Under the pieces are notes generated by a model, which worked only from the letters and a program-made list of their open reading frames with translations, ran no database searches and was not told where the DNA came from. Positions 1-64,000 of a stretch of 64,000 bases of DNA are shown in pieces (position 1 is the stretch's first letter; the number at the start of each line of letters is the position of its first letter). The DNA is taken from NCBI GenBank assembly GCA_963765765.1, contig CAVXYC010000028.1:128001-192000 (forward strand). The letters run 5' to 3'. A program made the translations under genes and the position numbers. The DNA comes from an uncultured Chloroflexia bacterium. GTDB taxonomy: Bacteria; Chloroflexota; UBA6077; JACCZL01.

Positions 1-26
1 CCACATCGATTTAGGACTCGACCCTG

Positions 27-665
27 ATGAGCATCTCCACGGTGATGGTGGACGCAGTCGATGCGCGTCGCGCACGGTTGTTCGAGCTTGTCGGCGATCA
101 TCCCGACTTCCGTGTTGTCGGTGAAGCGCGGACCGTGCGCGAAGCCGTCGTGGTTCTGTCGCGCCTCCAGCCAGACTTGATAATCGCCGTCAGCGACACG
201 CTTGAAGTGGATAGCTGCCCAGGTCCAATGAGCCTCCTGCAAGCCACGGAACATTCCACTTTTATATTCATCGGCGACTGTCCGGTGCCGACCTTCAAGT
301 ATCTGACCACCAACGTCTTCCTGTTGGACCTTGCCGAATTGAATTCTGCTGTCCCGGGACTGCTCCAACACATCCGTCTGCGCAGTGGAAGCTCGGGCCA
401 GATTGCGGCCAGGGTTCTGGCCCGAGCGCGATCGTATCGCGCCGCGGGTAGATCAATGCCTTCGCCACGGCAGATGGACGTTCTTCGGTATCTCGCGGAC
501 GGGCACTCACATCGAGCGATCGCCGATGCCCTCGGTATCTCTCAAGCCACGGTAGATCGGCACGTCGCGGATCTCTACGTGAAGCTGGACGTAGCGTCCC
601 GCGAACAGGCCATAGCCCGAGCTGCAGAGCTAGCCTGGCTACCGCCGAGGGGGCAGCTAGGCTAG
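27..665 (+). CDS. NarL/LuxR-family response regulator with atypical receiver domain
   Basis: C-terminal LuxR HTH (SPRQMDVLRYLADGHSHRAIADALGISQATVDRHV..LYVKLDV.SR); N-terminal receiver-like VVGEA...PDLII segment. Confidence 0.8.
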   Translation: MSISTVMVDAVDARRARLFELVGDHPDFRVVGEARTVREAVVVLSRLQPDLIIAVSDTLEVDSCPGPMSLLQATEHSTFIFIGDCPVPTFKYLTTNVFLLDLAELNSAVPGLLQHIRLRSGSSGQIAARVLARARSYRAAGRSMPSPRQMDVLRYLADGHSHRAIADALGISQATVDRHVADLYVKLDVASREQAIARAAELAWLPPRGQLG

Positions 666-667
666 TT

Positions 668-960
668 CTAGTCCTTGGCATGGCGCTCGATGGCCGGATC
701 TGGCGCATATCCGAGACTTCCCCAGAACTCGGGCGCTCCCGGCTCAACTTTGGAGGCCACAATCGTGATGTGCTCTGCCCCGAGGTGGCGCAAGGCAATC
801 TGCACCGATTGCACCAGCGCGCGAGGTCAGGATCACCGCCTTCCACATTCGCATACCAGCCCGCGCGCGACACACATGTCGCGCGTCCCGGGACAACGGT
901 AATCCCCGACTGCAGAGGTGCGTCGCCGAGATTCGTACCGCCGGCGAGCTGAAACGCCTC
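668..960 (-). pseudogene. Possible frameshifted GNAT-like remnant
   Basis: Hand translation of the minus strand ends ...ALVQSVQIALRHLGAEHITIVASKVEPGAPEFWGSLGYAPDPAIERHAKD* (stop at 668), resembling the GNAT C-terminal A..FW..LGY motif. Frame break in a GC repeat near 820; start undefined. Confidence 0.3.
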
Positions 961-1002
961 GCCGGGTTGCGGACAATGCGGTCGGGCAGAGGGGAGTTCA
1001 GA

Positions 1003-2055
1003 GTGACGACAGTGATGCGAGTGAGCGATGTTGGCGATCTGGTCCAGGAATGGGTCAACGAGCACGGCCAGCATCTTCCCGGATTCCGCGGAGCGTATCT
1101 TTTCGGTAGCCTCGCGACGATGCCGGACGAGGCCATGTTCGCTACGTATCGCGACGTCGATCTCATTGTGGTGCTCGACTCGGGGACCAAGCAGACTGAC
1201 GACAACCTCGAAATGCCCTACAAAGGCCTCATGCTCGAGGTCGGCTTCATCGGCCTCGACGAGCACCGGGATGCAGAGGCCATTCTCGCTCGGCCGGATC
1301 GCGCCGGGAATCTGGCGCGTACCCGGATTCTCGCCGATCCGATCGGATTCCTCGCGCCGCTCCAACGGGAGGTTGCCCGGCGATATGCCGAGCGGCGGTG
1401 GGTGGAGGCACGCTGCGAAGCCGAGAAGCGAGATGCCCGGAAAGCCCTGGAATCCATGGGCGAGGCGCCCGCCCCGTATCCGCGTTTGTTCGCGCTCGTC
1501 GGCACGATCTTGGGACTGGCCGGGTTGCTGGCCGTGGCCCGCCTCGAGATGCCCACAAGCCGACGCGCGCTCAGCGGGATGCAAAGCGCGCTAGAGTCGG
1601 AAGGACGGCCTGACCTGTACGCCGGGATGCTGGACGTCTGCGGCGTCGCCGACCTCACGTTGCGGGAGGTCCAGGGCTACCACGCCGAGATGCTGCGGGC
1701 GTTCGATCGTGCCGTCGAAGTCAGGCGCACATTTGTCCCGTATAGCTTCAAGGTGCAACCGCATCTTCGCCCGTATGTCGATGAGGCGATCGCCGAGCTG
1801 ATCACCGAGGGACACCATCGTGAGGCCGCGTTCTACCTCACGCTCCCGTACAGCACGGTTAACGCGATTCTCCAGAACGACGCTTCAGAGCAGGAGAAGC
1901 TGGCCTACCAGGTCGGCTTCGACGGCCTCCTAGACGCACTGGACTTGAACCGCCCACGCGACTGGGACGGTCGGCTGCGGCAAGCCCGCACGCTCTTCGC
2001 CGAGTTGACGCGGCTGGCAGATGCCTGCGCGTCCCGGACCAGCGAAAGTCTGTGA
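1003..2055 (+). CDS. Pol-beta-superfamily nucleotidyltransferase-domain protein
   Basis: YLFGS...DVD motif followed by a helical C-terminal domain; GGGGAG RBS at 991-996 before GTG 1003 (ATG 1015 is an alternative start). Confidence 0.65.
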   Translation: MTTVMRVSDVGDLVQEWVNEHGQHLPGFRGAYLFGSLATMPDEAMFATYRDVDLIVVLDSGTKQTDDNLEMPYKGLMLEVGFIGLDEHRDAEAILARPDRAGNLARTRILADPIGFLAPLQREVARRYAERRWVEARCEAEKRDARKALESMGEAPAPYPRLFALVGTILGLAGLLAVARLEMPTSRRALSGMQSALESEGRPDLYAGMLDVCGVADLTLREVQGYHAEMLRAFDRAVEVRRTFVPYSFKVQPHLRPYVDEAIAELITEGHHREAAFYLTLPYSTVNAILQNDASEQEKLAYQVGFDGLLDALDLNRPRDWDGRLRQARTLFAELTRLADACASRTSESL

Positions 2056-2136
2056 GACGATCGGTTCACCCGAGAAAGTATTCCTCTACATCCGATAAGC
2101 GTCACCGATGAGTGGAGGTGTCGAATGTCCGAGTGC

Positions 2137-3099
2137 TCACGCTACTGAGCGAGCCGCCTGCTTTAACAGTCTCGCTTCACGCTTGACTCGCTCCCCCTCC
2201 TGGAGCGTAAACCAGAGGTAGAACGCGAAGTAGCTGCGCCAGCCGGCCCACGAGTCAGCAATCGTGCGGACTTCGGCTTCGCTGGCCAATCGGCCCATGC
2301 CGTACCGCTGACCCACAATGCGGCGAAGACCGCCATCACCAGCGGGAATGACGTCAGGATGACCGATCCCACGCATGAGCACGTATTCGGCCGTCCACCG
2401 GCCGATTCCGGTGAGCAGCTCCAATCGGTCTAGCGCCGCCTGGGCTGGGATGGTGAAAAGCGCGTCGAGATCGAGTCGCCCTTCGACGATCTCATATGCC
2501 AGATTGAGAATGTAGCGCGATTTCTGTCGGCTGAACTGAATCTCAGAAAGCTCGGCTTCAGTGATATCGATCACGCGCTCCGGTGTCGGGAAAAGCATCC
2601 ATGACTCTCCGTCGATCTTGAACGATGTTCCGAAGCGCTCAACGAAGGCCCGCTTGCACTTGGCGGCGAAGATGACGTTGATCTGCTGGCCGATGATGGC
2701 CCAGGTGATCGTCTCAAAGATGTCGGGCAATAGCACTGGACGAACACCGCGGAAGCGCGTCAGCAGCTCCTGTCCAAACTCGTCCTTACGAGGTAGTGAG
2801 TCGAGCAGTGGACTGACGTCAACCGCAGTGGCGAAGACTCGCTGCACGATTGGTCGCATCATGCCTTCCGCGTCCCTTGGAAGCGACTCGCCCTGCAACG
2901 TTACGTACAGATCGGTTGGATTTGCCTCTGTGGATTCCACGCTCATGAGCGCTGGCTTCCCCTCGAGTGCAATGGGACGATGGTACGAGCGCTCGCCGAG
3001 TCGCTCGACGATTCGAGCAGGGGATCCGCGAAGATACCTCAGAGCAAGGTCAAATGAGAATGGTTGAGTTGTCGGGACGGTGAATGAAACAGAGGGCAT
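2137..3099 (-). CDS. alkA: DNA-3-methyladenine glycosylase II (AlkA family)
   Basis: AlkA N-terminal segment (PFSFDLALRYL), FETITWAIIGQQI, FPTPE, HhH LTGIGRWTAEY, catalytic Asp in PAGD, W..WRSY. Confidence 0.9.
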   Translation of the reverse strand: MPSVSFTVPTTQPFSFDLALRYLRGSPARIVERLGERSYHRPIALEGKPALMSVESTEANPTDLYVTLQGESLPRDAEGMMRPIVQRVFATAVDVSPLLDSLPRKDEFGQELLTRFRGVRPVLLPDIFETITWAIIGQQINVIFAAKCKRAFVERFGTSFKIDGESWMLFPTPERVIDITEAELSEIQFSRQKSRYILNLAYEIVEGRLDLDALFTIPAQAALDRLELLTGIGRWTAEYVLMRGIGHPDVIPAGDGGLRRIVGQRYGMGRLASEAEVRTIADSWAGWRSYFAFYLWFTLQEGERVKREARLLKQAARSVA

Positions 3100-3100
3100 A

Positions 3101-3820
3101 TCAGGCAGGACGACAGAGTTTACACGCGCGGTATCCCGCGGCCACAGCCGCGGCAGGCGTCGGAAAGGTCACCTCATTCCCACGCTTGACGCGCTTCCCG
3201 GCGTAGCAGAACGGCAGACAGAAGATACGCGTTGAGATACAGGCGTTGAAGCGCATTCCCTGCCTTGCGTTTCGAGCAAGCTGGTCCACGTCTACACCCT
3301 CGTGGGCCAGTATTTCTCGCTTCTTCTCCACTCCGCCCGCACCGTAGTTCACCAACGTGTAGTCAGTACGGACGGCACGATGGCATGGCACCAGCACCGG
3401 AATCGGATTGGTTGCCATGGCATCGCCCACTGCCCGCGCGGCGAGAGGGGCGCCGATTGCTCTGGCAATCCAGGAGTAGGAGCGAATCTCCCCACGGCGC
3501 ACTGCCATGACTTCGCGGAGCGCCTTTTGCTGGAGAGGCGAGACTGTGCTGAGATCGACCGCGCCTCTGAACCGTCCTTTGCCATTCAAGAAGTCTTTGA
3601 CGGATCGAGAAAGCGGAGCTGGCACGTCGTCCGATTGGGTCGGCCGTTGTCCCAGGAAACCTTCACATTTCTCTTCGAAGACTTCGTACTCGACGTCGAG
3701 GTCCGAAAATCGGACCGTTCGCCCTGAATACGCGACCCAGAGACGTCCATAAGTCGAATCAAAGGGTGTGTAATTGAGGCAATCGTAGGATCGCGAGGCG
3801 CGTTTACTTCGAGCTGTCAT
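3101..3820 (-). CDS. ogt: O6-alkylguanine-DNA alkyltransferase with C-terminal Ada Zn-binding (methylphosphotriester) module
   Basis: ARAVG..MATNPIPVLVPCHR active site; C-terminal IFCLPFC...AGYRACKLCRP; start taken at ATG 3820 after a GGGGG RBS. Confidence 0.88.
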   Translation of the reverse strand: MTARSKRASRSYDCLNYTPFDSTYGRLWVAYSGRTVRFSDLDVEYEVFEEKCEGFLGQRPTQSDDVPAPLSRSVKDFLNGKGRFRGAVDLSTVSPLQQKALREVMAVRRGEIRSYSWIARAIGAPLAARAVGDAMATNPIPVLVPCHRAVRTDYTLVNYGAGGVEKKREILAHEGVDVDQLARNARQGMRFNACISTRIFCLPFCYAGKRVKRGNEVTFPTPAAAVAAGYRACKLCRPA

Positions 3821-3884
3821 CGGAATCCCCCAAAGCAACTTGTATCGCCCTCCGCCGGCCATCCGTAGAGCTCCGGCACTCTCC

Positions 3885-4784
3885 CTACACCGCCACCGCC
3901 AGAGGTCGGCAGTGTTTACACGGCCGATATCCGGCGGCGCTCGCGGCGCGCTCGTTTTCAAACGGAACTTGATGATTGGCCTGGATTCGACGCGCATCTC
4001 GGCAGGTTGGATAGCAATAGATATGCGTCGTATCGCTTCCAAGGTATCTGACGCGACGATGCGCCAGCTCGTCAATGGCATCGGGGGAGGCACCTTCTCG
4101 CTGGAGCAGTGCGCGCTTGACGCCGCTGCCATAGGCGTAGTTTCCGACCCCGCCAGTAGAGGGGACAACACGATGGCAGGGCAGGATCAGCGGTACGGGA
4201 TTGCGATTCATGATATTTCCCACGGCCCGCACCGCGCGCGGACTGCCTGCTTCAGCGGCTAGCCACGCGTACGGCCTGACTTCTCCCACAGGAATCGTCC
4301 TCATTTTCTCTAACACCGATCGCTCAAACATTGGCAAGCCATCGAGGTCCACGGGCACGTCCTTTGACCAGCGTCCCTCAGCGGCTTCCTTCACGGCATG
4401 GCCGAGCCTGGGCGGCACATCGGCCAGCGTGGCTTCGCGTCCGAGCCGGCGTCGGTATGCTGCCTGCGCATCCATTGGCTGGGCCGGCAGGAGCGAGACA
4501 AATGTCAAACCTCGCTCGTTGAAACCTACCCACACCTGGCCCAACACAGTTTCAACGGCACCGATCCGATCGCCCAGCGCGGTGATCACCGCACGACAGA
4601 TTGAGGCCGGAGCTGACGAAACATGCTTCAAGAGCGAGCCCGACATGCGCTTCAGCTCATCAAGCTCCGCACGACAGCTCTGGCAGCTAGCGATGTGATG
4701 CTCGATTGCGTGCTGCTCACTGGTAGTCAGCTCAGATGTCCGGAAAGCATCGAGCAATACGGCGATCTGTTCACACTTCAACAC
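3885..4784 (-). CDS. Fusion: zf-HC2/ZAS anti-sigma zinc finger + O6-alkylguanine alkyltransferase + Ada Zn module
   Basis: N-terminal C..(LLDAF..EL)..HIASCQSC (HxxxCxxC); central RAVGNIMNRNPVPLILPCHRVV; C-terminal IYCYPTC...AGYRPCKHCRP; start overlaps the end of the sigma gene by 14 nt. Confidence 0.88.
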   Translation of the reverse strand: MLKCEQIAVLLDAFRTSELTTSEQHAIEHHIASCQSCRAELDELKRMSGSLLKHVSSAPASICRAVITALGDRIGAVETVLGQVWVGFNERGLTFVSLLPAQPMDAQAAYRRRLGREATLADVPPRLGHAVKEAAEGRWSKDVPVDLDGLPMFERSVLEKMRTIPVGEVRPYAWLAAEAGSPRAVRAVGNIMNRNPVPLILPCHRVVPSTGGVGNYAYGSGVKRALLQREGASPDAIDELAHRRVRYLGSDTTHIYCYPTCRDARRIQANHQVPFENERAASAAGYRPCKHCRPLAVAV

Positions 4785-5334
4785 TCTCGTCCTCCGAACA
4801 AAGCTGTCTCAAACTGGCGAGCGCTCGAAACACCTTCCCGCGGGCAGCCGCCTCGGTTCCACCCTTCACCGCGGCGATCTCCGCATAAGTGAGATCGTGA
4901 ACAAAGCGCAGCTCTAGCCACTCACGAACGGACCAATCCAACCGTTCAAGTCCACGATGCAACTTCTCATCCCCCGCATCCAGCTCTGGTCCTCCATATG
5001 TCGACGGGTCAGCGATTTGATGGCCATCATCGAGAAGATCAGTGATTGGTCGGCTCTTACGGGCCCGCAGGCGGTTGAGCGCGAGGTTTCGGGCGATTCT
5101 CAGAAGCCACGGGCGAACCTGCAACGTCTCAACTTGCTCATCTGTGTACTGCGTACGAACCGCTCGAACGGCTCGAATGAAGGTGTCTTGAGCCACCTCC
5201 TCGGCATCGCGGGAGTCACGAACCATCGAGAGCGCATAGGAATAGATCCCGTTCTGATGGGACACCACCAGTTCTTCGATAGCCCGTTCATCTCCGCGAT
5301 GAACGCCGATGAGCAGGTCTTCTACTACTGTCAT
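4771..5334 (-). CDS. ECF-type RNA polymerase sigma factor
   Basis: Region 2 DAEEVAQDTFIRA...WLLRIARNLALN; region 4 LRFVHDLTYAEIA....EAAARGKVFRALASLR; start uncertain (5334-5391). Confidence 0.9.
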   Translation of the reverse strand: MTVVEDLLIGVHRGDERAIEELVVSHQNGIYSYALSMVRDSRDAEEVAQDTFIRAVRAVRTQYTDEQVETLQVRPWLLRIARNLALNRLRARKSRPITDLLDDGHQIADPSTYGGPELDAGDEKLHRGLERLDWSVREWLELRFVHDLTYAEIAAVKGGTEAAARGKVFRALASLRQLCSEDESVEV

Positions 5335-5377
5335 CGTCGCCAAGCTCACTCCCGTTGCGCGGTCTGCTACGCTCAAT

Positions 5378-5404
5378 AAACACTTAGACATGGCCCCGCG
5401 TTCG
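5378..5404 (-). promoter_or_regulatory. Candidate ECF-type promoter (CGAAC-N17-TGTT)
   Basis: Minus strand reads cgaac gcggggccatgtctaag tgtt just upstream of the sigma gene; only a generic match to the ECF AAC/GTT pattern. Confidence 0.25.
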
Positions 5405-5438
5405 TGGCACCAGTCATGGGCGAGCGGCGGAGCACATT

Positions 5439-6023
5439 GTGAGCGATGAAATAGCCGGCGTGCCTATTCTCAATATCATCGGCGCGTCCGTGGCACTGGG
5501 TCCGCTGCGCAGGGATTTACTACCGCACTACGAGCGATGGATGAACGACTTTGAGGTCACCAAGACCCTCAGCGTCGGCTGGCTGGCGATGACTTCCGAG
5601 AGTGAGTCCGCCTGGTATGAGCACGCTTCCCGGGCGTCCGACCAGGTCAGCTTCACGGTCTACGAGCGGCCATCGCTTCGCCCCATCGGCAATGCCGGAC
5701 TTACCGAGATCGACTTCCGCCACGGCACGGCCGAATTCGGAATCATGATTGGTGAGAAGGACTCCTGGGGAAAGGGCTACGGGACGGAAGTGACGCGACT
5801 CGTTGTGGACTACGCGTTCTCGGGGCTGGGCTTACACAACGTCATGCTCCGCTGCTACGCGACAAATGAGGCTGGTATCCGAGCCTATACCAAGGCGGGC
5901 TTCAAGCTAATCGGACGGCGGCGCGAGTCTCGCCGCCGTGGCGGTGGCTACGTCGACACCATCCTCATGGATTGCCTGGCATCAGATATTGAGCCAACGC
6001 TACTCAGGAACATGCTCGATTAA
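5439..6023 (+). CDS. RimJ/RimL-family GNAT N-acetyltransferase
   Basis: AEFGIMIGEKDSWGKGYGTE, N..GIRAYTKAGF. Confidence 0.85.
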   Translation: MSDEIAGVPILNIIGASVALGPLRRDLLPHYERWMNDFEVTKTLSVGWLAMTSESESAWYEHASRASDQVSFTVYERPSLRPIGNAGLTEIDFRHGTAEFGIMIGEKDSWGKGYGTEVTRLVVDYAFSGLGLHNVMLRCYATNEAGIRAYTKAGFKLIGRRRESRRRGGGYVDTILMDCLASDIEPTLLRNMLD

Positions 6024-6216
6024 CGGCACATAGGCCGGCATTTGAGAGCCAGTCGCTTCCTGAATGCTGGCCTCGTATCCCTTGGCCACAACCGCGAGGT
6101 CAGGGAGTCTGGTTAGCGCTCGCACGCCAGCTCGAGCCCACAGCGCGTGCCTGGACGAGCGCCCAGCTCCGGTCGATAGCATGAGCCCGATGTCCCGTCA
6201 GGATTGCGATGCGAAG

Positions 6217-6471
6217 TCAGTCCTCAAAAAAGATCGGGCGACTAGATTTAACACGCGGACTCTCGGCCGACCACACGCCGATCGCGCTGACACTCAGTAC
6301 ACGAGAACGCAGCTGGATTTGCGGAGCTCGACGCATGTTAAGGATGAGCGACTGTCCGTTGGTGAAGTTTGTCGTAGCCACATTGAGCTGCACCGAAGCA
6401 GCCTGAGTAGACACGGGTGCATCCAGGCGGGTGGCTCGTGCCTCCTCGGCACGGCCAGCTTGTGAGTCCAT
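6217..6471 (-). CDS. Short hypothetical protein or gene remnant
   Basis: ATG-started ORF filling a gap; no confident motif. Confidence 0.25.
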   Translation of the reverse strand: MDSQAGRAEEARATRLDAPVSTQAASVQLNVATTNFTNGQSLILNMRRAPQIQLRSRVLSVSAIGVWSAESPRVKSSRPIFFED

Positions 6472-6707
6472 GGATAATAGAGATGCAGTATGGCGCTCAC
6501 GACCAGAGCTGTTTGGATGAGAGTGCGGCCATATGCCGAAGTCCAGTGCCCTTTTGAAGTGGTTGAACCGGGCTTTCACGTCGCGCTCCGATAACCACGA
6601 TCGGCTCGCGGTCAGACGAGACAACGAGCGCTCAGAGCGGCGCGGGATGGGATTGTCTACTTCGCATCCGGATAGACAAGCCAGCACGCACCATCACAAC
6701 AGGAGCA

Positions 6708-7661
6708 ATGATGCAGACCCACATATCCCCAGACCCAGAGCTCGTGCCCCTTGGGCTCACGGGCATCAACGTCCCGCCGTTGGGCCTTGGCACGTGGCAA
6801 TGGGGGGATCGCGTGTGGTGGCAGTATGGAGACCGATACAACGACGATGACATCCGGGCCGCTTACAACACCGCGGTGGCACGTGGAATTCGGCTCTTCG
6901 ACTCGGCCGAGATCTATGGGATGGGCAAGTCCGAAAAGCTGCTTGGCGAGCTCAGCAACGGAGATCCGTCGATCGTCGTTGCCACGAAGTTTTTCCCGTT
7001 CCCATGGAGATTGCGAGTAACAGATGTTGAGCGAGCCTTACGCGGAAGCCTTCGGCGATTAATAGATCGCCCAGTGGATCTCTATCAGGTTCACTGGCCA
7101 CTGCCACCGATTCCATTGGAGAGGTGGATGGACGGCCTGGCACGAACGGTTGAGAAGGGCCTCGCCCGGAGCGTGGGCGTCTCCAATTTCAACCAGCGCC
7201 AGATGGCTCGGGCGGTTCAGGCGCTCCACGCGCGAGGTATCCCGTTAGCCTCCAATCAGGTCGCGTTCAGCCTGCTGAATCGATCGCCGGAGCGAGACGG
7301 CGTTCTGGCATCCTGCCTGGCGCTAAACGTTTCCCTGATCGCCTACAGTCCGCTTGCCATGGGCATGCTCAGCGGCAAGTACACGGAAAAGAATCCGCCT
7401 CCAGGGATTCGCGGCCGAAGATACCCGCCTAGCCGACTTCGAGCGATGGGGCCGCTCATCACCACGCTGCGTCGCATCGGCGAGCATCGCGAGCGCACGC
7501 CGTCTCAGGTAGCACTAAATTGGGTGATCTGCAAAGGAGCCATTCCGATACCTGGAGCGAAGAACGCACTACAGGCCGAAGAAAACGCCGGTGCGCTGGG
7601 TTGGAGGCTCACGGCCGATGAAGTCGCTGAACTAGATGAGGTGAGCTTCAGGGTCTCGTAG
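6708..7661 (+). CDS. Aldo/keto reductase
   Basis: GLGTWQWG, FDSAEIYG, DLYQVHWP, VGVSNF, AYSPLAMG, IPIPGAK. Confidence 0.92.
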   Translation: MMQTHISPDPELVPLGLTGINVPPLGLGTWQWGDRVWWQYGDRYNDDDIRAAYNTAVARGIRLFDSAEIYGMGKSEKLLGELSNGDPSIVVATKFFPFPWRLRVTDVERALRGSLRRLIDRPVDLYQVHWPLPPIPLERWMDGLARTVEKGLARSVGVSNFNQRQMARAVQALHARGIPLASNQVAFSLLNRSPERDGVLASCLALNVSLIAYSPLAMGMLSGKYTEKNPPPGIRGRRYPPSRLRAMGPLITTLRRIGEHRERTPSQVALNWVICKGAIPIPGAKNALQAEENAGALGWRLTADEVAELDEVSFRVS

Positions 7662-7680
7662 TGGGACACGCGACTCACTC

Positions 7681-7769
7681 ACCGCTCATGTACTGAGCGG
7701 TTCAGCGCTAAGGCCTGGGAGAGGGTTGGGTGAGGAAAGTGCGAACGCCCCTCACCCTTCCCGAGGCCT
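7681..7769. terminator. Two hairpins between convergent genes; the second is REP-like
   Basis: ACCGCTCA-tgtac-TGAGCGGT (7681-7701); imperfect stem AGGCCTGGGAGAGGGTTGGGTGAGG...CCTCACCCTTCCCGAGGCCT (7711-7769). Confidence 0.55.
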
Positions 7770-7773
7770 CTAC

Positions 7774-8724
7774 CTACTGTGGGTTTCCGGCCTTTAGCCA
7801 CTCCGCGTAATCTTTCACGGCGTCGTTCAAACTCCATGCGGGCTTGTAGCCCGTGTCAGCCGTGGTGTTGTCCAGTGCGAGGTAAGGATTTTCTTTGTGT
7901 CCGGGACCTTTGCCGGGATTGAGTTGAACATTGAAGCCCGGGACTGCGGCTTGCACGGCGCTCAGCAGCTCACCCCAGGTCGTGGCGCGACCACCGCCGA
8001 CGTTGTAGATACGGCGCGGCAGCGAGCCGGATAAATGAACCTTCTGAATGCCTTGCGCGCAATCTTTGACGTAGCACAGATCACCCGCGTCCTCGGCATA
8101 CGGCACACCGCCGCGGCCGCCGGCGAGATTGGGATCGGTGCCCTTTACCGCGGCATGTGTGAGGCGGCTCGGAAGGTTGGCCATGCTGTGATACAGCGGG
8201 CCCCAGATCCCGGCGATCCGCATCATCACCACGTCCATGCCCGCTCGATCCGCGTAGTGCAAGCCGAGAATCTCGAAGGATTTCTTGAACGCTTCCGTGG
8301 GATTACCCGACTGCATGGGGAGGCGATCATCCTCGGTGTAGGGGCCTTTCTCCAATCCTGAGTAAACAGCCGTGGAGCTCGCAACAGAGAGGCGCTTTAC
8401 TTTCAGATCCTCCGCGACCTGGAGGATGTTGAGGAGGCCATCCATGTTCGTCTTGAAGTCTTCCGCCGGCGTCAGCGCACCGAGGCCGGGCACGGCTAGA
8501 TGGACGATGCCATCGACGTTGTGCTTCTTACCCACTTCGACGAGCGCATTGCGATCCACGACGTCGACGACCTCTACCTTGGCACGATTCCCAAGGTATG
8601 GCTTGATGAAGTCCGGCTCTCGTCGCGTGTGCCACATGGTGAGCACTACATCTTCGCCCGCATCGAGAATGGCCTTGGCAGTGTGCAGGCCAATGAACCC
8701 CATGCCACCTGTAATAAGCTGCAT
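7774..8724 (-). CDS. NAD-dependent epimerase/dehydratase (extended SDR)
   Basis: LITGGMGFIG Rossmann motif, SSTAVY, YVKD.A, IYNVGGG; GGGAG RBS. Confidence 0.85.
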   Translation of the reverse strand: MQLITGGMGFIGLHTAKAILDAGEDVVLTMWHTRREPDFIKPYLGNRAKVEVVDVVDRNALVEVGKKHNVDGIVHLAVPGLGALTPAEDFKTNMDGLLNILQVAEDLKVKRLSVASSTAVYSGLEKGPYTEDDRLPMQSGNPTEAFKKSFEILGLHYADRAGMDVVMMRIAGIWGPLYHSMANLPSRLTHAAVKGTDPNLAGGRGGVPYAEDAGDLCYVKDCAQGIQKVHLSGSLPRRIYNVGGGRATTWGELLSAVQAAVPGFNVQLNPGKGPGHKENPYLALDNTTADTGYKPAWSLNDAVKDYAEWLKAGNPQ

Positions 8725-8930
8725 CCTTCTCCCTCCCAATGATCCGTCCCGAGAGCATTACACGATATGGGCGCTCTCGGGACAGAGCCCTAGACTACGG
8801 GCTATTGTGGGCAAGTGGTCCGCGAAGCGCAAGCATCAGTTTGACCGCCCAGACGAGCCGCAAAAGCTCGGATCGGCCCAACGTCAGACGCTAGAATATG
8901 CAAAGTGGTGTCTCAATCAGGTGACGCGTA

Positions 8931-9929
8931 ATGGCTGTTGAGTTTCGCGATTACTACGACGTCCTTGGGGTTCCACGCTCTGCGGACGAGAAGGCCATCC
9001 GAACCGCTTACCGAAAGCTAGCGCGACAGTTTCACCCAGATGTGAACCCGGGTGACAAAAACGCCGAACGGCGATTCAAAGAGGTTAACGAGGCCTACGA
9101 AGTTCTTTCTGACCCGGAAAAGCGCTCGAAATACGATGAGCTTGGAGCTCGCTGGAAGGACTACGACTCCTGGCAACGCGCCCAGCAGGCCGCCGGCCAG
9201 ACAGGCGCTACACCGGGCGAATGGTCTGACATGTTCCGCAACCGGGAGCAGGCAGGCCGCTCCCAGTATTACACGACAAATGCGGAAGACCTGGAAGACC
9301 TATTCGGGACGGATCGGCCGTACTCGGACTTTTTCGAGACGTTCTTCGCAGGCGGACGCCGCTCCAATCGACCGTTGCGAGGTCGAGACATCGAAGCCCT
9401 GGTTGAAGTCGATTTCCCCGAGGTGATCACTGGCTCGACGAGGTTGATAGAGGTTCCCCGAGCCGGCGGTAGCACGCGGCGAATCGAGGCGACCATTCCC
9501 GCGGGGGTAGACGACGGTACGCGCATTCGCCTGGCGGGACAGGGCGAGCCAGGGGAGAATGGCGGGCCGGCCGGGGATCTCTTTCTTGTCACTCGAGTGC
9601 GATCGGATGGCCGCTTTGAACGCGACGGCGCGAATTTGAAGAGCGTTGCACACGCTCCGTTCACCCGCATGCTGCTCGGTGGGGAGATCGAGGTGGTCAC
9701 TCCCACTGGGCGAGTCGCTTTGAAAATCCCGCCTGGCACTACAGATGGCCAATCGTTTCGGCTTCGTGGACAGGGCATCCCGCGCATGGGAGCCAGTCAG
9801 GGACGCGGAGACCTTCACGTGGAAGTGCACGCGACGCTCCCAACCAAGCTCACTGCTGAGCAACGCGAGCTCGTAGAGTCATTGGCGTCTCTGGACGACG
9901 CGGCCTCATCAGCGGAGAGCGCCGCATGA
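8931..9929 (+). CDS. cbpA: DnaJ-class (CbpA-like, no zinc finger) co-chaperone
   Basis: [11 protein letters not shown] motif, [20 protein letters not shown], DnaJ C-terminal IRLAGQG/GDL; no CxxCxGxG repeats. Confidence 0.85.
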
Positions 9930-10204
9930 CATCAGTGGAGCAGCAGGTCACACTTCGGCTGAGCCGAGAGGATGCGGCTCAAACGGTTGGCATTACCATC
10001 ACCAGACTCGTCAGATACGAACGACTTGGCCTCATATCCCCACCCATTGAAAATCGTCGGCCACGTTACGGGCCGGGGGAGCTCGCTCGCTTACGCAAGA
10101 TCCGTAGGCTTACTGAGGACCTCGGTGTCAACCTCGCTGGCGTCGAGATCATCATGCGACTACTCGATCAGATGTCGGATTCGGAGCGACCTTTCAGACG
10201 CTGA
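9926..10204 (+). CDS. cbpM: CbpM/HspR-like MerR-family chaperone modulator
   Basis: [28 protein letters not shown]; ATGA overlap with the DnaJ gene. Confidence 0.75.
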
Positions 10205-10276
10205 CGCCGTCAGGCAATTCAAAGTAATAATCGGGCAGCAACTCAACCCGATTTGACCCCTAAGTGTGGAGCGCAA

Positions 10277-11002
10277 ATGAATACCCCAGTGTGGCTCATC
10301 GATCTCAGTGGTGAAGCAGAGCTTCCCAAGGGAACGTCCAATCTGGATGGCGTGATCGTCCGACCCGCCGATAGAGCGGTACTTGGCATTGGTATACGAA
10401 CGGGATTCATCAGCAAGCGAACGGTTTGGGCGGACATTAGCGACCTCATCAGGGCCAATGGCTCACGCGCCTGGCTCACCGTAAACATCGATGAGCTGGA
10501 TCAGCGGCCGACCGGACGGCGTGTGGCTGCGAACTGACCTCGCCATTCGACACGGGACGGAAACGCTGGGGATGATCGGATGGGCTGGCGTCACCGATGG
10601 CACCGTGGTGGAGCTGGGGATCGTGCCAATGGACCCCCGCATGCTGCCACGTCGCATCAGCGCCGATACGATTGTGGCGCTCAATGACCGAAGCGTTCAG
10701 ATAAACCTTGCGGACTTCGATGAGGCACCGTTGCTCAAAACGGATTCCGATCTCGAAGAGGAGATCCGTCGAAGACTTTGGGAAACCCGGGCTCGCTTCC
10801 CCCTGAAGCTCTGGTGCGCATCCGCGTTGAAGTCAATGGCGGCATCGTGACGCTGGGCGGAATGGTTCCGAAGGACGTCCATCGAGATCTCGCCATCAAT
10901 ATCGCGCACGAGCCTCTGGAAGTACGCGGCATCGTTAACCGAATAGAAACCGCTGAAAGCCTCGCGGCCTCCGCTCAGCAGTTCCGCGAACGGGTCGGGT
11001 AG
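10277..11002 (+). CDS. PRC-barrel-like/BON-domain protein split by two frameshifts
   Basis: Three consecutive overlapping ORFs (10253-10537, 10491-10850, 10778-11002); joined C-terminus D..LEEEIRRRL...IRVEVNGGIVTLGG.V...VRGIVNRI is a BON domain. Confidence 0.6.
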
Positions 11003-11023
11003 GCTTTAGACGCTTCGGTAGCG

Positions 11024-11731
11024 TTAGACGTCTATTGTCACGAACGGCTGCTCAGGCGATAGACGCCGCATGAGCGGAAGCGCACAGTTGTATACGAGTC
11101 TGCCACCTGGCGTTGAGCCTCGTGGCATCCCGTAGTGTGAGTGCCCGTGAAAAACGGCATCCACGGGAAAGCGGTCGATTGGCTCAGCGAGTCGTGACGA
11201 GCCGAGATATGGAATGATCTCGAGTGGCTCCCCCTCCACTGTCTCGTGAATCGGGGAATAGTGAAGGAGCACGAGGGTTCGGTCCGCATGCACTTGAGCA
11301 AGCTGCCGCTCTAATTTCATCGATTCTTCAACGGCTGCATAGACGAACTGCTTGATTGCTGGCTCGCCCCAGGGCTGTAGCATGCATTGTCCGAAGCCAC
11401 CGCAAAAGCCTTTGACTCCAACTATGCCGACGCCATCGATATGGCAGCTATCCGTGTCAAGGAAGCACACGCCGGCCTCCTCGAGCATCCGCATCACCAG
11501 CTCTTCTTGCCCCGCCTCGTAATCGTGGTTTCCGAGCACAGCGAACGCGGGAATCCGTGCGCCCACGATCTGCTCGGCAAGCACCTCGGCCTCGGTCTCA
11601 AGGCCATGATCGGTTAGGTCGCCGCAAAGTAGCAGGACATCAGCGGATGCCGCGATGACCAGCAGGAGCTCTCTCAGGGATCGCTCATGTGCCTCACGCA
11701 CATGGAGATCTCCGACTGCCGCCACGCGCAC
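11024..11731 (-). CDS. Calcineurin-like metallophosphoesterase
   Basis: GDLH, CGDLT, GNHD, LLHY, HGHSH motifs. Confidence 0.9.
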   Translation of the reverse strand: MRVAAVGDLHVREAHERSLRELLLVIAASADVLLLCGDLTDHGLETEAEVLAEQIVGARIPAFAVLGNHDYEAGQEELVMRMLEEAGVCFLDTDSCHIDGVGIVGVKGFCGGFGQCMLQPWGEPAIKQFVYAAVEESMKLERQLAQVHADRTLVLLHYSPIHETVEGEPLEIIPYLGSSRLAEPIDRFPVDAVFHGHSHYGMPRGSTPGGRLVYNCALPLMRRLSPEQPFVTIDV

Positions 11732-11734
11732 GAG

Positions 11735-12556
11735 TCAGGAGACCCTGGCCGAGGACTTCGCATCGCCGATCTCGTCGTATCCCCACTCCGCGAAATCAAC
11801 ACGATATTGCTTGTCTGAGAGAAGGTCACCTCGGCACGTCATGCCGAATCTAGAAGAAGGCTCGGTCAATCGACTCGCACGGCTCAGCAGCTCATCCATG
11901 ACTTCATTCGGGATAGCCCAAGTGTCCGAGGGATAGACGAACCGATAGTTCAATAGATGAGCCAGCAACACTTCCCAATGCGGATCAAACCGATCCAGCA
12001 ATCGCTGCCAATCGAGTCGGTCACCCTGGCAATGGATCAGGTGGTGCACGTCGGCGCCATCGAAACGCTCACGTTCTTGAATAAACGCTTTTGACCAGAT
12101 CATCTCTTCAGCCGGCATCAGGGGGACGAGCCTCCCAAGAACCGTCCCCAAAGGGGAGAAGGTAAACCACGATTCGTCAACGTCACATATCCCATTGCCT
12201 GAGGAAAAGATCAGGTCGATGTATCGGTCCCCATCGAAAATCTTCGCAATCCAGTTAGGGTTCGTGACCTCAGTTCTGAAACCTGCCTCACCTAGCACCT
12301 TCAAGATGCGAGGATATTCGGACTTGAGACAGAACACATCAAGGTCCTTCGTTGGCCGATGAATCCCCGTGTACCGGCGCAGCGCGTACGTTCCGCCTAC
12401 GAGAAAACGGCAACCCGATTCCTGAAGTAGGTCAATTGCTTGACCGTAAAATGCCGCCGCGGCGCAGCAGTCCGAATGCGCGTTGCAGTCTGGTCCGGAG
12501 CATGCAGTGGGCGGCAATTCAGATGAACAAGGTAGAGGAGGTGTCATGAGTGTCAT
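11735..12556 (-). CDS. Nucleotidyltransferase-family protein
   Basis: FLVGGTYAL...TKDLDVF, IDLIF, SKAFIQERERFDGADV; Cys-rich N-terminus; 3 nt gap to the phosphoesterase gene. Confidence 0.8.
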   Translation of the reverse strand: MTLMTPPLPCSSELPPTACSGPDCNAHSDCCAAAAFYGQAIDLLQESGCRFLVGGTYALRRYTGIHRPTKDLDVFCLKSEYPRILKVLGEAGFRTEVTNPNWIAKIFDGDRYIDLIFSSGNGICDVDESWFTFSPLGTVLGRLVPLMPAEEMIWSKAFIQERERFDGADVHHLIHCQGDRLDWQRLLDRFDPHWEVLLAHLLNYRFVYPSDTWAIPNEVMDELLSRASRLTEPSSRFGMTCRGDLLSDKQYRVDFAEWGYDEIGDAKSSARVS

Positions 12557-12603
12557 AATTCCACTCGGCGTATGCGTTTTTTGCCGAATGCCGTTGCTCA
12601 AAG

Positions 12604-12620
12604 TGCAGACGCCGTGCCAA
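12604..12620 (-). promoter_or_regulatory. Putative sigma54 (-24/-12) promoter
   Basis: Minus strand TTGGCACGGCGTCTGCA: GG-N10-GC, one mismatch to TGGCACG-N4-TTGCW, about 50 nt upstream of the nucleotidyltransferase start. Confidence 0.55.
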
Positions 12621-12733
12621 TCGTCGAATCTCGCACAGGACCATCTCGGAGTCCGCGGGCTGGCGAGCACATTGATGAGTGAACGAAGAACGTTGCGGGA
12701 CGGCCCCGGCGTAGTGCTTAAGGAGTTAAATCG

Positions 12734-15700
12734 ATGCGCGTGGCGATAGGCTCAGACCACGCCGGGCTCCCGCTCAAGGAACCACTCAAGGCACTCCTCA
12801 CTGAGTCCGGTCACGAGGTCATCGACCTTGGAACGTTCACCTCTGAGCCGTGTGACTATCCCGATATCGCTCGCGCCGTCGGTGAAGCTGTAATCCTCGA
12901 ACGCGTGGAGCGTGGCATCGTGCTCTGTGGCTCCGCGCAAGGTGCGTGCATCGCTGCCAACAAACTGCCCGGAATCCGAGCCGCGTTCGGCGCAGATACT
13001 TACTCAGCCCATCAGAGCGTTGAGCACGATGACGCGAACGTACTCTGCATCGGCGCTCGAGTCGTTGGGCCGGCCCTTGCCAACGACATCGTTACCACCT
13101 GGATGCGTGCACAGTTCACCGCCGAAGAACGACATCTTCGACGCGTACAAAAAGTACGCGCGCTCGAGCGTCGTTCGCCTCTTGTGGAGTTGAATCTCGC
13201 CGGCCAGAGCCCCTGGATGGACAATATCTCGCTTGATCTCCTGGGGGGTGATTTTCGGCAGCTCATCGCTCGTGGCATTACCGGCGTGACGTCAAACCCG
13301 ACAATTATGGAGAAGTCCATCTCCTCCAGTGCGTCGTACGATCCGGTCATTCGGCAGCTCGTCAGGAAGGGAACATCAGCACGGGACATCGCGATTTCAA
13401 TCTGGGTGGATGACATCCGCGGGGCATGCGATCAGCTCCGTCCAGTCTTCGATCTGACTCAGGGTGCCGATGGATTCGCTTCAATTGAGGTCGATGCTGA
13501 GCTGGCCAACGACACAAAGGGGACGATTGAAGAGGGTCGTCGGCTCTGGAAAGAGGTTGACCGTCCGAATGTCATGATCAAAGTTCCCGCGACGCCAGCC
13601 GGCCTACCCGCGATTGAAGAGCTCACATCGGAAGGCATCAACGTCAACATCACGCTGCTCTTCTCGCAAGCCGTGTACGACAAAGTGATGGATGCGTACA
13701 TATCAGGCCTGGAGCGATTTTGCGACTTCAGCACGGGATCTGAACGCTTGCCTGCGAGCGTTGCCAGTTTCTTTGTCAGTCGAGTGGATACCAAGGTCGA
13801 TGCCGCCTTGAAAGCTAAACTTGCCGAACCGTTGACCGACGAGGAGCACGCTGAGGTGGACTCACTGCGAGGCACCGCGGCCATTGCGAACGCCAAACTC
13901 GCATATCAGCGCTACCTGGAACGATTCTCGGGACCTCGTTGGAATCGTCTTGCCGCTCGCGGCGCTAAGGTCCAGCGACCATTGTGGGCAAGTACCAGTA
14001 CCAAGGATCCCTCCTACAGAGACGTGCTCTACGTCGAGGAGCTCATCGGGCCAGACACCGTCGATACGATGCCCCCTGCGACGATTGAAGCTTTTGACGA
14101 TCACGGCTACGTCCGACAGAGCGTCACCGAGGGAGTGGACATCGCCAGGAAACAGCTCGGCGCACTTTCTAGGTACGGGATAGATTTAGACACCATTACC
14201 GAGCAGCTTCAGCATGAGGGCGTGGAGTCATTCGCGTCCTCGTTCGACACACTCTTGCAAGCCATCGACCGCAAGCGGGAAATGATTCTCCAAGAGGATG
14301 AAGATCGCCTCACCATGGATCCAGGCTCTCTCGCTCAAATTTCGCCTACCGGGCCTGACTCTGGAGATGAGTCTCTGGCAGAGCGCATTTGGAAGCGCGA
14401 CACGTCCGTCTGGACGACGGATCCTGAGGTGGCCGAATCGATCAGCAATCGACTAGGTTGGCTGGATGTTCCCCAGCAGATGAAGCAAGCGATCCGCCGA
14501 CTTCGGGCATTTGCTGATCAGGCGCATGACGATGGCTACCAGCACGTAGTGTTAATGGGTATGGGCGGGAGCTCGCTAGCGCCTGAGGTCTTCAAACGCA
14601 CTTTTGGCAATGCGCCGGGCTTTCCGGGGCTGACAGTGCTGGATACCACAGTTCCAGCAACCATACTCGCCACCGAGCGGGCCATCGACCTTCAGAAAAC
14701 GCTCTTCATCGCGGCCAGTAAGTCAGGGACGACAGTTGAGACGCTCACACACCTGGCCTATTTCTGGGAACGAGCTGGGAAGCGGGGCGAGCAGTTTGTC
14801 GCCATCACAGACGCCGGTTCGCATCTCGAATCGCTAGCTCGGGAGCGCGGATTTCGTGACTGCTTCATCAACCCAACCGATATCGGCGGACGCTACTCCG
14901 CATTGTCATACTTTGGACTCGTGCCCGCGGCATTGCTCGGTATGGACTTGAACGGCATTATCGAACATGCGCTGAATCATCGCACCCTGTGTCAGACTTT
15001 CGATGGTCACTCAGCGAACGTAGGGCTGCGGTTGGGTAGTTTTCTTGGCAACGCGGCACAAGCGGGTCGTGACAAGCTGACCCTTGTCACTCCGCACTCC
15101 GCATCGGCCTTCGGACTCTGGGTGGAGCAGCTCATCGCTGAAAGCACCGGGAAGAACGGAAAGGGCATCGTGCCAATTGTCGGCGAGAAGCTCGGAAGTC
15201 CTGATGTTTACGGCAGCGACCGAGTGTTCGTGAACCTGCCGTCAGATGACGACGAGCATCGCGAGCTGCTCAAATCAATTGCCGCCGCTGGACATCCGGT
15301 GGCTCACTTCAAGCTTGAATCCGCATACGACCTCGCGGGTCACAGTTTTAGCTGGGAATTCGCCACGGCGGTGGCGGGCGCCGTGCTGAAGATCAACCCT
15401 TTCGACGAGCCAAACGTGCAGGAAGCAAAGGATCGCACCAAGCTGGCATTAGACGCCTTCGAGCAATCTGGGGAGCTTCCAAACGTGGCATCCAGCACAC
15501 TCAATGAGGTGGCTGCATTTATCCGATCCGCGGGTGAAGGGGATTACCTGGCCTTCCTGGCTTTCCTGCCGTACGAGGAGGACATCAAGGATTCGCTTCA
15601 AAAGCTGCGTATGGCGTCCCGCGACGCCTGTCGCTCAGCGACCTCGGTGGGCTACGGCCCGCGATATCTTCACTCCACAGGGCAGCTTCACAAAGGAGGC

Positions 15701-15922
15701 CCAAATTCGGGAATGTTTGTGCAAATGGTTGGCGACGTTGCCGAGGACGTGCCGATCCCCGGATCGCCCTACAGTTTCGGAATCCTGAACGGCGCCCAGG
15801 CAGTAGGCGACTTCCAGGCGCTGGAAGCGCACGGTCGCCGAGTGATTCGCCTGAATGTGGGACAAGATCCAGTCACGAGCCTGACTCAGCTCACGCGACT
15901 CATCACGAGCGAGGGCAAGTAG
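12734..15922 (+). CDS. Trifunctional fusion: ribose-5-phosphate isomerase B + transaldolase + glucose-6-phosphate isomerase
   Basis: RpiB GSDHAG, DYPD, CGS, NVLCIGAR, RH.RRV.K; Tal GQSPWMD, TSNPT, MIKVP, NITLLFS, SFFVSRVD, LWAST; PGI GMGGS, SKSGTT, GGRYS, QLIAESTGK, NPFDEPNV, HSTGQLHKGG; AAGGAG RBS. Confidence 0.9.
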   Translation: MRVAIGSDHAGLPLKEPLKALLTESGHEVIDLGTFTSEPCDYPDIARAVGEAVILERVERGIVLCGSAQGACIAANKLPGIRAAFGADTYSAHQSVEHDDANVLCIGARVVGPALANDIVTTWMRAQFTAEERHLRRVQKVRALERRSPLVELNLAGQSPWMDNISLDLLGGDFRQLIARGITGVTSNPTIMEKSISSSASYDPVIRQLVRKGTSARDIAISIWVDDIRGACDQLRPVFDLTQGADGFASIEVDAELANDTKGTIEEGRRLWKEVDRPNVMIKVPATPAGLPAIEELTSEGINVNITLLFSQAVYDKVMDAYISGLERFCDFSTGSERLPASVASFFVSRVDTKVDAALKAKLAEPLTDEEHAEVDSLRGTAAIANAKLAYQRYLERFSGPRWNRLAARGAKVQRPLWASTSTKDPSYRDVLYVEELIGPDTVDTMPPATIEAFDDHGYVRQSVTEGVDIARKQLGALSRYGIDLDTITEQLQHEGVESFASSFDTLLQAIDRKREMILQEDEDRLTMDPGSLAQISPTGPDSGDESLAERIWKRDTSVWTTDPEVAESISNRLGWLDVPQQMKQAIRRLRAFADQAHDDGYQHVVLMGMGGSSLAPEVFKRTFGNAPGFPGLTVLDTTVPATILATERAIDLQKTLFIAASKSGTTVETLTHLAYFWERAGKRGEQFVAITDAGSHLESLARERGFRDCFINPTDIGGRYSALSYFGLVPAALLGMDLNGIIEHALNHRTLCQTFDGHSANVGLRLGSFLGNAAQAGRDKLTLVTPHSASAFGLWVEQLIAESTGKNGKGIVPIVGEKLGSPDVYGSDRVFVNLPSDDDEHRELLKSIAAAGHPVAHFKLESAYDLAGHSFSWEFATAVAGAVLKINPFDEPNVQEAKDRTKLALDAFEQSGELPNVASSTLNEVAAFIRSAGEGDYLAFLAFLPYEEDIKDSLQKLRMASRDACRSATSVGYGPRYLHSTGQLHKGGPNSGMFVQMVGDVAEDVPIPGSPYSFGILNGAQAVGDFQALEAHGRRVIRLNVGQDPVTSLTQLTRLITSEGK

Positions 15923-15925
15923 CGC

Positions 15926-16423
15926 GTGGGCACGGAGCGGGCACAGCGAGCCGTGGCTAGTCTGCTCGCCAGGTGGCGCGGGCTATGTTTCCTTGTATGC
16001 CTGATGCTCGGCGTTGCCCTCATCCTTGCGTGTCAATCAGCCGGTGGAAGAACCTCGTCGACGGGGGGAATTGCCGTTGCCACGAACATCGAGAATGCAT
16101 CCACCGAAGCCGAACGTCAGCCTTTGGCCCAGAACGCGACCTGGGCCCCAGGACAGCTTCAAGAGCACTTCTCGAAGCACGGGCAGGAAGGCCCCTATTC
16201 GAATGTCGCGGACTATGATCGCGCGGCTCGTGACACAGTAGTTGTGGGAACTGCGTTTACCTACGTGGATCGGGAATCGCGAGTGCAACGACAAGGTTAT
16301 TATCACAGCCCAACGAATCGATTTACTTCACTCACTTCGGACGGACAACGGATCACGACATTTTTTCATCCGGACCGTCGCGAAAGCTACATCCGCGGCC
16401 TGGAGAGATCGACGTATAAATGA
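15926..16423 (+). CDS. Putative lipoprotein with C-terminal HFxKHG (toxin/RNase-like) domain
   Basis: Basic N-terminus, hydrophobic stretch and ILAC lipobox; LQEHFSKHG..Y...A ... Y....NRF...G.RITTFF.P pattern. Confidence 0.55.
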   Translation: MGTERAQRAVASLLARWRGLCFLVCLMLGVALILACQSAGGRTSSTGGIAVATNIENASTEAERQPLAQNATWAPGQLQEHFSKHGQEGPYSNVADYDRAARDTVVVGTAFTYVDRESRVQRQGYYHSPTNRFTSLTSDGQRITTFFHPDRRESYIRGLERSTYK

Positions 16424-16734
16424 CGCAGGAAACAAGCACGTTCTCGATCATTCGGCGACTTCTTGAAGAACGCGGAGTTCGCCGATATACACTGTTCCTT
16501 CTACAGCAGGAGGGAACGATGCTTTCCGGCAACATCGAGGCGCTGTCCGGTTTTGCGCTCGATGAAAACGGAGAAGTTCACGGCTTCTGGCTTGGTTATG
16601 ATGAATCGGTGCAAGACTTTATTCTGGATTCCTTCTACAAGGTGGAGGAGCCAGAGGCGCGCTTTGGATCGGATACAGAATTCAAACGGGCTCAGCTACG
16701 ACTGAAACCGAGGAGTCGCGGTAAACGCGACTGA
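16420..16734 (+). CDS. Small hypothetical protein, candidate immunity protein
   Basis: ATGA overlap with the upstream gene; 104 aa with an acidic/aromatic core and no signal peptide. Confidence 0.5.
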   Translation: MTQETSTFSIIRRLLEERGVRRYTLFLLQQEGTMLSGNIEALSGFALDENGEVHGFWLGYDESVQDFILDSFYKVEEPEARFGSDTEFKRAQLRLKPRSRGKRD

Positions 16735-16757
16735 ACCCGAAGGCTTGAGTTTTGACC

Positions 16758-16876
16758 GGGAGCGCCGACATCCTGTCGGCTCGGCCCACTGGAGGGTCGC
16801 CAGGAAGCCACAACACTGGATCAGGGGCGTTCGATGGCGACCCTTGAGGCCGAGCCGACAGGATGTCGGCGCTCCC
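16758..16876. repeat. REPIN-like inverted repeat
   Basis: Perfect 29-bp arms GGGAGCGCCGACATCCTGTCGGCTCGGCC (16758-16786 / 16848-16876), each containing its own palindrome, plus an inner 10-bp stem AGGGTCGCCA/TGGCGACCCT. Confidence 0.8.
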
Positions 16877-17020
16877 CAGCTCGAAGCTTGCCTGGGTCTA
16901 TTTGGGCTAGCAGTACGGTGACCGAAAATATGCGCTCTGCGCACCGTACGCATATCATGTGCTTGGGGAAATCGGCTTTGGCTACTACACGGGCCAGGTG
17001 GGGCTGACGCCCCGCACCGA

Positions 17021-18834
17021 TTGGAGCCACGCAACGTGCCGGGTTACCAGAAGCTCTCTGCATTCACAGTCGCCGCGACGTTCACACTGATCGTCATCGG
17101 CGGAATCGTGCGTGTCACCGGCTCAGGACTCGGCTGTCCAGATTGGCCGACCTGTCACGGTCAGATCGTCCCTCCGCTTGAGCGTACCGCGCTCATCGAG
17201 TACACGCATCGACTCGTCGGAGCGATAGTCTCACCGCTCATTTTGGCCACGACTATTGGGGCCTGGCTATGGCGACGCTCCGATCGCGCAATCCGTCTGC
17301 CGGCCACGGCGTTGCCGATTCTCCTGGCTGTCCAAATCGCCCTCGGCGCAATCGTCGTCTGGCTCGAGCTTAACAGCTTGGCAGTGCTCGTACATCTGGG
17401 CTTCGCCATTCTCATCCTGGGAGGCCTCACCTGGATCAGCGTGTTGTCCGGCGGCCCCTCGGCTTCGTCGGCCGCCGATCCAGTCGCGCTTCGAAAGTTT
17501 TATCGGTTGGCGCGCGCGGGAGCAGTTGGTGTTTTCCTGCTCATTCTCCTTGGCGCCTTTGTCCGGGCGCAGGGCGCGAGCTGGGCTTGTACCGGATTTC
17601 CGGGATGCAATGGTCAGGTGTTACCGTTTGGCGCCAATCGATTCATTGATATTCATCTCTCCCACCGAATGCTCGCGTACTTTGTTACGGCGCATCTCAT
17701 CGTGATCGCGGTGAAGGCCGTGAAGCTAAAAGTGCTCGATCTATCGGTTCGCCAGATTGCGATTGGAGCAGTAGCCTTGGCGCTGCTCCAGATCACCATA
17801 GGAGCCGTGGCCGTATCCACAGGTGTCGGCGTCGTGACTCAGGCACTCCATCTCGCAGGCGCGTCAGCGGTCTGGGTGGCCATCGTGGCGCTCGTCGCTC
17901 AAACCTACGTGCGGGTTCGAGCGCTTCCTGAGGCAACCTCTGAAGAAGCCGTGAGTGATCCAAAGTCTAGTCCGAACATTGTGATGGCCTACGTGAGCCT
18001 CACTAAGCCACGCGTGATGTCACTTCTTCTCATCACCACGCTCGCTGCCATGATGATCGCTCAGGGCGGCATGCCGCCTCTGTCATTGGTGTTCTGGACG
18101 CTGCTCGGTGGGGCGCTGGCCTCCGGCGGCGCGGCGGCAATCAACTGCTATTTCGATCGCGATATCGATCTCCTGATGGACCGAACGACGACCCGCGTGA
18201 TTCCCCCGGGGTGATCCGCCCGATTGATGCGCTGATCTTTGGCGTCACGCTCGGCGTACTTTCGTTCGTGATCCTGACAACCTTTGCGAATCTGCTCGCG
18301 GCCAGCCTCGCATTGGGAGCACTGCTCTTCTACGTGATCGTGTACACGAAGTGGCTGAAACGCTCCACGCCTAATAACATCGTCATTGGCGGCGCTGCCG
18401 GCGCTGTCCCGCCACTCGTAGGATACGCTGCCGTTGCGGGTCGTTTGGATCTGCTAGCGATCTATCTATTCGCCATTATCTTTTTCTGGACGCCGCCACA
18501 CTTCTGGGCATTGGCGCTGCTGATGCAGCCGCAATATAAACGTGCTGGTGTCCCGATGCTGCCGGTAGTATTAGGTGAGTCGGAAACTCGACGACAGATC
18601 GTGCTCTATAGTCTGCTCGTCGTAGCGCTCACGCTCGTCATCTTCTCGGTCCAGCTTCTCGGTCCGGTGTACCTGGTTGGCGCTGCAATTCTCGGGGCGT
18701 TGCTGCTCTACTATGCCTACAGGCTCTGGCGAGACGAGACATCCGATTCCGCCAGACGCATGTTCAAGTTCTCGATGCTTTACCTGACGCTCTTATTCAC
18801 AGCCATGGTGATCGACCGTCAGGTCATTCTCTGA
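17021..18834 (+). CDS. ctaB: Fused heme A synthase (CtaA/COX15) and protoheme IX farnesyltransferase (CtaB), one frameshift near 18205
   Basis: GSGLGCPDWPTC, EYTHR, HLSHR (CtaA); LTKPRV, NCYFDRDID..M.RT, YTKWLKR, GGAAGA.PPLVG, FFWTPPHF (CtaB); break at CCCCCGGGG. Confidence 0.85.
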
Positions 18835-18861
18835 CGCGACGCGTCCCGAAGGGTTGAAACG

Positions 18862-19185
18862 ATGGTGCTAAACGCCAAGGCCATGGAGTGGGCGGGTGGA
18901 TTTGGAATCGACTCGGCGAAGCTAAAGAGCGCCAAGGTCAAGATCTTTGGGAAGTGGTATTTTCCTGATATCCCAGCAAATCAGCCTCTGATCAACCTCC
19001 AGACTGGTGACGTGGAAACGTTCCCCAGTGGACTGCGAGCAGGGACGGTCCTATACGTGCTGGAGGATGAGCTCAAGCGGGCCAAGCTCGGTCCGTACGC
19101 TGAGCCGGCACCCGCAACCGCTGTTGAGACCGTTCCCGCAAAGGCCGACGTGCCGAAGGAAGCCGCGCCCAAGGAAGCCGAATAG
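18862..19185 (+). CDS. Hypothetical protein with Ala/Pro/Glu-rich tail
   Basis: Clean ORF lying between ctaB and sco. Confidence 0.6.
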   Translation: MVLNAKAMEWAGGFGIDSAKLKSAKVKIFGKWYFPDIPANQPLINLQTGDVETFPSGLRAGTVLYVLEDELKRAKLGPYAEPAPATAVETVPAKADVPKEAAPKEAE

Positions 19186-19217
19186 CGCGTCCTGCGCCCG
19201 CCATTCAGGCCAACCAG

Positions 19218-19847
19218 ATGTCCATGCTCACCTCGTATCGCCCTGCCCGGCTTCGGGCTAGACAACTCATTGCGGCGCTTGCGATCCTCGTGTCGCTTTG
19301 TCTCGCCTGTAAGCCAGAACCCGAGATCCCGAACTACTGGCCCGCTCCAAACTTTAGCTTGACTGACCAGAACGGCGCACCGTTCACTCGAGCTGATATC
19401 GCCGGGCGTGTTGCCCTAGTGAACTTTATCTACACGAACTGCGCAGACACCTGCCCGATTCTTACGTCAACCATGCGAGCGATTCAGGAGCGGCTCACCA
19501 GCGACAACTTGCTCCCAGCGAAAGTCTTGCTGCTCTCTATGACCGTGGACCCCGAACGTGATTCGCCGGCCGTGCTAAGGCAGTACGGCGAAAATGTAGG
19601 GGCACATCGCGAAGGATGGAAGTTCCTCACAGGCGAGCGTGCGGTCCTCGAAGAGACCCTGATCCAGGGATTCAAACTCCCGTTCCGAGGACCAACACCG
19701 GCCGGACCACTCAAGCCAGGCTTCGAGATCACTCACACCAACCGAGTGATTGCAATAGATCGCGATGGAAATGTGCGAGGTCTCCTCAACGGTGAGGAGA
19801 TGGACGTGGACCAGACAATCCGTCTGCTCAAGCGCCTGGTGGCGTAG
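19218..19847 (+). CDS. SCO-family copper chaperone lipoprotein
   Basis: LAC lipobox, FIYTNCADTCP (CxxxC), TVDPERD, WKFLTG, conserved His in ITH. Confidence 0.9.
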   Translation: MSMLTSYRPARLRARQLIAALAILVSLCLACKPEPEIPNYWPAPNFSLTDQNGAPFTRADIAGRVALVNFIYTNCADTCPILTSTMRAIQERLTSDNLLPAKVLLLSMTVDPERDSPAVLRQYGENVGAHREGWKFLTGERAVLEETLIQGFKLPFRGPTPAGPLKPGFEITHTNRVIAIDRDGNVRGLLNGEEMDVDQTIRLLKRLVA

Positions 19848-19970
19848 GCGGAGCGATCTCCACGATGTTCGACGACAATAGGTTGTAGCGCTCGTCGCCG
19901 GTGCCTGCCTTAACCCTGCGGACTCATCCGCTGAAGAGGCGCTCAGACATTCGAACAGGGCATAAACCTA

Positions 19971-20020
19971 GCGGCTGGTGCCAACTCCTTGAGGGGATGC
20001 TGCCAGCCGCCTACATTTTT
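19971..20020. terminator. Hairpin between convergent sco and TRAP genes
   Basis: GCGGCTGG...CCAGCCGC stem followed shortly by TTTTT. Confidence 0.45.
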
Positions 20021-20037
20021 CACTTCCGGAGTGTCCT

Positions 20038-22060
20038 CTACCGAACGCCCTGCACTCCCACCACCACCGTGGAGTCCGGGGCAATACCGGTAGGTCTTGC
20101 GACCAGAGTCGCCCAGCCCAGTCGACTCGCAAAGAGGAGAAGCACGTAGAGCGCTCCTATGACGCTCAGCGCCACAGCGCGGACGTTAAAGTCCGGAATG
20201 ATCAGGACAATGCTGCAAACGATGAGCACCACCTGGATGAGCCGTGCGGGGATTGTCTCACTGAGGGTTCCTACGCGCAGCATATAGCCTTGCATTGAGT
20301 AGGCAATGATGGTGATTCCAATGGTCACAATCACGAATTCCACCACGACCTGCATGAATGTGGACTCCTGTAAGACAAGCGCGGGGCTCAAAATCATGAA
20401 GAACGGCAGCAGATACTTGATGGAAGCTAATCGCATAGCCTCCGCCATCGTCCTCATCGACCGGGCTTCCGGCAACCCCAGCGGCAGCGACGACGGAGAT
20501 CGCCGTTGGCGGAGTCACGTCCGCGAGGTTCGCCCAGTAAAGCAGGAAAATGTGCACCGCCAGCGGATTCAGCCCCTGCCTGACGAGTGCCGGAGCAAGC
20601 ATGATTCCGAGGAAGATGTATGCGGCGGATCCTGGTAACCCCGTGCCGAGTACAAACGAGATCAGAGCGCCCATGATGAGCATGATCGCCAGATTGCCCT
20701 CGGAGAGGTGCACGAGATCACTTGTGATTGAGGCAGCGGTGCCAGTTACGAAGAGGGAGCCGACAAGCATGCCGACCGCGGCGAGCAGTGGCACAAGGCC
20801 GGCGAGTAGCCTGCCTGCCGCCGCGAAGAAGGCGCCAGCTTTCTGCCAGTTCCAGCGTGTCTGCTTACGGAATTGCGTGATGACAATGAGAATAGCGGCA
20901 GTGAACCAGGGGGCCTGCGCTTCACGCTTCATGCCGATCAAGAGGACCACAAGTAACGTGAGCGCAAAGATGTAGGGAATGCCGAAGCGTAGCGTAGGAC
21001 CGATGCTGGGCAATTCGCTCCGGTCAAGCCCCCTCATTCCTCGCTTCGCTGAATAGCTATCAATTTGAACGAACATGCTGTAGTAGAAAAGCACAGCAGG
21101 AATTGCAGCCCCTACCGCAACAGTTGAGTACGGTATCCCCAGGAAGATCGCCATCAGAAAGGCTGTCGCGCCCATCACCGGCGGAGTCATGGCCCCATGC
21201 GAGGCGGCGTTTGCTTCGACGGCCGCCGCCACTTCTGGTGTAAACCCCGTCCTCTTCATGGCCGGGATAGTGATCGTGCCAGTAGAAAGCACATTGCTCA
21301 CGCCGCTGCCGCTGAGCATGCCATAGAGTCCGCTGGCGCAGATCGCCACCTTAGCTGAACCGCCGCGAACGTGCCCCAGTAGACCCATACAGATATCAGT
21401 GAAGAAGGTGCCCGCGCCCGTCATGAAGAGCGCGAGGCCAAACACCGTGAAACCAATAAGCAGGCCACCCACAACCTGTGTTGTCTGCCCCATGATGGAC
21501 TGCGGACTGAATGCGTGATAGCGAATGGTGTTCTCAAAGGAGACGCCCAGACCTCGTATCGGTCCCGGCAGCACCCCTGCAACGAGCGGATACGCGGCAC
21601 ATGCGCCCACGATTAGCGCGAACGAGATCCCGTTTGTTCGCCGCACCGACTCCAGAATGAGCAATACGAGAATGCCCCCAGCAATCGTGGCCGGGGCGGG
21701 CGAACGGAACTCCCAGCCGTTCTGATTCATGAATGGCGCGTTGTAGCCAAAGTAGAAAGTGATGCCGAGCGTTAAGAGCGCCAACACCACGTCGTACCAC
21801 TGCACCCTATCCGCGTGCCTGGCGGTTGCGGGAAACATCAAGAATCCCATGGCCGTGAAGATGCCAACCAGCACGTAGAGGTAAGTGAACTCCCATACCA
21901 GGGCAGTCAACGGGATTGTCAACCCACCGATTGAGACCTCGACGGGCTGGAAGATGTTGTTGAGGGCGAGCAGTAGTCCGATCACGGTGCCGATGATGAC
22001 CATGACGTACCAAACGCCCGTGAGCGGTCGATGGAGCTCAGATTCTTCGTTGGCGATCAT
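20038..22060 (-). CDS. TAXI-type TRAP transporter fused permease, one frameshift near 20460
   Basis: RGGSAKVAI, SGSGVSNV..TG.ITIPAMKRTG, PPVMGATAFLMA, LGTGLP, DVTPP; continues in ORF 20038-20475. Confidence 0.85.
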
Positions 22061-22181
22061 GAGCGCGAAGCCTCGATCTGGATTGACTGCTGCGAGAAGC
22101 CGGCAACTCCGCGCATGTGACGCACGGTGTTGCCGGCGAATACTCGTTGACGCCGCCTTGGGGAGAAGACGGGATTGACCA

Positions 22182-23557
22182 TTACTTCAGTCGCAACCAG
22201 AAGGGGTCTTCCCAGTATGGGTCCAAACCCGCGCTCTTGAGTGCGTCCACCCGCACCTTCATCCAAAAGCGCTCCCATTCGTCACCCTGAAGATCCTTGC
22301 CCTCTGGATCCTGACTGGCCTTGTCCCAGGCAGCCTTTAGCACAGGCTCCCGCTTGAGCAGATCCTGCTGTCGCTTCTCGGCCGCCTCACTCCACCAGCC
22401 CTTCTCCTTGAGGTACTTGATGGCGCCGTCATGAACGGGAGAATAAATGGCATCGAAACGAATTCGGTCCGGCCCAAATCCTTCCACGCCTGGGTAGGTG
22501 CCATTGAACTCGGGGAACGCTTCGTAGATCGCCTTGCTCATCGCGTACACGTATTCCGTGTCCTTACTTGCAAGTGTTGCGATCGTGGCGAAGTGTGGAC
22601 CATTGCCAATGTGAGGGTTCTCTTCCGACACTGGTGGCGCGCCAATTGTGGCTTTGTTGACGTTGGCGGCCAGGGTTGACCTTCTTGAATCGCTCCCACA
22701 TACCAGGGTCTTCTTCAGGCGTCTTCATGTAGACAGGGGTGTAGCCGCGCGGCGAGTTGGCCATCTCATAGACGAAGCCAGTGTTGGTGGCTGTCCACAC
22801 ACAATCGGCCTTGTCTTCCATGATTGCGCGTCCCGGCCCCGCCATAGCTCGGGATGTCCACACGCCTGACGTCGTCCCATGTGAGGTTGCCCGCCGCGAG
22901 CGTGGCCTCCATGTTGAGATTGAATCCGAATGAATTGCTTACGTAGATCATGCGCTTGCCCTTGAGGTCTTGAGGCTCCTTGATCCCAAGATCGCCAGCG
23001 CAGCCCACGATCTGATTTGTCTTTGGCCAGTTCAGGGCCACGAGCCGAACAGGGACCGGCCCAGCCTCCTTGGCTGAGTAAAACGTGACTCCTTCGGTTG
23101 CGTAGATGCCGGGGTCGTTGCCGAAGTCCGCACGGCCGTCTCGATAGATCTGAAGGCGTCCCAGGTCCGTACCTGTGGGAATCAATCGGATGGTGTTCTT
23201 CTCCACACCGGAGACACCGTGGGCCACGGCCTGATGCTGGTTGTAGGTCGCTGAGCCGACATCCAGCGTGACCCAGTTTATGACGTCAGGAAGCTTGTAA
23301 TTCTTGGCTGCTGCCGGAGCGGCCGCACTAGCTCCGCCCGCCGGCGCGGCTGCCGTGGTCTTACTGGCGTCGTTGCCCGCGCCGGGCGCGACTTTAGGTG
23401 CGGCCGCTGTGGGAGCACCCGAGCTCGCGCCTGACTTCGCGCCGGGCGCTTCTTTCTCACCACACGCCGCGACAAGCAACATCGCCGCAGTTGCAATGGA
23501 GGCCAATATCGCTGGGAATCGTACCGATGGTTCGAGCCGTAAGAAACGCCGTGTCAC
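22182..23557 (-). CDS. TAXI-family TRAP solute-binding lipoprotein, two frameshifts
   Basis: VAAC lipobox, Ala/Pro-rich linker, DLKGKR, PVHDGAIKYLKEKGWW; ORFs 22766-23557, 22564-22863 and 22182-22631 join into one protein. Confidence 0.75.
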
Positions 23558-23741
23558 ACGATCCTCCCGCTTACGTTGCCAACCCGGGCCCTGCCCGTAT
23601 CTACATGGTCATGACTAGAAAGAGCTGACTGAGTTTCTCCTGGGTGCACTGGAATTAAGTGATGCTAGCCGCGTCAAAAAGGAGCGTCAACTAATTCCGA
23701 CCCCTGATCTAGGTGGCGCAACGGATCGGGTACCGGGCGCC

Positions 23742-23795
23742 GCGGCAGCATATAAGAAGGGCCTCCAATTGGAGGCCCCTCTTATGTGCTGCCGC
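23742..23795. terminator. 54-bp near-perfect palindrome downstream of the Rieske gene
   Basis: GCGGCAGCATATAAGAAGGGCCTCCAA / TTGGAGGCCCCTCTTATGTGCTGCCGC with two non-Watson-Crick positions. Confidence 0.65.
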
Positions 23796-23811
23796 AGTGT
23801 CTAGTGTTGGC

Positions 23812-25111
23812 TTATGCCGTGACTCCAACCGATTCGCGCTGATTGGCAAACGCTCGCGCTCGGATCTCGGTAAGCGCGTCATCCACAGTGGTCTCCGGCG
23901 GAAATGATAGTCGCGCACTCCGAATCCGGTATGCGCCCGGTTTCCACGGAGCTTCCGGTTCAACCCCGTCCATCAATGCCTTGGCCGCTTCAATGAGGCG
24001 GCGCCGAACTCGAATAATTCCCTCGTCGGAGCTTACGAGCTTTTCGAGTTGACGGTTCATCCGAGGGCCGCGCTGATCCTCGACCATCGCCAGGTCCTGG
24101 ATTGGGAAGGGCCCAATGCCCGGTGTAGGAGATGTTCTTCTGCGCGATGCGGTCCACGAGGTAATCGTTGGACTTATTGGCCTTGGGTGTCCAGGTACCG
24201 GGAATGATCTCAGGATAGGTGTAGCCACCGTACTTGATCTCGTAGAGCTCTGAGTCCGGCAACGGCTTATCGCTCCAACGTAGACGGAAGTGGATTTCGT
24301 TCTCGTCATCGATTGGGATGCGCATGTTGCTGGAGAACACTCCGGGCGAAGCAATGCCGGCCGTGCTGTACGTCGGCATCATGAAATGCGTGCAGCCGAT
24401 GAATTGATTGCCGTCCGCCAGAACCGCTCTGGAGTATGTGATCAGGCCATATTCCGTGTCTTCCACCCCAACGTACCGTGGCATCTTGTCAAAGAATGAA
24501 TCGCGCTGGAAGACCTGCGTTGCTTTGTTGGAGCGATTGCCATCCAAAGTGGAGTGGAGGAAAGAGGCGTGACTTGGATCGAAGTCACCTTCCACAGCCT
24601 GGAAGTAATTGCAGTTGACTACGAACTTGCTGACATACCGATGGGTCTCGGGTAGGTCCAACCACTCGTACTCGACGAATGGAGGTCGCTTGTCTCCCGG
24701 CCCCATGTATGCCCAGATGAGCCCTGCTTTGTCGACACACGGATACGCCTGGATGGTTACCCGATCACGGAACTCATCGCCTTCGGGCACATTTGGAAGC
24801 TCGACACACTGACCGGAAACGTCAAACTTCCAGCCATGATAGACGCAGCGGATTCCGCCATCCTCATTGCGACCAAAGAACATGGGCGCACCACGATGGG
24901 GACAATACGCTTCGATAAGGCCAGGAGCTCCGCTTGAATCCCGGAACGCGACCAGATCTTCGCCCAGGATTCGTACGCGTATGGGAGGACAATCCGGCGC
25001 AGGTATCTCGTGCGAGAGCAATACTGGTATCCAGAATCGGCGAAACAGCTCGCCCATGGGAGATCCAGGCCCAACGTGCGTCAGTATCTCGTTGTCTTCG
25101 TGGCTGAGCAT
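23812..25111 (-). CDS. Rieske aromatic ring oxygenase (phthalate 4,5-dioxygenase/LigX-like), one frameshift near 24120
   Basis: CPHRG...CVYHGWKFD Rieske motif; NYFQAVEG.FDPSHASFLH iron site; QD.AMVE, SD.GII..RR in ORF 23812-24354; GGAGG RBS. Confidence 0.88.
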
Positions 25112-25185
25112 CGAAGCATCCTCCAGGTGATGCTTCGATGCTAGCCGCGCGTCGTTGGGATATCAAGCATTGCAAATGTGGCCGT

Positions 25186-25608
25186 TCAGGCGAGATGGAG
25201 CATCAAAAAGATGATCCAGCCGGTGACCACCACGTAACCCCAGATCGGGGCCGCGATGCGCGCCAGTGGGCGGTGGCGGTCGAATCGTCCACGAAACGCG
25301 TAATACAGTACGACCAGCACAAATGGTCCCAGAATGGTAGCGAGGATCGTGTGGCTCACGAGGATGATTAAATAGATCACCCGAACCGCGCCCTCACCCG
25401 CGAAGATCTTCGGCTCAAAGAGAATGTAGCGGATGACATAGACTATGAGGAAGAGCGCCGCGAACACCGTTGCGGTAAGCATGCTGCGATGGTGCCGCTG
25501 TATCTCACGGCGCCTGATAAACATTAGGCCGCGAACCAGAAATACGCCGCTCAGAGCAATGAGAATTGCGTCAGCAAGCGGCATCCATTGAGCCATTAGC
25601 TCACGCAT
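25186..25608 (-). CDS. DUF420 (YozB-like) membrane protein
   Basis: Four TM helices; H..SML.A, LFLIVY, Y..IL.SH.ILA, HRPLAR...IW.YV.VTG. Confidence 0.8.
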   Translation of the reverse strand: MRELMAQWMPLADAILIALSGVFLVRGLMFIRRREIQRHHRSMLTATVFAALFLIVYVIRYILFEPKIFAGEGAVRVIYLIILVSHTILATILGPFVLVVLYYAFRGRFDRHRPLARIAAPIWGYVVVTGWIIFLMLHLA

Positions 25609-26605
25609 GCAGAGTAGTTCCTCAAACAGCTTGACTGCGACCACTGCGTTCGAACGCGGCGGGCACGGTCACATTCTATCCACCGAATCGCCGATTGCGA
25701 TTCATGTCGAGCACATCAACAAGGCATACGGCCAGCGCGTCGCCGTTGACGACATTTCGTTTGACGTGCGCTCGGGGAGCATATTCGCATTGCTGGGCCC
25801 GAATGGCGCGGGCAAGACCACGACCGTGGAGATCCTTGTGGGCTATCGCAAGCGGGATCGCGGCGAGGTGCGCATTCTGGGGCTGGATCCAGTTGATAAC
25901 TCAGCAGAGCTGCGCCATCGCGTGGGGGTGATGCCCCAACAGGGCGGCGTCTACCCACAGCTGCGGCCAATGGAAGCATTGCGTCTTTTCGCAAGCTTCT
26001 ACCGAAATCCCCGCGATCCAGTTGAGCTCATCCACGAGGTGGGACTGGATGACTCATTGAGCCAGCGCTATCGTTATCTCTCAGGGGGCCAGCAACAACG
26101 ACTCTCACTTGCACTCGCGCTTATAGGTCGTCCGGAGCTCGTCTTTCTCGATGAGCCAACCACGGGAATGGATCCACTGGCACGACGGGCCACCTGGGCA
26201 ACGATCCGGGGGCTCCGCGATGCAGGAGTGACCGTGGTCATCACCACGCACCTGATGGACGAGGCTGAGCAGCTCGCGGACGATGTACTGATCGTCAATC
26301 GCGGTCGCGTCGTCGTTCGCGGAACACCGGACTCGCTCATGGCCGCGACCGGCGGAGCAGTACTGCGCTTTCGCACCAACGCCAAGTTGGACCTGTCGCG
26401 TCTCGGTGCCCGCGTGGGTCAGACGGTTCGCGCTTCAGAGCGGAATGGGTACGTGATCGAGACAGAACCCACTCCTGCCCTCGTCGCGGTGCTCACCAGT
26501 GCGCTTGAAGAGCAGCATGCACTCATCTCAGAGCTTCGAGTCGGAAACCCCTCACTCGAAGAAGCCTTTCTGGAACTCACAAGGGTAGAGACAGCGGTCG
26601 AGTGA
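25607..26605 (+). CDS. ABC transporter ATP-binding protein (DrrA-like)
   Basis: GPNGAGKTT, LSGGQQQR, FLDEPT, TTH; true start probably downstream of 25607. Confidence 0.9.
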   Translation: MQSSSSNSLTATTAFERGGHGHILSTESPIAIHVEHINKAYGQRVAVDDISFDVRSGSIFALLGPNGAGKTTTVEILVGYRKRDRGEVRILGLDPVDNSAELRHRVGVMPQQGGVYPQLRPMEALRLFASFYRNPRDPVELIHEVGLDDSLSQRYRYLSGGQQQRLSLALALIGRPELVFLDEPTTGMDPLARRATWATIRGLRDAGVTVVITTHLMDEAEQLADDVLIVNRGRVVVRGTPDSLMAATGGAVLRFRTNAKLDLSRLGARVGQTVRASERNGYVIETEPTPALVAVLTSALEEQHALISELRVGNPSLEEAFLELTRVETAVE

Positions 26606-27342
26606 CAGCGCGATCGACCCTATTTCAGGCAGTGCGCGCGCAGACGAGCATGGAGTTACGCCTCGCGCTACGGCGGGGCGAGAGTGTCCTCTTGACGCTC
26701 ATTGTGCCACCGGTACTTCTCGCGTTTCTGGGCAGCGCAGGCACGCTCGGCGGCATCACCGAACGATCGTTGGACGCCCTGGTGCCGGGAATAACAACGC
26801 TCGCTGTCATCTCCAGCGCCATGGTAAGTCTTGGCATTGCCACGGCATTCGAACGCTACTACGGCGTTCTTAAACGACTCGGAAGCACACCGCTGCCTCG
26901 ATCAGGGCTCATTGCGGCCAAGATCACCGCCGTACTGATTCTTGAAGGACTGCAAATCAGCATTATCGCGGCGATCGCGGCGTTCTTCTTGCACTGGTAT
27001 CCGCCTTACTCGTGGTGGGCAGCTATTCCGGCGGTCGTACTTGGCACGTGCTGCTTCGCCTCTCTTGGATTGCTAATGGCAGGGACGCTGCGAGCGGAAA
27101 CGACCTTGGCGCTGGCCAATGGCCTGTATCTCTTGTTTCTATTAGCCGGAGGGCTGGTAGTGCCACTGGACGCACTTCCGGGATGGCTCCAACCGTTGGC
27201 CCCCTGGCTTCCCGCGTTTGCGATGGACGATCTGCTCGCCGATGCGCTGATCCATGGAACGATCAGCGACTCATTGCTTCCGCTGTTTGCCTGGTCCGCC
27301 GCTGCACTTGCCGCAACTGTGCGTTACTTTCGCTGGGACTGA
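26602..27342 (+). CDS. ABC-2 permease
   Basis: RRGES.LLT, IATAFERYYGVLKRLG.TPL, six TM helices. Confidence 0.85.
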   Translation: MTARSTLFQAVRAQTSMELRLALRRGESVLLTLIVPPVLLAFLGSAGTLGGITERSLDALVPGITTLAVISSAMVSLGIATAFERYYGVLKRLGSTPLPRSGLIAAKITAVLILEGLQISIIAAIAAFFLHWYPPYSWWAAIPAVVLGTCCFASLGLLMAGTLRAETTLALANGLYLLFLLAGGLVVPLDALPGWLQPLAPWLPAFAMDDLLADALIHGTISDSLLPLFAWSAAALAATVRYFRWD

Positions 27343-27457
27343 AGCCATTTATTCATACGGACCGATACCATTCATCTCATTGCTGGAGCCACTGGCCGGT
27401 CCCGATAATAGCCCGGGCTCCAGATCGAATCTATCGAGCTCTTAGGCTCATTACAAA

Positions 27458-28153
27458 ATGAATCTTGTCCGCAATTCGAAACTCATCCAGAACCGCGTTC
27501 GCATTGCCAGCGCGGCTCACTTCGCGGCGCTGCTCTGCTTCGCCGGTGGTCTCTTTATCTCGCGTGATGAGGAGTACCTCTGGGTTGTCTACGCAACGAT
27601 GCTCATTGGTCTCAGCCTGTATGCGGTTGGACAGCATCTCCTTCGCAGATGGGGTCCGCGCTACCGATTCGATGGTCTGCTCGTTCAGGCGCTGAAGGGT
27701 CTGGATAAACGTTACACACTTGGCGCATTCCTTCATCCGAACCTGCCTGATTACGTCGTGATTGGACCACAGGGTATCGTGCCTCTCATCGCCCGTCCAC
27801 AGACTGGTTTGATCACGTGTCGCTCAGACCAATGGTCAAGGGAGCCTGGGCGCTGGGGTTTCATAGGAAGTTTTTTTACGCCCGCGCTCAAGAATCCTAC
27901 CCTTGATGCCCGACGAGCAGCGGCACAAGTTCAGGCCTTCATGACCAAGCAGTTTGGAACCGAGGTCATGCAGGACGTACCAATTCTGCCTTCGATCGTC
28001 TTCGTCAATCCGAGGGCGCGCCTTCGAATCGATGGAAGCAGCGTCCCGGTTACATCGGCAAAGGAGCTCCGCACGCACCTGCGCAAGGGAAAGCCCGCGC
28101 TTTCTTCGCAGCAGACTCAAGCTATCGCGGACCTGTGGCAGTCGCTCGTATAG
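27458..28153 (+). CDS. Membrane-anchored NERD-like (nuclease-related) protein
   Basis: Two N-terminal TM helices, then ALKGLD.RY...DYVVIGPQGI, NP, IVFVNP. Confidence 0.55.
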   Translation: MNLVRNSKLIQNRVRIASAAHFAALLCFAGGLFISRDEEYLWVVYATMLIGLSLYAVGQHLLRRWGPRYRFDGLLVQALKGLDKRYTLGAFLHPNLPDYVVIGPQGIVPLIARPQTGLITCRSDQWSREPGRWGFIGSFFTPALKNPTLDARRAAAQVQAFMTKQFGTEVMQDVPILPSIVFVNPRARLRIDGSSVPVTSAKELRTHLRKGKPALSSQQTQAIADLWQSLV

Positions 28154-30675
28154 GCTTGAGCCGCTTCGGGGTCATCACCGCCGTATTCCTCATATTGGCG
28201 GCGTGCTCGCCATTCCGTCAGCCGACACTTGACATAGCCCTGCAGTTAGAACACTTCACCATCAAAGTCTCCAGCGAGGAGGCAATCGCCGGCGTTCTCG
28301 CCTCAATCCGAGAGAACGATTTGGGGGTTGCGAGCGTCCTGACGCCCTTGCCCATCATTGACCTCGCGGTCCGCGCCAGCGTGTCGCACTCGGCAATCAG
28401 CCGCCTCACTCAACATCCGGACGTTCGAGAGATCGGCCCAAGCGTCCAGCTCAAAGCCCAAGTGGCGCCAAACGACCCTCTGTATCGAGACTATCAGTGG
28501 GATCTCCGTAAACTCGAGATGGAGGCCGTATGGGAGCTCTCGCAAGGAGATCCAAGCGTCATCGTTGCCGTGCTCGATACGGGCGTCGATCGGGGGCACC
28601 CCGACCTTGGGCCAAATCTGCTTAGCGGCTTCGACTTCGTCAATGACGATTCTGATCCCTCGGACGATGGCACACACGGTACCCACGTCGCAGGCATCAT
28701 CGCGGCAGTAGCGAACAATGGCGAAGGGGTGAGCGGCATGGCGCCACGGAGTCGCGTACTACCTGTGAAGGTGCTGGACTCCCAGGGGCTTGGTCCCGAT
28801 GTGGCCGTTGCCAAAGGCATCATCTACGCGGTGGAACAGGGCGCACGAATCATTAATGTCAGCTCTGGCACGCCGTTCCCCTCACTGGCGCTCAAGGAAG
28901 CGGTGGAGTTCGCGGATAGGCGTGGTGCCCTCGTTGTCGGAGCCGCTGGAAACACGGCCGAACGGGACAATGCAATTGTATTCCCCGCCGCGTACCCTCA
29001 GGTGCTCGCCGTTGGCGCACTTGACGATCGCGACGTTCCGGCGCCCTTCTCACAGCGCCAACAATACGTGTCCATCTCAGCACCAGGTGTGAACATCGCC
29101 AGTACAATCTGGCGGGCGGGTAATGCCGGCGCCGCCTACGGTTCGGGCACCGGAACTTCTGCCGCGGCGCCTCATGTCTCAGCGCTAGCGGCGCTGCTCT
29201 GGTCCGCGGATCCGAGGCTCTCGAAGACCGACGTTCGAAAGATCATTATGGATACCGCCGACGATCTAGGCCCGGCTGGTCGAGACGAAGCCACAGGCGT
29301 CGGACGGTTGAATCCTGGGCGCGCGCTCCGGAGCATCGACGCATCGGTACCGAAGCCGGTAACAGAACCACAAAACGCCGTGGAAACGGCATCGGCGCCT
29401 TCAGGGTCAGCACCAGCCGCGCCGCTACAGCCCGTTACTCCACCGGCGATTGGGTCACCCGCCGTCAGTGGCCCACGGCAATGGTACTTTGCCGATGGAC
29501 GAACTCGAAACAACGCGGAGACTCGGATCGTGCTCTTCAATCCCAGCGAGTCATCGGTCTCCGGACGGATCAACTTCACTACGAGCGACGGTCGCACAAG
29601 TCAGCAGCCGTTGCGCGTGGACCCGTTTGGACGTCTCACAATCTGGGCCAACGACTTCGTTCCAGACAGTGACTTCTCAATCAAAGTAGATGCCGATGAC
29701 ACGTTGTATGTTGAGCGAACGGTCCTGTTTGGTCACGATGCTTCGACTCTAGCGGCAGTGCGGAGCCCCTCTACCACCTGGTATTTCGCGGAAGGCCTGG
29801 CAGATGAGGTATACGAGACGATTCTCGTGATCTCTAATCTGGAGAAGCGCCCGGCTCAGATCTCGATTCGCACCTTCGGAGAGAACGGCCCTGAACCGGA
29901 ATTCCCCATCACGCTTCCTGAAAACTCGCGTGTGTCAATTCAACCGGCCCAGGTTGATGATGGAGGCGCGTTCTCCACCATTGTGACTGCGGACGTGCCG
30001 GTACTCGTAGAGCGCGGTGTCTACTTCGACGGAGGCCGGGGCGGTGATGCGAATGCTGGCACCAAGGCTCCCTCGAGGGTCTGGTACTTCGCCGAGGGCG
30101 ACACGCGTGATGAGTTCGACGCTACGGTCGCGCTCTTCAATCCAAACGCGGAGCCAGCGAACGTCAAGTTTCAGATTATTCGTACGGACGGACGCCCGTC
30201 CGAGCACATCATCCCAGTGCCGGGTTTCACGCGACGTACACTCAAGCTCAACGATCTAATCCCGGATGCGCAATTCTCCATCCGGCTCGAGTCAGACGTG
30301 CCCATCGCCGCTGAACGATCGATCTACGTCGGTGGGGGAAGTCATATCGCGAGCGGTGTCACGCAGCCGGCCACCGAATGGTACCTGGCGGAGGGTGACA
30401 CCATACCGCCTTTCGCGCAATCCATCGCATTGCTTAATCCTACGGATCAGAACGTCAACGTGGAGCTCACCTTCTATCCTGAAACTGGTGGCCCGCCCAA
30501 GATTGAGGCAGTGAAGCTCCGCCCGTTGAGCAGAGGTACGGTGGAGGTGGGCCGCGTGGCCCCCAACAGCCGATCTGCCGCGCGCATACTCGCGGACAAG
30601 GCGATTGTCGTTGAGCGCACGCTGTACTACGAGGATCTGCGCGGCGGCACCAGCGGGCCGGCCATTATGAAGTAA
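28135..30675 (+). CDS. S8 subtilisin-like lipoprotein protease with four C-terminal WY(F/L)A(E/D)G repeats (DUF5719-like)
   Basis: LAAC lipobox; triad VLDTG, HGTHVAG, GTSAAAPHV; AAGN; repeats WYFADG, WYFAEG, WYFAEG, WYLAEG. Confidence 0.88.
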   Translation: MAVARIGLSRFGVITAVFLILAACSPFRQPTLDIALQLEHFTIKVSSEEAIAGVLASIRENDLGVASVLTPLPIIDLAVRASVSHSAISRLTQHPDVREIGPSVQLKAQVAPNDPLYRDYQWDLRKLEMEAVWELSQGDPSVIVAVLDTGVDRGHPDLGPNLLSGFDFVNDDSDPSDDGTHGTHVAGIIAAVANNGEGVSGMAPRSRVLPVKVLDSQGLGPDVAVAKGIIYAVEQGARIINVSSGTPFPSLALKEAVEFADRRGALVVGAAGNTAERDNAIVFPAAYPQVLAVGALDDRDVPAPFSQRQQYVSISAPGVNIASTIWRAGNAGAAYGSGTGTSAAAPHVSALAALLWSADPRLSKTDVRKIIMDTADDLGPAGRDEATGVGRLNPGRALRSIDASVPKPVTEPQNAVETASAPSGSAPAAPLQPVTPPAIGSPAVSGPRQWYFADGRTRNNAETRIVLFNPSESSVSGRINFTTSDGRTSQQPLRVDPFGRLTIWANDFVPDSDFSIKVDADDTLYVERTVLFGHDASTLAAVRSPSTTWYFAEGLADEVYETILVISNLEKRPAQISIRTFGENGPEPEFPITLPENSRVSIQPAQVDDGGAFSTIVTADVPVLVERGVYFDGGRGGDANAGTKAPSRVWYFAEGDTRDEFDATVALFNPNAEPANVKFQIIRTDGRPSEHIIPVPGFTRRTLKLNDLIPDAQFSIRLESDVPIAAERSIYVGGGSHIASGVTQPATEWYLAEGDTIPPFAQSIALLNPTDQNVNVELTFYPETGGPPKIEAVKLRPLSRGTVEVGRVAPNSRSAARILADKAIVVERTLYYEDLRGGTSGPAIMK

Positions 30676-30685
30676 GTTTCACGAG

Positions 30686-30702
30686 CAGGCACGATTCCTG
30701 CC
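30686..30702 (+). promoter_or_regulatory. Possible sigma54 promoter
   Basis: CAGGCACGATTCCTGCC = GG-N10-GC, about 45 nt before ATG 30748; it also forms a small hairpin, so ambiguous. Confidence 0.3.
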
Positions 30703-30747
30703 CAGGGGGTGCTCCAGGACATCTGACAAGACTCAGGGAGTGACTCA

Positions 30748-30972
30748 ATGGATCAGATCTACGATATTGTCTGTATGCTCTGTGGGCGCGCTGTCGGCCA
30801 GCTTCACCGGCACAAGCTTTATCGAGATCCCTCAGCGCATTCGATGCGCAAAGAGGGCAAACGTGCCATCTGTGGTTTCTGCGGCGGCAGCCTCTTCGTT
30901 CAGCCGGACGACACGGGCATGCTTCGATTCCGGGAGCATTCGTCAGAAGAGCGTCACCTCAAAGCGTCGTAA
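30748..30972 (+). CDS. Small zinc-ribbon protein
   Basis: CMLCGR ... CGFCGG; GGGAG RBS. Confidence 0.7.
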   Translation: MDQIYDIVCMLCGRAVGQLHRHKLYRDPSAHSMRKEGKRAICGFCGGSLFVQPDDTGMLRFREHSSEERHLKAS

Positions 30973-31029
30973 CATGTCTGCGTAAGCTCCGAAGACGGAT
31001 TTCGGGCCCACGGCAGATGGAGGCCAGAT

Positions 31030-31311
31030 GTGCTTGCACGCGACGATCTTGAAGCCCGAGCGACTAACATCGCGGGTGAGCTTGTGGAACGCCTGGTCGG
31101 ATCAGCGGAGGATGTGGATTATCGGAGCGGCACGTATCTTCTGGCCTCCATCGCCGCGGAGCTAGGGCAGCATATTCATCGCCGATGTATCGAGTTGGCA
31201 CGCAATGAGAACGGTTCCTGGGAGCTCGCAGCCGCCGATGCGGACTCTCTTGTGACGGGCGCATGGCGATGTGGGGAAACCGTTTCGCAGCTCACTGAAC
31301 GGGGCCTGTGA
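31030..31311 (+). CDS. Hypothetical protein
   Basis: GGAGG RBS before GTG; predicted helical. Confidence 0.55.
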   Translation: MLARDDLEARATNIAGELVERLVGSAEDVDYRSGTYLLASIAAELGQHIHRRCIELARNENGSWELAAADADSLVTGAWRCGETVSQLTERGL

Positions 31312-31365
31312 ATCGGGATTATCGAACAGTCGCGCCTCTTTACAGGGTCCGGAGCCGCTGGTATC

Positions 31366-31743
31366 ATGACCCACATGAGCGAGGAACTGAACCGTCGGAT
31401 TCGCGCAGAGCTGAAACGCCGGGGACTCTCCGAGCGACGCGCCGGACAGATGATGGGCCTGAGTCCGGGCACAATTTCAGCGATTCTGACACATCCTGAG
31501 CAAAATCCGAGTCCGGCCACGTGTCTCAGGCTCGCGGAGTTTCTGGGATGGGACCAAGACATGGTCCTCGAGCTCTCAGGGCACCGCAAGCCGCCCTCTA
31601 ATCGTCCTGATGCGGAATCAGCGCTGGTTGAGTTCGAACGAGCCGTACATCAGTTGCCAATCGACGAGGCGACCCGCGAGTACATCGTGGACTGGACCCG
31701 TCGGTCCATCGAATTCAAGCACTCACAAGATTCGCGTAACTAA
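31366..31743 (+). CDS. XRE-family helix-turn-helix regulator
   Basis: RGLSERRAGQMMGLSPGTISAI...PSPATCLRLAEFLG. Confidence 0.75.
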   Translation: MTHMSEELNRRIRAELKRRGLSERRAGQMMGLSPGTISAILTHPEQNPSPATCLRLAEFLGWDQDMVLELSGHRKPPSNRPDAESALVEFERAVHQLPIDEATREYIVDWTRRSIEFKHSQDSRN

Positions 31744-31875
31744 CCACTATATACCGAGGATGCTAATGGGCGACTTTCAAGTCGCCCATATTTGTTGACC
31801 ATTCAGGTTGTGGCCCTCTGCCCCTGGCTCTCCCGAGCCGCCTTTTGCTCACCCGGCCGCGAAGCCACGCAGGGT

Positions 31876-32589
31876 TCAAAACCCGCGAATCCAGCTCATG
31901 ACGCGGGTCCATGGCGGCACCGGCCGCAGGCGGCGGGTCGGTCTGTCAAGGCGTTGCTGCGGCTCGTAAGGTGGCACCGACGCCGGGGTTTGCGGTGCGA
32001 ATCTCTCATCTGAGCTAGCTGGTGTGGACGTAGACTCTAGGGGAGATGCGGTGACGGCCGGCGCGCTGAGCCGGTCCAATCGCTTCCGCAGGCTTTCCCA
32101 CTCTTCCGATGCCAGACCACTCACAGCCGCCGCTGGGGCATCGTCGTGTCTGACATCGACAGGGTCGCCTAAGGTCGGCTGAGCCGCTTCCAGACGCGCC
32201 TTGAGGGAGCCCACCTCTTCGCGCAGGTCACCGTTTTCTTTGATGAGCTGCTCAATCGTCTCCACAAGTCGCGAGACGGCCGGCGCAATGGCAGTGGTCG
32301 CTAAGCCGGCCGTGTACGACTCCACCGCACGGGCGCGTGCGAGTAAATCGGGATTTCCTTCCGCTTCCTGCGAGGACGGGTCCGCAGTCTGAGGGCTCGC
32401 ATCATCAGCCTCTCGGGACCCCAGCTCCCGGCGCACGGCCGCAAGTGCATCGTCGCTGATGAGTCTGACACGGCCATGGGGACCGTCGACCCAATCAGCC
32501 CGGATCTTGCCGCTGGCTACCCACTGAGTGACCCGTGTCGGATGAACACCGAGCTGGGCCGCGGCTTCTCGTACCGATAACTGCGCCAT
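31876..32589 (-). CDS. Excisionase/MerR-like HTH protein with coiled coil
   Basis: LSVREAAAQLGVHPTRVTQWVASGKI; IEQLIKENGDLREEVGSLKARLE; C-terminal PWTRVMSW. Confidence 0.7.
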   Translation of the reverse strand: MAQLSVREAAAQLGVHPTRVTQWVASGKIRADWVDGPHGRVRLISDDALAAVRRELGSREADDASPQTADPSSQEAEGNPDLLARARAVESYTAGLATTAIAPAVSRLVETIEQLIKENGDLREEVGSLKARLEAAQPTLGDPVDVRHDDAPAAAVSGLASEEWESLRKRLDRLSAPAVTASPLESTSTPASSDERFAPQTPASVPPYEPQQRLDRPTRRLRPVPPWTRVMSWIRGF

Positions 32590-32629
32590 ACGCCGGGGAT
32601 TCTACCGGAGCTCCAGGCTGGAGCGGCGG

Positions 32630-33335
32630 GGCCCACATCGCGGACGTTATTGCATTCATCGTGAATGGGAAGGATTACATGGCCGATCGCTTCTCCGCGC
32701 AGTACGCGCCCAGTGCTAACGTACGAATGGTGAACAGCCAGCCTTATAAGCGCGAGCTGGGGTCGGCTCTACTGGTTGGCATCTTCGATCGAACTCTTCC
32801 TGGCGTGGCACGTGAGGTTCAGCAGCTCAGCGCGTTGATGCCCGATGCCCTCAAACTTTGGAGGATCGCCCGACCATTGCAGAATTTCGGAAGCACGCCG
32901 CGGGAGCCTCCACCGTGCATATGGCCACACACATGGGGCATTTCGCGAGGACAATCCCGCATTTTCAGCAATCAAGTTTGCCGATGACTGGATGACCGCC
33001 GCGGACCTTGCCGAGATCTGCCGGGTACTTCTCTCATTACGCTCTTCGCATGCGAGACAGGAGTTAGCTCAGATCAGGGCGGCGGCGAGATCATGGGAAT
33101 CAGTCAGGCCATCCTGGGAGCTGGCTGTTCATCACTCATTTCGAGTCTCTGGACGGCTGACGATGAGGGAACGGTAGCGCTGATGATCGACTTTTATACG
33201 GAGCTCAAGCACCGAGCGTCGGCCTCCCGCGCGATGCGTAGCGCCATGCTGGCCGTCCGTCAGCGTTCCGATCATCCCTCTTTCTGGGCGGCGTTCGCGG
33301 TATTCGGAGACGGCAAGCTCCCTATGTCCCGATAA
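32630..33335 (+). pseudogene. CHAT (caspase-like) protease domain, N-terminally truncated, three frameshifts
   Basis: Joined frames give YAPS, LPGVAREV, VHMATH-G, FSAIKFAD, ITLFACETG, LGAG..SLISSLW.ADD, FY..L, HP.FWAAF..FG. Confidence 0.75.
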
Positions 33336-33600
33336 CGGGGTTGCCGTCCCTGGCAGCCCGCCAACGCGGCTCCAGGTCGGCGCACAACAGGCCCAGCTCC
33401 CAGTCGTCACCTGACACGCCCTCGATGAGGATGCGTTCAAAGTCTTCCTGGCCCATCTTGTGCTGCATGAGCGCCTCGAGCTGATCTATCTTGATGCGCA
33501 GCGGATGTCTCTGAGCGTGACCCTGCGCCAATTTCCACTGGCGCTCATAATCGTGCATCATGGCGCGGCAGAACTCGTCGGGCGATACGCTGCTATTCAT
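33322..33600 (-). CDS. Hypothetical protein
   Basis: 92 aa ATG ORF of helical composition; no motif. Confidence 0.5.
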   Translation of the reverse strand: MNSSVSPDEFCRAMMHDYERQWKLAQGHAQRHPLRIKIDQLEALMQHKMGQEDFERILIEGVSGDDWELGLLCADLEPRWRAARDGNPVIGT

Positions 33601-33732
33601 AGCTCGTCATCCGTCACGTGGCTGCATCGCCGACTAATCACCTGAGTCCATCTGTCTCTAAACACATCTTACGTCGGTTAAGCCAACGATCGTCCGTGCC
33701 GTCGGAGTCGGACGCGCGGTGTGTTGAGGTTT

Positions 33733-34977
33733 ATGAGTAACCAAGCGAGCCGTTGGGACGATGTGCGCGCCGACTGGCGCTTCACCGCGGGCCTTTTCTT
33801 CGTCACCGTGCTTCTGGAGACGGCCGCGTTCGGTCAGTTGACCGCGTTTACGCCGCTGTACCTGAGGCAAGTGATCGGCATGCCCGCGGAGCAAGTGCCG
33901 TTCTGGACCGGCGTGCTCGTCGCGACCTCCCTGGCCGTAGCTGTACCGCTTGCTCCCTGGTGGGGCGTACTGGCGGATCGATATAGCCGCAAGCTCTTCA
34001 TCGTCCGGAGCATGGTTGTCGATGGGATTGGCTATGCCATGGCGGCCGTCGCGACCGACCTGTGGCACGTGATCCTGCTCCGCATGGTCCTGGGGCTCTC
34101 CTACGGAAATATTGGCATCGTGTTTGCCGCTCAATCGCTTGTCACTCCCGATCGACGCGTAGGCAGCGCCATCGGAATTATCCAGGCTGCTGTCCCTATC
34201 GGAATAAGCGTGGGGCCGCTTCTGGGGGGCCTGATCGTGGAGCGCTATGGTCTTCGTTGGCTCTTCATGATCAACTCGGCGGTGGTAGGACTGGCTTTCC
34301 TACTGACTATGGTGTTCCTCAAGGAATCGCCAGTGCGCGGAGCTGGAAGCGGAATCCGCCAACAGCTCGGAACGGTCGGGCGGTTTGTCATCAAGTCCCC
34401 ACCAATTCGCTGGAATTTCATTCTCTGGTTTCTCATGGCTTGCGGAGTTTCGAGCATCGATCCCTATGTCCCAATTCTCATTGAGCGGCGCTATGACGGG
34501 CCGGACTTGCCGAGCACGATAGGTCAGATTATGGCGGTCTATGGGATTGTGACCGGGGTTGCAACGCCATTCGTGGCACGTCTGGGAGAGCGTCTGGGGC
34601 CGGACCGATGGATGGCCATCACTACGCCGTGGCTGGCTATCGCCGTGTTGGCCATGGCCTTTGCACCCAGTCTCCCTCTTCTGGTGGCGGCGCAGCTTCT
34701 TCGAGCATTACCTCAATCGGGCACACAGGCTGTGCTTTACGCCCATATGAACGCGTACGTCCCGCGTTCACTACGCGCCTCGGTCATGGGCCTCAGCCCG
34801 CTCCCGCGAAATTTGGCCATGCTCCTTGCTCCGCTTGGAGCAGCGGCCGCGTCTTCACTCTCGCTTAGCCTGGTATTCGTGATGGGAGCCGCTGCGTACA
34901 TGCTCGCGTTCGTGGCAACGTTTCCGCTTCGCCGAGCCAGCCGAAAACAGGGGCGCGAGGTGTCAACTTCCCCCTAA
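33733..34977 (+). CDS. MFS transporter (DHA1-like)
   Basis: WGVLADRYSRK motif A, G...GPLLGG, about 12 TM helices. Confidence 0.88.
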   Translation: MSNQASRWDDVRADWRFTAGLFFVTVLLETAAFGQLTAFTPLYLRQVIGMPAEQVPFWTGVLVATSLAVAVPLAPWWGVLADRYSRKLFIVRSMVVDGIGYAMAAVATDLWHVILLRMVLGLSYGNIGIVFAAQSLVTPDRRVGSAIGIIQAAVPIGISVGPLLGGLIVERYGLRWLFMINSAVVGLAFLLTMVFLKESPVRGAGSGIRQQLGTVGRFVIKSPPIRWNFILWFLMACGVSSIDPYVPILIERRYDGPDLPSTIGQIMAVYGIVTGVATPFVARLGERLGPDRWMAITTPWLAIAVLAMAFAPSLPLLVAAQLLRALPQSGTQAVLYAHMNAYVPRSLRASVMGLSPLPRNLAMLLAPLGAAAASSLSLSLVFVMGAAAYMLAFVATFPLRRASRKQGREVSTSP

Positions 34978-35125
34978 GAACACCTAGATCCAGGTCAGGT
35001 GATTGGCGGCTACAGTAATGTCTCAATTTCAAAAGACGGGTCTTTAGATCAGTTGATCCGGCTTGACTCCTGCCTCACAGGTTGGGAAGATCGATCAGCC
35101 TCAGTCGAGCTTCGGAGGGTCACGC

Positions 35126-35896
35126 GTGATTCGGCAATGCATCGTTCTCGTTCTTACACTCGCGGCGCTCGGGCCGTTGCTGAGTCCGCTCACAGCTGAA
35201 GAAGTCGATGCGTGCGCCGCCATCGTCGACGACCGACAAGGCTCTAGCGAGGTATGCGGTGTGGAGAGGGAAGAATCGACACCATACGCGACCTGGTGGG
35301 TGCGTGCACATTCCCGCACACAGACGTTCAACGGCGGAAAAGACTCCCGGGAGATCTCTGACGAGGTAGAAGTCGGCCAGCTATTCCGGGTTCAGGCAGA
35401 ACAGGATGGCCCACGCTTGAAGGTGTGGGATCCGCGCCACGACGTTCAGACCTGGATCCCGGCCGCCTCCGTTGGTCCTGTGGACCCGCCGGCCTGGGCA
35501 GATTTCGCGGAGAACGGCCGTTGGCTAGAGGTGTCGCTGGCAGTGCCGCAGAACATCACGGCATATCAAGGCGACGAACCAGTGATGAATGCCCTGGTGA
35601 CCGCCGGAACCAATGGAACGACGTCCCCAGGGTTCTATCGAATACTTAGGCGCGTGGCGAACGAGACCATGGATTCCCGGCGTGCGCCTGGAGTAACCGA
35701 CAACTACCTTCTCAAGAATGTGCTCTGGACACAGTACTTTAACTTCGATGGTGCCGCGATTCACTATAACTGGTGGGGCCCGCCGAACGGATTCGGTCGG
35801 CCGGGGAGCCATGGCTGCCTCGGGATGATGCACAACGACTCAAAGTTCCTCTGGGACTGGGCGGGCGTAGGCACGCCTATCGTGATCCATTACTAA
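35126..35896 (+). CDS. L,D-transpeptidase (YkuD domain), secreted
   Basis: Signal peptide; AIH.NWW...FGRPGSHGCLGM; GGAGG RBS before GTG 35126. Confidence 0.85.
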   Translation: MIRQCIVLVLTLAALGPLLSPLTAEEVDACAAIVDDRQGSSEVCGVEREESTPYATWWVRAHSRTQTFNGGKDSREISDEVEVGQLFRVQAEQDGPRLKVWDPRHDVQTWIPAASVGPVDPPAWADFAENGRWLEVSLAVPQNITAYQGDEPVMNALVTAGTNGTTSPGFYRILRRVANETMDSRRAPGVTDNYLLKNVLWTQYFNFDGAAIHYNWWGPPNGFGRPGSHGCLGMMHNDSKFLWDWAGVGTPIVIHY

Positions 35897-35911
35897 GGAA
35901 CCCTCTAAGCA

Positions 35912-35961
35912 AGAAGCGAAAGCCCCGCGCGACATCGATGTCGCGCGGGGCTTTCGCTTCT
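35912..35961. terminator. Perfect 50-bp palindrome, likely bidirectional terminator
   Basis: AGAAGCGAAAGCCCCGCGCGACATC|GATGTCGCGCGGGGCTTTCGCTTCT. Confidence 0.75.
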
Positions 35962-36024
35962 CTAGAGATCCTCTTGTGACGCCGCCGTAACGCGACCTAC
36001 GTTGCAGCCACTGACGGGTTATTA

Positions 36025-36051
36025 GAACATACGTTCATCGAACACTTGTTC
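36025..36051. promoter_or_regulatory. Two tandem LexA (SOS) boxes GAAC-N4-GTTC
   Basis: GAACatacGTTC (36025-36036) and GAACacttGTTC (36040-36051), matching the Gram-positive/Chloroflexota LexA consensus. Confidence 0.7.
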
Positions 36052-36096
36052 TGGAGGATTCTGATGTGGATCGATTCGATGGGCAATCTCTGGGTT

Positions 36097-36930
36097 TCAA
36101 GTCTTGGTGATATCGTCGGACTGCTCTGCGTCGTTCTCAGCATCTTCGTGATTGCTCACGTCAGCCTGGCTCATGAGGGCAGCGTGAATTCTGCCCGCAA
36201 GCGCCTTGGCGAGTATCTGGTGGGCGCCGAGATGCTCACCAATCGTGAGCTCTACACCAAGACGTTCCGCTTCAGCCCGCGCCTGCGGCTCGATACGGCG
36301 CGCCAGCACTCCCGTATTCAGAAAGTAGTGGACCGTCACCACGTGACGGGCGCCACGATCCACGCAGCGAGCCATCCCATCCACCACCGTTGGCCGGGCC
36401 AAGCTCACGAACGCAGGCTCCACCAGCGTGGAAAGCTTGTCGCTTAGCTTCGCCGCCATGCGGGCGAGCTCAGCGTTGGCATCAGGCGAGCTGGTTCCAG
36501 CGCCCACGAGCAGAATGGCCCAGGGATCCTCGGCTAACGCTGGAGCCGAGTTCCGAGCGCATCGGACTCGGTCAGCCAGCACTTCAAGGAGTCCATCACC
36601 GGAGCTCACTTGCGGAAGCATCGTAATCACAAGCTCAGGATTCCGCGCACGAGCCGCCGCGAGCTCCGCGGGGATATCCCGCCGCACATGCCCGGCGTCA
36701 AACAGGAACAGCGGCAGAACTATGAGCCCTCGAGACTCCCGGGCGAGCGCATCCACTGCCGCTTGAATAGACGGCGAGTCAGAGCCGGGGAACTCAAGCA
36801 CCGCGTGCCCGACAGTCGTTCCTCGAAGCTCTCGCGAGATTGCTCTCACTTGATCGAGAAACTCTCCTCGCGCTGCTTCATCGCGGCTACCGTGAGCCAC
36901 AATGAGCACAGCGATGTCCGCCGTGCTCAT
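36097..36930 (-). CDS. cbiX: CbiX/SirB sirohydrochlorin chelatase (two-domain)
   Basis: VAHGSRD, LEF..PSI, PLFLFDAGHVRRDIP, G.GTSSPDAN, YFLNTGVL. Confidence 0.85.
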   Translation of the reverse strand: MSTADIAVLIVAHGSRDEAARGEFLDQVRAISRELRGTTVGHAVLEFPGSDSPSIQAAVDALARESRGLIVLPLFLFDAGHVRRDIPAELAAARARNPELVITMLPQVSSGDGLLEVLADRVRCARNSAPALAEDPWAILLVGAGTSSPDANAELARMAAKLSDKLSTLVEPAFVSLARPTVVDGMARCVDRGARHVVTVHYFLNTGVLARRIEPQARAEAERLGVELTIGEHLGAHQILAKALAGRIHAALMSQADVSNHEDAENDAEQSDDITKT

Positions 36931-36949
36931 CGGGCTCTGCTTCATAAAC

Positions 36950-37696
36950 TCAGGCGCCACCAAGTGAAAACCAGATGCCGCGCTCACCATTGAAATTGGT
37001 CTCGAAGAGAAGCTCCTGAGCGCTCTCACCTTTCGGCACCTCATAAACCACATATCCCGTGACTTTGGCGCCAGGATAGATCGAGCCAAAAAGTCGAGGT
37101 TCGGGCTCAATGATCGATGCCGTCTGGCGCAACACACGGTCCGCTCCCACCAGCTTGAAATCTGTTCCGCTCACCTGGAACGCATCGTCCGACGGACCGG
37201 TGAGGTAGACCATGCTGAGCTTGGCAGCGAGATAATTGAACGAATCGTCGGGCGCTCGATTGAATCGATTCGCTTTTTGCACCAGCGGCCATGCGTCCCG
37301 AACGACCTCATCGATCGAGACTTCGAAGGTCGAGATACGACCGCGCCGATCAACCGAGCACTTACATATCACTCCCTGCGGAATTGGTCGGGTCAGATCC
37401 AGACCAAAAGTGTCTGACGGCTCGATGACGTTGCGTTCTATCCCGGCGGTAGGGAGACGGGGCGTAATTGGGAGATCTCCGCTTGCCGACGCCAGCGGTA
37501 TCGCATCGATGTCCTCGTCAGTGAGCGCCGCGAGAGCAATGGGATAACGTAAGCCATCCTGGATTAAGAACATAGAGCCATCAGATTTCTGCCCAATCGA
37601 TCGATTGGGCACGATCTGCAGCGCAATCGCCGGGGCCGCGACGATCACACTGAGCGCAAATGCAAGAAGCGGTACGAATCGAACGGTGCGAGGCAT
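36950..37696 (-). CDS. Secreted hypothetical protein with DUF4352-like Ig-fold C-terminus
   Basis: Signal peptide (..APAIA); DFKLVG...IYPGAKVTGYVVYEVP. Confidence 0.55.
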   Translation of the reverse strand: MPRTVRFVPLLAFALSVIVAAPAIALQIVPNRSIGQKSDGSMFLIQDGLRYPIALAALTDEDIDAIPLASASGDLPITPRLPTAGIERNVIEPSDTFGLDLTRPIPQGVICKCSVDRRGRISTFEVSIDEVVRDAWPLVQKANRFNRAPDDSFNYLAAKLSMVYLTGPSDDAFQVSGTDFKLVGADRVLRQTASIIEPEPRLFGSIYPGAKVTGYVVYEVPKGESAQELLFETNFNGERGIWFSLGGA

Positions 37697-37959
37697 GCAT
37701 CCCCCTGATGCGTTCATATGAGCCCCGTAATCGCCGGAGCAAAGCGCTGATTTCTACAACGAATTTTTGAACCAACCCGAATCGGAGAATTCGACTCGTT
37801 CAGCATCATTGTTAATCTGCACCTTTCAAATGCTAGCGACACGGATGTACTTCCGCTATGCTGTCGTCCAGCGTGATAAGAGCGCGAGTAGCTGTCCTGT
37901 GACCCTTCGGAGGTCGGCGTAAATTGGACACGTTGCACAACTGGCTGGGCAAGTACGGC

Positions 37960-37968
37960 TGGTATAAT
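37960..37968 (+). promoter_or_regulatory. Extended -10 promoter of the MoxR/vWA operon
   Basis: TG-G-TATAAT just upstream of ATG 37978. Confidence 0.45.
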
Positions 37969-37977
37969 GAGCCCTAT

Positions 37978-40449
37978 ATGGGCCCCCCCGATCGACTCTT
38001 TCCGGTGGGGAAACGAGTCACGATTGCCTGGCCACCCCTTGCTCTGGCTCTGGGCATGCTGTTCGCCTCGATCTTACCGACCTCCGTGTCGGCGCAGACG
38101 GGCGCGGCTGTCAGCATGCAAATTCGCGCGGGTTTTGATGGGCTTGGCAAAGTTGGAGGCTGGGTCCCTGTCGAGATCGAGCTTCGCAACGACGGTCCTG
38201 ATATTTCCGGCGAGCTCCAGATCTCTGTACAGGATACGACAACTAATCGCGGGACTTACACTCGTCCGCCCACAGTTTACAGTGTGCCCGCGGTATTGCC
38301 GCGGAAATCGCATAAGCGATTAACGGTCGAGATTCTATTACCAAGCTCTGCGATTCGCACTCAGGCCAAGCTCGTCGAAGGCACGACGACTCACCTGGAG
38401 CAAGATGTCACGCTAACCCGAGTTGCGCCCGGCGATCTCATATGCGGGGTTCTCTCACGTTCGTCCAACGCGCTCGACTTTCTGCCCAGCCTTGAGCTTC
38501 CCGCTCCGCTTCGACGTGCCCGTGTGGCGCGCATCGACGTCAGCGATCTACCAACCCGCCCACAGCTCCTGGCGAGCCTTGACTGCCTGATTCTTTCCAA
38601 CCTTTCCACGCAGAGCATGCTCGACCTTCAGAAGGCGGCACTTTCTACATGGGTCGAGAATGGCGGCCTGCTCGTGCTCGCCGGTGGCCCCTCGTGGCAA
38701 CGGACCGTATCGGCACTTCCGACGGGGCTGTTACCTGTGAAACTGAACGGCCTAGCGAGTGTGCAGCGGCTGGACGGCATGGCCGATTTCTTGAATACCG
38801 AGCTTACCGATAGCGGACCGTGGCTCGCGAGTCAGGCTTCAGTTGAAGACGGCACCGTGCTGGTTGAGGAAGACGGCGTGCCAGTGCTCGTCTCAGCGCG
38901 ACGCGGAGCGGGCACAGTCTTCTATTTAGCGCTTGATCCGGCGGGTGAGCCGCTTCGAAGCTGGCCAGGAAGCGTGGGACTGTGGCGATACGTCCTTTCG
39001 CACGTTTCGGGCGGAGTTGGTCTGAGCGCCGCTGCGTCCAGCCCCTTCAGTAGCTGGGGACGCATTCCGCGCAATGCCTTAATCGACGTATCCACGATCT
39101 CACCGCCGTCACCCAATGGTCTTGTGGGAATTCTGCTGGTCTACCTGCTCCTGGTTGGACCGGGGAACTATCTGCTAATCCGGCGCTACCAACAGCCGAT
39201 GTGGACGCTGGTGACTGTACCGACATTGACAGTGCTGACAGTCATAGCCGGTTTCGCGATGAGCACAGTGAATCGCGATTCAGACGTAGTCGCGAATCAA
39301 ATCTCGCTGGTACGCGCCGGGCAATCGGGCGAGATTGGTCATGCCCGCACGTACGTCAGCGTATTGGCACGTCGGCCTGGCTGGTTCGATATCGCTACCA
39401 ATGACGCATCACTGATCTCCAGTCTGTACTTCCCATTCCCGAGAGATCCAACGATGGAAGCCGCTAGTGGCGGGACGAAAGTGCTCGAGGGTGCCCAGCC
39501 CTCCATCGTCGATATGTACCTCCAGGCGGGCTCACTGGGCACTGCGTCCGTTGACAGTCTCGTTCAATATCAAGGACCGCTCGAATCTCATCTCATCGCG
39601 AACGGCGGAACGATCAGCGGAACGATCACCAATCGTCTCGGGCAGACTTTGAGTGACGTGAACCTGGTACTCGACTTCCAAGCCACGCGCATTGGCGACC
39701 TGGCCGCGGGAGAAACTCGCGATATCTCGGTAAGTATGGGGCGTGCGCTTTCGGCCGGTTACGGCCCACCAACGTCATTCGCGAGCCTGCTTTACCCCAA
39801 TGCACCCAAGCCGAAAATGATCCCGTCAGATACCGCTCGACGTGACGTGCTGGACTCGCTTCTTGGAACTGGGTTCAATTTCAATCGTCTTGAATTGCCC
39901 GGACTCGGTCTCATTGGGTGGCTCGAATCCAGCGGGGTACCGATCGAGCTGAAGGGCGGCCGGGCCACGAATATCGATGGCGCACTCTACGTCGCGTCGC
40001 TGCCCATCGAGCTGCCCAAAGGGTTCGAGGGAGAAATCCCCGCACCAATCGTGGCGAAACGTCAACTCGGTGCTAACACCGCCAGTCGACAGCAGTACGG
40101 AAGCTATGATCTTTCGCCGGGTGAATCGCTTGCGCTTCAGTTCTCACTGCCTCTAGCGAATGGCCGCATGCTTCTGGACCGTCTTTATCTCAACGTGGAT
40201 GGACGCTTTCGGGGTGGTAACCCGGCGGCAACCGCCATTGGGGACATCTCACTCTTCAACTGGCGGACGTCGGAATGGGAGGACTGGTCAGTCAGCTACG
40301 GCGTGAACGAGTTCATGGAGCCGGCCCGGTTTGTTTCCGGCGCAGGCGACGTGCGAGTTCGCTACACATTTCGACCGGCTCCCGACTCCAGAACCACCGG
40401 TGTCAGCTTCACGCGGTTCGACGTCACGGCTCTCGGGCTCGTTCGATGA
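37978..40449 (+). CDS. Large membrane/secreted protein of the MoxR-vWA-ABC locus
   Basis: Signal peptide, GWVPVEIELRN, GATase-like WVENGGLLVLAGG, internal TM pair YLLLVGP.NY...W..VP. Confidence 0.7.
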   Translation: MGPPDRLFPVGKRVTIAWPPLALALGMLFASILPTSVSAQTGAAVSMQIRAGFDGLGKVGGWVPVEIELRNDGPDISGELQISVQDTTTNRGTYTRPPTVYSVPAVLPRKSHKRLTVEILLPSSAIRTQAKLVEGTTTHLEQDVTLTRVAPGDLICGVLSRSSNALDFLPSLELPAPLRRARVARIDVSDLPTRPQLLASLDCLILSNLSTQSMLDLQKAALSTWVENGGLLVLAGGPSWQRTVSALPTGLLPVKLNGLASVQRLDGMADFLNTELTDSGPWLASQASVEDGTVLVEEDGVPVLVSARRGAGTVFYLALDPAGEPLRSWPGSVGLWRYVLSHVSGGVGLSAAASSPFSSWGRIPRNALIDVSTISPPSPNGLVGILLVYLLLVGPGNYLLIRRYQQPMWTLVTVPTLTVLTVIAGFAMSTVNRDSDVVANQISLVRAGQSGEIGHARTYVSVLARRPGWFDIATNDASLISSLYFPFPRDPTMEAASGGTKVLEGAQPSIVDMYLQAGSLGTASVDSLVQYQGPLESHLIANGGTISGTITNRLGQTLSDVNLVLDFQATRIGDLAAGETRDISVSMGRALSAGYGPPTSFASLLYPNAPKPKMIPSDTARRDVLDSLLGTGFNFNRLELPGLGLIGWLESSGVPIELKGGRATNIDGALYVASLPIELPKGFEGEIPAPIVAKRQLGANTASRQQYGSYDLSPGESLALQFSLPLANGRMLLDRLYLNVDGRFRGGNPAATAIGDISLFNWRTSEWEDWSVSYGVNEFMEPARFVSGAGDVRVRYTFRPAPDSRTTGVSFTRFDVTALGLVR

Positions 40450-41390
40450 GCATCCTCTCCGTTAAGCATCTCACGTACGTGGTGAGGCATAGGCGGCTGC
40501 TTGACGATGTGAGCTTCGATGTGGAGGCTGGCCGGCCCCTGGCTATGGTAGGACCTAATGGCGCCGGCAAGTCAACGCTGCTCCGTATTCTGGCGACGGC
40601 GGCTCGGGCGACGTCTGGCTCTGTCATGATCGACGGCCTTGACGTCCTTCGGCAGGCGCCCCTCGCGCGGCGTCGATTAGGCTACGTCCCTGATATCTTC
40701 GGCATCTACCCTAATCTCACGGTCATGCAGTACCTCGATTTCTTTGCCCGAGCGGCGGGCGTTGCGAGCTGGGAGCGTCGAGAGGCGGTTGAAGCCATGC
40801 TGCGCGTGGTTGATCTCTTCGATGCGCGGGGGGAACTGGCGTCTTCGCTGTCGCGCGGACGGACACGGCGTCTTGCCCTGGCCCGGGCCCTAGTCCATAA
40901 CCCAGCCGTTTTACTCCTTGATGATCCCTTGCTTGGACTTGATGGCCGAGGTCGCCTGGAGCTCCGAGAGGTGCTTCGCGAGCTGAGCCAAATGCAGATA
41001 ACGGCCGTGATAGCAAGCCACCTCCTTGGTGACCTCGCCGACATCTGCTCTGATGTCCTCGTGCTGAACGATGGACAGGTGAGCTACAGCGGACCGATGA
41101 CTGAGGTCCTGGCTACGGCGAGCCGTCCGCAACAGCGAGTCCGACTGCGAGTGCTGGAAAAACTGGAAGTTGCCGCGGAGACCTTGGGAGCGATGCCAAC
41201 TGTTCGCGAGGTTACAACCTCAGATCAGGAGATCTCATTTCTTCTCATTGGCGACGATCGGGCGTTGGCGGACCTGCTCCAGAAGCTCCTGGACGAGGGT
41301 ATTCGGGTGGTGCGGTTCGGGCACGGGGGCGAGTTGATGGATGAGCTCTCAGCGGGGCTGGCCGAAATGACCTCAGAGCGGTCGAGCTAA
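40446..41390 (+). CDS. ABC ATP-binding protein (variant Walker B)
   Basis: GPNGAGKST, LSRG, LLLDDP, ASH; ATGA overlap with the previous gene. Confidence 0.85.
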   Translation: MSILSVKHLTYVVRHRRLLDDVSFDVEAGRPLAMVGPNGAGKSTLLRILATAARATSGSVMIDGLDVLRQAPLARRRLGYVPDIFGIYPNLTVMQYLDFFARAAGVASWERREAVEAMLRVVDLFDARGELASSLSRGRTRRLALARALVHNPAVLLLDDPLLGLDGRGRLELREVLRELSQMQITAVIASHLLGDLADICSDVLVLNDGQVSYSGPMTEVLATASRPQQRVRLRVLEKLEVAAETLGAMPTVREVTTSDQEISFLLIGDDRALADLLQKLLDEGIRVVRFGHGGELMDELSAGLAEMTSERSS

Positions 41391-42340
41391 TGTGGTCTGC
41401 CGTTCTCGCCAAAGAGTTTTCATCCCGACTGCAAAGCCGTGTGGCGTACGCCGTGTTGACGATCCTGGTTGCGTCATTCTCGGCGCTGACAATCGGAGCA
41501 TTCTGGCTGCTGGTATCAACCGTTCCCACTATCGTTCCGGTCATCGGATCCAGCGTGGGCTCAGGTGGCGGCACAACGCTCCCGACGCTTATCGTCGGCT
41601 ATCGTGGAGTGTTCCTGTTCATTGCGATGGGGTTGTGCCTGCTGGGCGCACTCTTTGTGATTGCTCCAGCCATCGGTAGCTCGGCAATAACCTCGGAAAA
41701 AGAGGAAGGCACGTTCGACATCCTGATCACCAGCGGCTCATCCGGCCGCGGCGTGGTTATGGGAAAGGTCCTCGCCGCAAGTATTTTCGTAGGTCTATTG
41801 ATGCTTACGACAGCCCCGGGGTTCTCCATTGCCTGGTATTACGGCGGGGTTGGCTGGGCGGAGATCATTCCAACCCTCTCTGTCACGCTCACTTCACTAT
41901 GGCTGCTGATATGCCTGGGTGTCTTCATCTCGTCATTCACCCGATCGTCGATGTTGGCGGCACTCTTTGCTTACTGCGCGGTATTCCTTCTGTCGTTCGG
42001 CACGCTCGGCCTTTACCTCATCGGTGCGTCGCTTCAGATGGAGGCATTTGTCCGTCCTTTATTGATCCTGAACCCGTTCGCTTCATTGATCACCATCCCA
42101 GACACCATCAGCGCTCAAGTAGCTCAAATCCTGCCGTTTCAGTATCGCGCGTTGCTTGATCAGCCTATGATTGAAATGGGTAGTCTTCCGCTGCGATTCC
42201 CGCGTTGGACTTCGACGTCGGTGGTCTTTCTGGTGACTGGCCTCATCCTGACGCTCATTTCAGCGATCGTCATAGATCCCTGCGATGGACTGAAATCCCG
42301 TCTGGGCTCGCGCGTATCACGTACAGGAGAGCAAGCATGA
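41390..42340 (+). CDS. ABC-2-type permease
   Basis: KEF..R, ITSEKEEGTFDIL, GKV, LNPF. Confidence 0.8.
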   Translation: MWSAVLAKEFSSRLQSRVAYAVLTILVASFSALTIGAFWLLVSTVPTIVPVIGSSVGSGGGTTLPTLIVGYRGVFLFIAMGLCLLGALFVIAPAIGSSAITSEKEEGTFDILITSGSSGRGVVMGKVLAASIFVGLLMLTTAPGFSIAWYYGGVGWAEIIPTLSVTLTSLWLLICLGVFISSFTRSSMLAALFAYCAVFLLSFGTLGLYLIGASLQMEAFVRPLLILNPFASLITIPDTISAQVAQILPFQYRALLDQPMIEMGSLPLRFPRWTSTSVVFLVTGLILTLISAIVIDPCDGLKSRLGSRVSRTGEQA

Positions 42341-43920
42341 GCTCACAGGCGATGGCCTCGTTCAACGACCGCGTCGCGCTTCGTGAAGGTCTCAACCTGA
42401 TATCTCGAGTGATCAAGCTCCAGTCCGCCGTAGTCTGGTTCTTCAGGGGCGTGGTGCTGGGACTGGTGGCCGATTGCGCTCTGCTCGTGGCAATGCGGCT
42501 CTCGCCACTGGGCGTGCAGCTGCAGTGGCTTGTGTTACCCCCCGCCATTCTCGGCGTAGCCGGGCTCGTTGCTGCATTTGTGTGGCCTATCCCAATAGAG
42601 AACATCGCTCGCCGCGCTGACGCTCGACTTGGCCTGAAGGAGCGACTGATTACGGCAATCGAGTTGCAGCGAAGTAAGGACTCGCACCCGTTAGCCGGCC
42701 TCCAATTGCACGACGCCGTAGAGCACGTTCGCCAGGTTGAGGCGCTTGACGCCTTTCCGGTGAAACTGCCTCTCCGTGAGCTACAGATTGTAGGTGCTCT
42801 CGCCGTGATCGCCACTCTACTCGTCGCCGCGCCGAATCCCATGGAGCGAGCGGTACGAGAGCGAGAACAGGTCCAACAGGCCGTCCGGCAAGAAGCGGAG
42901 CGCCTGAACCGTTTAGCGGACCAGGTAGCAGCCTCGAATCTCGACGATCCGGTTGAGGAGCTCAGCCAGCTGGAGCAGGAGCTCCGTGAGGGTGCACGAC
43001 TTCTCAATGAGCGCTCCTCGAGTGGCGAGGAAGCCATGGCAGCGCTCTCATCTATAGAGCAGAAGATCCTGGGCTCACAGGGGGCCGGCGGCGACGAGCT
43101 GGATGACGCGCTTTCGTCATTGGCTGGATCATTGGCGTTGGATCAGAATACGCGGTCGCTCGCCACGAGCCTTGCCCGCGGAGACTATAAGCAATCTGCT
43201 GAGGAGCTTAGAAAGCTCGCCGAGCAAGTACCGGATATGTCCGCCGCGGATCGCTCCCGCCTCTCGCGTTCACTGCGCACCGCGGGGAACCGCGCGTCTC
43301 GCTCCAACCCGGCGCTCGGACGGAGCCTTTCCCAGAGTGGCGATTCACTGGATGACCCTAACGGCGATCCTAGTGGTGCGATGGGTGAGGCCGCCGGTCA
43401 GCTTAACGCTGCTGATGGCCAGCTCCGCGCAGGTGGACAGCGTGATCGCGCCCTCTCACAGGTCCAACAGAGCCGCTCAGCCGTGAGCCGCGCGCTTCAA
43501 GCTGCTCGGGGTCGCCAGGCGCCCGGAATGCAGGCACCTGGCCAGCGCGGTGCAGTGGATGGGCAATCCTCGGACATGAGTGGCTCCGGCGGTGAATACG
43601 ACGATGAGATGGGCGGCGATCGACCGGGTGGCTCCAGTGCCGGCAATGGCCCTGGATCGCGGTCCGAAACCGTATACGACCCACTTTTCAGTACGGGCCG
43701 CGAAGATGTCATCCCGGGTGGCGAATTTGATCCCGGAGAGGTGTACGCCGGGTCCTCAATGGACGACGCGTATCGCAATGACGCCCAGGTGGGTTACTCC
43801 AGCGTCTACGCCGATTACCAGGAGAAAGCCACGCAATCACTGCAAAACAGCTACATTCCCTCCGGTCTGAAGGACCTCGTCAAAGACTACTTCTCATCTC
43901 TCGCGCCGAGCTCAAAATGA
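42337..43920 (+). CDS. Membrane-anchored coiled-coil protein with Gly/Gln-rich tail
   Basis: TM helices, AD.RLGLKERL.TA.E, long coiled coil, terminal IP..LKDLVKDYF. Confidence 0.7.
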   Translation: MSSQAMASFNDRVALREGLNLISRVIKLQSAVVWFFRGVVLGLVADCALLVAMRLSPLGVQLQWLVLPPAILGVAGLVAAFVWPIPIENIARRADARLGLKERLITAIELQRSKDSHPLAGLQLHDAVEHVRQVEALDAFPVKLPLRELQIVGALAVIATLLVAAPNPMERAVREREQVQQAVRQEAERLNRLADQVAASNLDDPVEELSQLEQELREGARLLNERSSSGEEAMAALSSIEQKILGSQGAGGDELDDALSSLAGSLALDQNTRSLATSLARGDYKQSAEELRKLAEQVPDMSAADRSRLSRSLRTAGNRASRSNPALGRSLSQSGDSLDDPNGDPSGAMGEAAGQLNAADGQLRAGGQRDRALSQVQQSRSAVSRALQAARGRQAPGMQAPGQRGAVDGQSSDMSGSGGEYDDEMGGDRPGGSSAGNGPGSRSETVYDPLFSTGREDVIPGGEFDPGEVYAGSSMDDAYRNDAQVGYSSVYADYQEKATQSLQNSYIPSGLKDLVKDYFSSLAPSSK

Positions 43921-44948
43921 CGCAAACTGAATCAACGACCCCGTCCGCAGTTGAACAGTCGGGTGCATCACCCAGTTTGATGTCGCCTGAGGAGTTCATT
44001 CAAATAGCCCGCGCTATAGAGCGCGAGGTAGCGAAAGTCATCGTTGGGCAGGACGAGGCCGTGCGAGGCATTCTCACGTGCCTGCTAGCGGGCGGGCATG
44101 CCCTGCTGGAGGGCGTACCGGGCCTGGGAAAGACGATGCTCGTGCGGACCCTTTCTCAGGTGCTGGACCTTAACTTCAGTCGGATTCAGTTCACGCCCGA
44201 CCTGATGCCGGCGGATATTACTGGAACCAACATCATCGCGGAGGAAGCCGGGGCGCGCGGCTTTCAATTCCAGGCTGGACCGATTTTCGCGAATATCGTC
44301 CTCGCAGATGAGATCAATCGCGCCACCCCTAAAACACAGTCGGCATTGCTGGAAGCCATGCAGGAGCATCGGGTTACGGTGGCTCGAGTGAGTCACACAC
44401 TGGAGCGCCCGTTCTTCGTCATGGCCACGCAGAACCCGATCGAGATGGAAGGCACATACCCATTGCCGGAAGCCCAGCTCGATCGCTTCTTCTTCAAGTT
44501 GACCGTCGGGTACCCGTCGGAAGATGAGCTCATGGCTATAGCGGAGCGCACGACGGGCACCGCTTCAGTGGATGTTCAGACCGTTGCGGATCGCACGATG
44601 GTGCTTAGAATGGTGGAGCTCGCACGCGAGCTGCCCATCGCAAAAGCGGTTCTCAGCTACGCCGTTAAGCTCACAACTCGAACGCACCCGGAGCGAGAAG
44701 ATAGTCCTGAGACCTCCAGGCGATTTGTACGCTACGGCGCCAGCCCTCGCGGACTTCAGTCGCTTGTGCTTGGTGCCAAGATTCGCGCGCTACTCGAAGG
44801 CCGTTTCAATGTGTCTTACGATGACGTGCGTGCCGCAGCATTACCGTCACTGCGGCACAGAGTCATCCTGAACTTCGAGGCAGACGCGGAGGGCGTGACC
44901 ACAGATCGCGTCATTCTCGACGTGCTCGCCGCCACACGCGCTACCTGA
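43917..44948 (+). CDS. moxR: MoxR-family AAA+ ATPase
   Basis: GHALLEGVPGLGKT, RIQFTPDLMPADI, LADEINRATPKTQSALLEAMQE, YPLPEAQLDRF. Confidence 0.95.
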   Translation: MTQTESTTPSAVEQSGASPSLMSPEEFIQIARAIEREVAKVIVGQDEAVRGILTCLLAGGHALLEGVPGLGKTMLVRTLSQVLDLNFSRIQFTPDLMPADITGTNIIAEEAGARGFQFQAGPIFANIVLADEINRATPKTQSALLEAMQEHRVTVARVSHTLERPFFVMATQNPIEMEGTYPLPEAQLDRFFFKLTVGYPSEDELMAIAERTTGTASVDVQTVADRTMVLRMVELARELPIAKAVLSYAVKLTTRTHPEREDSPETSRRFVRYGASPRGLQSLVLGAKIRALLEGRFNVSYDDVRAAALPSLRHRVILNFEADAEGVTTDRVILDVLAATRAT

Positions 44949-44961
44949 GCCTGGTTGATCC

Positions 44962-45840
44962 ATGCCAAACACCACCGTCGACTCGGCTCTTCTTGACCGA
45001 CTAGAGCGGCTCTCAATCGTTAGCCGCCACCGGCTTATGGGCCATGGCAAAGGTGATCGACGGAGTATCCGGCGTGGCACCTCGATAGAGTTCGTCGACT
45101 ACCGGCATTATGTCCCTGGCGATGATCCTCGTCAGGTCGACTGGAATATCTACGGTCGATCTGGATCACTCTTTGTCAAGATGTTCGAAGAGGAAGAGGT
45201 GCTCACCGTTCACTTGCTCGTGGATGGCAGCGCCTCCATGGACTGGGGCGCCCCCAATAAAGCGGCCATGGCTCGACAGCTTACCGCCGCGCTCGGCTAC
45301 GTGGCACTCTCAGGCTCCAGCCGCATTCAGGCAGCCGTGTTGAACGGTGAGCAGCTCAACATGTTTGGCCCAGCCTGGGGCCGTAAGAACACGTCTTCAC
45401 TCCTGGAATACCTTGACGCCGCCAGATTTCGAGGTGGCACGGACGTAAACGCCGGCCTGAGGGCCTACGCCCGGCGAAGCTCAGAACCAGGTGTCACCTT
45501 CCTCATCTCCGATCTCCTGGCCCCGTCGATTGAGAACGGCATGCGTGCCCTCCTCGACCACCACTACGAGCTCATCGTCCTTCACATGCTCGCCCCCCAG
45601 GAGCTCGATCCGCCAATGACCGGCGATCTCAACTTGATTGACCGTGAGACTGGTGAGGAGATACCCATCACCCTGAACCAGGAAGCGCTGGATCGCTATC
45701 GGACGCGACTCTCAGAGTGGCGACAAGAGATTGAGCGCATGTGCCTCCACCTCGGGGCCATTTATGAGCCGGTGAGCTCTGCCGACCGACTGGAGCACGT
45801 GCTCTTCGATCGACTGCGCCGACGTGGAGCGCTGAGGTGA
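44962..45840 (+). CDS. DUF58 (vWA-like) protein
   Basis: EFVDYRHYVPGDD.R.VDW, DGSASM, ISDL. Confidence 0.9.
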   Translation: MPNTTVDSALLDRLERLSIVSRHRLMGHGKGDRRSIRRGTSIEFVDYRHYVPGDDPRQVDWNIYGRSGSLFVKMFEEEEVLTVHLLVDGSASMDWGAPNKAAMARQLTAALGYVALSGSSRIQAAVLNGEQLNMFGPAWGRKNTSSLLEYLDAARFRGGTDVNAGLRAYARRSSEPGVTFLISDLLAPSIENGMRALLDHHYELIVLHMLAPQELDPPMTGDLNLIDRETGEEIPITLNQEALDRYRTRLSEWRQEIERMCLHLGAIYEPVSSADRLEHVLFDRLRRRGALR

Positions 45841-47681
45841 CACTCCTCGCACCTTTGGGGCTGGCCCTTGGCTTGCTTATCCCGGTTCTGATTTTTTTCT
45901 ACTTGCTGCGAGCGCGGCGGCACGAGTTCGACGTGAGCAGCACTCTTCTCTGGCAGCATTTGCTGCGCGATCTAGCGGCGCACGAACCGTGGCAGAGACT
46001 CCACGTCAGCGTGCTCCTCATCGCCCAGCTTGTGCTCATCATTTTGCTCACATTGACCCTGGCAAGACCGACGTACATCGCCCAAGCATCAGAGCCAGTT
46101 CATGCGATTCTGGTGCTTGACGGCTCAGCGAGCATGCAGGCGACTGATGTTCCGCCCAATCGATTCGAAGATGCTCGACGTCAGGCGCGTGATGTGATGG
46201 AGGGACTCCCGGAGGGCTCGACCGTGACGGTCATCGCAGCGCGCACGCAAGCAGAAGTGCTGGCAAGCGCCGTCACGGATCGCCGCACCGCCGAGCTAGC
46301 GATCGATCGAGCTCAGGTCGGATCGGTGGGTAGCGGCCTCCTTCAGGCGATAACGCTCGCGGGGTCACTGGGTACCGGACGAATTCGCAGTCAGATATAT
46401 CTCTTTTCGGATGGAGCGGTTCCCGACTTCGAGGCGATCAGAGAGTCGGATCTCCCCATTCGCTTCATTCCTATCGGTAGAGACAATGAGAACTACGCGC
46501 TAACAGCGCTTTCGGCACGGCCGGATCCACTCAATGCCCGCCGTTACCAGGTATTTGCACGTGTATCCAACTTCAGCAGCGGATCGCTTGGAACCACTCT
46601 CTCATTGTTCGCGGATGACAATCCGATGGACGCACGAGACGTGCGGGTGGCGCCGGGCGCAACTCAGGAATTCGTGTTCAACGATCTCCCGCTGGGTGCT
46701 CGGGCAGTGGACGCCAGACTGGCTTCTACAGATCGACTTGCGCTTGATGACCGAGCGTACGCCGTGCTGGATGTTCGTCGTCCATCACAGGTGCTGCTGG
46801 TGACAGCCGGAAACCTGTACCTCGAGAAAGTGCTGAACCTGCTGGGCAATGCGGAAGTGTTTCGAGTGGCGCCCCGAAGGTATCTTTCGGTCGATACCGA
46901 GCGATACGACGTTGTGATTTTCGACAGCTTCATACCCGAGGCCCTGCCGCCATCGAACATGCTCATCATCAATCCACCCGAAACGTCAAATTTCGTCTTC
47001 GAGGGAGAGGCGCGGCGACCGCGTATCAGACAGTGGAATCGTGATGATCCTTTGCTCCAATTCGTCGATCTACGTGACATCGGGATCGCGCGAGCGATCC
47101 GCGTGTCTCCGCCATCATGGATGCGCACGCTCATCGAATCGGACGATGTGAGCCTGATGCTGGCTGGCGAGCAGGAAACTCAACGCGTGGTGCTCTTCCC
47201 GTTTGACTTCAGGCAGACGAATTTGCCACTCTCGTCGGCATTCCCCATCCTTATGTCAAATGTACTCGGCTACCTCGAGCCTGGTGGCCAGGTGAATATG
47301 CGCGAGCTCAAGCTCGGCGACCCAGTAAACGTTCAGCCGCTGCTCCTGGCGGACACGATCACCGTCAACCGCCCCGATGGTACGACCACGGAGTTCAGGC
47401 CCGAGCGACAGAATGTAACCTATCAGGACACTGACATCCCGGGCATTTATCAAGTGCTACAGAAGGCCGGCGCGCAGCTTATCGCCCAGGACACGTTCGC
47501 GGTGAGTCCAACCGATGCGCGCGAGTCCAATATTGCGCCGCAATCGATTCCAGAAAGTGCCCAGAGGGCCACTCCGGATATCGCCCAAATAGAGATCAAT
47601 CGCGAAATTTGGCGATGGCTGGTTCCGCCAGCAATTCTTCTGCTGTTGTTCGAGTGGTGGTGGTTCCACAGGCGAACATGA
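45837..47681 (+). CDS. BatA/vWA-domain membrane protein
   Basis: BatA-like N-terminus (IP.LIFFYLL...VSSTLLW), MIDAS DGSAS, FSDG, C-terminal TM LFEWW. Confidence 0.85.
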   Translation: MTLLAPLGLALGLLIPVLIFFYLLRARRHEFDVSSTLLWQHLLRDLAAHEPWQRLHVSVLLIAQLVLIILLTLTLARPTYIAQASEPVHAILVLDGSASMQATDVPPNRFEDARRQARDVMEGLPEGSTVTVIAARTQAEVLASAVTDRRTAELAIDRAQVGSVGSGLLQAITLAGSLGTGRIRSQIYLFSDGAVPDFEAIRESDLPIRFIPIGRDNENYALTALSARPDPLNARRYQVFARVSNFSSGSLGTTLSLFADDNPMDARDVRVAPGATQEFVFNDLPLGARAVDARLASTDRLALDDRAYAVLDVRRPSQVLLVTAGNLYLEKVLNLLGNAEVFRVAPRRYLSVDTERYDVVIFDSFIPEALPPSNMLIINPPETSNFVFEGEARRPRIRQWNRDDPLLQFVDLRDIGIARAIRVSPPSWMRTLIESDDVSLMLAGEQETQRVVLFPFDFRQTNLPLSSAFPILMSNVLGYLEPGGQVNMRELKLGDPVNVQPLLLADTITVNRPDGTTTEFRPERQNVTYQDTDIPGIYQVLQKAGAQLIAQDTFAVSPTDARESNIAPQSIPESAQRATPDIAQIEINREIWRWLVPPAILLLLFEWWWFHRRT

Positions 47682-47694
47682 TGAGATCACGCAA

Positions 47695-50500
47695 ATGACG
47701 ATCGATTTCGCCCAACCGCTGATGCTCCTCATGCTGGTGGTGCTGCCATTGCTGGTGGTGCTGCATCGCGCTAGCAGGAACACCCTGCCGCTGCGTCGGC
47801 GACGCATGGTCTTGGCCGTGCGACTCATCGTGACAGCGCTCCTGGTGCTGGCCGTGGCTGAACCGCGGGTGTACACGAAGGCAGATCGCGTTGCGGTAGC
47901 CTTCCTGGCCGACGTGTCCGACAGCACTGGCACTGAGGGCGAGATCGTCAATTGAGCTGGCTGCGGCAAGCCCTGCAATCAGCCGGTGATCGTGATGAAT
48001 CCATGGTTATCGCTTTTGGAGCCGACACGGCGATTGAGCGCCCACTGAGCAGTTCGCACGATATCGCGCCGCTCTCTTCGGTCGTGGATGCCAGCCGAAC
48101 GAACCTCGCTGGCGCCATTCGTCTAGCACTGGCCGCACTGCCCACGGATCGACTCCGCAAGATTGTGCTGCTTTCAGATGGCAATGAGAACCTGGACAGT
48201 GTTGCCGATCAGGGTCGCATCGCGGCCTCGGCTAATGTACCAATCTCGGTGGTGCCACTCGGAACGAGAAGCTCGCCTGAGCTTCTCGTTCGTTCGCTAG
48301 AGACGCCATCGTTCATACGAGAAGGCGAAAACTTCTCCGCCTCGGTCTCGATCGAATCCACCGTCGACGGGCCCGCAAGACTCCATCTGATCTCCGACGG
48401 TAAGCTCATCTCAACGCAAGACGTCGAGGTGACGGCCGGTAACAATACATTCGTCCTGCCGCAAGAGCCTCAAACTCAGGGATTTCATCTTTTCCGGGTT
48501 CAGCTCGAAGCACCAAACGACACGTACCCACAGAACAATGAAGCCGGCAGCTACACCGTCGTTGCTGGCCGACCAAGAGTTCTGATCATCGAAGGCGAGC
48601 CAGGAGAGACCCGCTATCTTGCTGAGGCGCTACGGTCCGCGGGCCTGACTACCGACGTTAAAGCTGTAGGGGAAACGGCGATCGATACCGCGGTGTTGCG
48701 TGGGTACGAAAGCGTCGTCCTGGCCAATGTTCCGGCGAATCGACTGACGCTCCCGCAGATGCGCTCGATCTCGTCCTACGTTCAGAACCTGGGCGGTGGA
48801 CTGGTCGTGGTTGGCGGCGAACGGAGCTACGGTGTTGGCCGCTACGGCCGCACTCCTCTAGAAGAAGCACTGCCGGTACGTATGGATCTGCGAGGCCGCA
48901 CGCTCACCGCCAGCGTTGCCCTGAATCTGGTCATCGACGTTTCAGGGAGCATGGCGGGCGGCCCTGGTGCATCAAAGATGGATCTCGCCAAAGAAGCAGC
49001 CATACGCGCAACTGAATTCCTCGGTGAGCAAGATCAGCTCGGCATTCTGGCCTTCGACGATTCCAACAAATGGCTACAGGAGCCGACATTCCTAACGGAC
49101 CTCAGGCAGTTCAAGTACTTATAGGCACGCTGAGTCCGGGGGGCGGTACATCGATCTATCCGGCTGCTGAAGCCGCCTATTTCTCGCTCGTTCCGCTCGA
49201 AGCCAAAGTGAAGCACATCATATTGCTCACCGATGGACTTTCTACGGGCGGCGACTACGAGACGCTCACGAGTAATATGCGCGCTCAGGGAATCACGCTA
49301 TCCACTGTAGCCATCGGTTCAGACGCCGACTTCAATTTGCTCCGACGGCTTGCCGAGATGGGCAATGGCCGCTACTACGAGGGCAATGATCCGTTCGATC
49401 TGCCGCAGCTTGTGGTGAAGGAAACTCAGGAAGTAGCTCGAGCAGCAATAGTCGAGGAGGACTTTAAACCCCTTCAGGTTGGCGCAAGCCCGATCATGGA
49501 GGGTGTGGACGCGAGTCAATTCCCCTCGCTCCGTGGTTACGTTTCGACGACACCCAAGCCAAGCTCGCAGATCGTGCTCGTTTCCAAACTCGGCGACCCG
49601 CTGCTCTCCGAATGGCAGTACGGGCTCGGTCGTGTGGTGGCTTGGACTTCCGACGCGAAGAACCGTTGGTCGACCGACTGGGTGGGCTGGCCGGACTTCA
49701 ATCGCTTCTGGGCTCAGATGGTGAAGCGCACACTCCCTGTTCCGATTGATCGGAACACGGCCATCACAGTCAGTCCGGAACAGGGTGCCGTGCGGATAAC
49801 TGTGGACTCCAGCACGGATGACAAGACGTATCTCAATTTCCTGTCCACTCGTGCTGTTGTCGTCCGGCCAGATCAGACCCAAACCGACGTTGCCCTTCCT
49901 CAAGTTGCTCCGGGCCGATACGAGGCGCACGTACCAGTTAATCAAGAGGGTGCGCATTTCATCAATGTTGTTCAGCAAGACCAGGCAGGCCAGCTATTGG
50001 GTGCGCGTCCCGCTGGCTTTGTGGTGCCATACTCTCCTGAATATCGCGACCTGCGAACGAACCCAGAGCTGCTCGCCCAGCTTGCCCGCGCGAGCGGCGG
50101 CAAAGTGCTCGGTGAGCCGGCTGAGGCATTCGCCATCGAGCAAGCTAGCGCCGGGCAGCCTCGTGAGCTCTGGCCCTGGCTGTTGGCCCTCGCGGCTCTG
50201 TTGTTTATGTTCGATATCGCGGCTCGACGCCTCCGTCTCGCATTCGTAGACGTTCAGCGAGGCTGGGTGATGGCACAAGACCGCTGGCGCGACACGCGGG
50301 AGGCTGGGACGCGTGATGTTGGCACCCGCCTTTTCCGAGCTCGGAACCGCGGCAACGCGTCCATTCCCACCCTGCATGGGCCGGAGGGCGAGATCAGCCC
50401 ATCGAGCGAAGGCTCCCAGAGCTCGGCATCTGCCAGCTCGTCGGCTCTGGGCTCGCGATTGCTCGACGTCAAAAGGCGCGCCGGCGGGAAATCGTCGTAG
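47695..50500 (+). CDS. Double-vWA/GATase-like membrane protein, two frameshifts (near 47945 and 49100)
   Basis: MIDAS DVSDS and DVSGS, LSDG/LTDG, GGGLVVVGG, GLGRVVAWTSD, YSPEY; three ORFs join. Confidence 0.8.
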
Positions 50501-50548
50501 TCGCACTTGTTAACACGCTAGCTGGCCGTGTAGCGAAGGTGATGCTGA

Positions 50549-51124
50549 ATGGCTAGGCGTGTCATTGTTGGCATCAGCGGTTCGACAGGAGCCATTTACG
50601 GTGCTCGCCTCCTGGAAGTGCTCCATGGCATTCCCGACATCGAGACCCACCTGGTAATGAGCTCCGCCGCTCGAACGACGATCGAATACGAGATGGAGCA
50701 AGATTATTCAGAGATCGCAGCCCTTGCTGACGTTCTCTATGACGATCGGAATGTCGGCGCCGCTATCGCGAGCGGATCCTTCATCACCGAGGGGATGATC
50801 GTAGCTCCATGCAGCATGCGCTCACTCTCGGCGATCGCAAACAGTTTGAACGACAATCTGCTCACGCGTGCCGCGGATGTGTGCTTGAAGGAGCGTCGCC
50901 GACTTGTCTTGATCGCTCGAGAAACACCACTCCATGCAGGCCATCTGAGACTGATGCTCGACTGCACCACTGCCGGGGCCGTAATCCTCCCTCCGTCCCC
51001 TGCCTTCTACCATCGGCCGAAGACGATTCTGGACATCGTGGACCAGACACTCGGCAAAGCGCTGGATCTGTTTGGAATAGATGCAGGACTGTTTGAGCGA
51101 TGGCACGGGTTAGAGAAGGACTGA
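50549..51124 (+). CDS. ubiX: Flavin prenyltransferase
   Basis: VGISGSTG.IYG, IASGSF, APCSM, RAADV.LKERR, RETP, PAFYHRP. Confidence 0.95.
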   Translation: MARRVIVGISGSTGAIYGARLLEVLHGIPDIETHLVMSSAARTTIEYEMEQDYSEIAALADVLYDDRNVGAAIASGSFITEGMIVAPCSMRSLSAIANSLNDNLLTRAADVCLKERRRLVLIARETPLHAGHLRLMLDCTTAGAVILPPSPAFYHRPKTILDIVDQTLGKALDLFGIDAGLFERWHGLEKD

Positions 51125-51153
51125 GGATCCTTCGGGGAAGGACCCCACCCCGA

Positions 51154-52308
51154 TTACCTCTCCGAATATAGCCTCGATGCGTTTACCGCGCTCCGATCCA
51201 GATCCGCAATAGTCGGGCGTCCTAGAAGCGCCATCGCACGGTCCATTTCGGCAAGAAGGATATCGAGGGCTCGCTCAACGCCCTCTTCACCCCGAGCACC
51301 GAGGCCGTACAAGAATGCCCGGCCGATCATGCACGATGTCGCGCCGAGAGCCAGCGCTTTGACGATGTCTCCGCCGCGACGGATGCCGCCATCAAAGACC
51401 ACCTCAGCGCGACCCGCGACTGCGTCGGCAATCCCAGGCAGAACTTCGAGTGAGGAAGGCAAGCCCTCGAGTTGACGGCCTCCATGATTGGAAACCACAA
51501 TCGCCTCCACGCCGTGGTCCACGGCAAGTCGTGCGTCCTCGGTCGACATCACGCCCTTCAGTAACATTGGCCCCTGCCAGACCGAGCGAAACCACTCCAG
51601 GTCCTTCCACGAGATCGAGGGATCGTGAAGGCTCTGCGCGTACGCACCCAGTGAGATCGCATCATTCCGACCCGATCCTGGCGCATCCACGAAGTTCTTG
51701 AAGGTCACCCGCGGCCCACGGACCGCACCGATGATCCAGGGAATCTTCTGAATCGTGTCGAAGACGTTCTGGAGCGTTACGCGGGGTGGAATCGTGAAGC
51801 CGTTGCGAATATCGCGTTCTCGTTGTCCGATGACCGGCACATCGGCAGTCAGACACAGAGCCGTGTATCCAGCTGCACGTGCCCGCTCGATGAGTGAGCG
51901 CGTTACTTCGCGGTCCCGCACGACGTAGAGCTGAAACCACTTGGGGCCTGACACCGCTTCCGCAACTTCCTCGATGGAGGTCATGGAGTGCGTGCTCAGC
52001 GTAAATCCGAGCCCTCGCCGCGCTGCCACTCGGGCAGCCAGGATCTCCCCTCTAGGAGCAACCAGTCCTGCCAGGCCCGTAGGCGCCAGGATGATTGGCG
52101 CCTGAAGTGGCGCGCCGAGCACGCTAGTACTGAGGTCACGCTTGGAGACGTCAACCAGAACGCGTGGACGAAAGGTCACTCGCTCGAAGTCGGCGCGATT
52201 GACACGGAGCGTCGCCTCGTCCTCAGCCCCGCCGTCGATGAAGTCGAAGACCGCTCGCGGTAAACGTCGGCGCGCGCGGCGCCGCAGGTCCTCAATCGTA
52301 ACAATCAT
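51154..52308 (-). CDS. FMN-dependent alpha-hydroxy-acid oxidase/dehydrogenase (LldD/MdlB-like)
   Basis: FDFIDGGA.DE, WFQLY, RERD, SNHGGRQ, DGGIRRG.D..KALALGA. Confidence 0.92.
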   Translation of the reverse strand: MIVTIEDLRRRARRRLPRAVFDFIDGGAEDEATLRVNRADFERVTFRPRVLVDVSKRDLSTSVLGAPLQAPIILAPTGLAGLVAPRGEILAARVAARRGLGFTLSTHSMTSIEEVAEAVSGPKWFQLYVVRDREVTRSLIERARAAGYTALCLTADVPVIGQRERDIRNGFTIPPRVTLQNVFDTIQKIPWIIGAVRGPRVTFKNFVDAPGSGRNDAISLGAYAQSLHDPSISWKDLEWFRSVWQGPMLLKGVMSTEDARLAVDHGVEAIVVSNHGGRQLEGLPSSLEVLPGIADAVAGRAEVVFDGGIRRGGDIVKALALGATSCMIGRAFLYGLGARGEEGVERALDILLAEMDRAMALLGRPTIADLDRSAVNASRLYSER

Positions 52309-52323
52309 GATTGCTCCGTTGCG

Positions 52324-53082
52324 CTACTGCGCGCGCTGACTGATGATCTCGGGAATGATCCATGGGTAAAACATGGCGTTGAGCGCGGCCCTTCGCTGCG
52401 TGGAATCGCCTGAGGCGAATGGACTCCGCGCCGACAGAATCCCGGCAAGCAGATTCTCGCCTGACCCCATCGTTGTCTGGCCATCCTGGGTCCGGACTGC
52501 TGACGCGCCTCGGGTGAGCACGGGCGCACCGGCGGTCGAAGCCGGCAAATTCGCGTCGATCACACCCAGCGGCTGGCCCTGAAACGGGACCGGATAGACG
52601 GACGCGATGCTGGCGCTGCGCACAATGGGCAGGTTGTGAACGTCGTCAAACAGGCCTTCGGGATAACCTACCACCAGCACATCCTCACCGAGTGGTAGCT
52701 CCATCTCACGAGGCACCTGATCGAGGATACTGAATGCCCGAATGACGTATTGCATCTCCAACTCATCGCCGTCCAGCTCAACTGTGATGAGGTCCACCTC
52801 CCCGGCGCGGGTCGGATGCTGTTGCCATGCCGGCTCGCCATCAACCTGGAGCGGAACGACTATTTCTTCATGCTGAGTCAGGTCGTCGGGATTGTTATGG
52901 AGCCGTAATCTCAGCTCTTCGGGCTGCTGGCCGGCGTCATTTGTCAGAACAACAGCCCGGCTCGTTACGAGATGCAACGTGCCCGAGTAATAGTAGAAAA
53001 ATCCGGACGCGATCGCGTGCAAGGCACCCGAACCAAATGCTGACACGGGCGTCACAGCAGCGACGATATCACTCTGAGCCAT
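52324..53082 (-). CDS. Trypsin-like protease-fold protein, catalytic His and Ser apparently lost
   Basis: ASGFF, LVTSRAVV (usually VTNRHVV), VDL, VVGYP.G, IDA, PASTAGAPV (usually G.SGSPV). Confidence 0.7.
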   Translation of the reverse strand: MAQSDIVAAVTPVSAFGSGALHAIASGFFYYYSGTLHLVTSRAVVLTNDAGQQPEELRLRLHNNPDDLTQHEEIVVPLQVDGEPAWQQHPTRAGEVDLITVELDGDELEMQYVIRAFSILDQVPREMELPLGEDVLVVGYPEGLFDDVHNLPIVRSASIASVYPVPFQGQPLGVIDANLPASTAGAPVLTRGASAVRTQDGQTTMGSGENLLAGILSARSPFASGDSTQRRAALNAMFYPWIIPEIISQRAQ

Positions 53083-53189
53083 AGTGCTTGCGATGCTACC
53101 ATGAGCCGGACGGATGGAGTGGCAGAGAGCAGTGGCCGTATGACGGCGGACGTATAATTCGGGCCGTAGAGAGCATTGGAGAGCGTAGC

Positions 53190-53642
53190 GTGAAGGTCGT
53201 ACTGAGCCAGGATGTAAAGGGTGTGGGCAAGGCCGGGGAAGTTAAGGACGTCGCGGATGGATACGCTCGCAACTTCCTGCTACGCCGCAAACTCGCGATC
53301 GTCGCGACCGAAGGCGCTGTGAAGACGGCCGAGGCCAAGCAGGCCGCTTTTGACCGTCGCGCCGAGACTGAAGAAGCCCTAGCGCGCGAGGAGGCGGCAC
53401 GTATGAGCGCGGAGCCAATCGTGCTTAGGGCAAAGATGGGTGACCAGGGTCGTTTGTACGGCTCGATTACCGCGGCGGACATTGCCGAAGAGCTTGGTAA
53501 GAAATGGGGGCATGAGTTCGACAAGCGAAAAGTCGAGCTCAGCGAGCCGCTTCGACACATCGGTAGTCACACGGTCGGAGTCCAGATTCACAGAAACGTG
53601 ACCGCGCAAGTGACGGTTGACGTTCAGCCGGCACAAGACTGA
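53190..53642 (+). CDS. rplI: 50S ribosomal protein L9
   Basis: KVVLSQDVKGVGKAGEVKDVADGYARNFL, GRLYGSIT; GTG start; TATAAT at 53153. Confidence 0.95.
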   Translation: MKVVLSQDVKGVGKAGEVKDVADGYARNFLLRRKLAIVATEGAVKTAEAKQAAFDRRAETEEALAREEAARMSAEPIVLRAKMGDQGRLYGSITAADIAEELGKKWGHEFDKRKVELSEPLRHIGSHTVGVQIHRNVTAQVTVDVQPAQD

Positions 53643-53664
53643 CGTAGCGTCATCCAGCACGCCA

Positions 53665-55047
53665 ATGGCGATTGAACGCATCGATCTCGATTCATCCGCG
53701 GAACGAGTTCCGCCGCATAGTATCGAGGCCGAAGAGGCGGTGCTGGGCAGCATCCTGATTGACCGGGATGCCATTCAACTGATCGCGCACTTCCTCGCGC
53801 CGACTGACTTCTATCGGCAGCGGAACGCGACGATCTTTAACTCTATGCTCGAGATCTATAACCGCCGTGAGCAGGTGGACTACCTCACCCTGGTCACCGA
53901 GCTCCAGCGTAGCGAACAGTATGACGGGGTGGGCGGGCTCGCTTATCTCTCAGGACTTCTCACCGTGGTTCCTACGTCTGTTCACGTTGAGAGCTACGCA
54001 CGCATTGTTGAGCGAGTGGCCGTCATGCGTCGGCTTATCACCGCGGGCGCGCGAATTGCCGGCATTGGCTACCAGAACAATGTCGACGTTGATGAAGCCC
54101 TCGAGCAATCCGAGCGCTTCCTCATGGACGTGGCTCAACGACGGATCACGCGTGAATTCGAGTCACTCAGCGACATTCTGCAGGATTACCTGAACCAGCT
54201 TCCGAGCTCCGCCGATGACGACTCAAATCGGCACGGCATTCCCACGGGGTTCATCGATCTGGACAAGATCACGGGCGGCTTCCAGCGGTCGGACCTCATT
54301 ATTCTGGCCGCTCGCCCCAGTATGGGAAAGACGTCTCTCGCGCTAAATATCGCTGAGAATGTTGCTATTCCGGCCGCCATCCGACGCGGAGACCCCGGAG
54401 CGCAGGGCGGGACGGTTGCCGTCTTCAGCATTGAAATGTCGAAGGCACAGCTCGCGGGACGCATGCTTGCCACTGAGGCCACCGTCGATTCGTCTCGAAT
54501 TCGGCAGGGTCGGCTCAGCGATTCCGACTGGCGCAAGATAACCCACGCTATCGGTATTCTCGGCGATGCGCCCATCTATATCGATGACACGCCCGGAATC
54601 TCCATCGTTGAGCTTCGTTCCAAGGCGCGCCGGCTGCACGCCGATCGACAGCTCGATCTGATCGTCGTGGACTATTTGCAGCTTATCAACGGCTCTGGCT
54701 CGGACAACCGCGTACAGGAAGTCTCAGAGATCTCCCGTTCGCTCAAGGCTCTTGCGCGCGAGCTGAACGTCCCCGTCCTGGCGCTGTCTCAGCTTTCCCG
54801 AGCTGTGGAATCGAGATCCCCGAAGATTCCAATGCTTTCAGACCTACGAGAGAGCGGCAGCATCGAACAGGATGCCGATCTCGTGCTCTTCATCTATCGT
54901 GAGGATTTCTACGATCGAGAAACTGAGAAGAAGGGCATTGCCGAGCTGCACGTCGCTAAACACCGCAACGGCCCTACTGGTCAGATTAATCTTCTTTTTA
55001 TGGACCGCACGACGCGCTTCGTGGACCTCGAAACCTTTCGCGAATGA
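53665..55047 (+). CDS. dnaB: Replicative DNA helicase
   Basis: PPHSIEAEEAVLG, AARPSMGKT, VDYLQL, LSQLSR, SDLRESGSIEQDAD, KHRNGPTG. Confidence 0.97.
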   Translation: MAIERIDLDSSAERVPPHSIEAEEAVLGSILIDRDAIQLIAHFLAPTDFYRQRNATIFNSMLEIYNRREQVDYLTLVTELQRSEQYDGVGGLAYLSGLLTVVPTSVHVESYARIVERVAVMRRLITAGARIAGIGYQNNVDVDEALEQSERFLMDVAQRRITREFESLSDILQDYLNQLPSSADDDSNRHGIPTGFIDLDKITGGFQRSDLIILAARPSMGKTSLALNIAENVAIPAAIRRGDPGAQGGTVAVFSIEMSKAQLAGRMLATEATVDSSRIRQGRLSDSDWRKITHAIGILGDAPIYIDDTPGISIVELRSKARRLHADRQLDLIVVDYLQLINGSGSDNRVQEVSEISRSLKALARELNVPVLALSQLSRAVESRSPKIPMLSDLRESGSIEQDADLVLFIYREDFYDRETEKKGIAELHVAKHRNGPTGQINLLFMDRTTRFVDLETFRE

Positions 55048-55778
55048 GTAAAAGGAGATTCGACGGTTTTCCTCAGCGCATGGCTTTCGTGCCGGTTCCC
55101 GCTCCTTTACTCGGGCCACTTCTCCAGGAAATCGATTCTCTCGCTGAGTTGAAACTCGTCCTGCATCTCTGGCGCAGGCTTCAGGAAACGCGCAGATCAC
55201 CACGATACGCGCTCCTGAGTGAGATTCGCGCAGATCGCGCTCTGATCGTTGCACTCCAGAATCCGGATTCCGGAAACCCGCGCGTCACGCTGGAAGATGC
55301 ACTCCGTAGTTCCGTGGAGCGCGGAATCTTTCTTCAGGTCGATGCGCAGCGGGATGATCGGTCCGACGCGTGCGTGCTGCTCAACACTCCCCAAAACCAT
55401 CGGCTGGCGGAACAGATCGCGGCGGGCACGATCGTGATACCCGGACTGGGTATTCCGCATGCTCCAGCCGTACCGGCAGAAGCACGGCCCAGTATCTTCA
55501 AGCTCTATGAGGACAATATTGGCATGCTGACTCCGCTTGCCGCGGAGGAGCTGCGCGAAGCCGAGCTTACCTACTCAGCCGAATGGATTGAAGACGCTTT
55601 CCGTGAGGCCGTTGGCTACAATAAACGCAATTGGCGCTACATTCGACGCATCCTGGAGAACTGGGGCGTGAATGGGCGGGGAGCCGGACCACGTGGAGAG
55701 CCTGGGCGAGACACTCAGCCGCCTGAAGATTCTCGAGCATATGTCTCGGGTCGCTACGGACGATACGTCAAACACTGA
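55044..55778 (+). CDS. DnaD-domain protein
   Basis: IFKLYEDNIGMLTP...WIEDAFREAV..NKRNWRYI.RILENW. Confidence 0.8.
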   Translation: MSKRRFDGFPQRMAFVPVPAPLLGPLLQEIDSLAELKLVLHLWRRLQETRRSPRYALLSEIRADRALIVALQNPDSGNPRVTLEDALRSSVERGIFLQVDAQRDDRSDACVLLNTPQNHRLAEQIAAGTIVIPGLGIPHAPAVPAEARPSIFKLYEDNIGMLTPLAAEELREAELTYSAEWIEDAFREAVGYNKRNWRYIRRILENWGVNGRGAGPRGEPGRDTQPPEDSRAYVSGRYGRYVKH

Positions 55779-57081
55779 GCCAGATCCCGAACCGAGCTGC
55801 GCAATGTGTCGCGATGTCGGCTTTCTTCGCAACGACGCACCCGTAGGTCACCCGGACTTCGGCACGCTGGTACCGTGTAGCTGCCGCGCGACGAGTGCGA
55901 AAGAATCGCGAGTTGAACGACTCCGCCGGCTGAGCCAGCTTGGCCCCCTCGGACGCCAGCGATTCGATTCATTGGCCGATTCTGCTCCGTCGACTGACCC
56001 GCCTGCCTTCGCCTCAGCGCTCGAACGGGCTCGCGCTTACGCAGCCGCTCCCAAGGGCTGGTTTGTCTTGATCGGACCCGCGGGCTCCGGTAAGACATCG
56101 CTCGCCGCCGCCATCGCGAACGAGCGCGTCGAGCAAGGGGAGCCGGCGCTATTCATCGTTGTTCCAGATTTTCTGGATCATCTGCGGGCAACCTATGCTC
56201 CTACGAGCGACGTGACCTACGACGAGATGTTTGAGTCCGTCCGCAACGCTCCATTTCTGATCCTCGATGATCTCGGTGCTCAGTCGGGTACACCGTGGGC
56301 AGACGAGAAGCTGTTCCAGGTCCTGAATCATCGCTACAACGCCGAGCTGCCGACCGTGATTACGTCGTCACTCCGACTCGCTGAGATGGATGATCGCAGC
56401 CGCTCACGTCTGTCTAATCCCGAGCTCTCCCAGGTGTGCCAGGTTGCCGATTGGCCCGGCGATAGTGCCGCTCGCTTTGGCACCCTACCAGCTCGGCTCC
56501 GCGAGATGACCTTCGCGACCTTTGACCCTCGCGGAGGACCGGGTGAGCCCGAGCACGCCGATAACCTTCGTAGAGCGCTACAGCTCGCACGGCCGTTCGC
56601 TCAAAATCCCCGAGATTGGATCGTCTTCATTGGAGAGCCCGGGTCAGGGAAAACGCACCTTGCCGCGGCAATAGCCAATGAGTCCGGTGCGCGCGGCGAG
56701 TCATTTTGCTTTGCGATCGTGCCGGATCTACTCGATCATCTTCGGTCTAGTTTCGCCCCCGATAGCCCAGTGCGCTACGACCAGGTGTTCGAGGACGTGC
56801 GGAATGCGCCACTACTGATCCTGGACGATCTTGGCGCGCAAAGCACTACGCCGTGGGCGCAGGAGAAGCTTTTTCAGATCCTCAATCACCGCTACAACGC
56901 CAGTCTTGCCACTGTCATAACCACAAACGTTCCGCTTGAGCAGCACGAGCGGCGAATCTGTTCGCGCATGCTCGATCAACGCCTATCGACAGTATTCGCG
57001 ATTACGGCACCGCCGTATCGGCTGAGCAGTCCCAGTACCCCTCGACCGTCAAACCGACGGCCACGACCGAATCGCGAATAG
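55693..57081 (+). CDS. DnaC/DnaI/IstB-like helicase loader with two tandem AAA+ domains
   Basis: N-terminal CxxC..CxC; Walker A GPAGSGKT and GEPGSGKT; LILDDLG and EKLFQ.LNHRYN each occur twice. Confidence 0.85.
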   Translation: MESLGETLSRLKILEHMSRVATDDTSNTEPDPEPSCAMCRDVGFLRNDAPVGHPDFGTLVPCSCRATSAKESRVERLRRLSQLGPLGRQRFDSLADSAPSTDPPAFASALERARAYAAAPKGWFVLIGPAGSGKTSLAAAIANERVEQGEPALFIVVPDFLDHLRATYAPTSDVTYDEMFESVRNAPFLILDDLGAQSGTPWADEKLFQVLNHRYNAELPTVITSSLRLAEMDDRSRSRLSNPELSQVCQVADWPGDSAARFGTLPARLREMTFATFDPRGGPGEPEHADNLRRALQLARPFAQNPRDWIVFIGEPGSGKTHLAAAIANESGARGESFCFAIVPDLLDHLRSSFAPDSPVRYDQVFEDVRNAPLLILDDLGAQSTTPWAQEKLFQILNHRYNASLATVITTNVPLEQHERRICSRMLDQRLSTVFAITAPPYRLSSPSTPRPSNRRPRPNRE

Positions 57082-57164
57082 CGTCCGGCGCGAAACGCTT
57101 CAGAGTGCACTAAAGCGTTTCACGCCGTGAGGGCCGTGGTAGACTTCGCTTGCCTCTGGAGAAC

Positions 57165-57641
57165 ATGCCCCCACTCACCACCAACGATGTTGAATTCATG
57201 GTGCGCATCGCACTGGCGTTTGCGATGGGTGGGTTGTTGGGACTCGAGCGCGAGCAGATAGGCCGACCCGCCGGACTCCGCACGCACATGCTCGTCTGCG
57301 CTGGATCAGCATGTTTCACGGTTGCGTCAGTCAGCACACTTGGAAGTCAAAGCGTAAATGGAGATCCCACGCGCATAGCTGCTCAAGTCGTCTCGGGCAT
57401 CGGGTTCCTGGGTGCTGGGACGATCTTTCGAACGACATCCACGGTTCGTGGACTCACCACTGCTGCGAATATCTGGCTGGTAGCCGCCATTGGGATGCTG
57501 ATTGGCGCGGGCATGTACTGGATTGGCATATTCACGGCTATCCTGGGGTTTGTGGCATTGCGCCTTTTGCGATTGCCACGTTTGCGGGCCGGTGGAAGTG
57601 GTGAGCCGTCGATCACCGGATCGAGCGAGATCGTCGACTAA
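57165..57641 (+). CDS. MgtC/SapB-family membrane protein
   Basis: GLERE, PAGLRTH, DPTRIAAQVVSGIGFLGAG, GLTTAA. Confidence 0.9.
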   Translation: MPPLTTNDVEFMVRIALAFAMGGLLGLEREQIGRPAGLRTHMLVCAGSACFTVASVSTLGSQSVNGDPTRIAAQVVSGIGFLGAGTIFRTTSTVRGLTTAANIWLVAAIGMLIGAGMYWIGIFTAILGFVALRLLRLPRLRAGGSGEPSITGSSEIVD

Positions 57642-57650
57642 CGCTGATCT

Positions 57651-58757
57651 ATGCTGCACGTCGCGGTGGACGGCCGCTTGCTCTCCTACACAGCAGGTGG
57701 TATCAGCCAGTACACGCGCCAGCTCGTAAGTCAGATTGTTCCAATGCTTGAGCCACATGAGCAGATGACGCTGCTTCGCAGCGGCCGGCTCCCGAGCCCG
57801 GATCTTGACGTGGCAAAACTCCGATACGCATCCTTGCTCACGCCTGCGCACCATCGGTGGGAGCAGATGTCCTTACCCCTGGAGCTCCTTCGAATACGGC
57901 CATCGCTCGTCCACAGTCCAGATTTCATACCTCCCATGCGTGGTCCATGGAGGCGGGTGATCACGATTCATGATCTGGCGTTCTTGCTCTACCCCGGCAT
58001 GGTGACGCCAGAAAGCCGTGCCTACTACGGACAAATAGGCAAGGCAGCTCGCGTTGCAGATGCCGTCATCACCGTGTCGCAATTCACCGCGTCCGATGTT
58101 ACACGCCTGCTGGACGCCGACCCCGCTCGAATCAATGTCATCCAAAACGGAGTCGATCCATCGTTGGCACCCGTCACTGATCAGGCCGTTATCGATGAAT
58201 GGCGGGCTCATCATCGCATCAATCGTCCCTACATTCTTTACGCGGGTACCTTTGAGCCGCGGAAGAATCTGCCCCTGCTCGTCGACGCCTTTGCCCGACT
58301 CAGGCGTGAGCATGACGTGCTGCTCGTTCTCCTGGGAGCCCGCGGGTGGTTGTATGAACCGACATTTGAATGCATCCTTTCTTCGCGAGTTGCCAATTAC
58401 GTTCGTGTACTTGAAGATCAACCGCGATCCGAGTGGGCGATCGCCTACTCAGCCGCCGCCGTCGCCGTGACGCCGTCAATCTACGAGGGCTTTGGGCTTC
58501 CGGTTCTGGAGGCAATGGCGTGCGGCGCACCGGTCGTCTCTTCAAACGCATCTTCACTTCCAGAGGTCGTTGGGGATGCAGGACTGCTGTTCGAGTCGGA
58601 AAATGTAGACGCGCTCACACGTACGATTCAGTCGGTCCTCGGCGATGAGTCCGAGGCAACAAGACTCCAAGAAGCCGGCTTTCAACGCGTCAAGGAGTTC
58701 TCCTGGGCTCGGTCGGCGTCCAGAACCCTGGATGTGTATCGGGCTGTCGCGGCGTGA
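57651..58757 (+). CDS. GT4 glycosyltransferase
   Basis: TIHDL, EPRKN, EGFGLPVLEAMACG. Confidence 0.9.
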   Translation: MLHVAVDGRLLSYTAGGISQYTRQLVSQIVPMLEPHEQMTLLRSGRLPSPDLDVAKLRYASLLTPAHHRWEQMSLPLELLRIRPSLVHSPDFIPPMRGPWRRVITIHDLAFLLYPGMVTPESRAYYGQIGKAARVADAVITVSQFTASDVTRLLDADPARINVIQNGVDPSLAPVTDQAVIDEWRAHHRINRPYILYAGTFEPRKNLPLLVDAFARLRREHDVLLVLLGARGWLYEPTFECILSSRVANYVRVLEDQPRSEWAIAYSAAAVAVTPSIYEGFGLPVLEAMACGAPVVSSNASSLPEVVGDAGLLFESENVDALTRTIQSVLGDESEATRLQEAGFQRVKEFSWARSASRTLDVYRAVAA

Positions 58758-59959
58758 GCGCGGCACTCTTTCTGACGCCTGGCCCACCGCTGCCCGCGAA
58801 CCAGGGCGCACCCATGCGGAACTTAACGATGATTCGAGCCGCCGCCATGCGTGGGCCAGTAGATCTCATCACTTTCGGTGAGAGCGACAGCGCAAGCGAC
58901 GCGGAGCTGCGGCGACTCTGCCGACGGGTGCATCGCGTCCCTATACAGCCCCGCTCGATCAGGACGCGGACAGTCTCGTTGCTGCAGTCCCGACTACCCG
59001 ATATGGCACACCGCCTCTGGTCCGAAGAATTCGCCTCGGCATTTCAGCAGTGGACTACTCAGCATCAGTACGCCGTCGTACAAGTCGAGGGAATCGAGCT
59101 AGCCCGCTATGTCGCAAAATCGCCCGGGTCCCCCCGCTATCGCGTTGTCTTTGACGACCATAACGTGGAGTACTTACTCCAGGAGCGCGCGTTCGAATTC
59201 GATAGAGCTCGGTGGAGGCGCGCACATGCCGCGGCGTACTCCGCTGTCCAGGCGAATCGACTCCGGGCCTTTGAGCGAACGGTCTGCGAATCATCGGACG
59301 CTGTCATTGCCGTCTCCCCTGAGGATGCAGAGCGGCTTCGCTCCATCGCCCAATGCACTCCGGAAGTCATTCCTAACGCCATCGACGTAACCGCATATCC
59401 TTTGCGGTGCGAGCAACCGACTGAGGAAAGGACGCTGCTCTTCCCAGGGACCATGGATTTCCGCCCGAACGCGGACGCGGCGACGTGGTTCATTGAGCGT
59501 GTGCTCCCTCGAGTCGTGTGCGAGATTCCCGACGTGCAGTGCTTCTTTGCCGGGCGAAGACCGCGGGCGGATCTCGTTCACCGCGGCCAGCACGATCCGA
59601 GAATCGCTGTGACGGGCGAAGTGCCATCCATGACTCCCTACTGGGAGCGCTCGACAATCTGTGTGCTGCCGCTGCAGGTAGGCGGCGGCTCCCGATTCAA
59701 AGCATTGGAAGCGATGGCTTATGGAATACCGATTGTCTCCACAGGACTCGGTATGGAGGGTATCGACGCGGCCGAGGGACGGGACTATCTGCGGGCCGAC
59801 GACGCGGCATCATTCGCCGAAGCGATACTCCACCTGCTGAGCGACCGACCATTGCGTGAATCTCTCGCGGCGCATGCCCGTACGACAGTAGAGCGAGGTT
59901 ACACACAGGACGTCGTCACTAAACGCTTGAACGCACTCTACGATCAGATTTGTTTATGA
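58754..59959 (+). CDS. GT4-like glycosyltransferase
   Basis: DDHNVE, GTMDFRPN, GGGSRFKALEAMA.G.P.VST. Confidence 0.88.
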   Translation: MSAALFLTPGPPLPANQGAPMRNLTMIRAAAMRGPVDLITFGESDSASDAELRRLCRRVHRVPIQPRSIRTRTVSLLQSRLPDMAHRLWSEEFASAFQQWTTQHQYAVVQVEGIELARYVAKSPGSPRYRVVFDDHNVEYLLQERAFEFDRARWRRAHAAAYSAVQANRLRAFERTVCESSDAVIAVSPEDAERLRSIAQCTPEVIPNAIDVTAYPLRCEQPTEERTLLFPGTMDFRPNADAATWFIERVLPRVVCEIPDVQCFFAGRRPRADLVHRGQHDPRIAVTGEVPSMTPYWERSTICVLPLQVGGGSRFKALEAMAYGIPIVSTGLGMEGIDAAEGRDYLRADDAASFAEAILHLLSDRPLRESLAAHARTTVERGYTQDVVTKRLNALYDQICL

Positions 59960-61170
59960 GATATCTCATCGCATTCGCGATCAGCTTCGCCATCGTTGGC
60001 CTCGTGGCCGTGCTGCGGACACCAATTTTCGAGCATCTAGGGCTGGAGCAGCGGCATCAGATCATTGCCATCGTGTCGCGATTCACCGCACCCGCCATAG
60101 ATACAGCCGACAACGCGCCCGTATCGCCCACAGTTAAAAATCCCGTCGGCGTCAATACGTTTCTCGAGCAGGAAGTTGACGTGGAGCTCCGCCGCCGAAC
60201 GGTGGAGATGATCAGCGAAGCCGGCATTGGTTGGATGCGTCAGCAGTTCCCGTGGGACAACATCGAACCGGTCCGGAAAGGCGGATTCATCGATCGGGTC
60301 GTCGGCGTAGATACCTGGGAGAAGTACGACGCCATCGTATCCCTCTCCGAGCAATATGGTCCGCGACTCATCGTTCGCCTGGACACCTCGCCGCCCTGGG
60401 CGCGTCCTGGAAACGAGTGGCCGGCCACTCCTCCGGACAACCTTGAAGACTACGGCGACTTTGTGGAGGCCGTGGCGCGGCGTTATCGCGGACGCGTGGA
60501 GCACTACCAGATCTGGAATGAGCCGAATCTCACCAGCGAGTGGGGGCACCGACCGGTCAACGCGGCCGAATACGTGGAGCTGCTCCGAATCGCGTCCACG
60601 CGCATCAAGCGAGTCGACCCCGACGCCCTAATCATCTCCGCGGCGCTTGCCCCCACGATCGAGGAGAGCACCTCAGCGATGAATGACCTGAAGTACCTCG
60701 ATGAGATGTATCGACTTGGCGCGGCGCAATACTTCGATATTCTTTCCATGCAGGCGTACGGTCTTCGATCTGGTCCGGACGATCGTCGAGTAGAGGATGA
60801 CGACGTGAACTTCTCGCGACCGCGCCTGATGCGAGAGATCATGGTTCGTCACAATGACGCCCACAAGCCCATCTGGGCGGCCGAGGTAGGCTGGAATGCC
60901 CAGCCTGATTCGGTCACCAAACCAGCCATATTCGGAAGGGTTAGTGAGGACACCCAATCGCGATATACCGTTCGAGCATTCGAGCGCGCACGGGAAGAAT
61001 GGCCCTGGATGGGCGTGATGGCGATCTGGTTCTTCAAGCGAGCGGACTACAGCTGGACCGATGAGCCGATGTACTACTTCCGCATGGCCGAACCCGATTT
61101 GACGCCTCGAATGCTTTACTCGACGGTCAGGGAATACACGCGGCAGCGGGGACTCAGGTCCGACCAATGA
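59956..61170 (+). CDS. Membrane-anchored clan GH-A glycoside hydrolase (GH5-like)
   Basis: N-terminal TM; QIWNEPN (acid/base Glu), IWAAEVGW (nucleophile Glu). Confidence 0.8.
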   Translation: MRYLIAFAISFAIVGLVAVLRTPIFEHLGLEQRHQIIAIVSRFTAPAIDTADNAPVSPTVKNPVGVNTFLEQEVDVELRRRTVEMISEAGIGWMRQQFPWDNIEPVRKGGFIDRVVGVDTWEKYDAIVSLSEQYGPRLIVRLDTSPPWARPGNEWPATPPDNLEDYGDFVEAVARRYRGRVEHYQIWNEPNLTSEWGHRPVNAAEYVELLRIASTRIKRVDPDALIISAALAPTIEESTSAMNDLKYLDEMYRLGAAQYFDILSMQAYGLRSGPDDRRVEDDDVNFSRPRLMREIMVRHNDAHKPIWAAEVGWNAQPDSVTKPAIFGRVSEDTQSRYTVRAFERAREEWPWMGVMAIWFFKRADYSWTDEPMYYFRMAEPDLTPRMLYSTVREYTRQRGLRSDQ

Positions 61171-62111
61171 GCACAGAAACTGTCGTCCGCCGAAACTCGG
61201 TTACCACGGTATCGAGCGCGCCACGAGTCTCGGTCATTATTCTGAACTACAACACCTGCGATGACCTGCGTACCTGTTTGCGCTCGGTCCAGCGATCAGC
61301 AGGCATCCCGCCAGATGCAATGGAAGTCTTCGTAGTCGACAACGCCTCGAACGACGGCTCGGCCGACATGGTTGGCAGCGACTTCTCGTGGATCCGCCTG
61401 ATTGAATCCGAGCGGAACGGCGGCTACGCATACGGCAACAATCTGGCCATGCGCGAGTGCCGCGGGGATTACGTGCTGTTGCTTAATCCCGACGCTCTGC
61501 TGCCGCCGCGAGCGATCGCCGAGCTTTGCGACTACCTCGATAAGCATCCAGAAGCCGCGGTCGTCGGACCGCGTGTATTGCGTCCGGATGGCTCTCTGGA
61601 CCTGGCATGCCGCCGAAGCTTTCCCACGCTAGAGGTCTCGAGTTACCGCATGCTTGGCCTGAGCAAGCTCTTTCCACGCAGTAAGCGCTTCGGTCGATAC
61701 AACCTTACGTTTCTGGACCCCAATGATCCCGCGGAAGTTGACGCGGTCGTCGGAGCCTGCATGCTGGTTCGACGATCGGCAATCGAGCAAGCGGGACTGC
61801 TGGACGAGCAGTTCTTCATGTACGGCGAGGACCTTGACTGGGCCTTCCGGATGAAACAGGCAGGATGGTCCATTCTGTATAACCCTGACGTCACCGTGCT
61901 GCACCGCAAGGGCGAATCGAGCCGTCGACGTAGTGAAGCCGCGACGATCGCCTTCTACGAGGCGATGGAGATCTTCTATCGCAAGCACTACGCACGTGAG
62001 CACTCATCAGTCGTGAATGGCCTCGTGCGCGCCGCCATCCGGCTCCGGTGCTCAATCTCCGTGATGCAGAACTCTCTGCGACCTGAGCATCAGAGGCGCG
62101 TTGGGACATAA
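61167..62111 (+). CDS. GT2 glycosyltransferase (WbbL-like)
   Basis: IILNYN, VDNAS.DGS, LLLNPD, GACML, DEQFFMYGED.D. Confidence 0.9.
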   Translation: MSTETVVRRNSVTTVSSAPRVSVIILNYNTCDDLRTCLRSVQRSAGIPPDAMEVFVVDNASNDGSADMVGSDFSWIRLIESERNGGYAYGNNLAMRECRGDYVLLLNPDALLPPRAIAELCDYLDKHPEAAVVGPRVLRPDGSLDLACRRSFPTLEVSSYRMLGLSKLFPRSKRFGRYNLTFLDPNDPAEVDAVVGACMLVRRSAIEQAGLLDEQFFMYGEDLDWAFRMKQAGWSILYNPDVTVLHRKGESSRRRSEAATIAFYEAMEIFYRKHYAREHSSVVNGLVRAAIRLRCSISVMQNSLRPEHQRRVGT

Positions 62112-62216
62112 TAATGTCGTGGCAATTCGAGTTGCGATTAGCGTCCTCTATCTAATGCGGCGGCAAGCGTGGAGTAAGGCGCCACCAACACTCCGTACAC
62201 GTACGTCCTCTTGCCT

Positions 62217-63615
62217 ATGAGTCCTATCAAATTTTTCTCCGTACTTAGTGTCATTGCCTCCGACTTGGTGATGATGTTTGTCTCGTTCCGTCTTGCGCAC
62301 TGGCTACGCCTGCGCAGCGAGGGGCGACAGACATTGTTGACCGTGAGCGCGCCTGATGACTACTCGCAGCTCACGTTCATTTTCGCCGCGACCGTCGTGA
62401 TCGCCTTCGCGTTGAATCGCCTATACATTCCTCGACGCGGCTTCTCGCGAGTCGATCTGCTTTACAGCGTCATGCTGGGAACGTCCATTGGCTTCTTCAT
62501 CGCATTGGCGGTCACTGCCTTGCTCTATCGCAGCCTGGAGCTACCTCGGCTCATGATCGTCTACTGGTGGCTTTGCGCCATGGCACTGACCTGGTTCGGT
62601 AGGGTCATCCTGGACTTCGCCATTCGGTTCCTTCGTGCGCGCGGACTCGATTCAGCGCGCGTGATCATCGTGGGTGGCGGCGAGCCGGCACGCATTATCA
62701 GCAGCAAAATCGAACACGCGCCGGAGCTGGGATACCGCGTCGTTGGATTCCTCGCCTCTCCAGGCGTTGATCAGAGTAGCGATTTGCCCGTGCTTGGGCC
62801 CATCCAGGATATGGTGAGGATCATTCGCGACCAGCGTGCTACGGAGCTCATCGTCGCGGAGCCCGCATTGAGCCACCAGGAAGTCTTGGAAATCGTCACG
62901 AACTGCGCCAGGGAGCGCATCAACATCAAGGTCTTCCCTGACATTCTGCAAATTATGTCAACTGAAGTAACGACGAGCGACCTTTCAGGGCTACCGATGC
63001 TCCAGGTTCGCGATATCGGATTACGTGGTTGGAACCTGGCGTTGAAGCGCGCCATGGACCTGATGGTGAGTGGCGTCATCCTGGTGTTGACCTCGCCGCT
63101 CATGCTGGTTCTGGCGCTGCTCGTCAAGCTCACCAGCGGTCAGGGCCCCGTGTTCTACGCGCAGGAGCGCGTAGGGCTGGACGGTAAGCCGTTCCAGCTT
63201 ATCAAATTCCGATCAATGCGTCAGGATGCCGAGGATTCCACCGGTCCGGTGATGGCCAGGCCCGACGACGAGCGGCGTACGGCCGTCGGCAGGTTCATCC
63301 GACGGTGGAGCCTCGACGAGCTGCCGCAACTCATCAATGTCCTGGTCGGTGAGATGAGCCTTGTGGGTCCGAGGCCCGAGCGACCCGGTGTTCGTGGAAC
63401 AATTCAGTCGTATCATTCCGCGATACGCCGAGCGACACAACGAAAAGGCTGGCATGACTGGCTGGGCGCAGGTCAATGGATTGCGGGGCCAGACATCCAT
63501 TGAAGAACGCACCAAATACGATGTGTTCTACACCGAGAACTGGTCGCTCGCATTCGATATCAAGATACTTCTGAAGACCATTCGCGCGGTCGTCACCGAC
63601 CGTAACGCATACTAA
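62217..63615 (+). CDS. Undecaprenyl-phosphate sugar phosphotransferase (WcaJ-like), one frameshift near 63388
   Basis: [34 protein letters not shown]; continues [15 protein letters not shown] in ORF 63361-63615. Confidence 0.88.
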
Positions 63616-63627
63616 CTATCTAGCCGC

Positions 63628-63740
63628 GGCGCGCAGCGCTTTGGACTGCGTGCGCGTGGTGCTGCTTTCCGCACTCCCTATCTAGGTTGGGATGCTGAGA
63701 AAGCAGTGCTACGCGCACGCAGTCCGAAGCGCTGCGCGCC
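63628..63740. repeat. REPIN-like 113-nt hairpin
   Basis: 42-bp arms 63628-63669 / 63699-63740 with four G.T positions, plus a paired inner loop. Confidence 0.75.
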
Positions 63741-63763
63741 CAGAACCTTGAAAAATTGAACCA

Positions 63764-64000
63764 ATGAAACTCCTTATTGGCCTGGGGAATCCGGGCTCTC
63801 AGTACGCTCATACCCGGCACAACGCCGGGTTCATGTGCGTTGAGCGCATTGCCGAGCTCCAGGGCTGGCGTTTCAATCAGAAGCGAGCCGAGAGTCAGGT
63901 GGCCGAGGGCGAGATCAACTACGTGCGCATCATCCTGGCTAAGCCGCAGACGTTTATGAACAACAGCGGCCTTGCCGCGGCGCGATTGATGCAATCGTTC
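63764..64000 (+). CDS. pth: Peptidyl-tRNA hydrolase, truncated by the window edge (absent from the ORF track)
   Basis: Hand translation MKLLIGLGNPGSQYAHTRHNAGF...LAKPQTFMNNSG. Confidence 0.93.
   Translation, partial: MKLLIGLGNPGSQYAHTRHNAGFMCVERIAELQGWRFNQKRAESQVAEGEINYVRIILAKPQTFMNNSGLAAARLMQSF

What the first reader, a model, noticed from the sequence alone, without database searches (positions are those of the whole stretch)
2137..5334. ECF sigma / anti-sigma-Ogt-Ada fusion: a sigma-factor-based adaptive response to DNA alkylation
Seen: a four-gene minus-strand operon, ECF sigma -> (14-nt overlap) ZAS zinc finger HxxxCxxC + alkyltransferase PCHR + Ada-type Zn module (CxPxC...CxxC) -> second Ogt/Ada-Zn protein -> AlkA (1-nt gap). 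No AraC HTH occurs anywhere in it. Known: in E. coli, methylation of the N-Ada Zn-bound Cys turns Ada into an AraC-type activator of ada/alkA, and ZAS domains encoded after ECF genes usually sequester the sigma factor. Inference: the suicide repair enzyme is itself the anti-sigma, so self-methylation during repair (or the resulting unfolding/proteolysis) releases the ECF, which then induces ogt and alkA. A candidate autoregulatory promoter lies at 5378-5404. I cannot confirm novelty without a literature and ECF-group search.
Basis: partly seen in the sequence, partly recalled or inferred. Interest (0 to 1): 0.88.

Follow-up and report, generated by a model that had tools for sequence, protein, structure and literature searches.

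The report
Alkyl-repair enzyme fused to anti-sigma domain
A soil bacterium encodes a sigma factor next to a protein that joins an anti-sigma zinc finger to a single-use DNA-alkylation repair enzyme, which suggests that using up the enzyme switches on its own resupply.

Summary
Window 2137-5334 (minus strand) holds four genes:
- an ECF sigma factor;
- a 299-aa protein with a ZAS anti-sigma domain, an Ogt alkyltransferase (PCHR) and an N-Ada-type Zn module;
- a second Ogt/Ada-Zn protein;
- AlkA.

No AraC HTH is present.

This motif recurs upstream of the sigma gene in 21 of 22 usable ZAS-type metagenome loci. In this genome the core GAAC-N16-GTGTT occurs only 19 times. One copy sits 15 nt upstream of a standalone ogt.

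A sigma gene lies directly upstream of the Ogt homologue in 29 of 29 genome loci and 74 of 74 metagenome loci with room. A complex model places the ZAS domain between sigma regions 2 and 4 (ipSAE 0.78, best control 0.00).

A commoner "short" form lacks the zinc finger and keeps only the sigma-contacting helix 4.

A 2022 review already lists an ECF group (ECF122) with neighbouring O6-methylguanine methyltransferases, "mechanism unknown".

Release of sigma by alkyl transfer is inferred, not shown. Verdict: new variant of a known kind, interest 0.7.

The parts
5400..5404 (-). -35 element CGAAC of the sigma operon promoter
   Evidence: Sequence. The same -35 sits at the same spacing upstream of sigma in 21 of 22 usable ZAS-type metagenome loci, and this is the top PWM hit in the genome, with the caveat that it is 1 of the 22 training sites.
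5378..5383 (-). -10 element GTGTTT, 16 nt downstream of the -35
   Evidence: The ATG at 5391 lies inside the spacer, so it cannot be the start codon if this promoter is used.
4771..5334 (-). ECF sigma factor gene (187 aa from ATG 5334; the open frame reaches 5391; GTG 5349 and TTG 5343 are other in-frame starts)
   Evidence: Pfam Sigma70_r2 and r4_2, TIGR02937 over cut-off. Start chosen from the alignment with 29 orthologues and from the promoter position.
4569..4784 (-). Class I anti-sigma domain, ZAS type (fusion residues 1-72; ligands C4, H30, C34, C37; four helices)
   Evidence: zf-HC2 over cut-off. NCBIfam anti-sigma models match below their cut-offs. H30, C34, C37 invariant. Helices 4-15, 21-33, 35-52, 60-70 in an AF2 model of pLDDT 93. 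Predicted sigma contacts at residues 8-18 and 44-70.
4086..4568 (-). Ogt/MGMT-type alkyltransferase, N- and C-domains (residues 73-233); PCHR at 4170-4181, acceptor Cys203 codon 4176-4178
   Evidence: DNA_binding_1 1.1e-27. TIGR00589 88.5 bits against cut-off 46.4. Foldseek hits to human, E. coli Ada-C, M. tuberculosis and archaeal alkyltransferases, TM(target) 0.72-0.84. PCHR invariant.
3903..4052 (-). N-Ada-type zinc module (residues 245-294); C257 (codon 4014-4016) aligns with E. coli Ada Cys38
   Evidence: Ada_Zn_binding 3.8e-10. Residue-by-residue alignment to 1adn residues 32-74, with all four Cys matched. Foldseek 1u8b, rmsd 1.3 over 48 columns.
3101..3820 (-). Second Ogt + Ada-Zn protein (239 aa from ATG 3820; ATG 3861 is an alternative start), with no anti-sigma part
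   Evidence: Pfam. 34% identical to the fusion over residues 78-298. Orthologue present in the same-genus genome.
2137..3099 (-). AlkA-like 3-methyladenine DNA glycosylase (320 aa)
   Evidence: HhH-GPD 61.6 bits against cut-off 26.2. AlkA_N 17.2 bits, below its cut-off of 26. NF007641 96 bits, below its cut-off of 229.

Best explanation
The 299-aa protein is a soluble, zinc-binding class I anti-sigma factor whose sensor is a pair of single-use alkyl acceptors: an Ogt active-site cysteine (C203) and an N-Ada-like zinc-bound cysteine (C257).

Proposed sequence of events:
1. Without damage, the N-terminal four-helix domain holds the co-translated ECF sigma between regions 2 and 4.
2. Irreversible alkyl transfer from damaged DNA inactivates the protein as an anti-sigma. 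The likely route is the destabilisation or proteolysis known for alkylated alkyltransferases, or retention on DNA.
3. One sigma is freed per molecule consumed.
4. The sigma transcribes from CGAAC-N16-GTGTT promoters. These drive its own operon (fresh sigma, fresh anti-sigma/Ogt, a sigma-blind second Ogt/Ada-Zn and AlkA) and a standalone ogt elsewhere.
5. Newly made unalkylated fusion protein re-captures sigma and closes the loop.

Shown here (in silico): the domain make-up, the conserved linkage, the conserved promoter and the predicted sigma/anti-sigma interface.

Inferred: that alkyl transfer is the releasing signal, and which cysteine carries it.
For: Domains and catalytic or ligand residues are intact and invariant in 114 homologues.

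Among the 120 best homologues:
- 115 of the 117 full-length ones have HxxxCxxC;
- 119 of 120 have PCHR;
- 119 of 120 have the four Ada cysteines.

Complex model of sigma with fusion residues 1-80:
- ipSAE 0.78, best of 3 controls 0.00. This mark was reached by 58 of 80 solved complexes and 2 of 110 mismatched pairs.
- The three runs agree in at least 86% of contacts, and partner pLDDT is at least 83.
- The interface covers sigma residues 16-57 and 116-175.

Linkage: sigma lies directly upstream on the same strand in 29 of 29 phylum loci and in 74 of 74 metagenome loci with room.

Linkage does not depend on the zinc finger. The short form keeps sigma, Ogt and the segment that hhalign aligns to window residues 44-70, which are the residues that touch sigma in the model. 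This points to the Ogt body rather than the zinc site as the common sensor.

Promoter:
- motif present in 21 of 22 ZAS-type and 36 of 39 short-type usable loci;
- controls, which used a slightly shorter regex and counted 72 loci (25 ZAS-type, 47 short-type): 8 of 72 on the reverse complement; shuffles mean 1.2 of 72, maximum 4.

Regulon: of 19 GAAC-N16-GTGTT sites in 6.49 Mb, one precedes the operon. Another lies in an intergenic region after a hairpin, 15 nt before the ATG of a 177-aa Ogt.

No other Ada_Zn domain was found in the genome.

Established knowledge (recalled): Ogt and Ada-C are stoichiometric suicide acceptors, alkylated human MGMT is destabilised and degraded, and Ada Cys38 methylation is the E. 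coli switch.
Against: - No experiment exists. No RNA data were available.
- Sigma/class I anti-sigma complexes have been solved, so the complex score may reflect likeness to them rather than binding by this copy (caveat stated).
- The ZAS zinc thiolates could themselves be the target of electrophiles, as in RsrA (recalled). The Ogt part would then be cargo.
- Outputs differ between lineages. AlkA is linked in 1 of 80 metagenome loci. ZAS-type loci mostly carry a PP2C phosphatase downstream (8 of 8 ZAS-type loci tested, plus L087, whose type is unknown). Short-type loci mostly carry an EamA transporter (8 of 10 tested). The physiological signal may therefore not be DNA alkylation alone.
- Five sigma-linked variants lack Ada_Zn, so that module is not essential to the linkage.
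- The short form has no three-helix bundle, and a published review classes an Ogt-linked ECF group as having no anti-sigma.
- In operons that start with sigma, the next gene could simply be the main target gene.
Confidence: 0.5

Rival explanations
1. The ZAS zinc finger is the sensor. Thiol-reactive electrophiles or oxidants attack its zinc-bound cysteines directly, as in RsrA/sigma-R, and release sigma. The fused Ogt/Ada-Zn is only a repair enzyme that travels with the regulator.
For: C4, H30, C34 and C37 are complete, with RsrA-like spacing of 26 residues between the first Cys and His (the RsrA numbering is recalled). TIGR03988 (RsrA) matches weakly, 17.1 bits against a cut-off of 62.5. Soluble zinc-binding anti-sigma factors are linked in print to sensing intracellular redox conditions (PMC7406223, passages read).
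Against: The sigma/Ogt pairing persists in forms with no zinc ligands at all. These are 28 of 29 phylum loci and 47 metagenome loci. Two full-length homologues have lost part of the motif. The pairing does not explain why Ogt, PCHR and usually the Ada cysteines are invariably kept next to this sigma.
Confidence: 0.2
2. The Ogt-type protein is not a regulator. It is the first and main target gene of an autoregulated sigma operon. The sigma is controlled by something else, and the N-terminal ZAS domain is a constitutive or vestigial sigma-binding tag.
For: A review lists the Ogt-linked group ECF122 among ECFs 'without cognate anti-sigma factors', mechanism unknown. Short forms lack helices 1-3. 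ZAS-type loci carry a PP2C phosphatase that could belong to a separate control layer.
Against: The window's protein passes the zf-HC2 cut-off, and the model predicts that it clamps both sigma domains. The part kept in short forms is exactly the sigma-contacting segment, with a conserved AP...L...V motif. Start/stop overlap suggests 1:1 co-translation.
Confidence: 0.15
3. The protein is a sigma-bound co-activator rather than an inhibitor. After methylation of C257 the Ada-like module gains DNA affinity, as N-Ada does, and helps to recruit sigma-RNA polymerase to promoters.
For: The Ada-Zn module aligns with N-Ada, including Cys38. E. coli methyl-Ada contacts RNA polymerase, and its sigma factor is needed for Ada-activated transcription (PMC4437013, passages read).
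Against: The predicted interface covers the sigma surfaces that class I anti-sigma domains occlude. No AraC-type or other DNA-reading helix is present. Sigma-linked variants without Ada_Zn exist. No conserved 'Ada box' was looked for.
Confidence: 0.07

Closest known systems
E. coli Ada (adaptive response regulator)
   Same: Two suicide alkyl acceptors in one protein: an N-Ada-type zinc site (C257 aligns with Cys38) and an Ogt-type PCHR site. It lies in an operon with its own gene and is linked to alkA. The logic of damage-dependent self-induction is the same.
   Different: The domain order is reversed, with Ogt before Ada-Zn. There is no AraC HTH. The NF011964 equivalog model scores 95.8 bits against a cut-off of 345. 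Output would go through release of a dedicated ECF sigma rather than through DNA binding by the methylated protein.
RsrA/sigma-R, ChrR/sigma-E and other soluble ZAS class I anti-sigma factors
   Same: HxxxCxxC plus an upstream Cys, four-helix anti-sigma domain, gene overlapping the sigma gene, autoregulated promoter, and a predicted sandwich between sigma regions 2 and 4.
   Different: The C-terminal partner is a DNA-alkyltransferase plus an Ada zinc module. I found no paper describing that combination. ChrR's sensor is a cupin domain and RsrA has none (recalled).
ECF122, an ECF group catalogued with neighbouring 6-O-methylguanine DNA methyltransferases
   Same: An ECF sigma with a conserved Ogt-type neighbour. 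It is listed as 'unknown mechanism' with no cognate anti-sigma factor (PMC8999054, passages read).
   Different: Membership of the window's sigma was not testable, because no ECF-group models were on hand and the supplements of PMC7826278 are closed. The window's neighbour carries a recognisable ZAS domain. In a quick tree its sigma falls in a clade separate from the sigmas of zinc-finger-less neighbours. Its -35 element also differs: CGAAC against TGCAAC.
B. subtilis AdaA/AdaB and standalone Ogt
   Same: Separate proteins share out the alkyl-acceptor work. Gene 3 and the C21 ogt would be plain repair enzymes.
   Different: AdaA is Ada-Zn plus an AraC HTH (recalled). Here no HTH regulator with Ada_Zn exists in the genome.

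Membership tests
ECF (group 4) sigma-70 factors | Only regions 2 and 4 are present; the family model scores above its cut-off | tested here: met
   Sigma70_r2 52.8 bits, r4_2 34 bits, and no other sigma-region family in the table. TIGR02937 68.1 bits against cut-off 42.9.
ECF (group 4) sigma-70 factors | Autoregulated promoter with an AAC-containing -35 and a conserved -10 at fixed spacing | tested here: met
   CGAAC-N16-GTGTTT at 5404-5378. The motif is conserved in 21 of 22 ZAS-type and 36 of 39 short-type usable loci, against 8 of 72 on the reverse complement. Activity itself was not tested.
ECF122 (published ECF group) | Assignment by ECF Hub group model or by phylogeny with reference members | not testable with these tools
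   No group models or reference sequence were on hand, and the supplements of PMC7826278 are closed. Only the shared Ogt neighbourhood is known.
Class I anti-sigma domain, ZAS subfamily | HxxxCxxC with an upstream Cys or His ligand; zf-HC2 model above its cut-off | tested here: met
   C4, H30, C34, C37. PF13490 24.3 bits against cut-off 22.2.
Class I anti-sigma domain, ZAS subfamily | Four-helix domain that binds sigma regions 2 and 4 | tested here: inconclusive
   Four helices in the AF2 model. The complex model scores ipSAE 0.78 against a best control of 0.00. This is a prediction and may reflect solved homologous complexes.
Class I anti-sigma domain, ZAS subfamily | Zinc binding and signal-dependent release of sigma | not testable with these tools
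   Needs biochemistry.
Ogt/MGMT alkyltransferases | DNA_binding_1 domain with the PCHR acceptor site and the two-domain fold | tested here: met
   PF01035 96 bits; TIGR00589 88.5 bits against cut-off 46.4. PCHR invariant. Foldseek TM(target) 0.72-0.84 to solved alkyltransferases. Activity not tested.
N-Ada zinc domain (Ada_Zn_binding) | Four Cys ligands equivalent to Ada Cys38, 42, 69 and 72 | tested here: met
   PF02805 40.1 bits against cut-off 23. All four Cys align with 1adn.
Ada bifunctional regulator (E. coli type) | AraC-type HTH between the Zn domain and the alkyltransferase; equivalog model above its cut-off | tested here: not met
   No HTH family hit. NF011964 95.8 bits against cut-off 345.
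AlkA (3-methyladenine DNA glycosylase II) | HhH-GPD domain plus the AlkA N-terminal domain; equivalog model | tested here: inconclusive
   HhH-GPD met (61.6 bits against 26.2). AlkA_N 17.2 bits, below its cut-off of 26. NF007641 96 bits, below its cut-off of 229, although it matches over residues 6-299.

The most novel reading that the evidence does not exclude
A consumption-coupled sigma switch. The anti-sigma factor is itself the suicide repair enzyme, so each irreversible alkyl transfer removes one inhibitor and frees one sigma.

The module would exist in two grades across several soil phyla:
- a full ZAS anti-sigma domain, as in this window;
- a minimal form reduced to the sigma-contacting helix 4.

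If the minimal form still binds sigma, Ogt would be the hidden anti-sigma of an ECF group now listed as having none.
Probability: 0.4. Interest if true: 0.85.

Novelty: new variant of a known kind. Interest (0 to 1): 0.7.

Why it matters
The adaptive response to alkylation has been worked out mainly in E. coli-type systems, where methylated Ada binds DNA through an AraC domain. If the proposed mechanism holds, a widespread alternative wiring exists in Chloroflexota and in relatives named as Acidobacteriota and Gemmatimonadota. In it the same chemistry, irreversible cysteine alkylation, is read out by a sigma/anti-sigma pair.

It would also add a new kind of input, covalent and stoichiometric DNA-damage transfer, to the known ways of inactivating anti-sigma factors. 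It offers a testable mechanism for a catalogued ECF group of unknown mechanism.

The two-gene core with a defined promoter could serve as an orthogonal, alkylation- or benzylguanine-triggered switch.

Tried and rejected
**ECF group assignment**
- No ECF Hub models were available. The main text of PMC7826278 and its preprint contain none of the searched terms: methylguanine, methyltransferase, DNA repair, alkyl; also ECF122 in PMC7826278 and DNA damage in the preprint. The group descriptions are presumably in the supplements, which are closed.
- A search with a short-type protein, meant to reach named actinobacterial ECF122 neighbours, returned only Chloroflexota-labelled relatives among its best 120 hits.

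**Database searches with little return**
- The genome-contig scan with a single protein gave only one true orthologue locus, L001.

**Regulon by PWM**
- A PWM built from short-type promoters scored the window's own site low (7.7). The -35 elements differ between the two groups, so that PWM was dropped for regulon calling.
- The ZAS-type PWM ranks the operon promoter first and the C21 ogt site 15th of 78 hits scoring at least 12. Most other hits are probably chance, so I do not call a regulon beyond the two ogt-bearing units.
- The CGAAC-N16-GTGTTT site before a SAM methyltransferase on C18 is only a candidate. That methyltransferase is unrelated to the one downstream of L085 (E 0.18).

**Other in-genome checks**
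- No AlkB (PF13532) was found in the 92%-complete genome.
- Neither of the other three DNA_binding_1 gene positions (gene 3 inside the operon, and the small ATL-like gene on C27 next to an Fpg/Nei-like gene) is among the 19 strict motif sites. One script for the C27 gene printed nothing.
- The sigma-70 promoter scan found 0 sites in 1800-5700. The four terminator-like sites are within the shuffle expectation.

**Expression**
- No RNA holder was listed for the stretch.

**Phylogeny**
- The careful tree search did not finish in time, so only the quick tree is reported.

**Binding of the short form**


Full report
**What is in the window**

On the minus strand of 2137-5391 there are four closely packed genes.

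- Gene 1 is an ECF sigma factor. Pfam gives Sigma70_r2 and r4_2, and TIGR02937 scores 68.1 bits against a cut-off of 42.9.
- Gene 2 (3885-4784, 299 aa) starts with a GTG that overlaps the sigma stop codon by 14 nt. It carries, in order, zf-HC2 (residues 4-38, 24.3 bits against cut-off 22.2), the alkyltransferase domain DNA_binding_1 (153-232, 1.1e-27) and Ada_Zn_binding (247-294, 3.8e-10).
- Gene 3 (3101-3820) has DNA_binding_1 and Ada_Zn_binding but no anti-sigma part.
- Gene 4 (2137-3099) is an AlkA-like HhH-GPD glycosylase. It starts one base after the gene 3 stop codon.

None of the four proteins has an AraC-type HTH.

**Details of the fusion protein**

- The zinc ligands C4, H30, C34 and C37 are present. 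The 26-residue spacing between C4 and H30 is what I recall for RsrA.
- PCHR lies at 202-205.
- The C-terminal module aligns residue by residue with E. coli N-Ada. C257, C261, C289 and C292 fall on Cys38, 42, 69 and 72.
- An AlphaFold2 model built on 114 sequences has mean pLDDT 93. It shows four N-terminal helices (4-15, 21-33, 35-52, 60-70) running straight into the beta-sheet of the Ogt N-domain.
- Foldseek matches that model to human, E. coli, mycobacterial and archaeal alkyltransferases (TM by target 0.72-0.84) and to methylated N-Ada.

**The family**

A search of the large protein collection gave 1349 relatives at E up to 0.001 among 7394 candidates. The 120 best are nearly all about 295 aa and cover 98-100% of the query. 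In those 120:

- 115 of the 117 full-length ones have HxxxCxxC in the first 70 residues;
- 119 of 120 have PCHR;
- 119 of 120 have the four Ada cysteines.

Where sources name the relatives, the labels are Chloroflexota, Longimicrobiales, Acidobacteriota and Thermoanaerobaculia, and all are annotated simply as methylated-DNA-protein-cysteine methyltransferase. In the 114-row alignment the invariant residues are D12, H30, C34, C37, P202-R205, C257, C261, C289 and C292.

**Linkage to a sigma gene**

In the window's phylum, 145 of 401 sampled genomes have a match at E up to 1e-20. That tally includes two genomes flagged unpublished, G227 and G038, and nothing else in this report rests on them.

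For the 29 best other genomes I fetched the loci. All 29 have an ECF sigma ORF directly upstream on the same strand.

Of 80 metagenome loci, six are cut at the contig end before a sigma gene could appear. All of the remaining 74 have the sigma. One of these, L085, was scored through an overlapping open frame.

**Two forms of the partner**

Only the same-genus genome (L010, which is the same record as L001) shares the zinc finger. The other 28 phylum loci have a short N-terminal extension of about 25-45 residues, with no zinc ligands and a conserved L..L....AP..L...V motif.

Among the metagenome loci, 29 are ZAS-type and 47 are short-type. Four are cut too early to tell; the script labelled them 'short' by default.

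Profile-profile alignment (hhalign, probability 100%) aligns the short form with the ZAS family from window residue 44 to the end. The short form therefore keeps the end of helix 3 and all of helix 4.

Five further sigma-linked variants have this short extension plus Ogt but no Ada_Zn. One short-type genome (L134) has the same four-gene order as the window: sigma, Ogt/Ada-Zn, second Ogt/Ada-Zn, AlkA.

**Predicted complex**

The sigma (alignment of 54 rows) was folded with fusion residues 1-80 (alignment of 114 rows).

- The ipSAE score was 0.78, and the best of three controls was 0.00. That mark was reached by 58 of 80 solved complexes and by 2 of 110 mismatched pairs.
- The three runs agree in at least 86% of contacts, and the partner's pLDDT is at least 83.
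- The interface covers sigma residues 16-57 (region 2) and 116-175 (region 4).
- On the anti-sigma side it covers residues 8-18 and 44-70. Helix 4 residues 58 and 66 touch region 2.

Class I anti-sigma/sigma complexes have been solved, so this pass shows likeness to them. It does not show that this copy binds. The contacting segment 44-70 is the part retained in the short form.

**Promoter**

The ATG at 5391 lies inside the spacer. The sigma start is therefore most likely ATG 5334, which also fits the alignment of orthologues.

Comparative support:

- Upstream of the sigma genes of the phylum loci, a strict pattern (AAC, 17 nt, [GT]GTT) is found in 25 of 30 sequences. It is found in 5 of 30 on the reverse complement, and shuffles give a mean of 0.8 and a maximum of 4.
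- In the metagenome loci the motif is present in 21 of 22 usable ZAS-type and 36 of 39 usable short-type upstream regions. The controls used a slightly shorter regex and counted 72 loci, three of which had a faulty upstream extraction. They gave 8 of 72 on the reverse complement, and shuffles with a mean of 1.2 and a maximum of 4.
- The two forms differ in the -35 element. ZAS-type loci, including the window, have CGAACGAAA-like sequences. Short-type loci have TGCAAC.
- In a quick maximum-likelihood tree the 26 ZAS-linked sigmas form one branch (SH-aLRT 100) and the 74 short-linked sigmas another (97). Their relation to each other and to the 13 other ECF-like sigmas of this genome is unresolved. 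The careful search did not finish. Rows with less than 130 profile positions were left out, and 2 duplicate rows (115 to 113) were dropped.

**Regulon in this genome**

GAAC-N16-GTGTT occurs 19 times on both strands of the 6.49-Mb assembly. One copy is the operon promoter.

Another lies on contig 21, in an intergenic stretch just after a hairpin, 15 nt before the ATG of a 177-aa standalone Ogt. The genome has four DNA_binding_1 genes. By my arithmetic, the chance that one of 19 sites falls within 60 nt upstream of either of the two genes outside the operon is of the order of 1e-4.

Only two Ada_Zn domains exist in the genome, both in this operon, and no AlkB was found. The assembly is 92% complete.

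**How it most likely works**

The conserved core is sigma plus an Ogt-type protein whose N-terminus carries the sigma-contacting segment. In the window this segment is a complete ZAS anti-sigma domain.

The most economical reading is that the suicide enzyme is the anti-sigma. Irreversible alkyl transfer to C203, and perhaps to C257, inactivates or destabilises it. That frees sigma, which then re-makes sigma, the enzyme, a sigma-blind second Ogt/Ada-Zn, AlkA and the distant ogt.

Such a loop replaces exactly what was consumed, which would explain why a two-gene core is enough. The domain content, the linkage, the promoter and the predicted interface are shown here. The releasing step is inference, resting on recalled knowledge that alkylated alkyltransferases are destabilised and that Ada Cys38 methylation is a switch.

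**What speaks against it, and the rivals**

The zinc finger itself could be the electrophile sensor, as in RsrA. The persistence of the pairing without any zinc ligands argues against this as the general mechanism.

The outputs also vary:

- AlkA is linked in only 1 of 80 metagenome loci.
- A SpoIIE/PP2C phosphatase follows the fusion gene in 8 of 8 ZAS-type loci tested, and also in L087, whose type is unknown.
- An EamA transporter follows in 8 of 10 short-type loci tested.

The physiological signal may therefore be broader than DNA alkylation, and an extra control layer may exist. The Ogt could also be merely the first target gene of the operon.

**Literature**

Seven full-text searches combining anti-sigma, ECF or sigma with methylguanine, alkyltransferase, Ada or alkylation found no study of such a system.

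One review does bear on it (PMC8999054, passages read). It lists ECF122 among ECF groups 'without cognate anti-sigma factors', with 6-O-methylguanine DNA methyltransferases as conserved neighbours and the mechanism unknown. It cites the 2021 reclassification.

Other papers checked:

- The main text of that reclassification (PMC7826278) and its preprint do not contain the searched terms, which included methylguanine and methyltransferase. Their supplements, which may describe the group, are closed.
- The class I anti-sigma classification paper (PMC7406223) contains neither 'methyltransferase' nor 'DNA_binding_1'.
- A search of the 2014 Ada-response review (PMC4437013) for 'sigma' returned only passages on RNA polymerase sigma and sigma-S (passages read).

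The library covers open-access papers only.

**Verdict**

The sigma/Ogt association is already catalogued, but the anti-sigma identity of the Ogt protein, the two grades of the module and the promoter code were not found in print. I rate it a new variant of a known kind, with interest 0.7.

Noticed in passing
L052, L057, L060, L061, L062, L064, L070, L082 (ZAS-type metagenome loci), directly after the fusion gene; also L087:716-1438: A roughly 213-266-aa SpoIIE/PP2C phosphatase gene (PF07228, E 1e-39 to 1e-44) follows or overlaps the end of the ZAS-Ogt-Ada gene in 8 of 8 ZAS-type loci tested, and in L087 (type unknown, cut at the contig end). The window has no such gene. It may be a further control layer.
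   Followed up: partly
L086, L096, L103, L104, L105, L109, L118, L123 (short-type metagenome loci): An EamA-family transporter gene (PF00892) follows the short-type Ogt/Ada-Zn gene in 8 of 10 loci tested. The other two were a SAM methyltransferase (L085) and a protein with no Pfam hit (L106).
   Followed up: partly
G000 contig 21, L041:4680-5256: A standalone 177-aa Ogt is preceded by GAAC-N16-GTGTT in an intergenic stretch after a hairpin. It is a likely second promoter of the same sigma.
   Followed up: yes
G000 contig 18, L039:1222-2082: CGAAC-N16-GTGTTT lies 14 nt before a 271-aa class I SAM methyltransferase (Methyltransf_11). It is one of only three such sites in the genome. It is unrelated to the methyltransferase downstream of L085 (E 0.18).
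   Followed up: partly
L126-L130 (genomes G073, G082, G315, G339, G158): Sigma-linked Ogt proteins with the short N-terminal extension but without the Ada zinc module.
   Followed up: partly
L133 (G224:C1), about 4826-7393: A sigma gene is followed by an 855-aa open frame whose residues 213-441 match Ogt/Ada-Zn. It may be a longer fusion, but this was not examined. A second Ogt lies on the opposite strand nearby.
   Followed up: no
G000 contig 27, L139:531-1760: A small alkyltransferase-like DNA_binding_1 gene with an unclear start lies directly upstream of a 299-aa Fpg/Nei-like glycosylase gene. That glycosylase was named from its N-terminal sequence by recall, not from a search.
   Followed up: partly
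window 5439-6023 (+), 6708-7661 (+), 7774-8739 (-), 27-665 (+): The flanking genes are conserved in the same order in the same-genus genome L001 (34-83% identity). They are a divergent GNAT acetyltransferase (Pfam) and, named from their sequences by recall and not searched, an aldo-keto-reductase-like protein, an epimerase-like protein and a LuxR-type response-regulator-like protein. The operon therefore sits in a syntenic chromosomal region, not an obvious mobile element.
   Followed up: partly
window 967-2055 (+): A 362-aa ORF has only a weak, sub-threshold match to a 'nucleotidyltransferase in conflict systems' family (PF20697, 16 bits against cut-off 24).
   Followed up: no
G000 whole genome: Only 14 ECF-like sigma ORFs were detected with the profile built from the window's sigma family. 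A second sigma/ZAS-type pair lies on contig 14 (L008).
   Followed up: no
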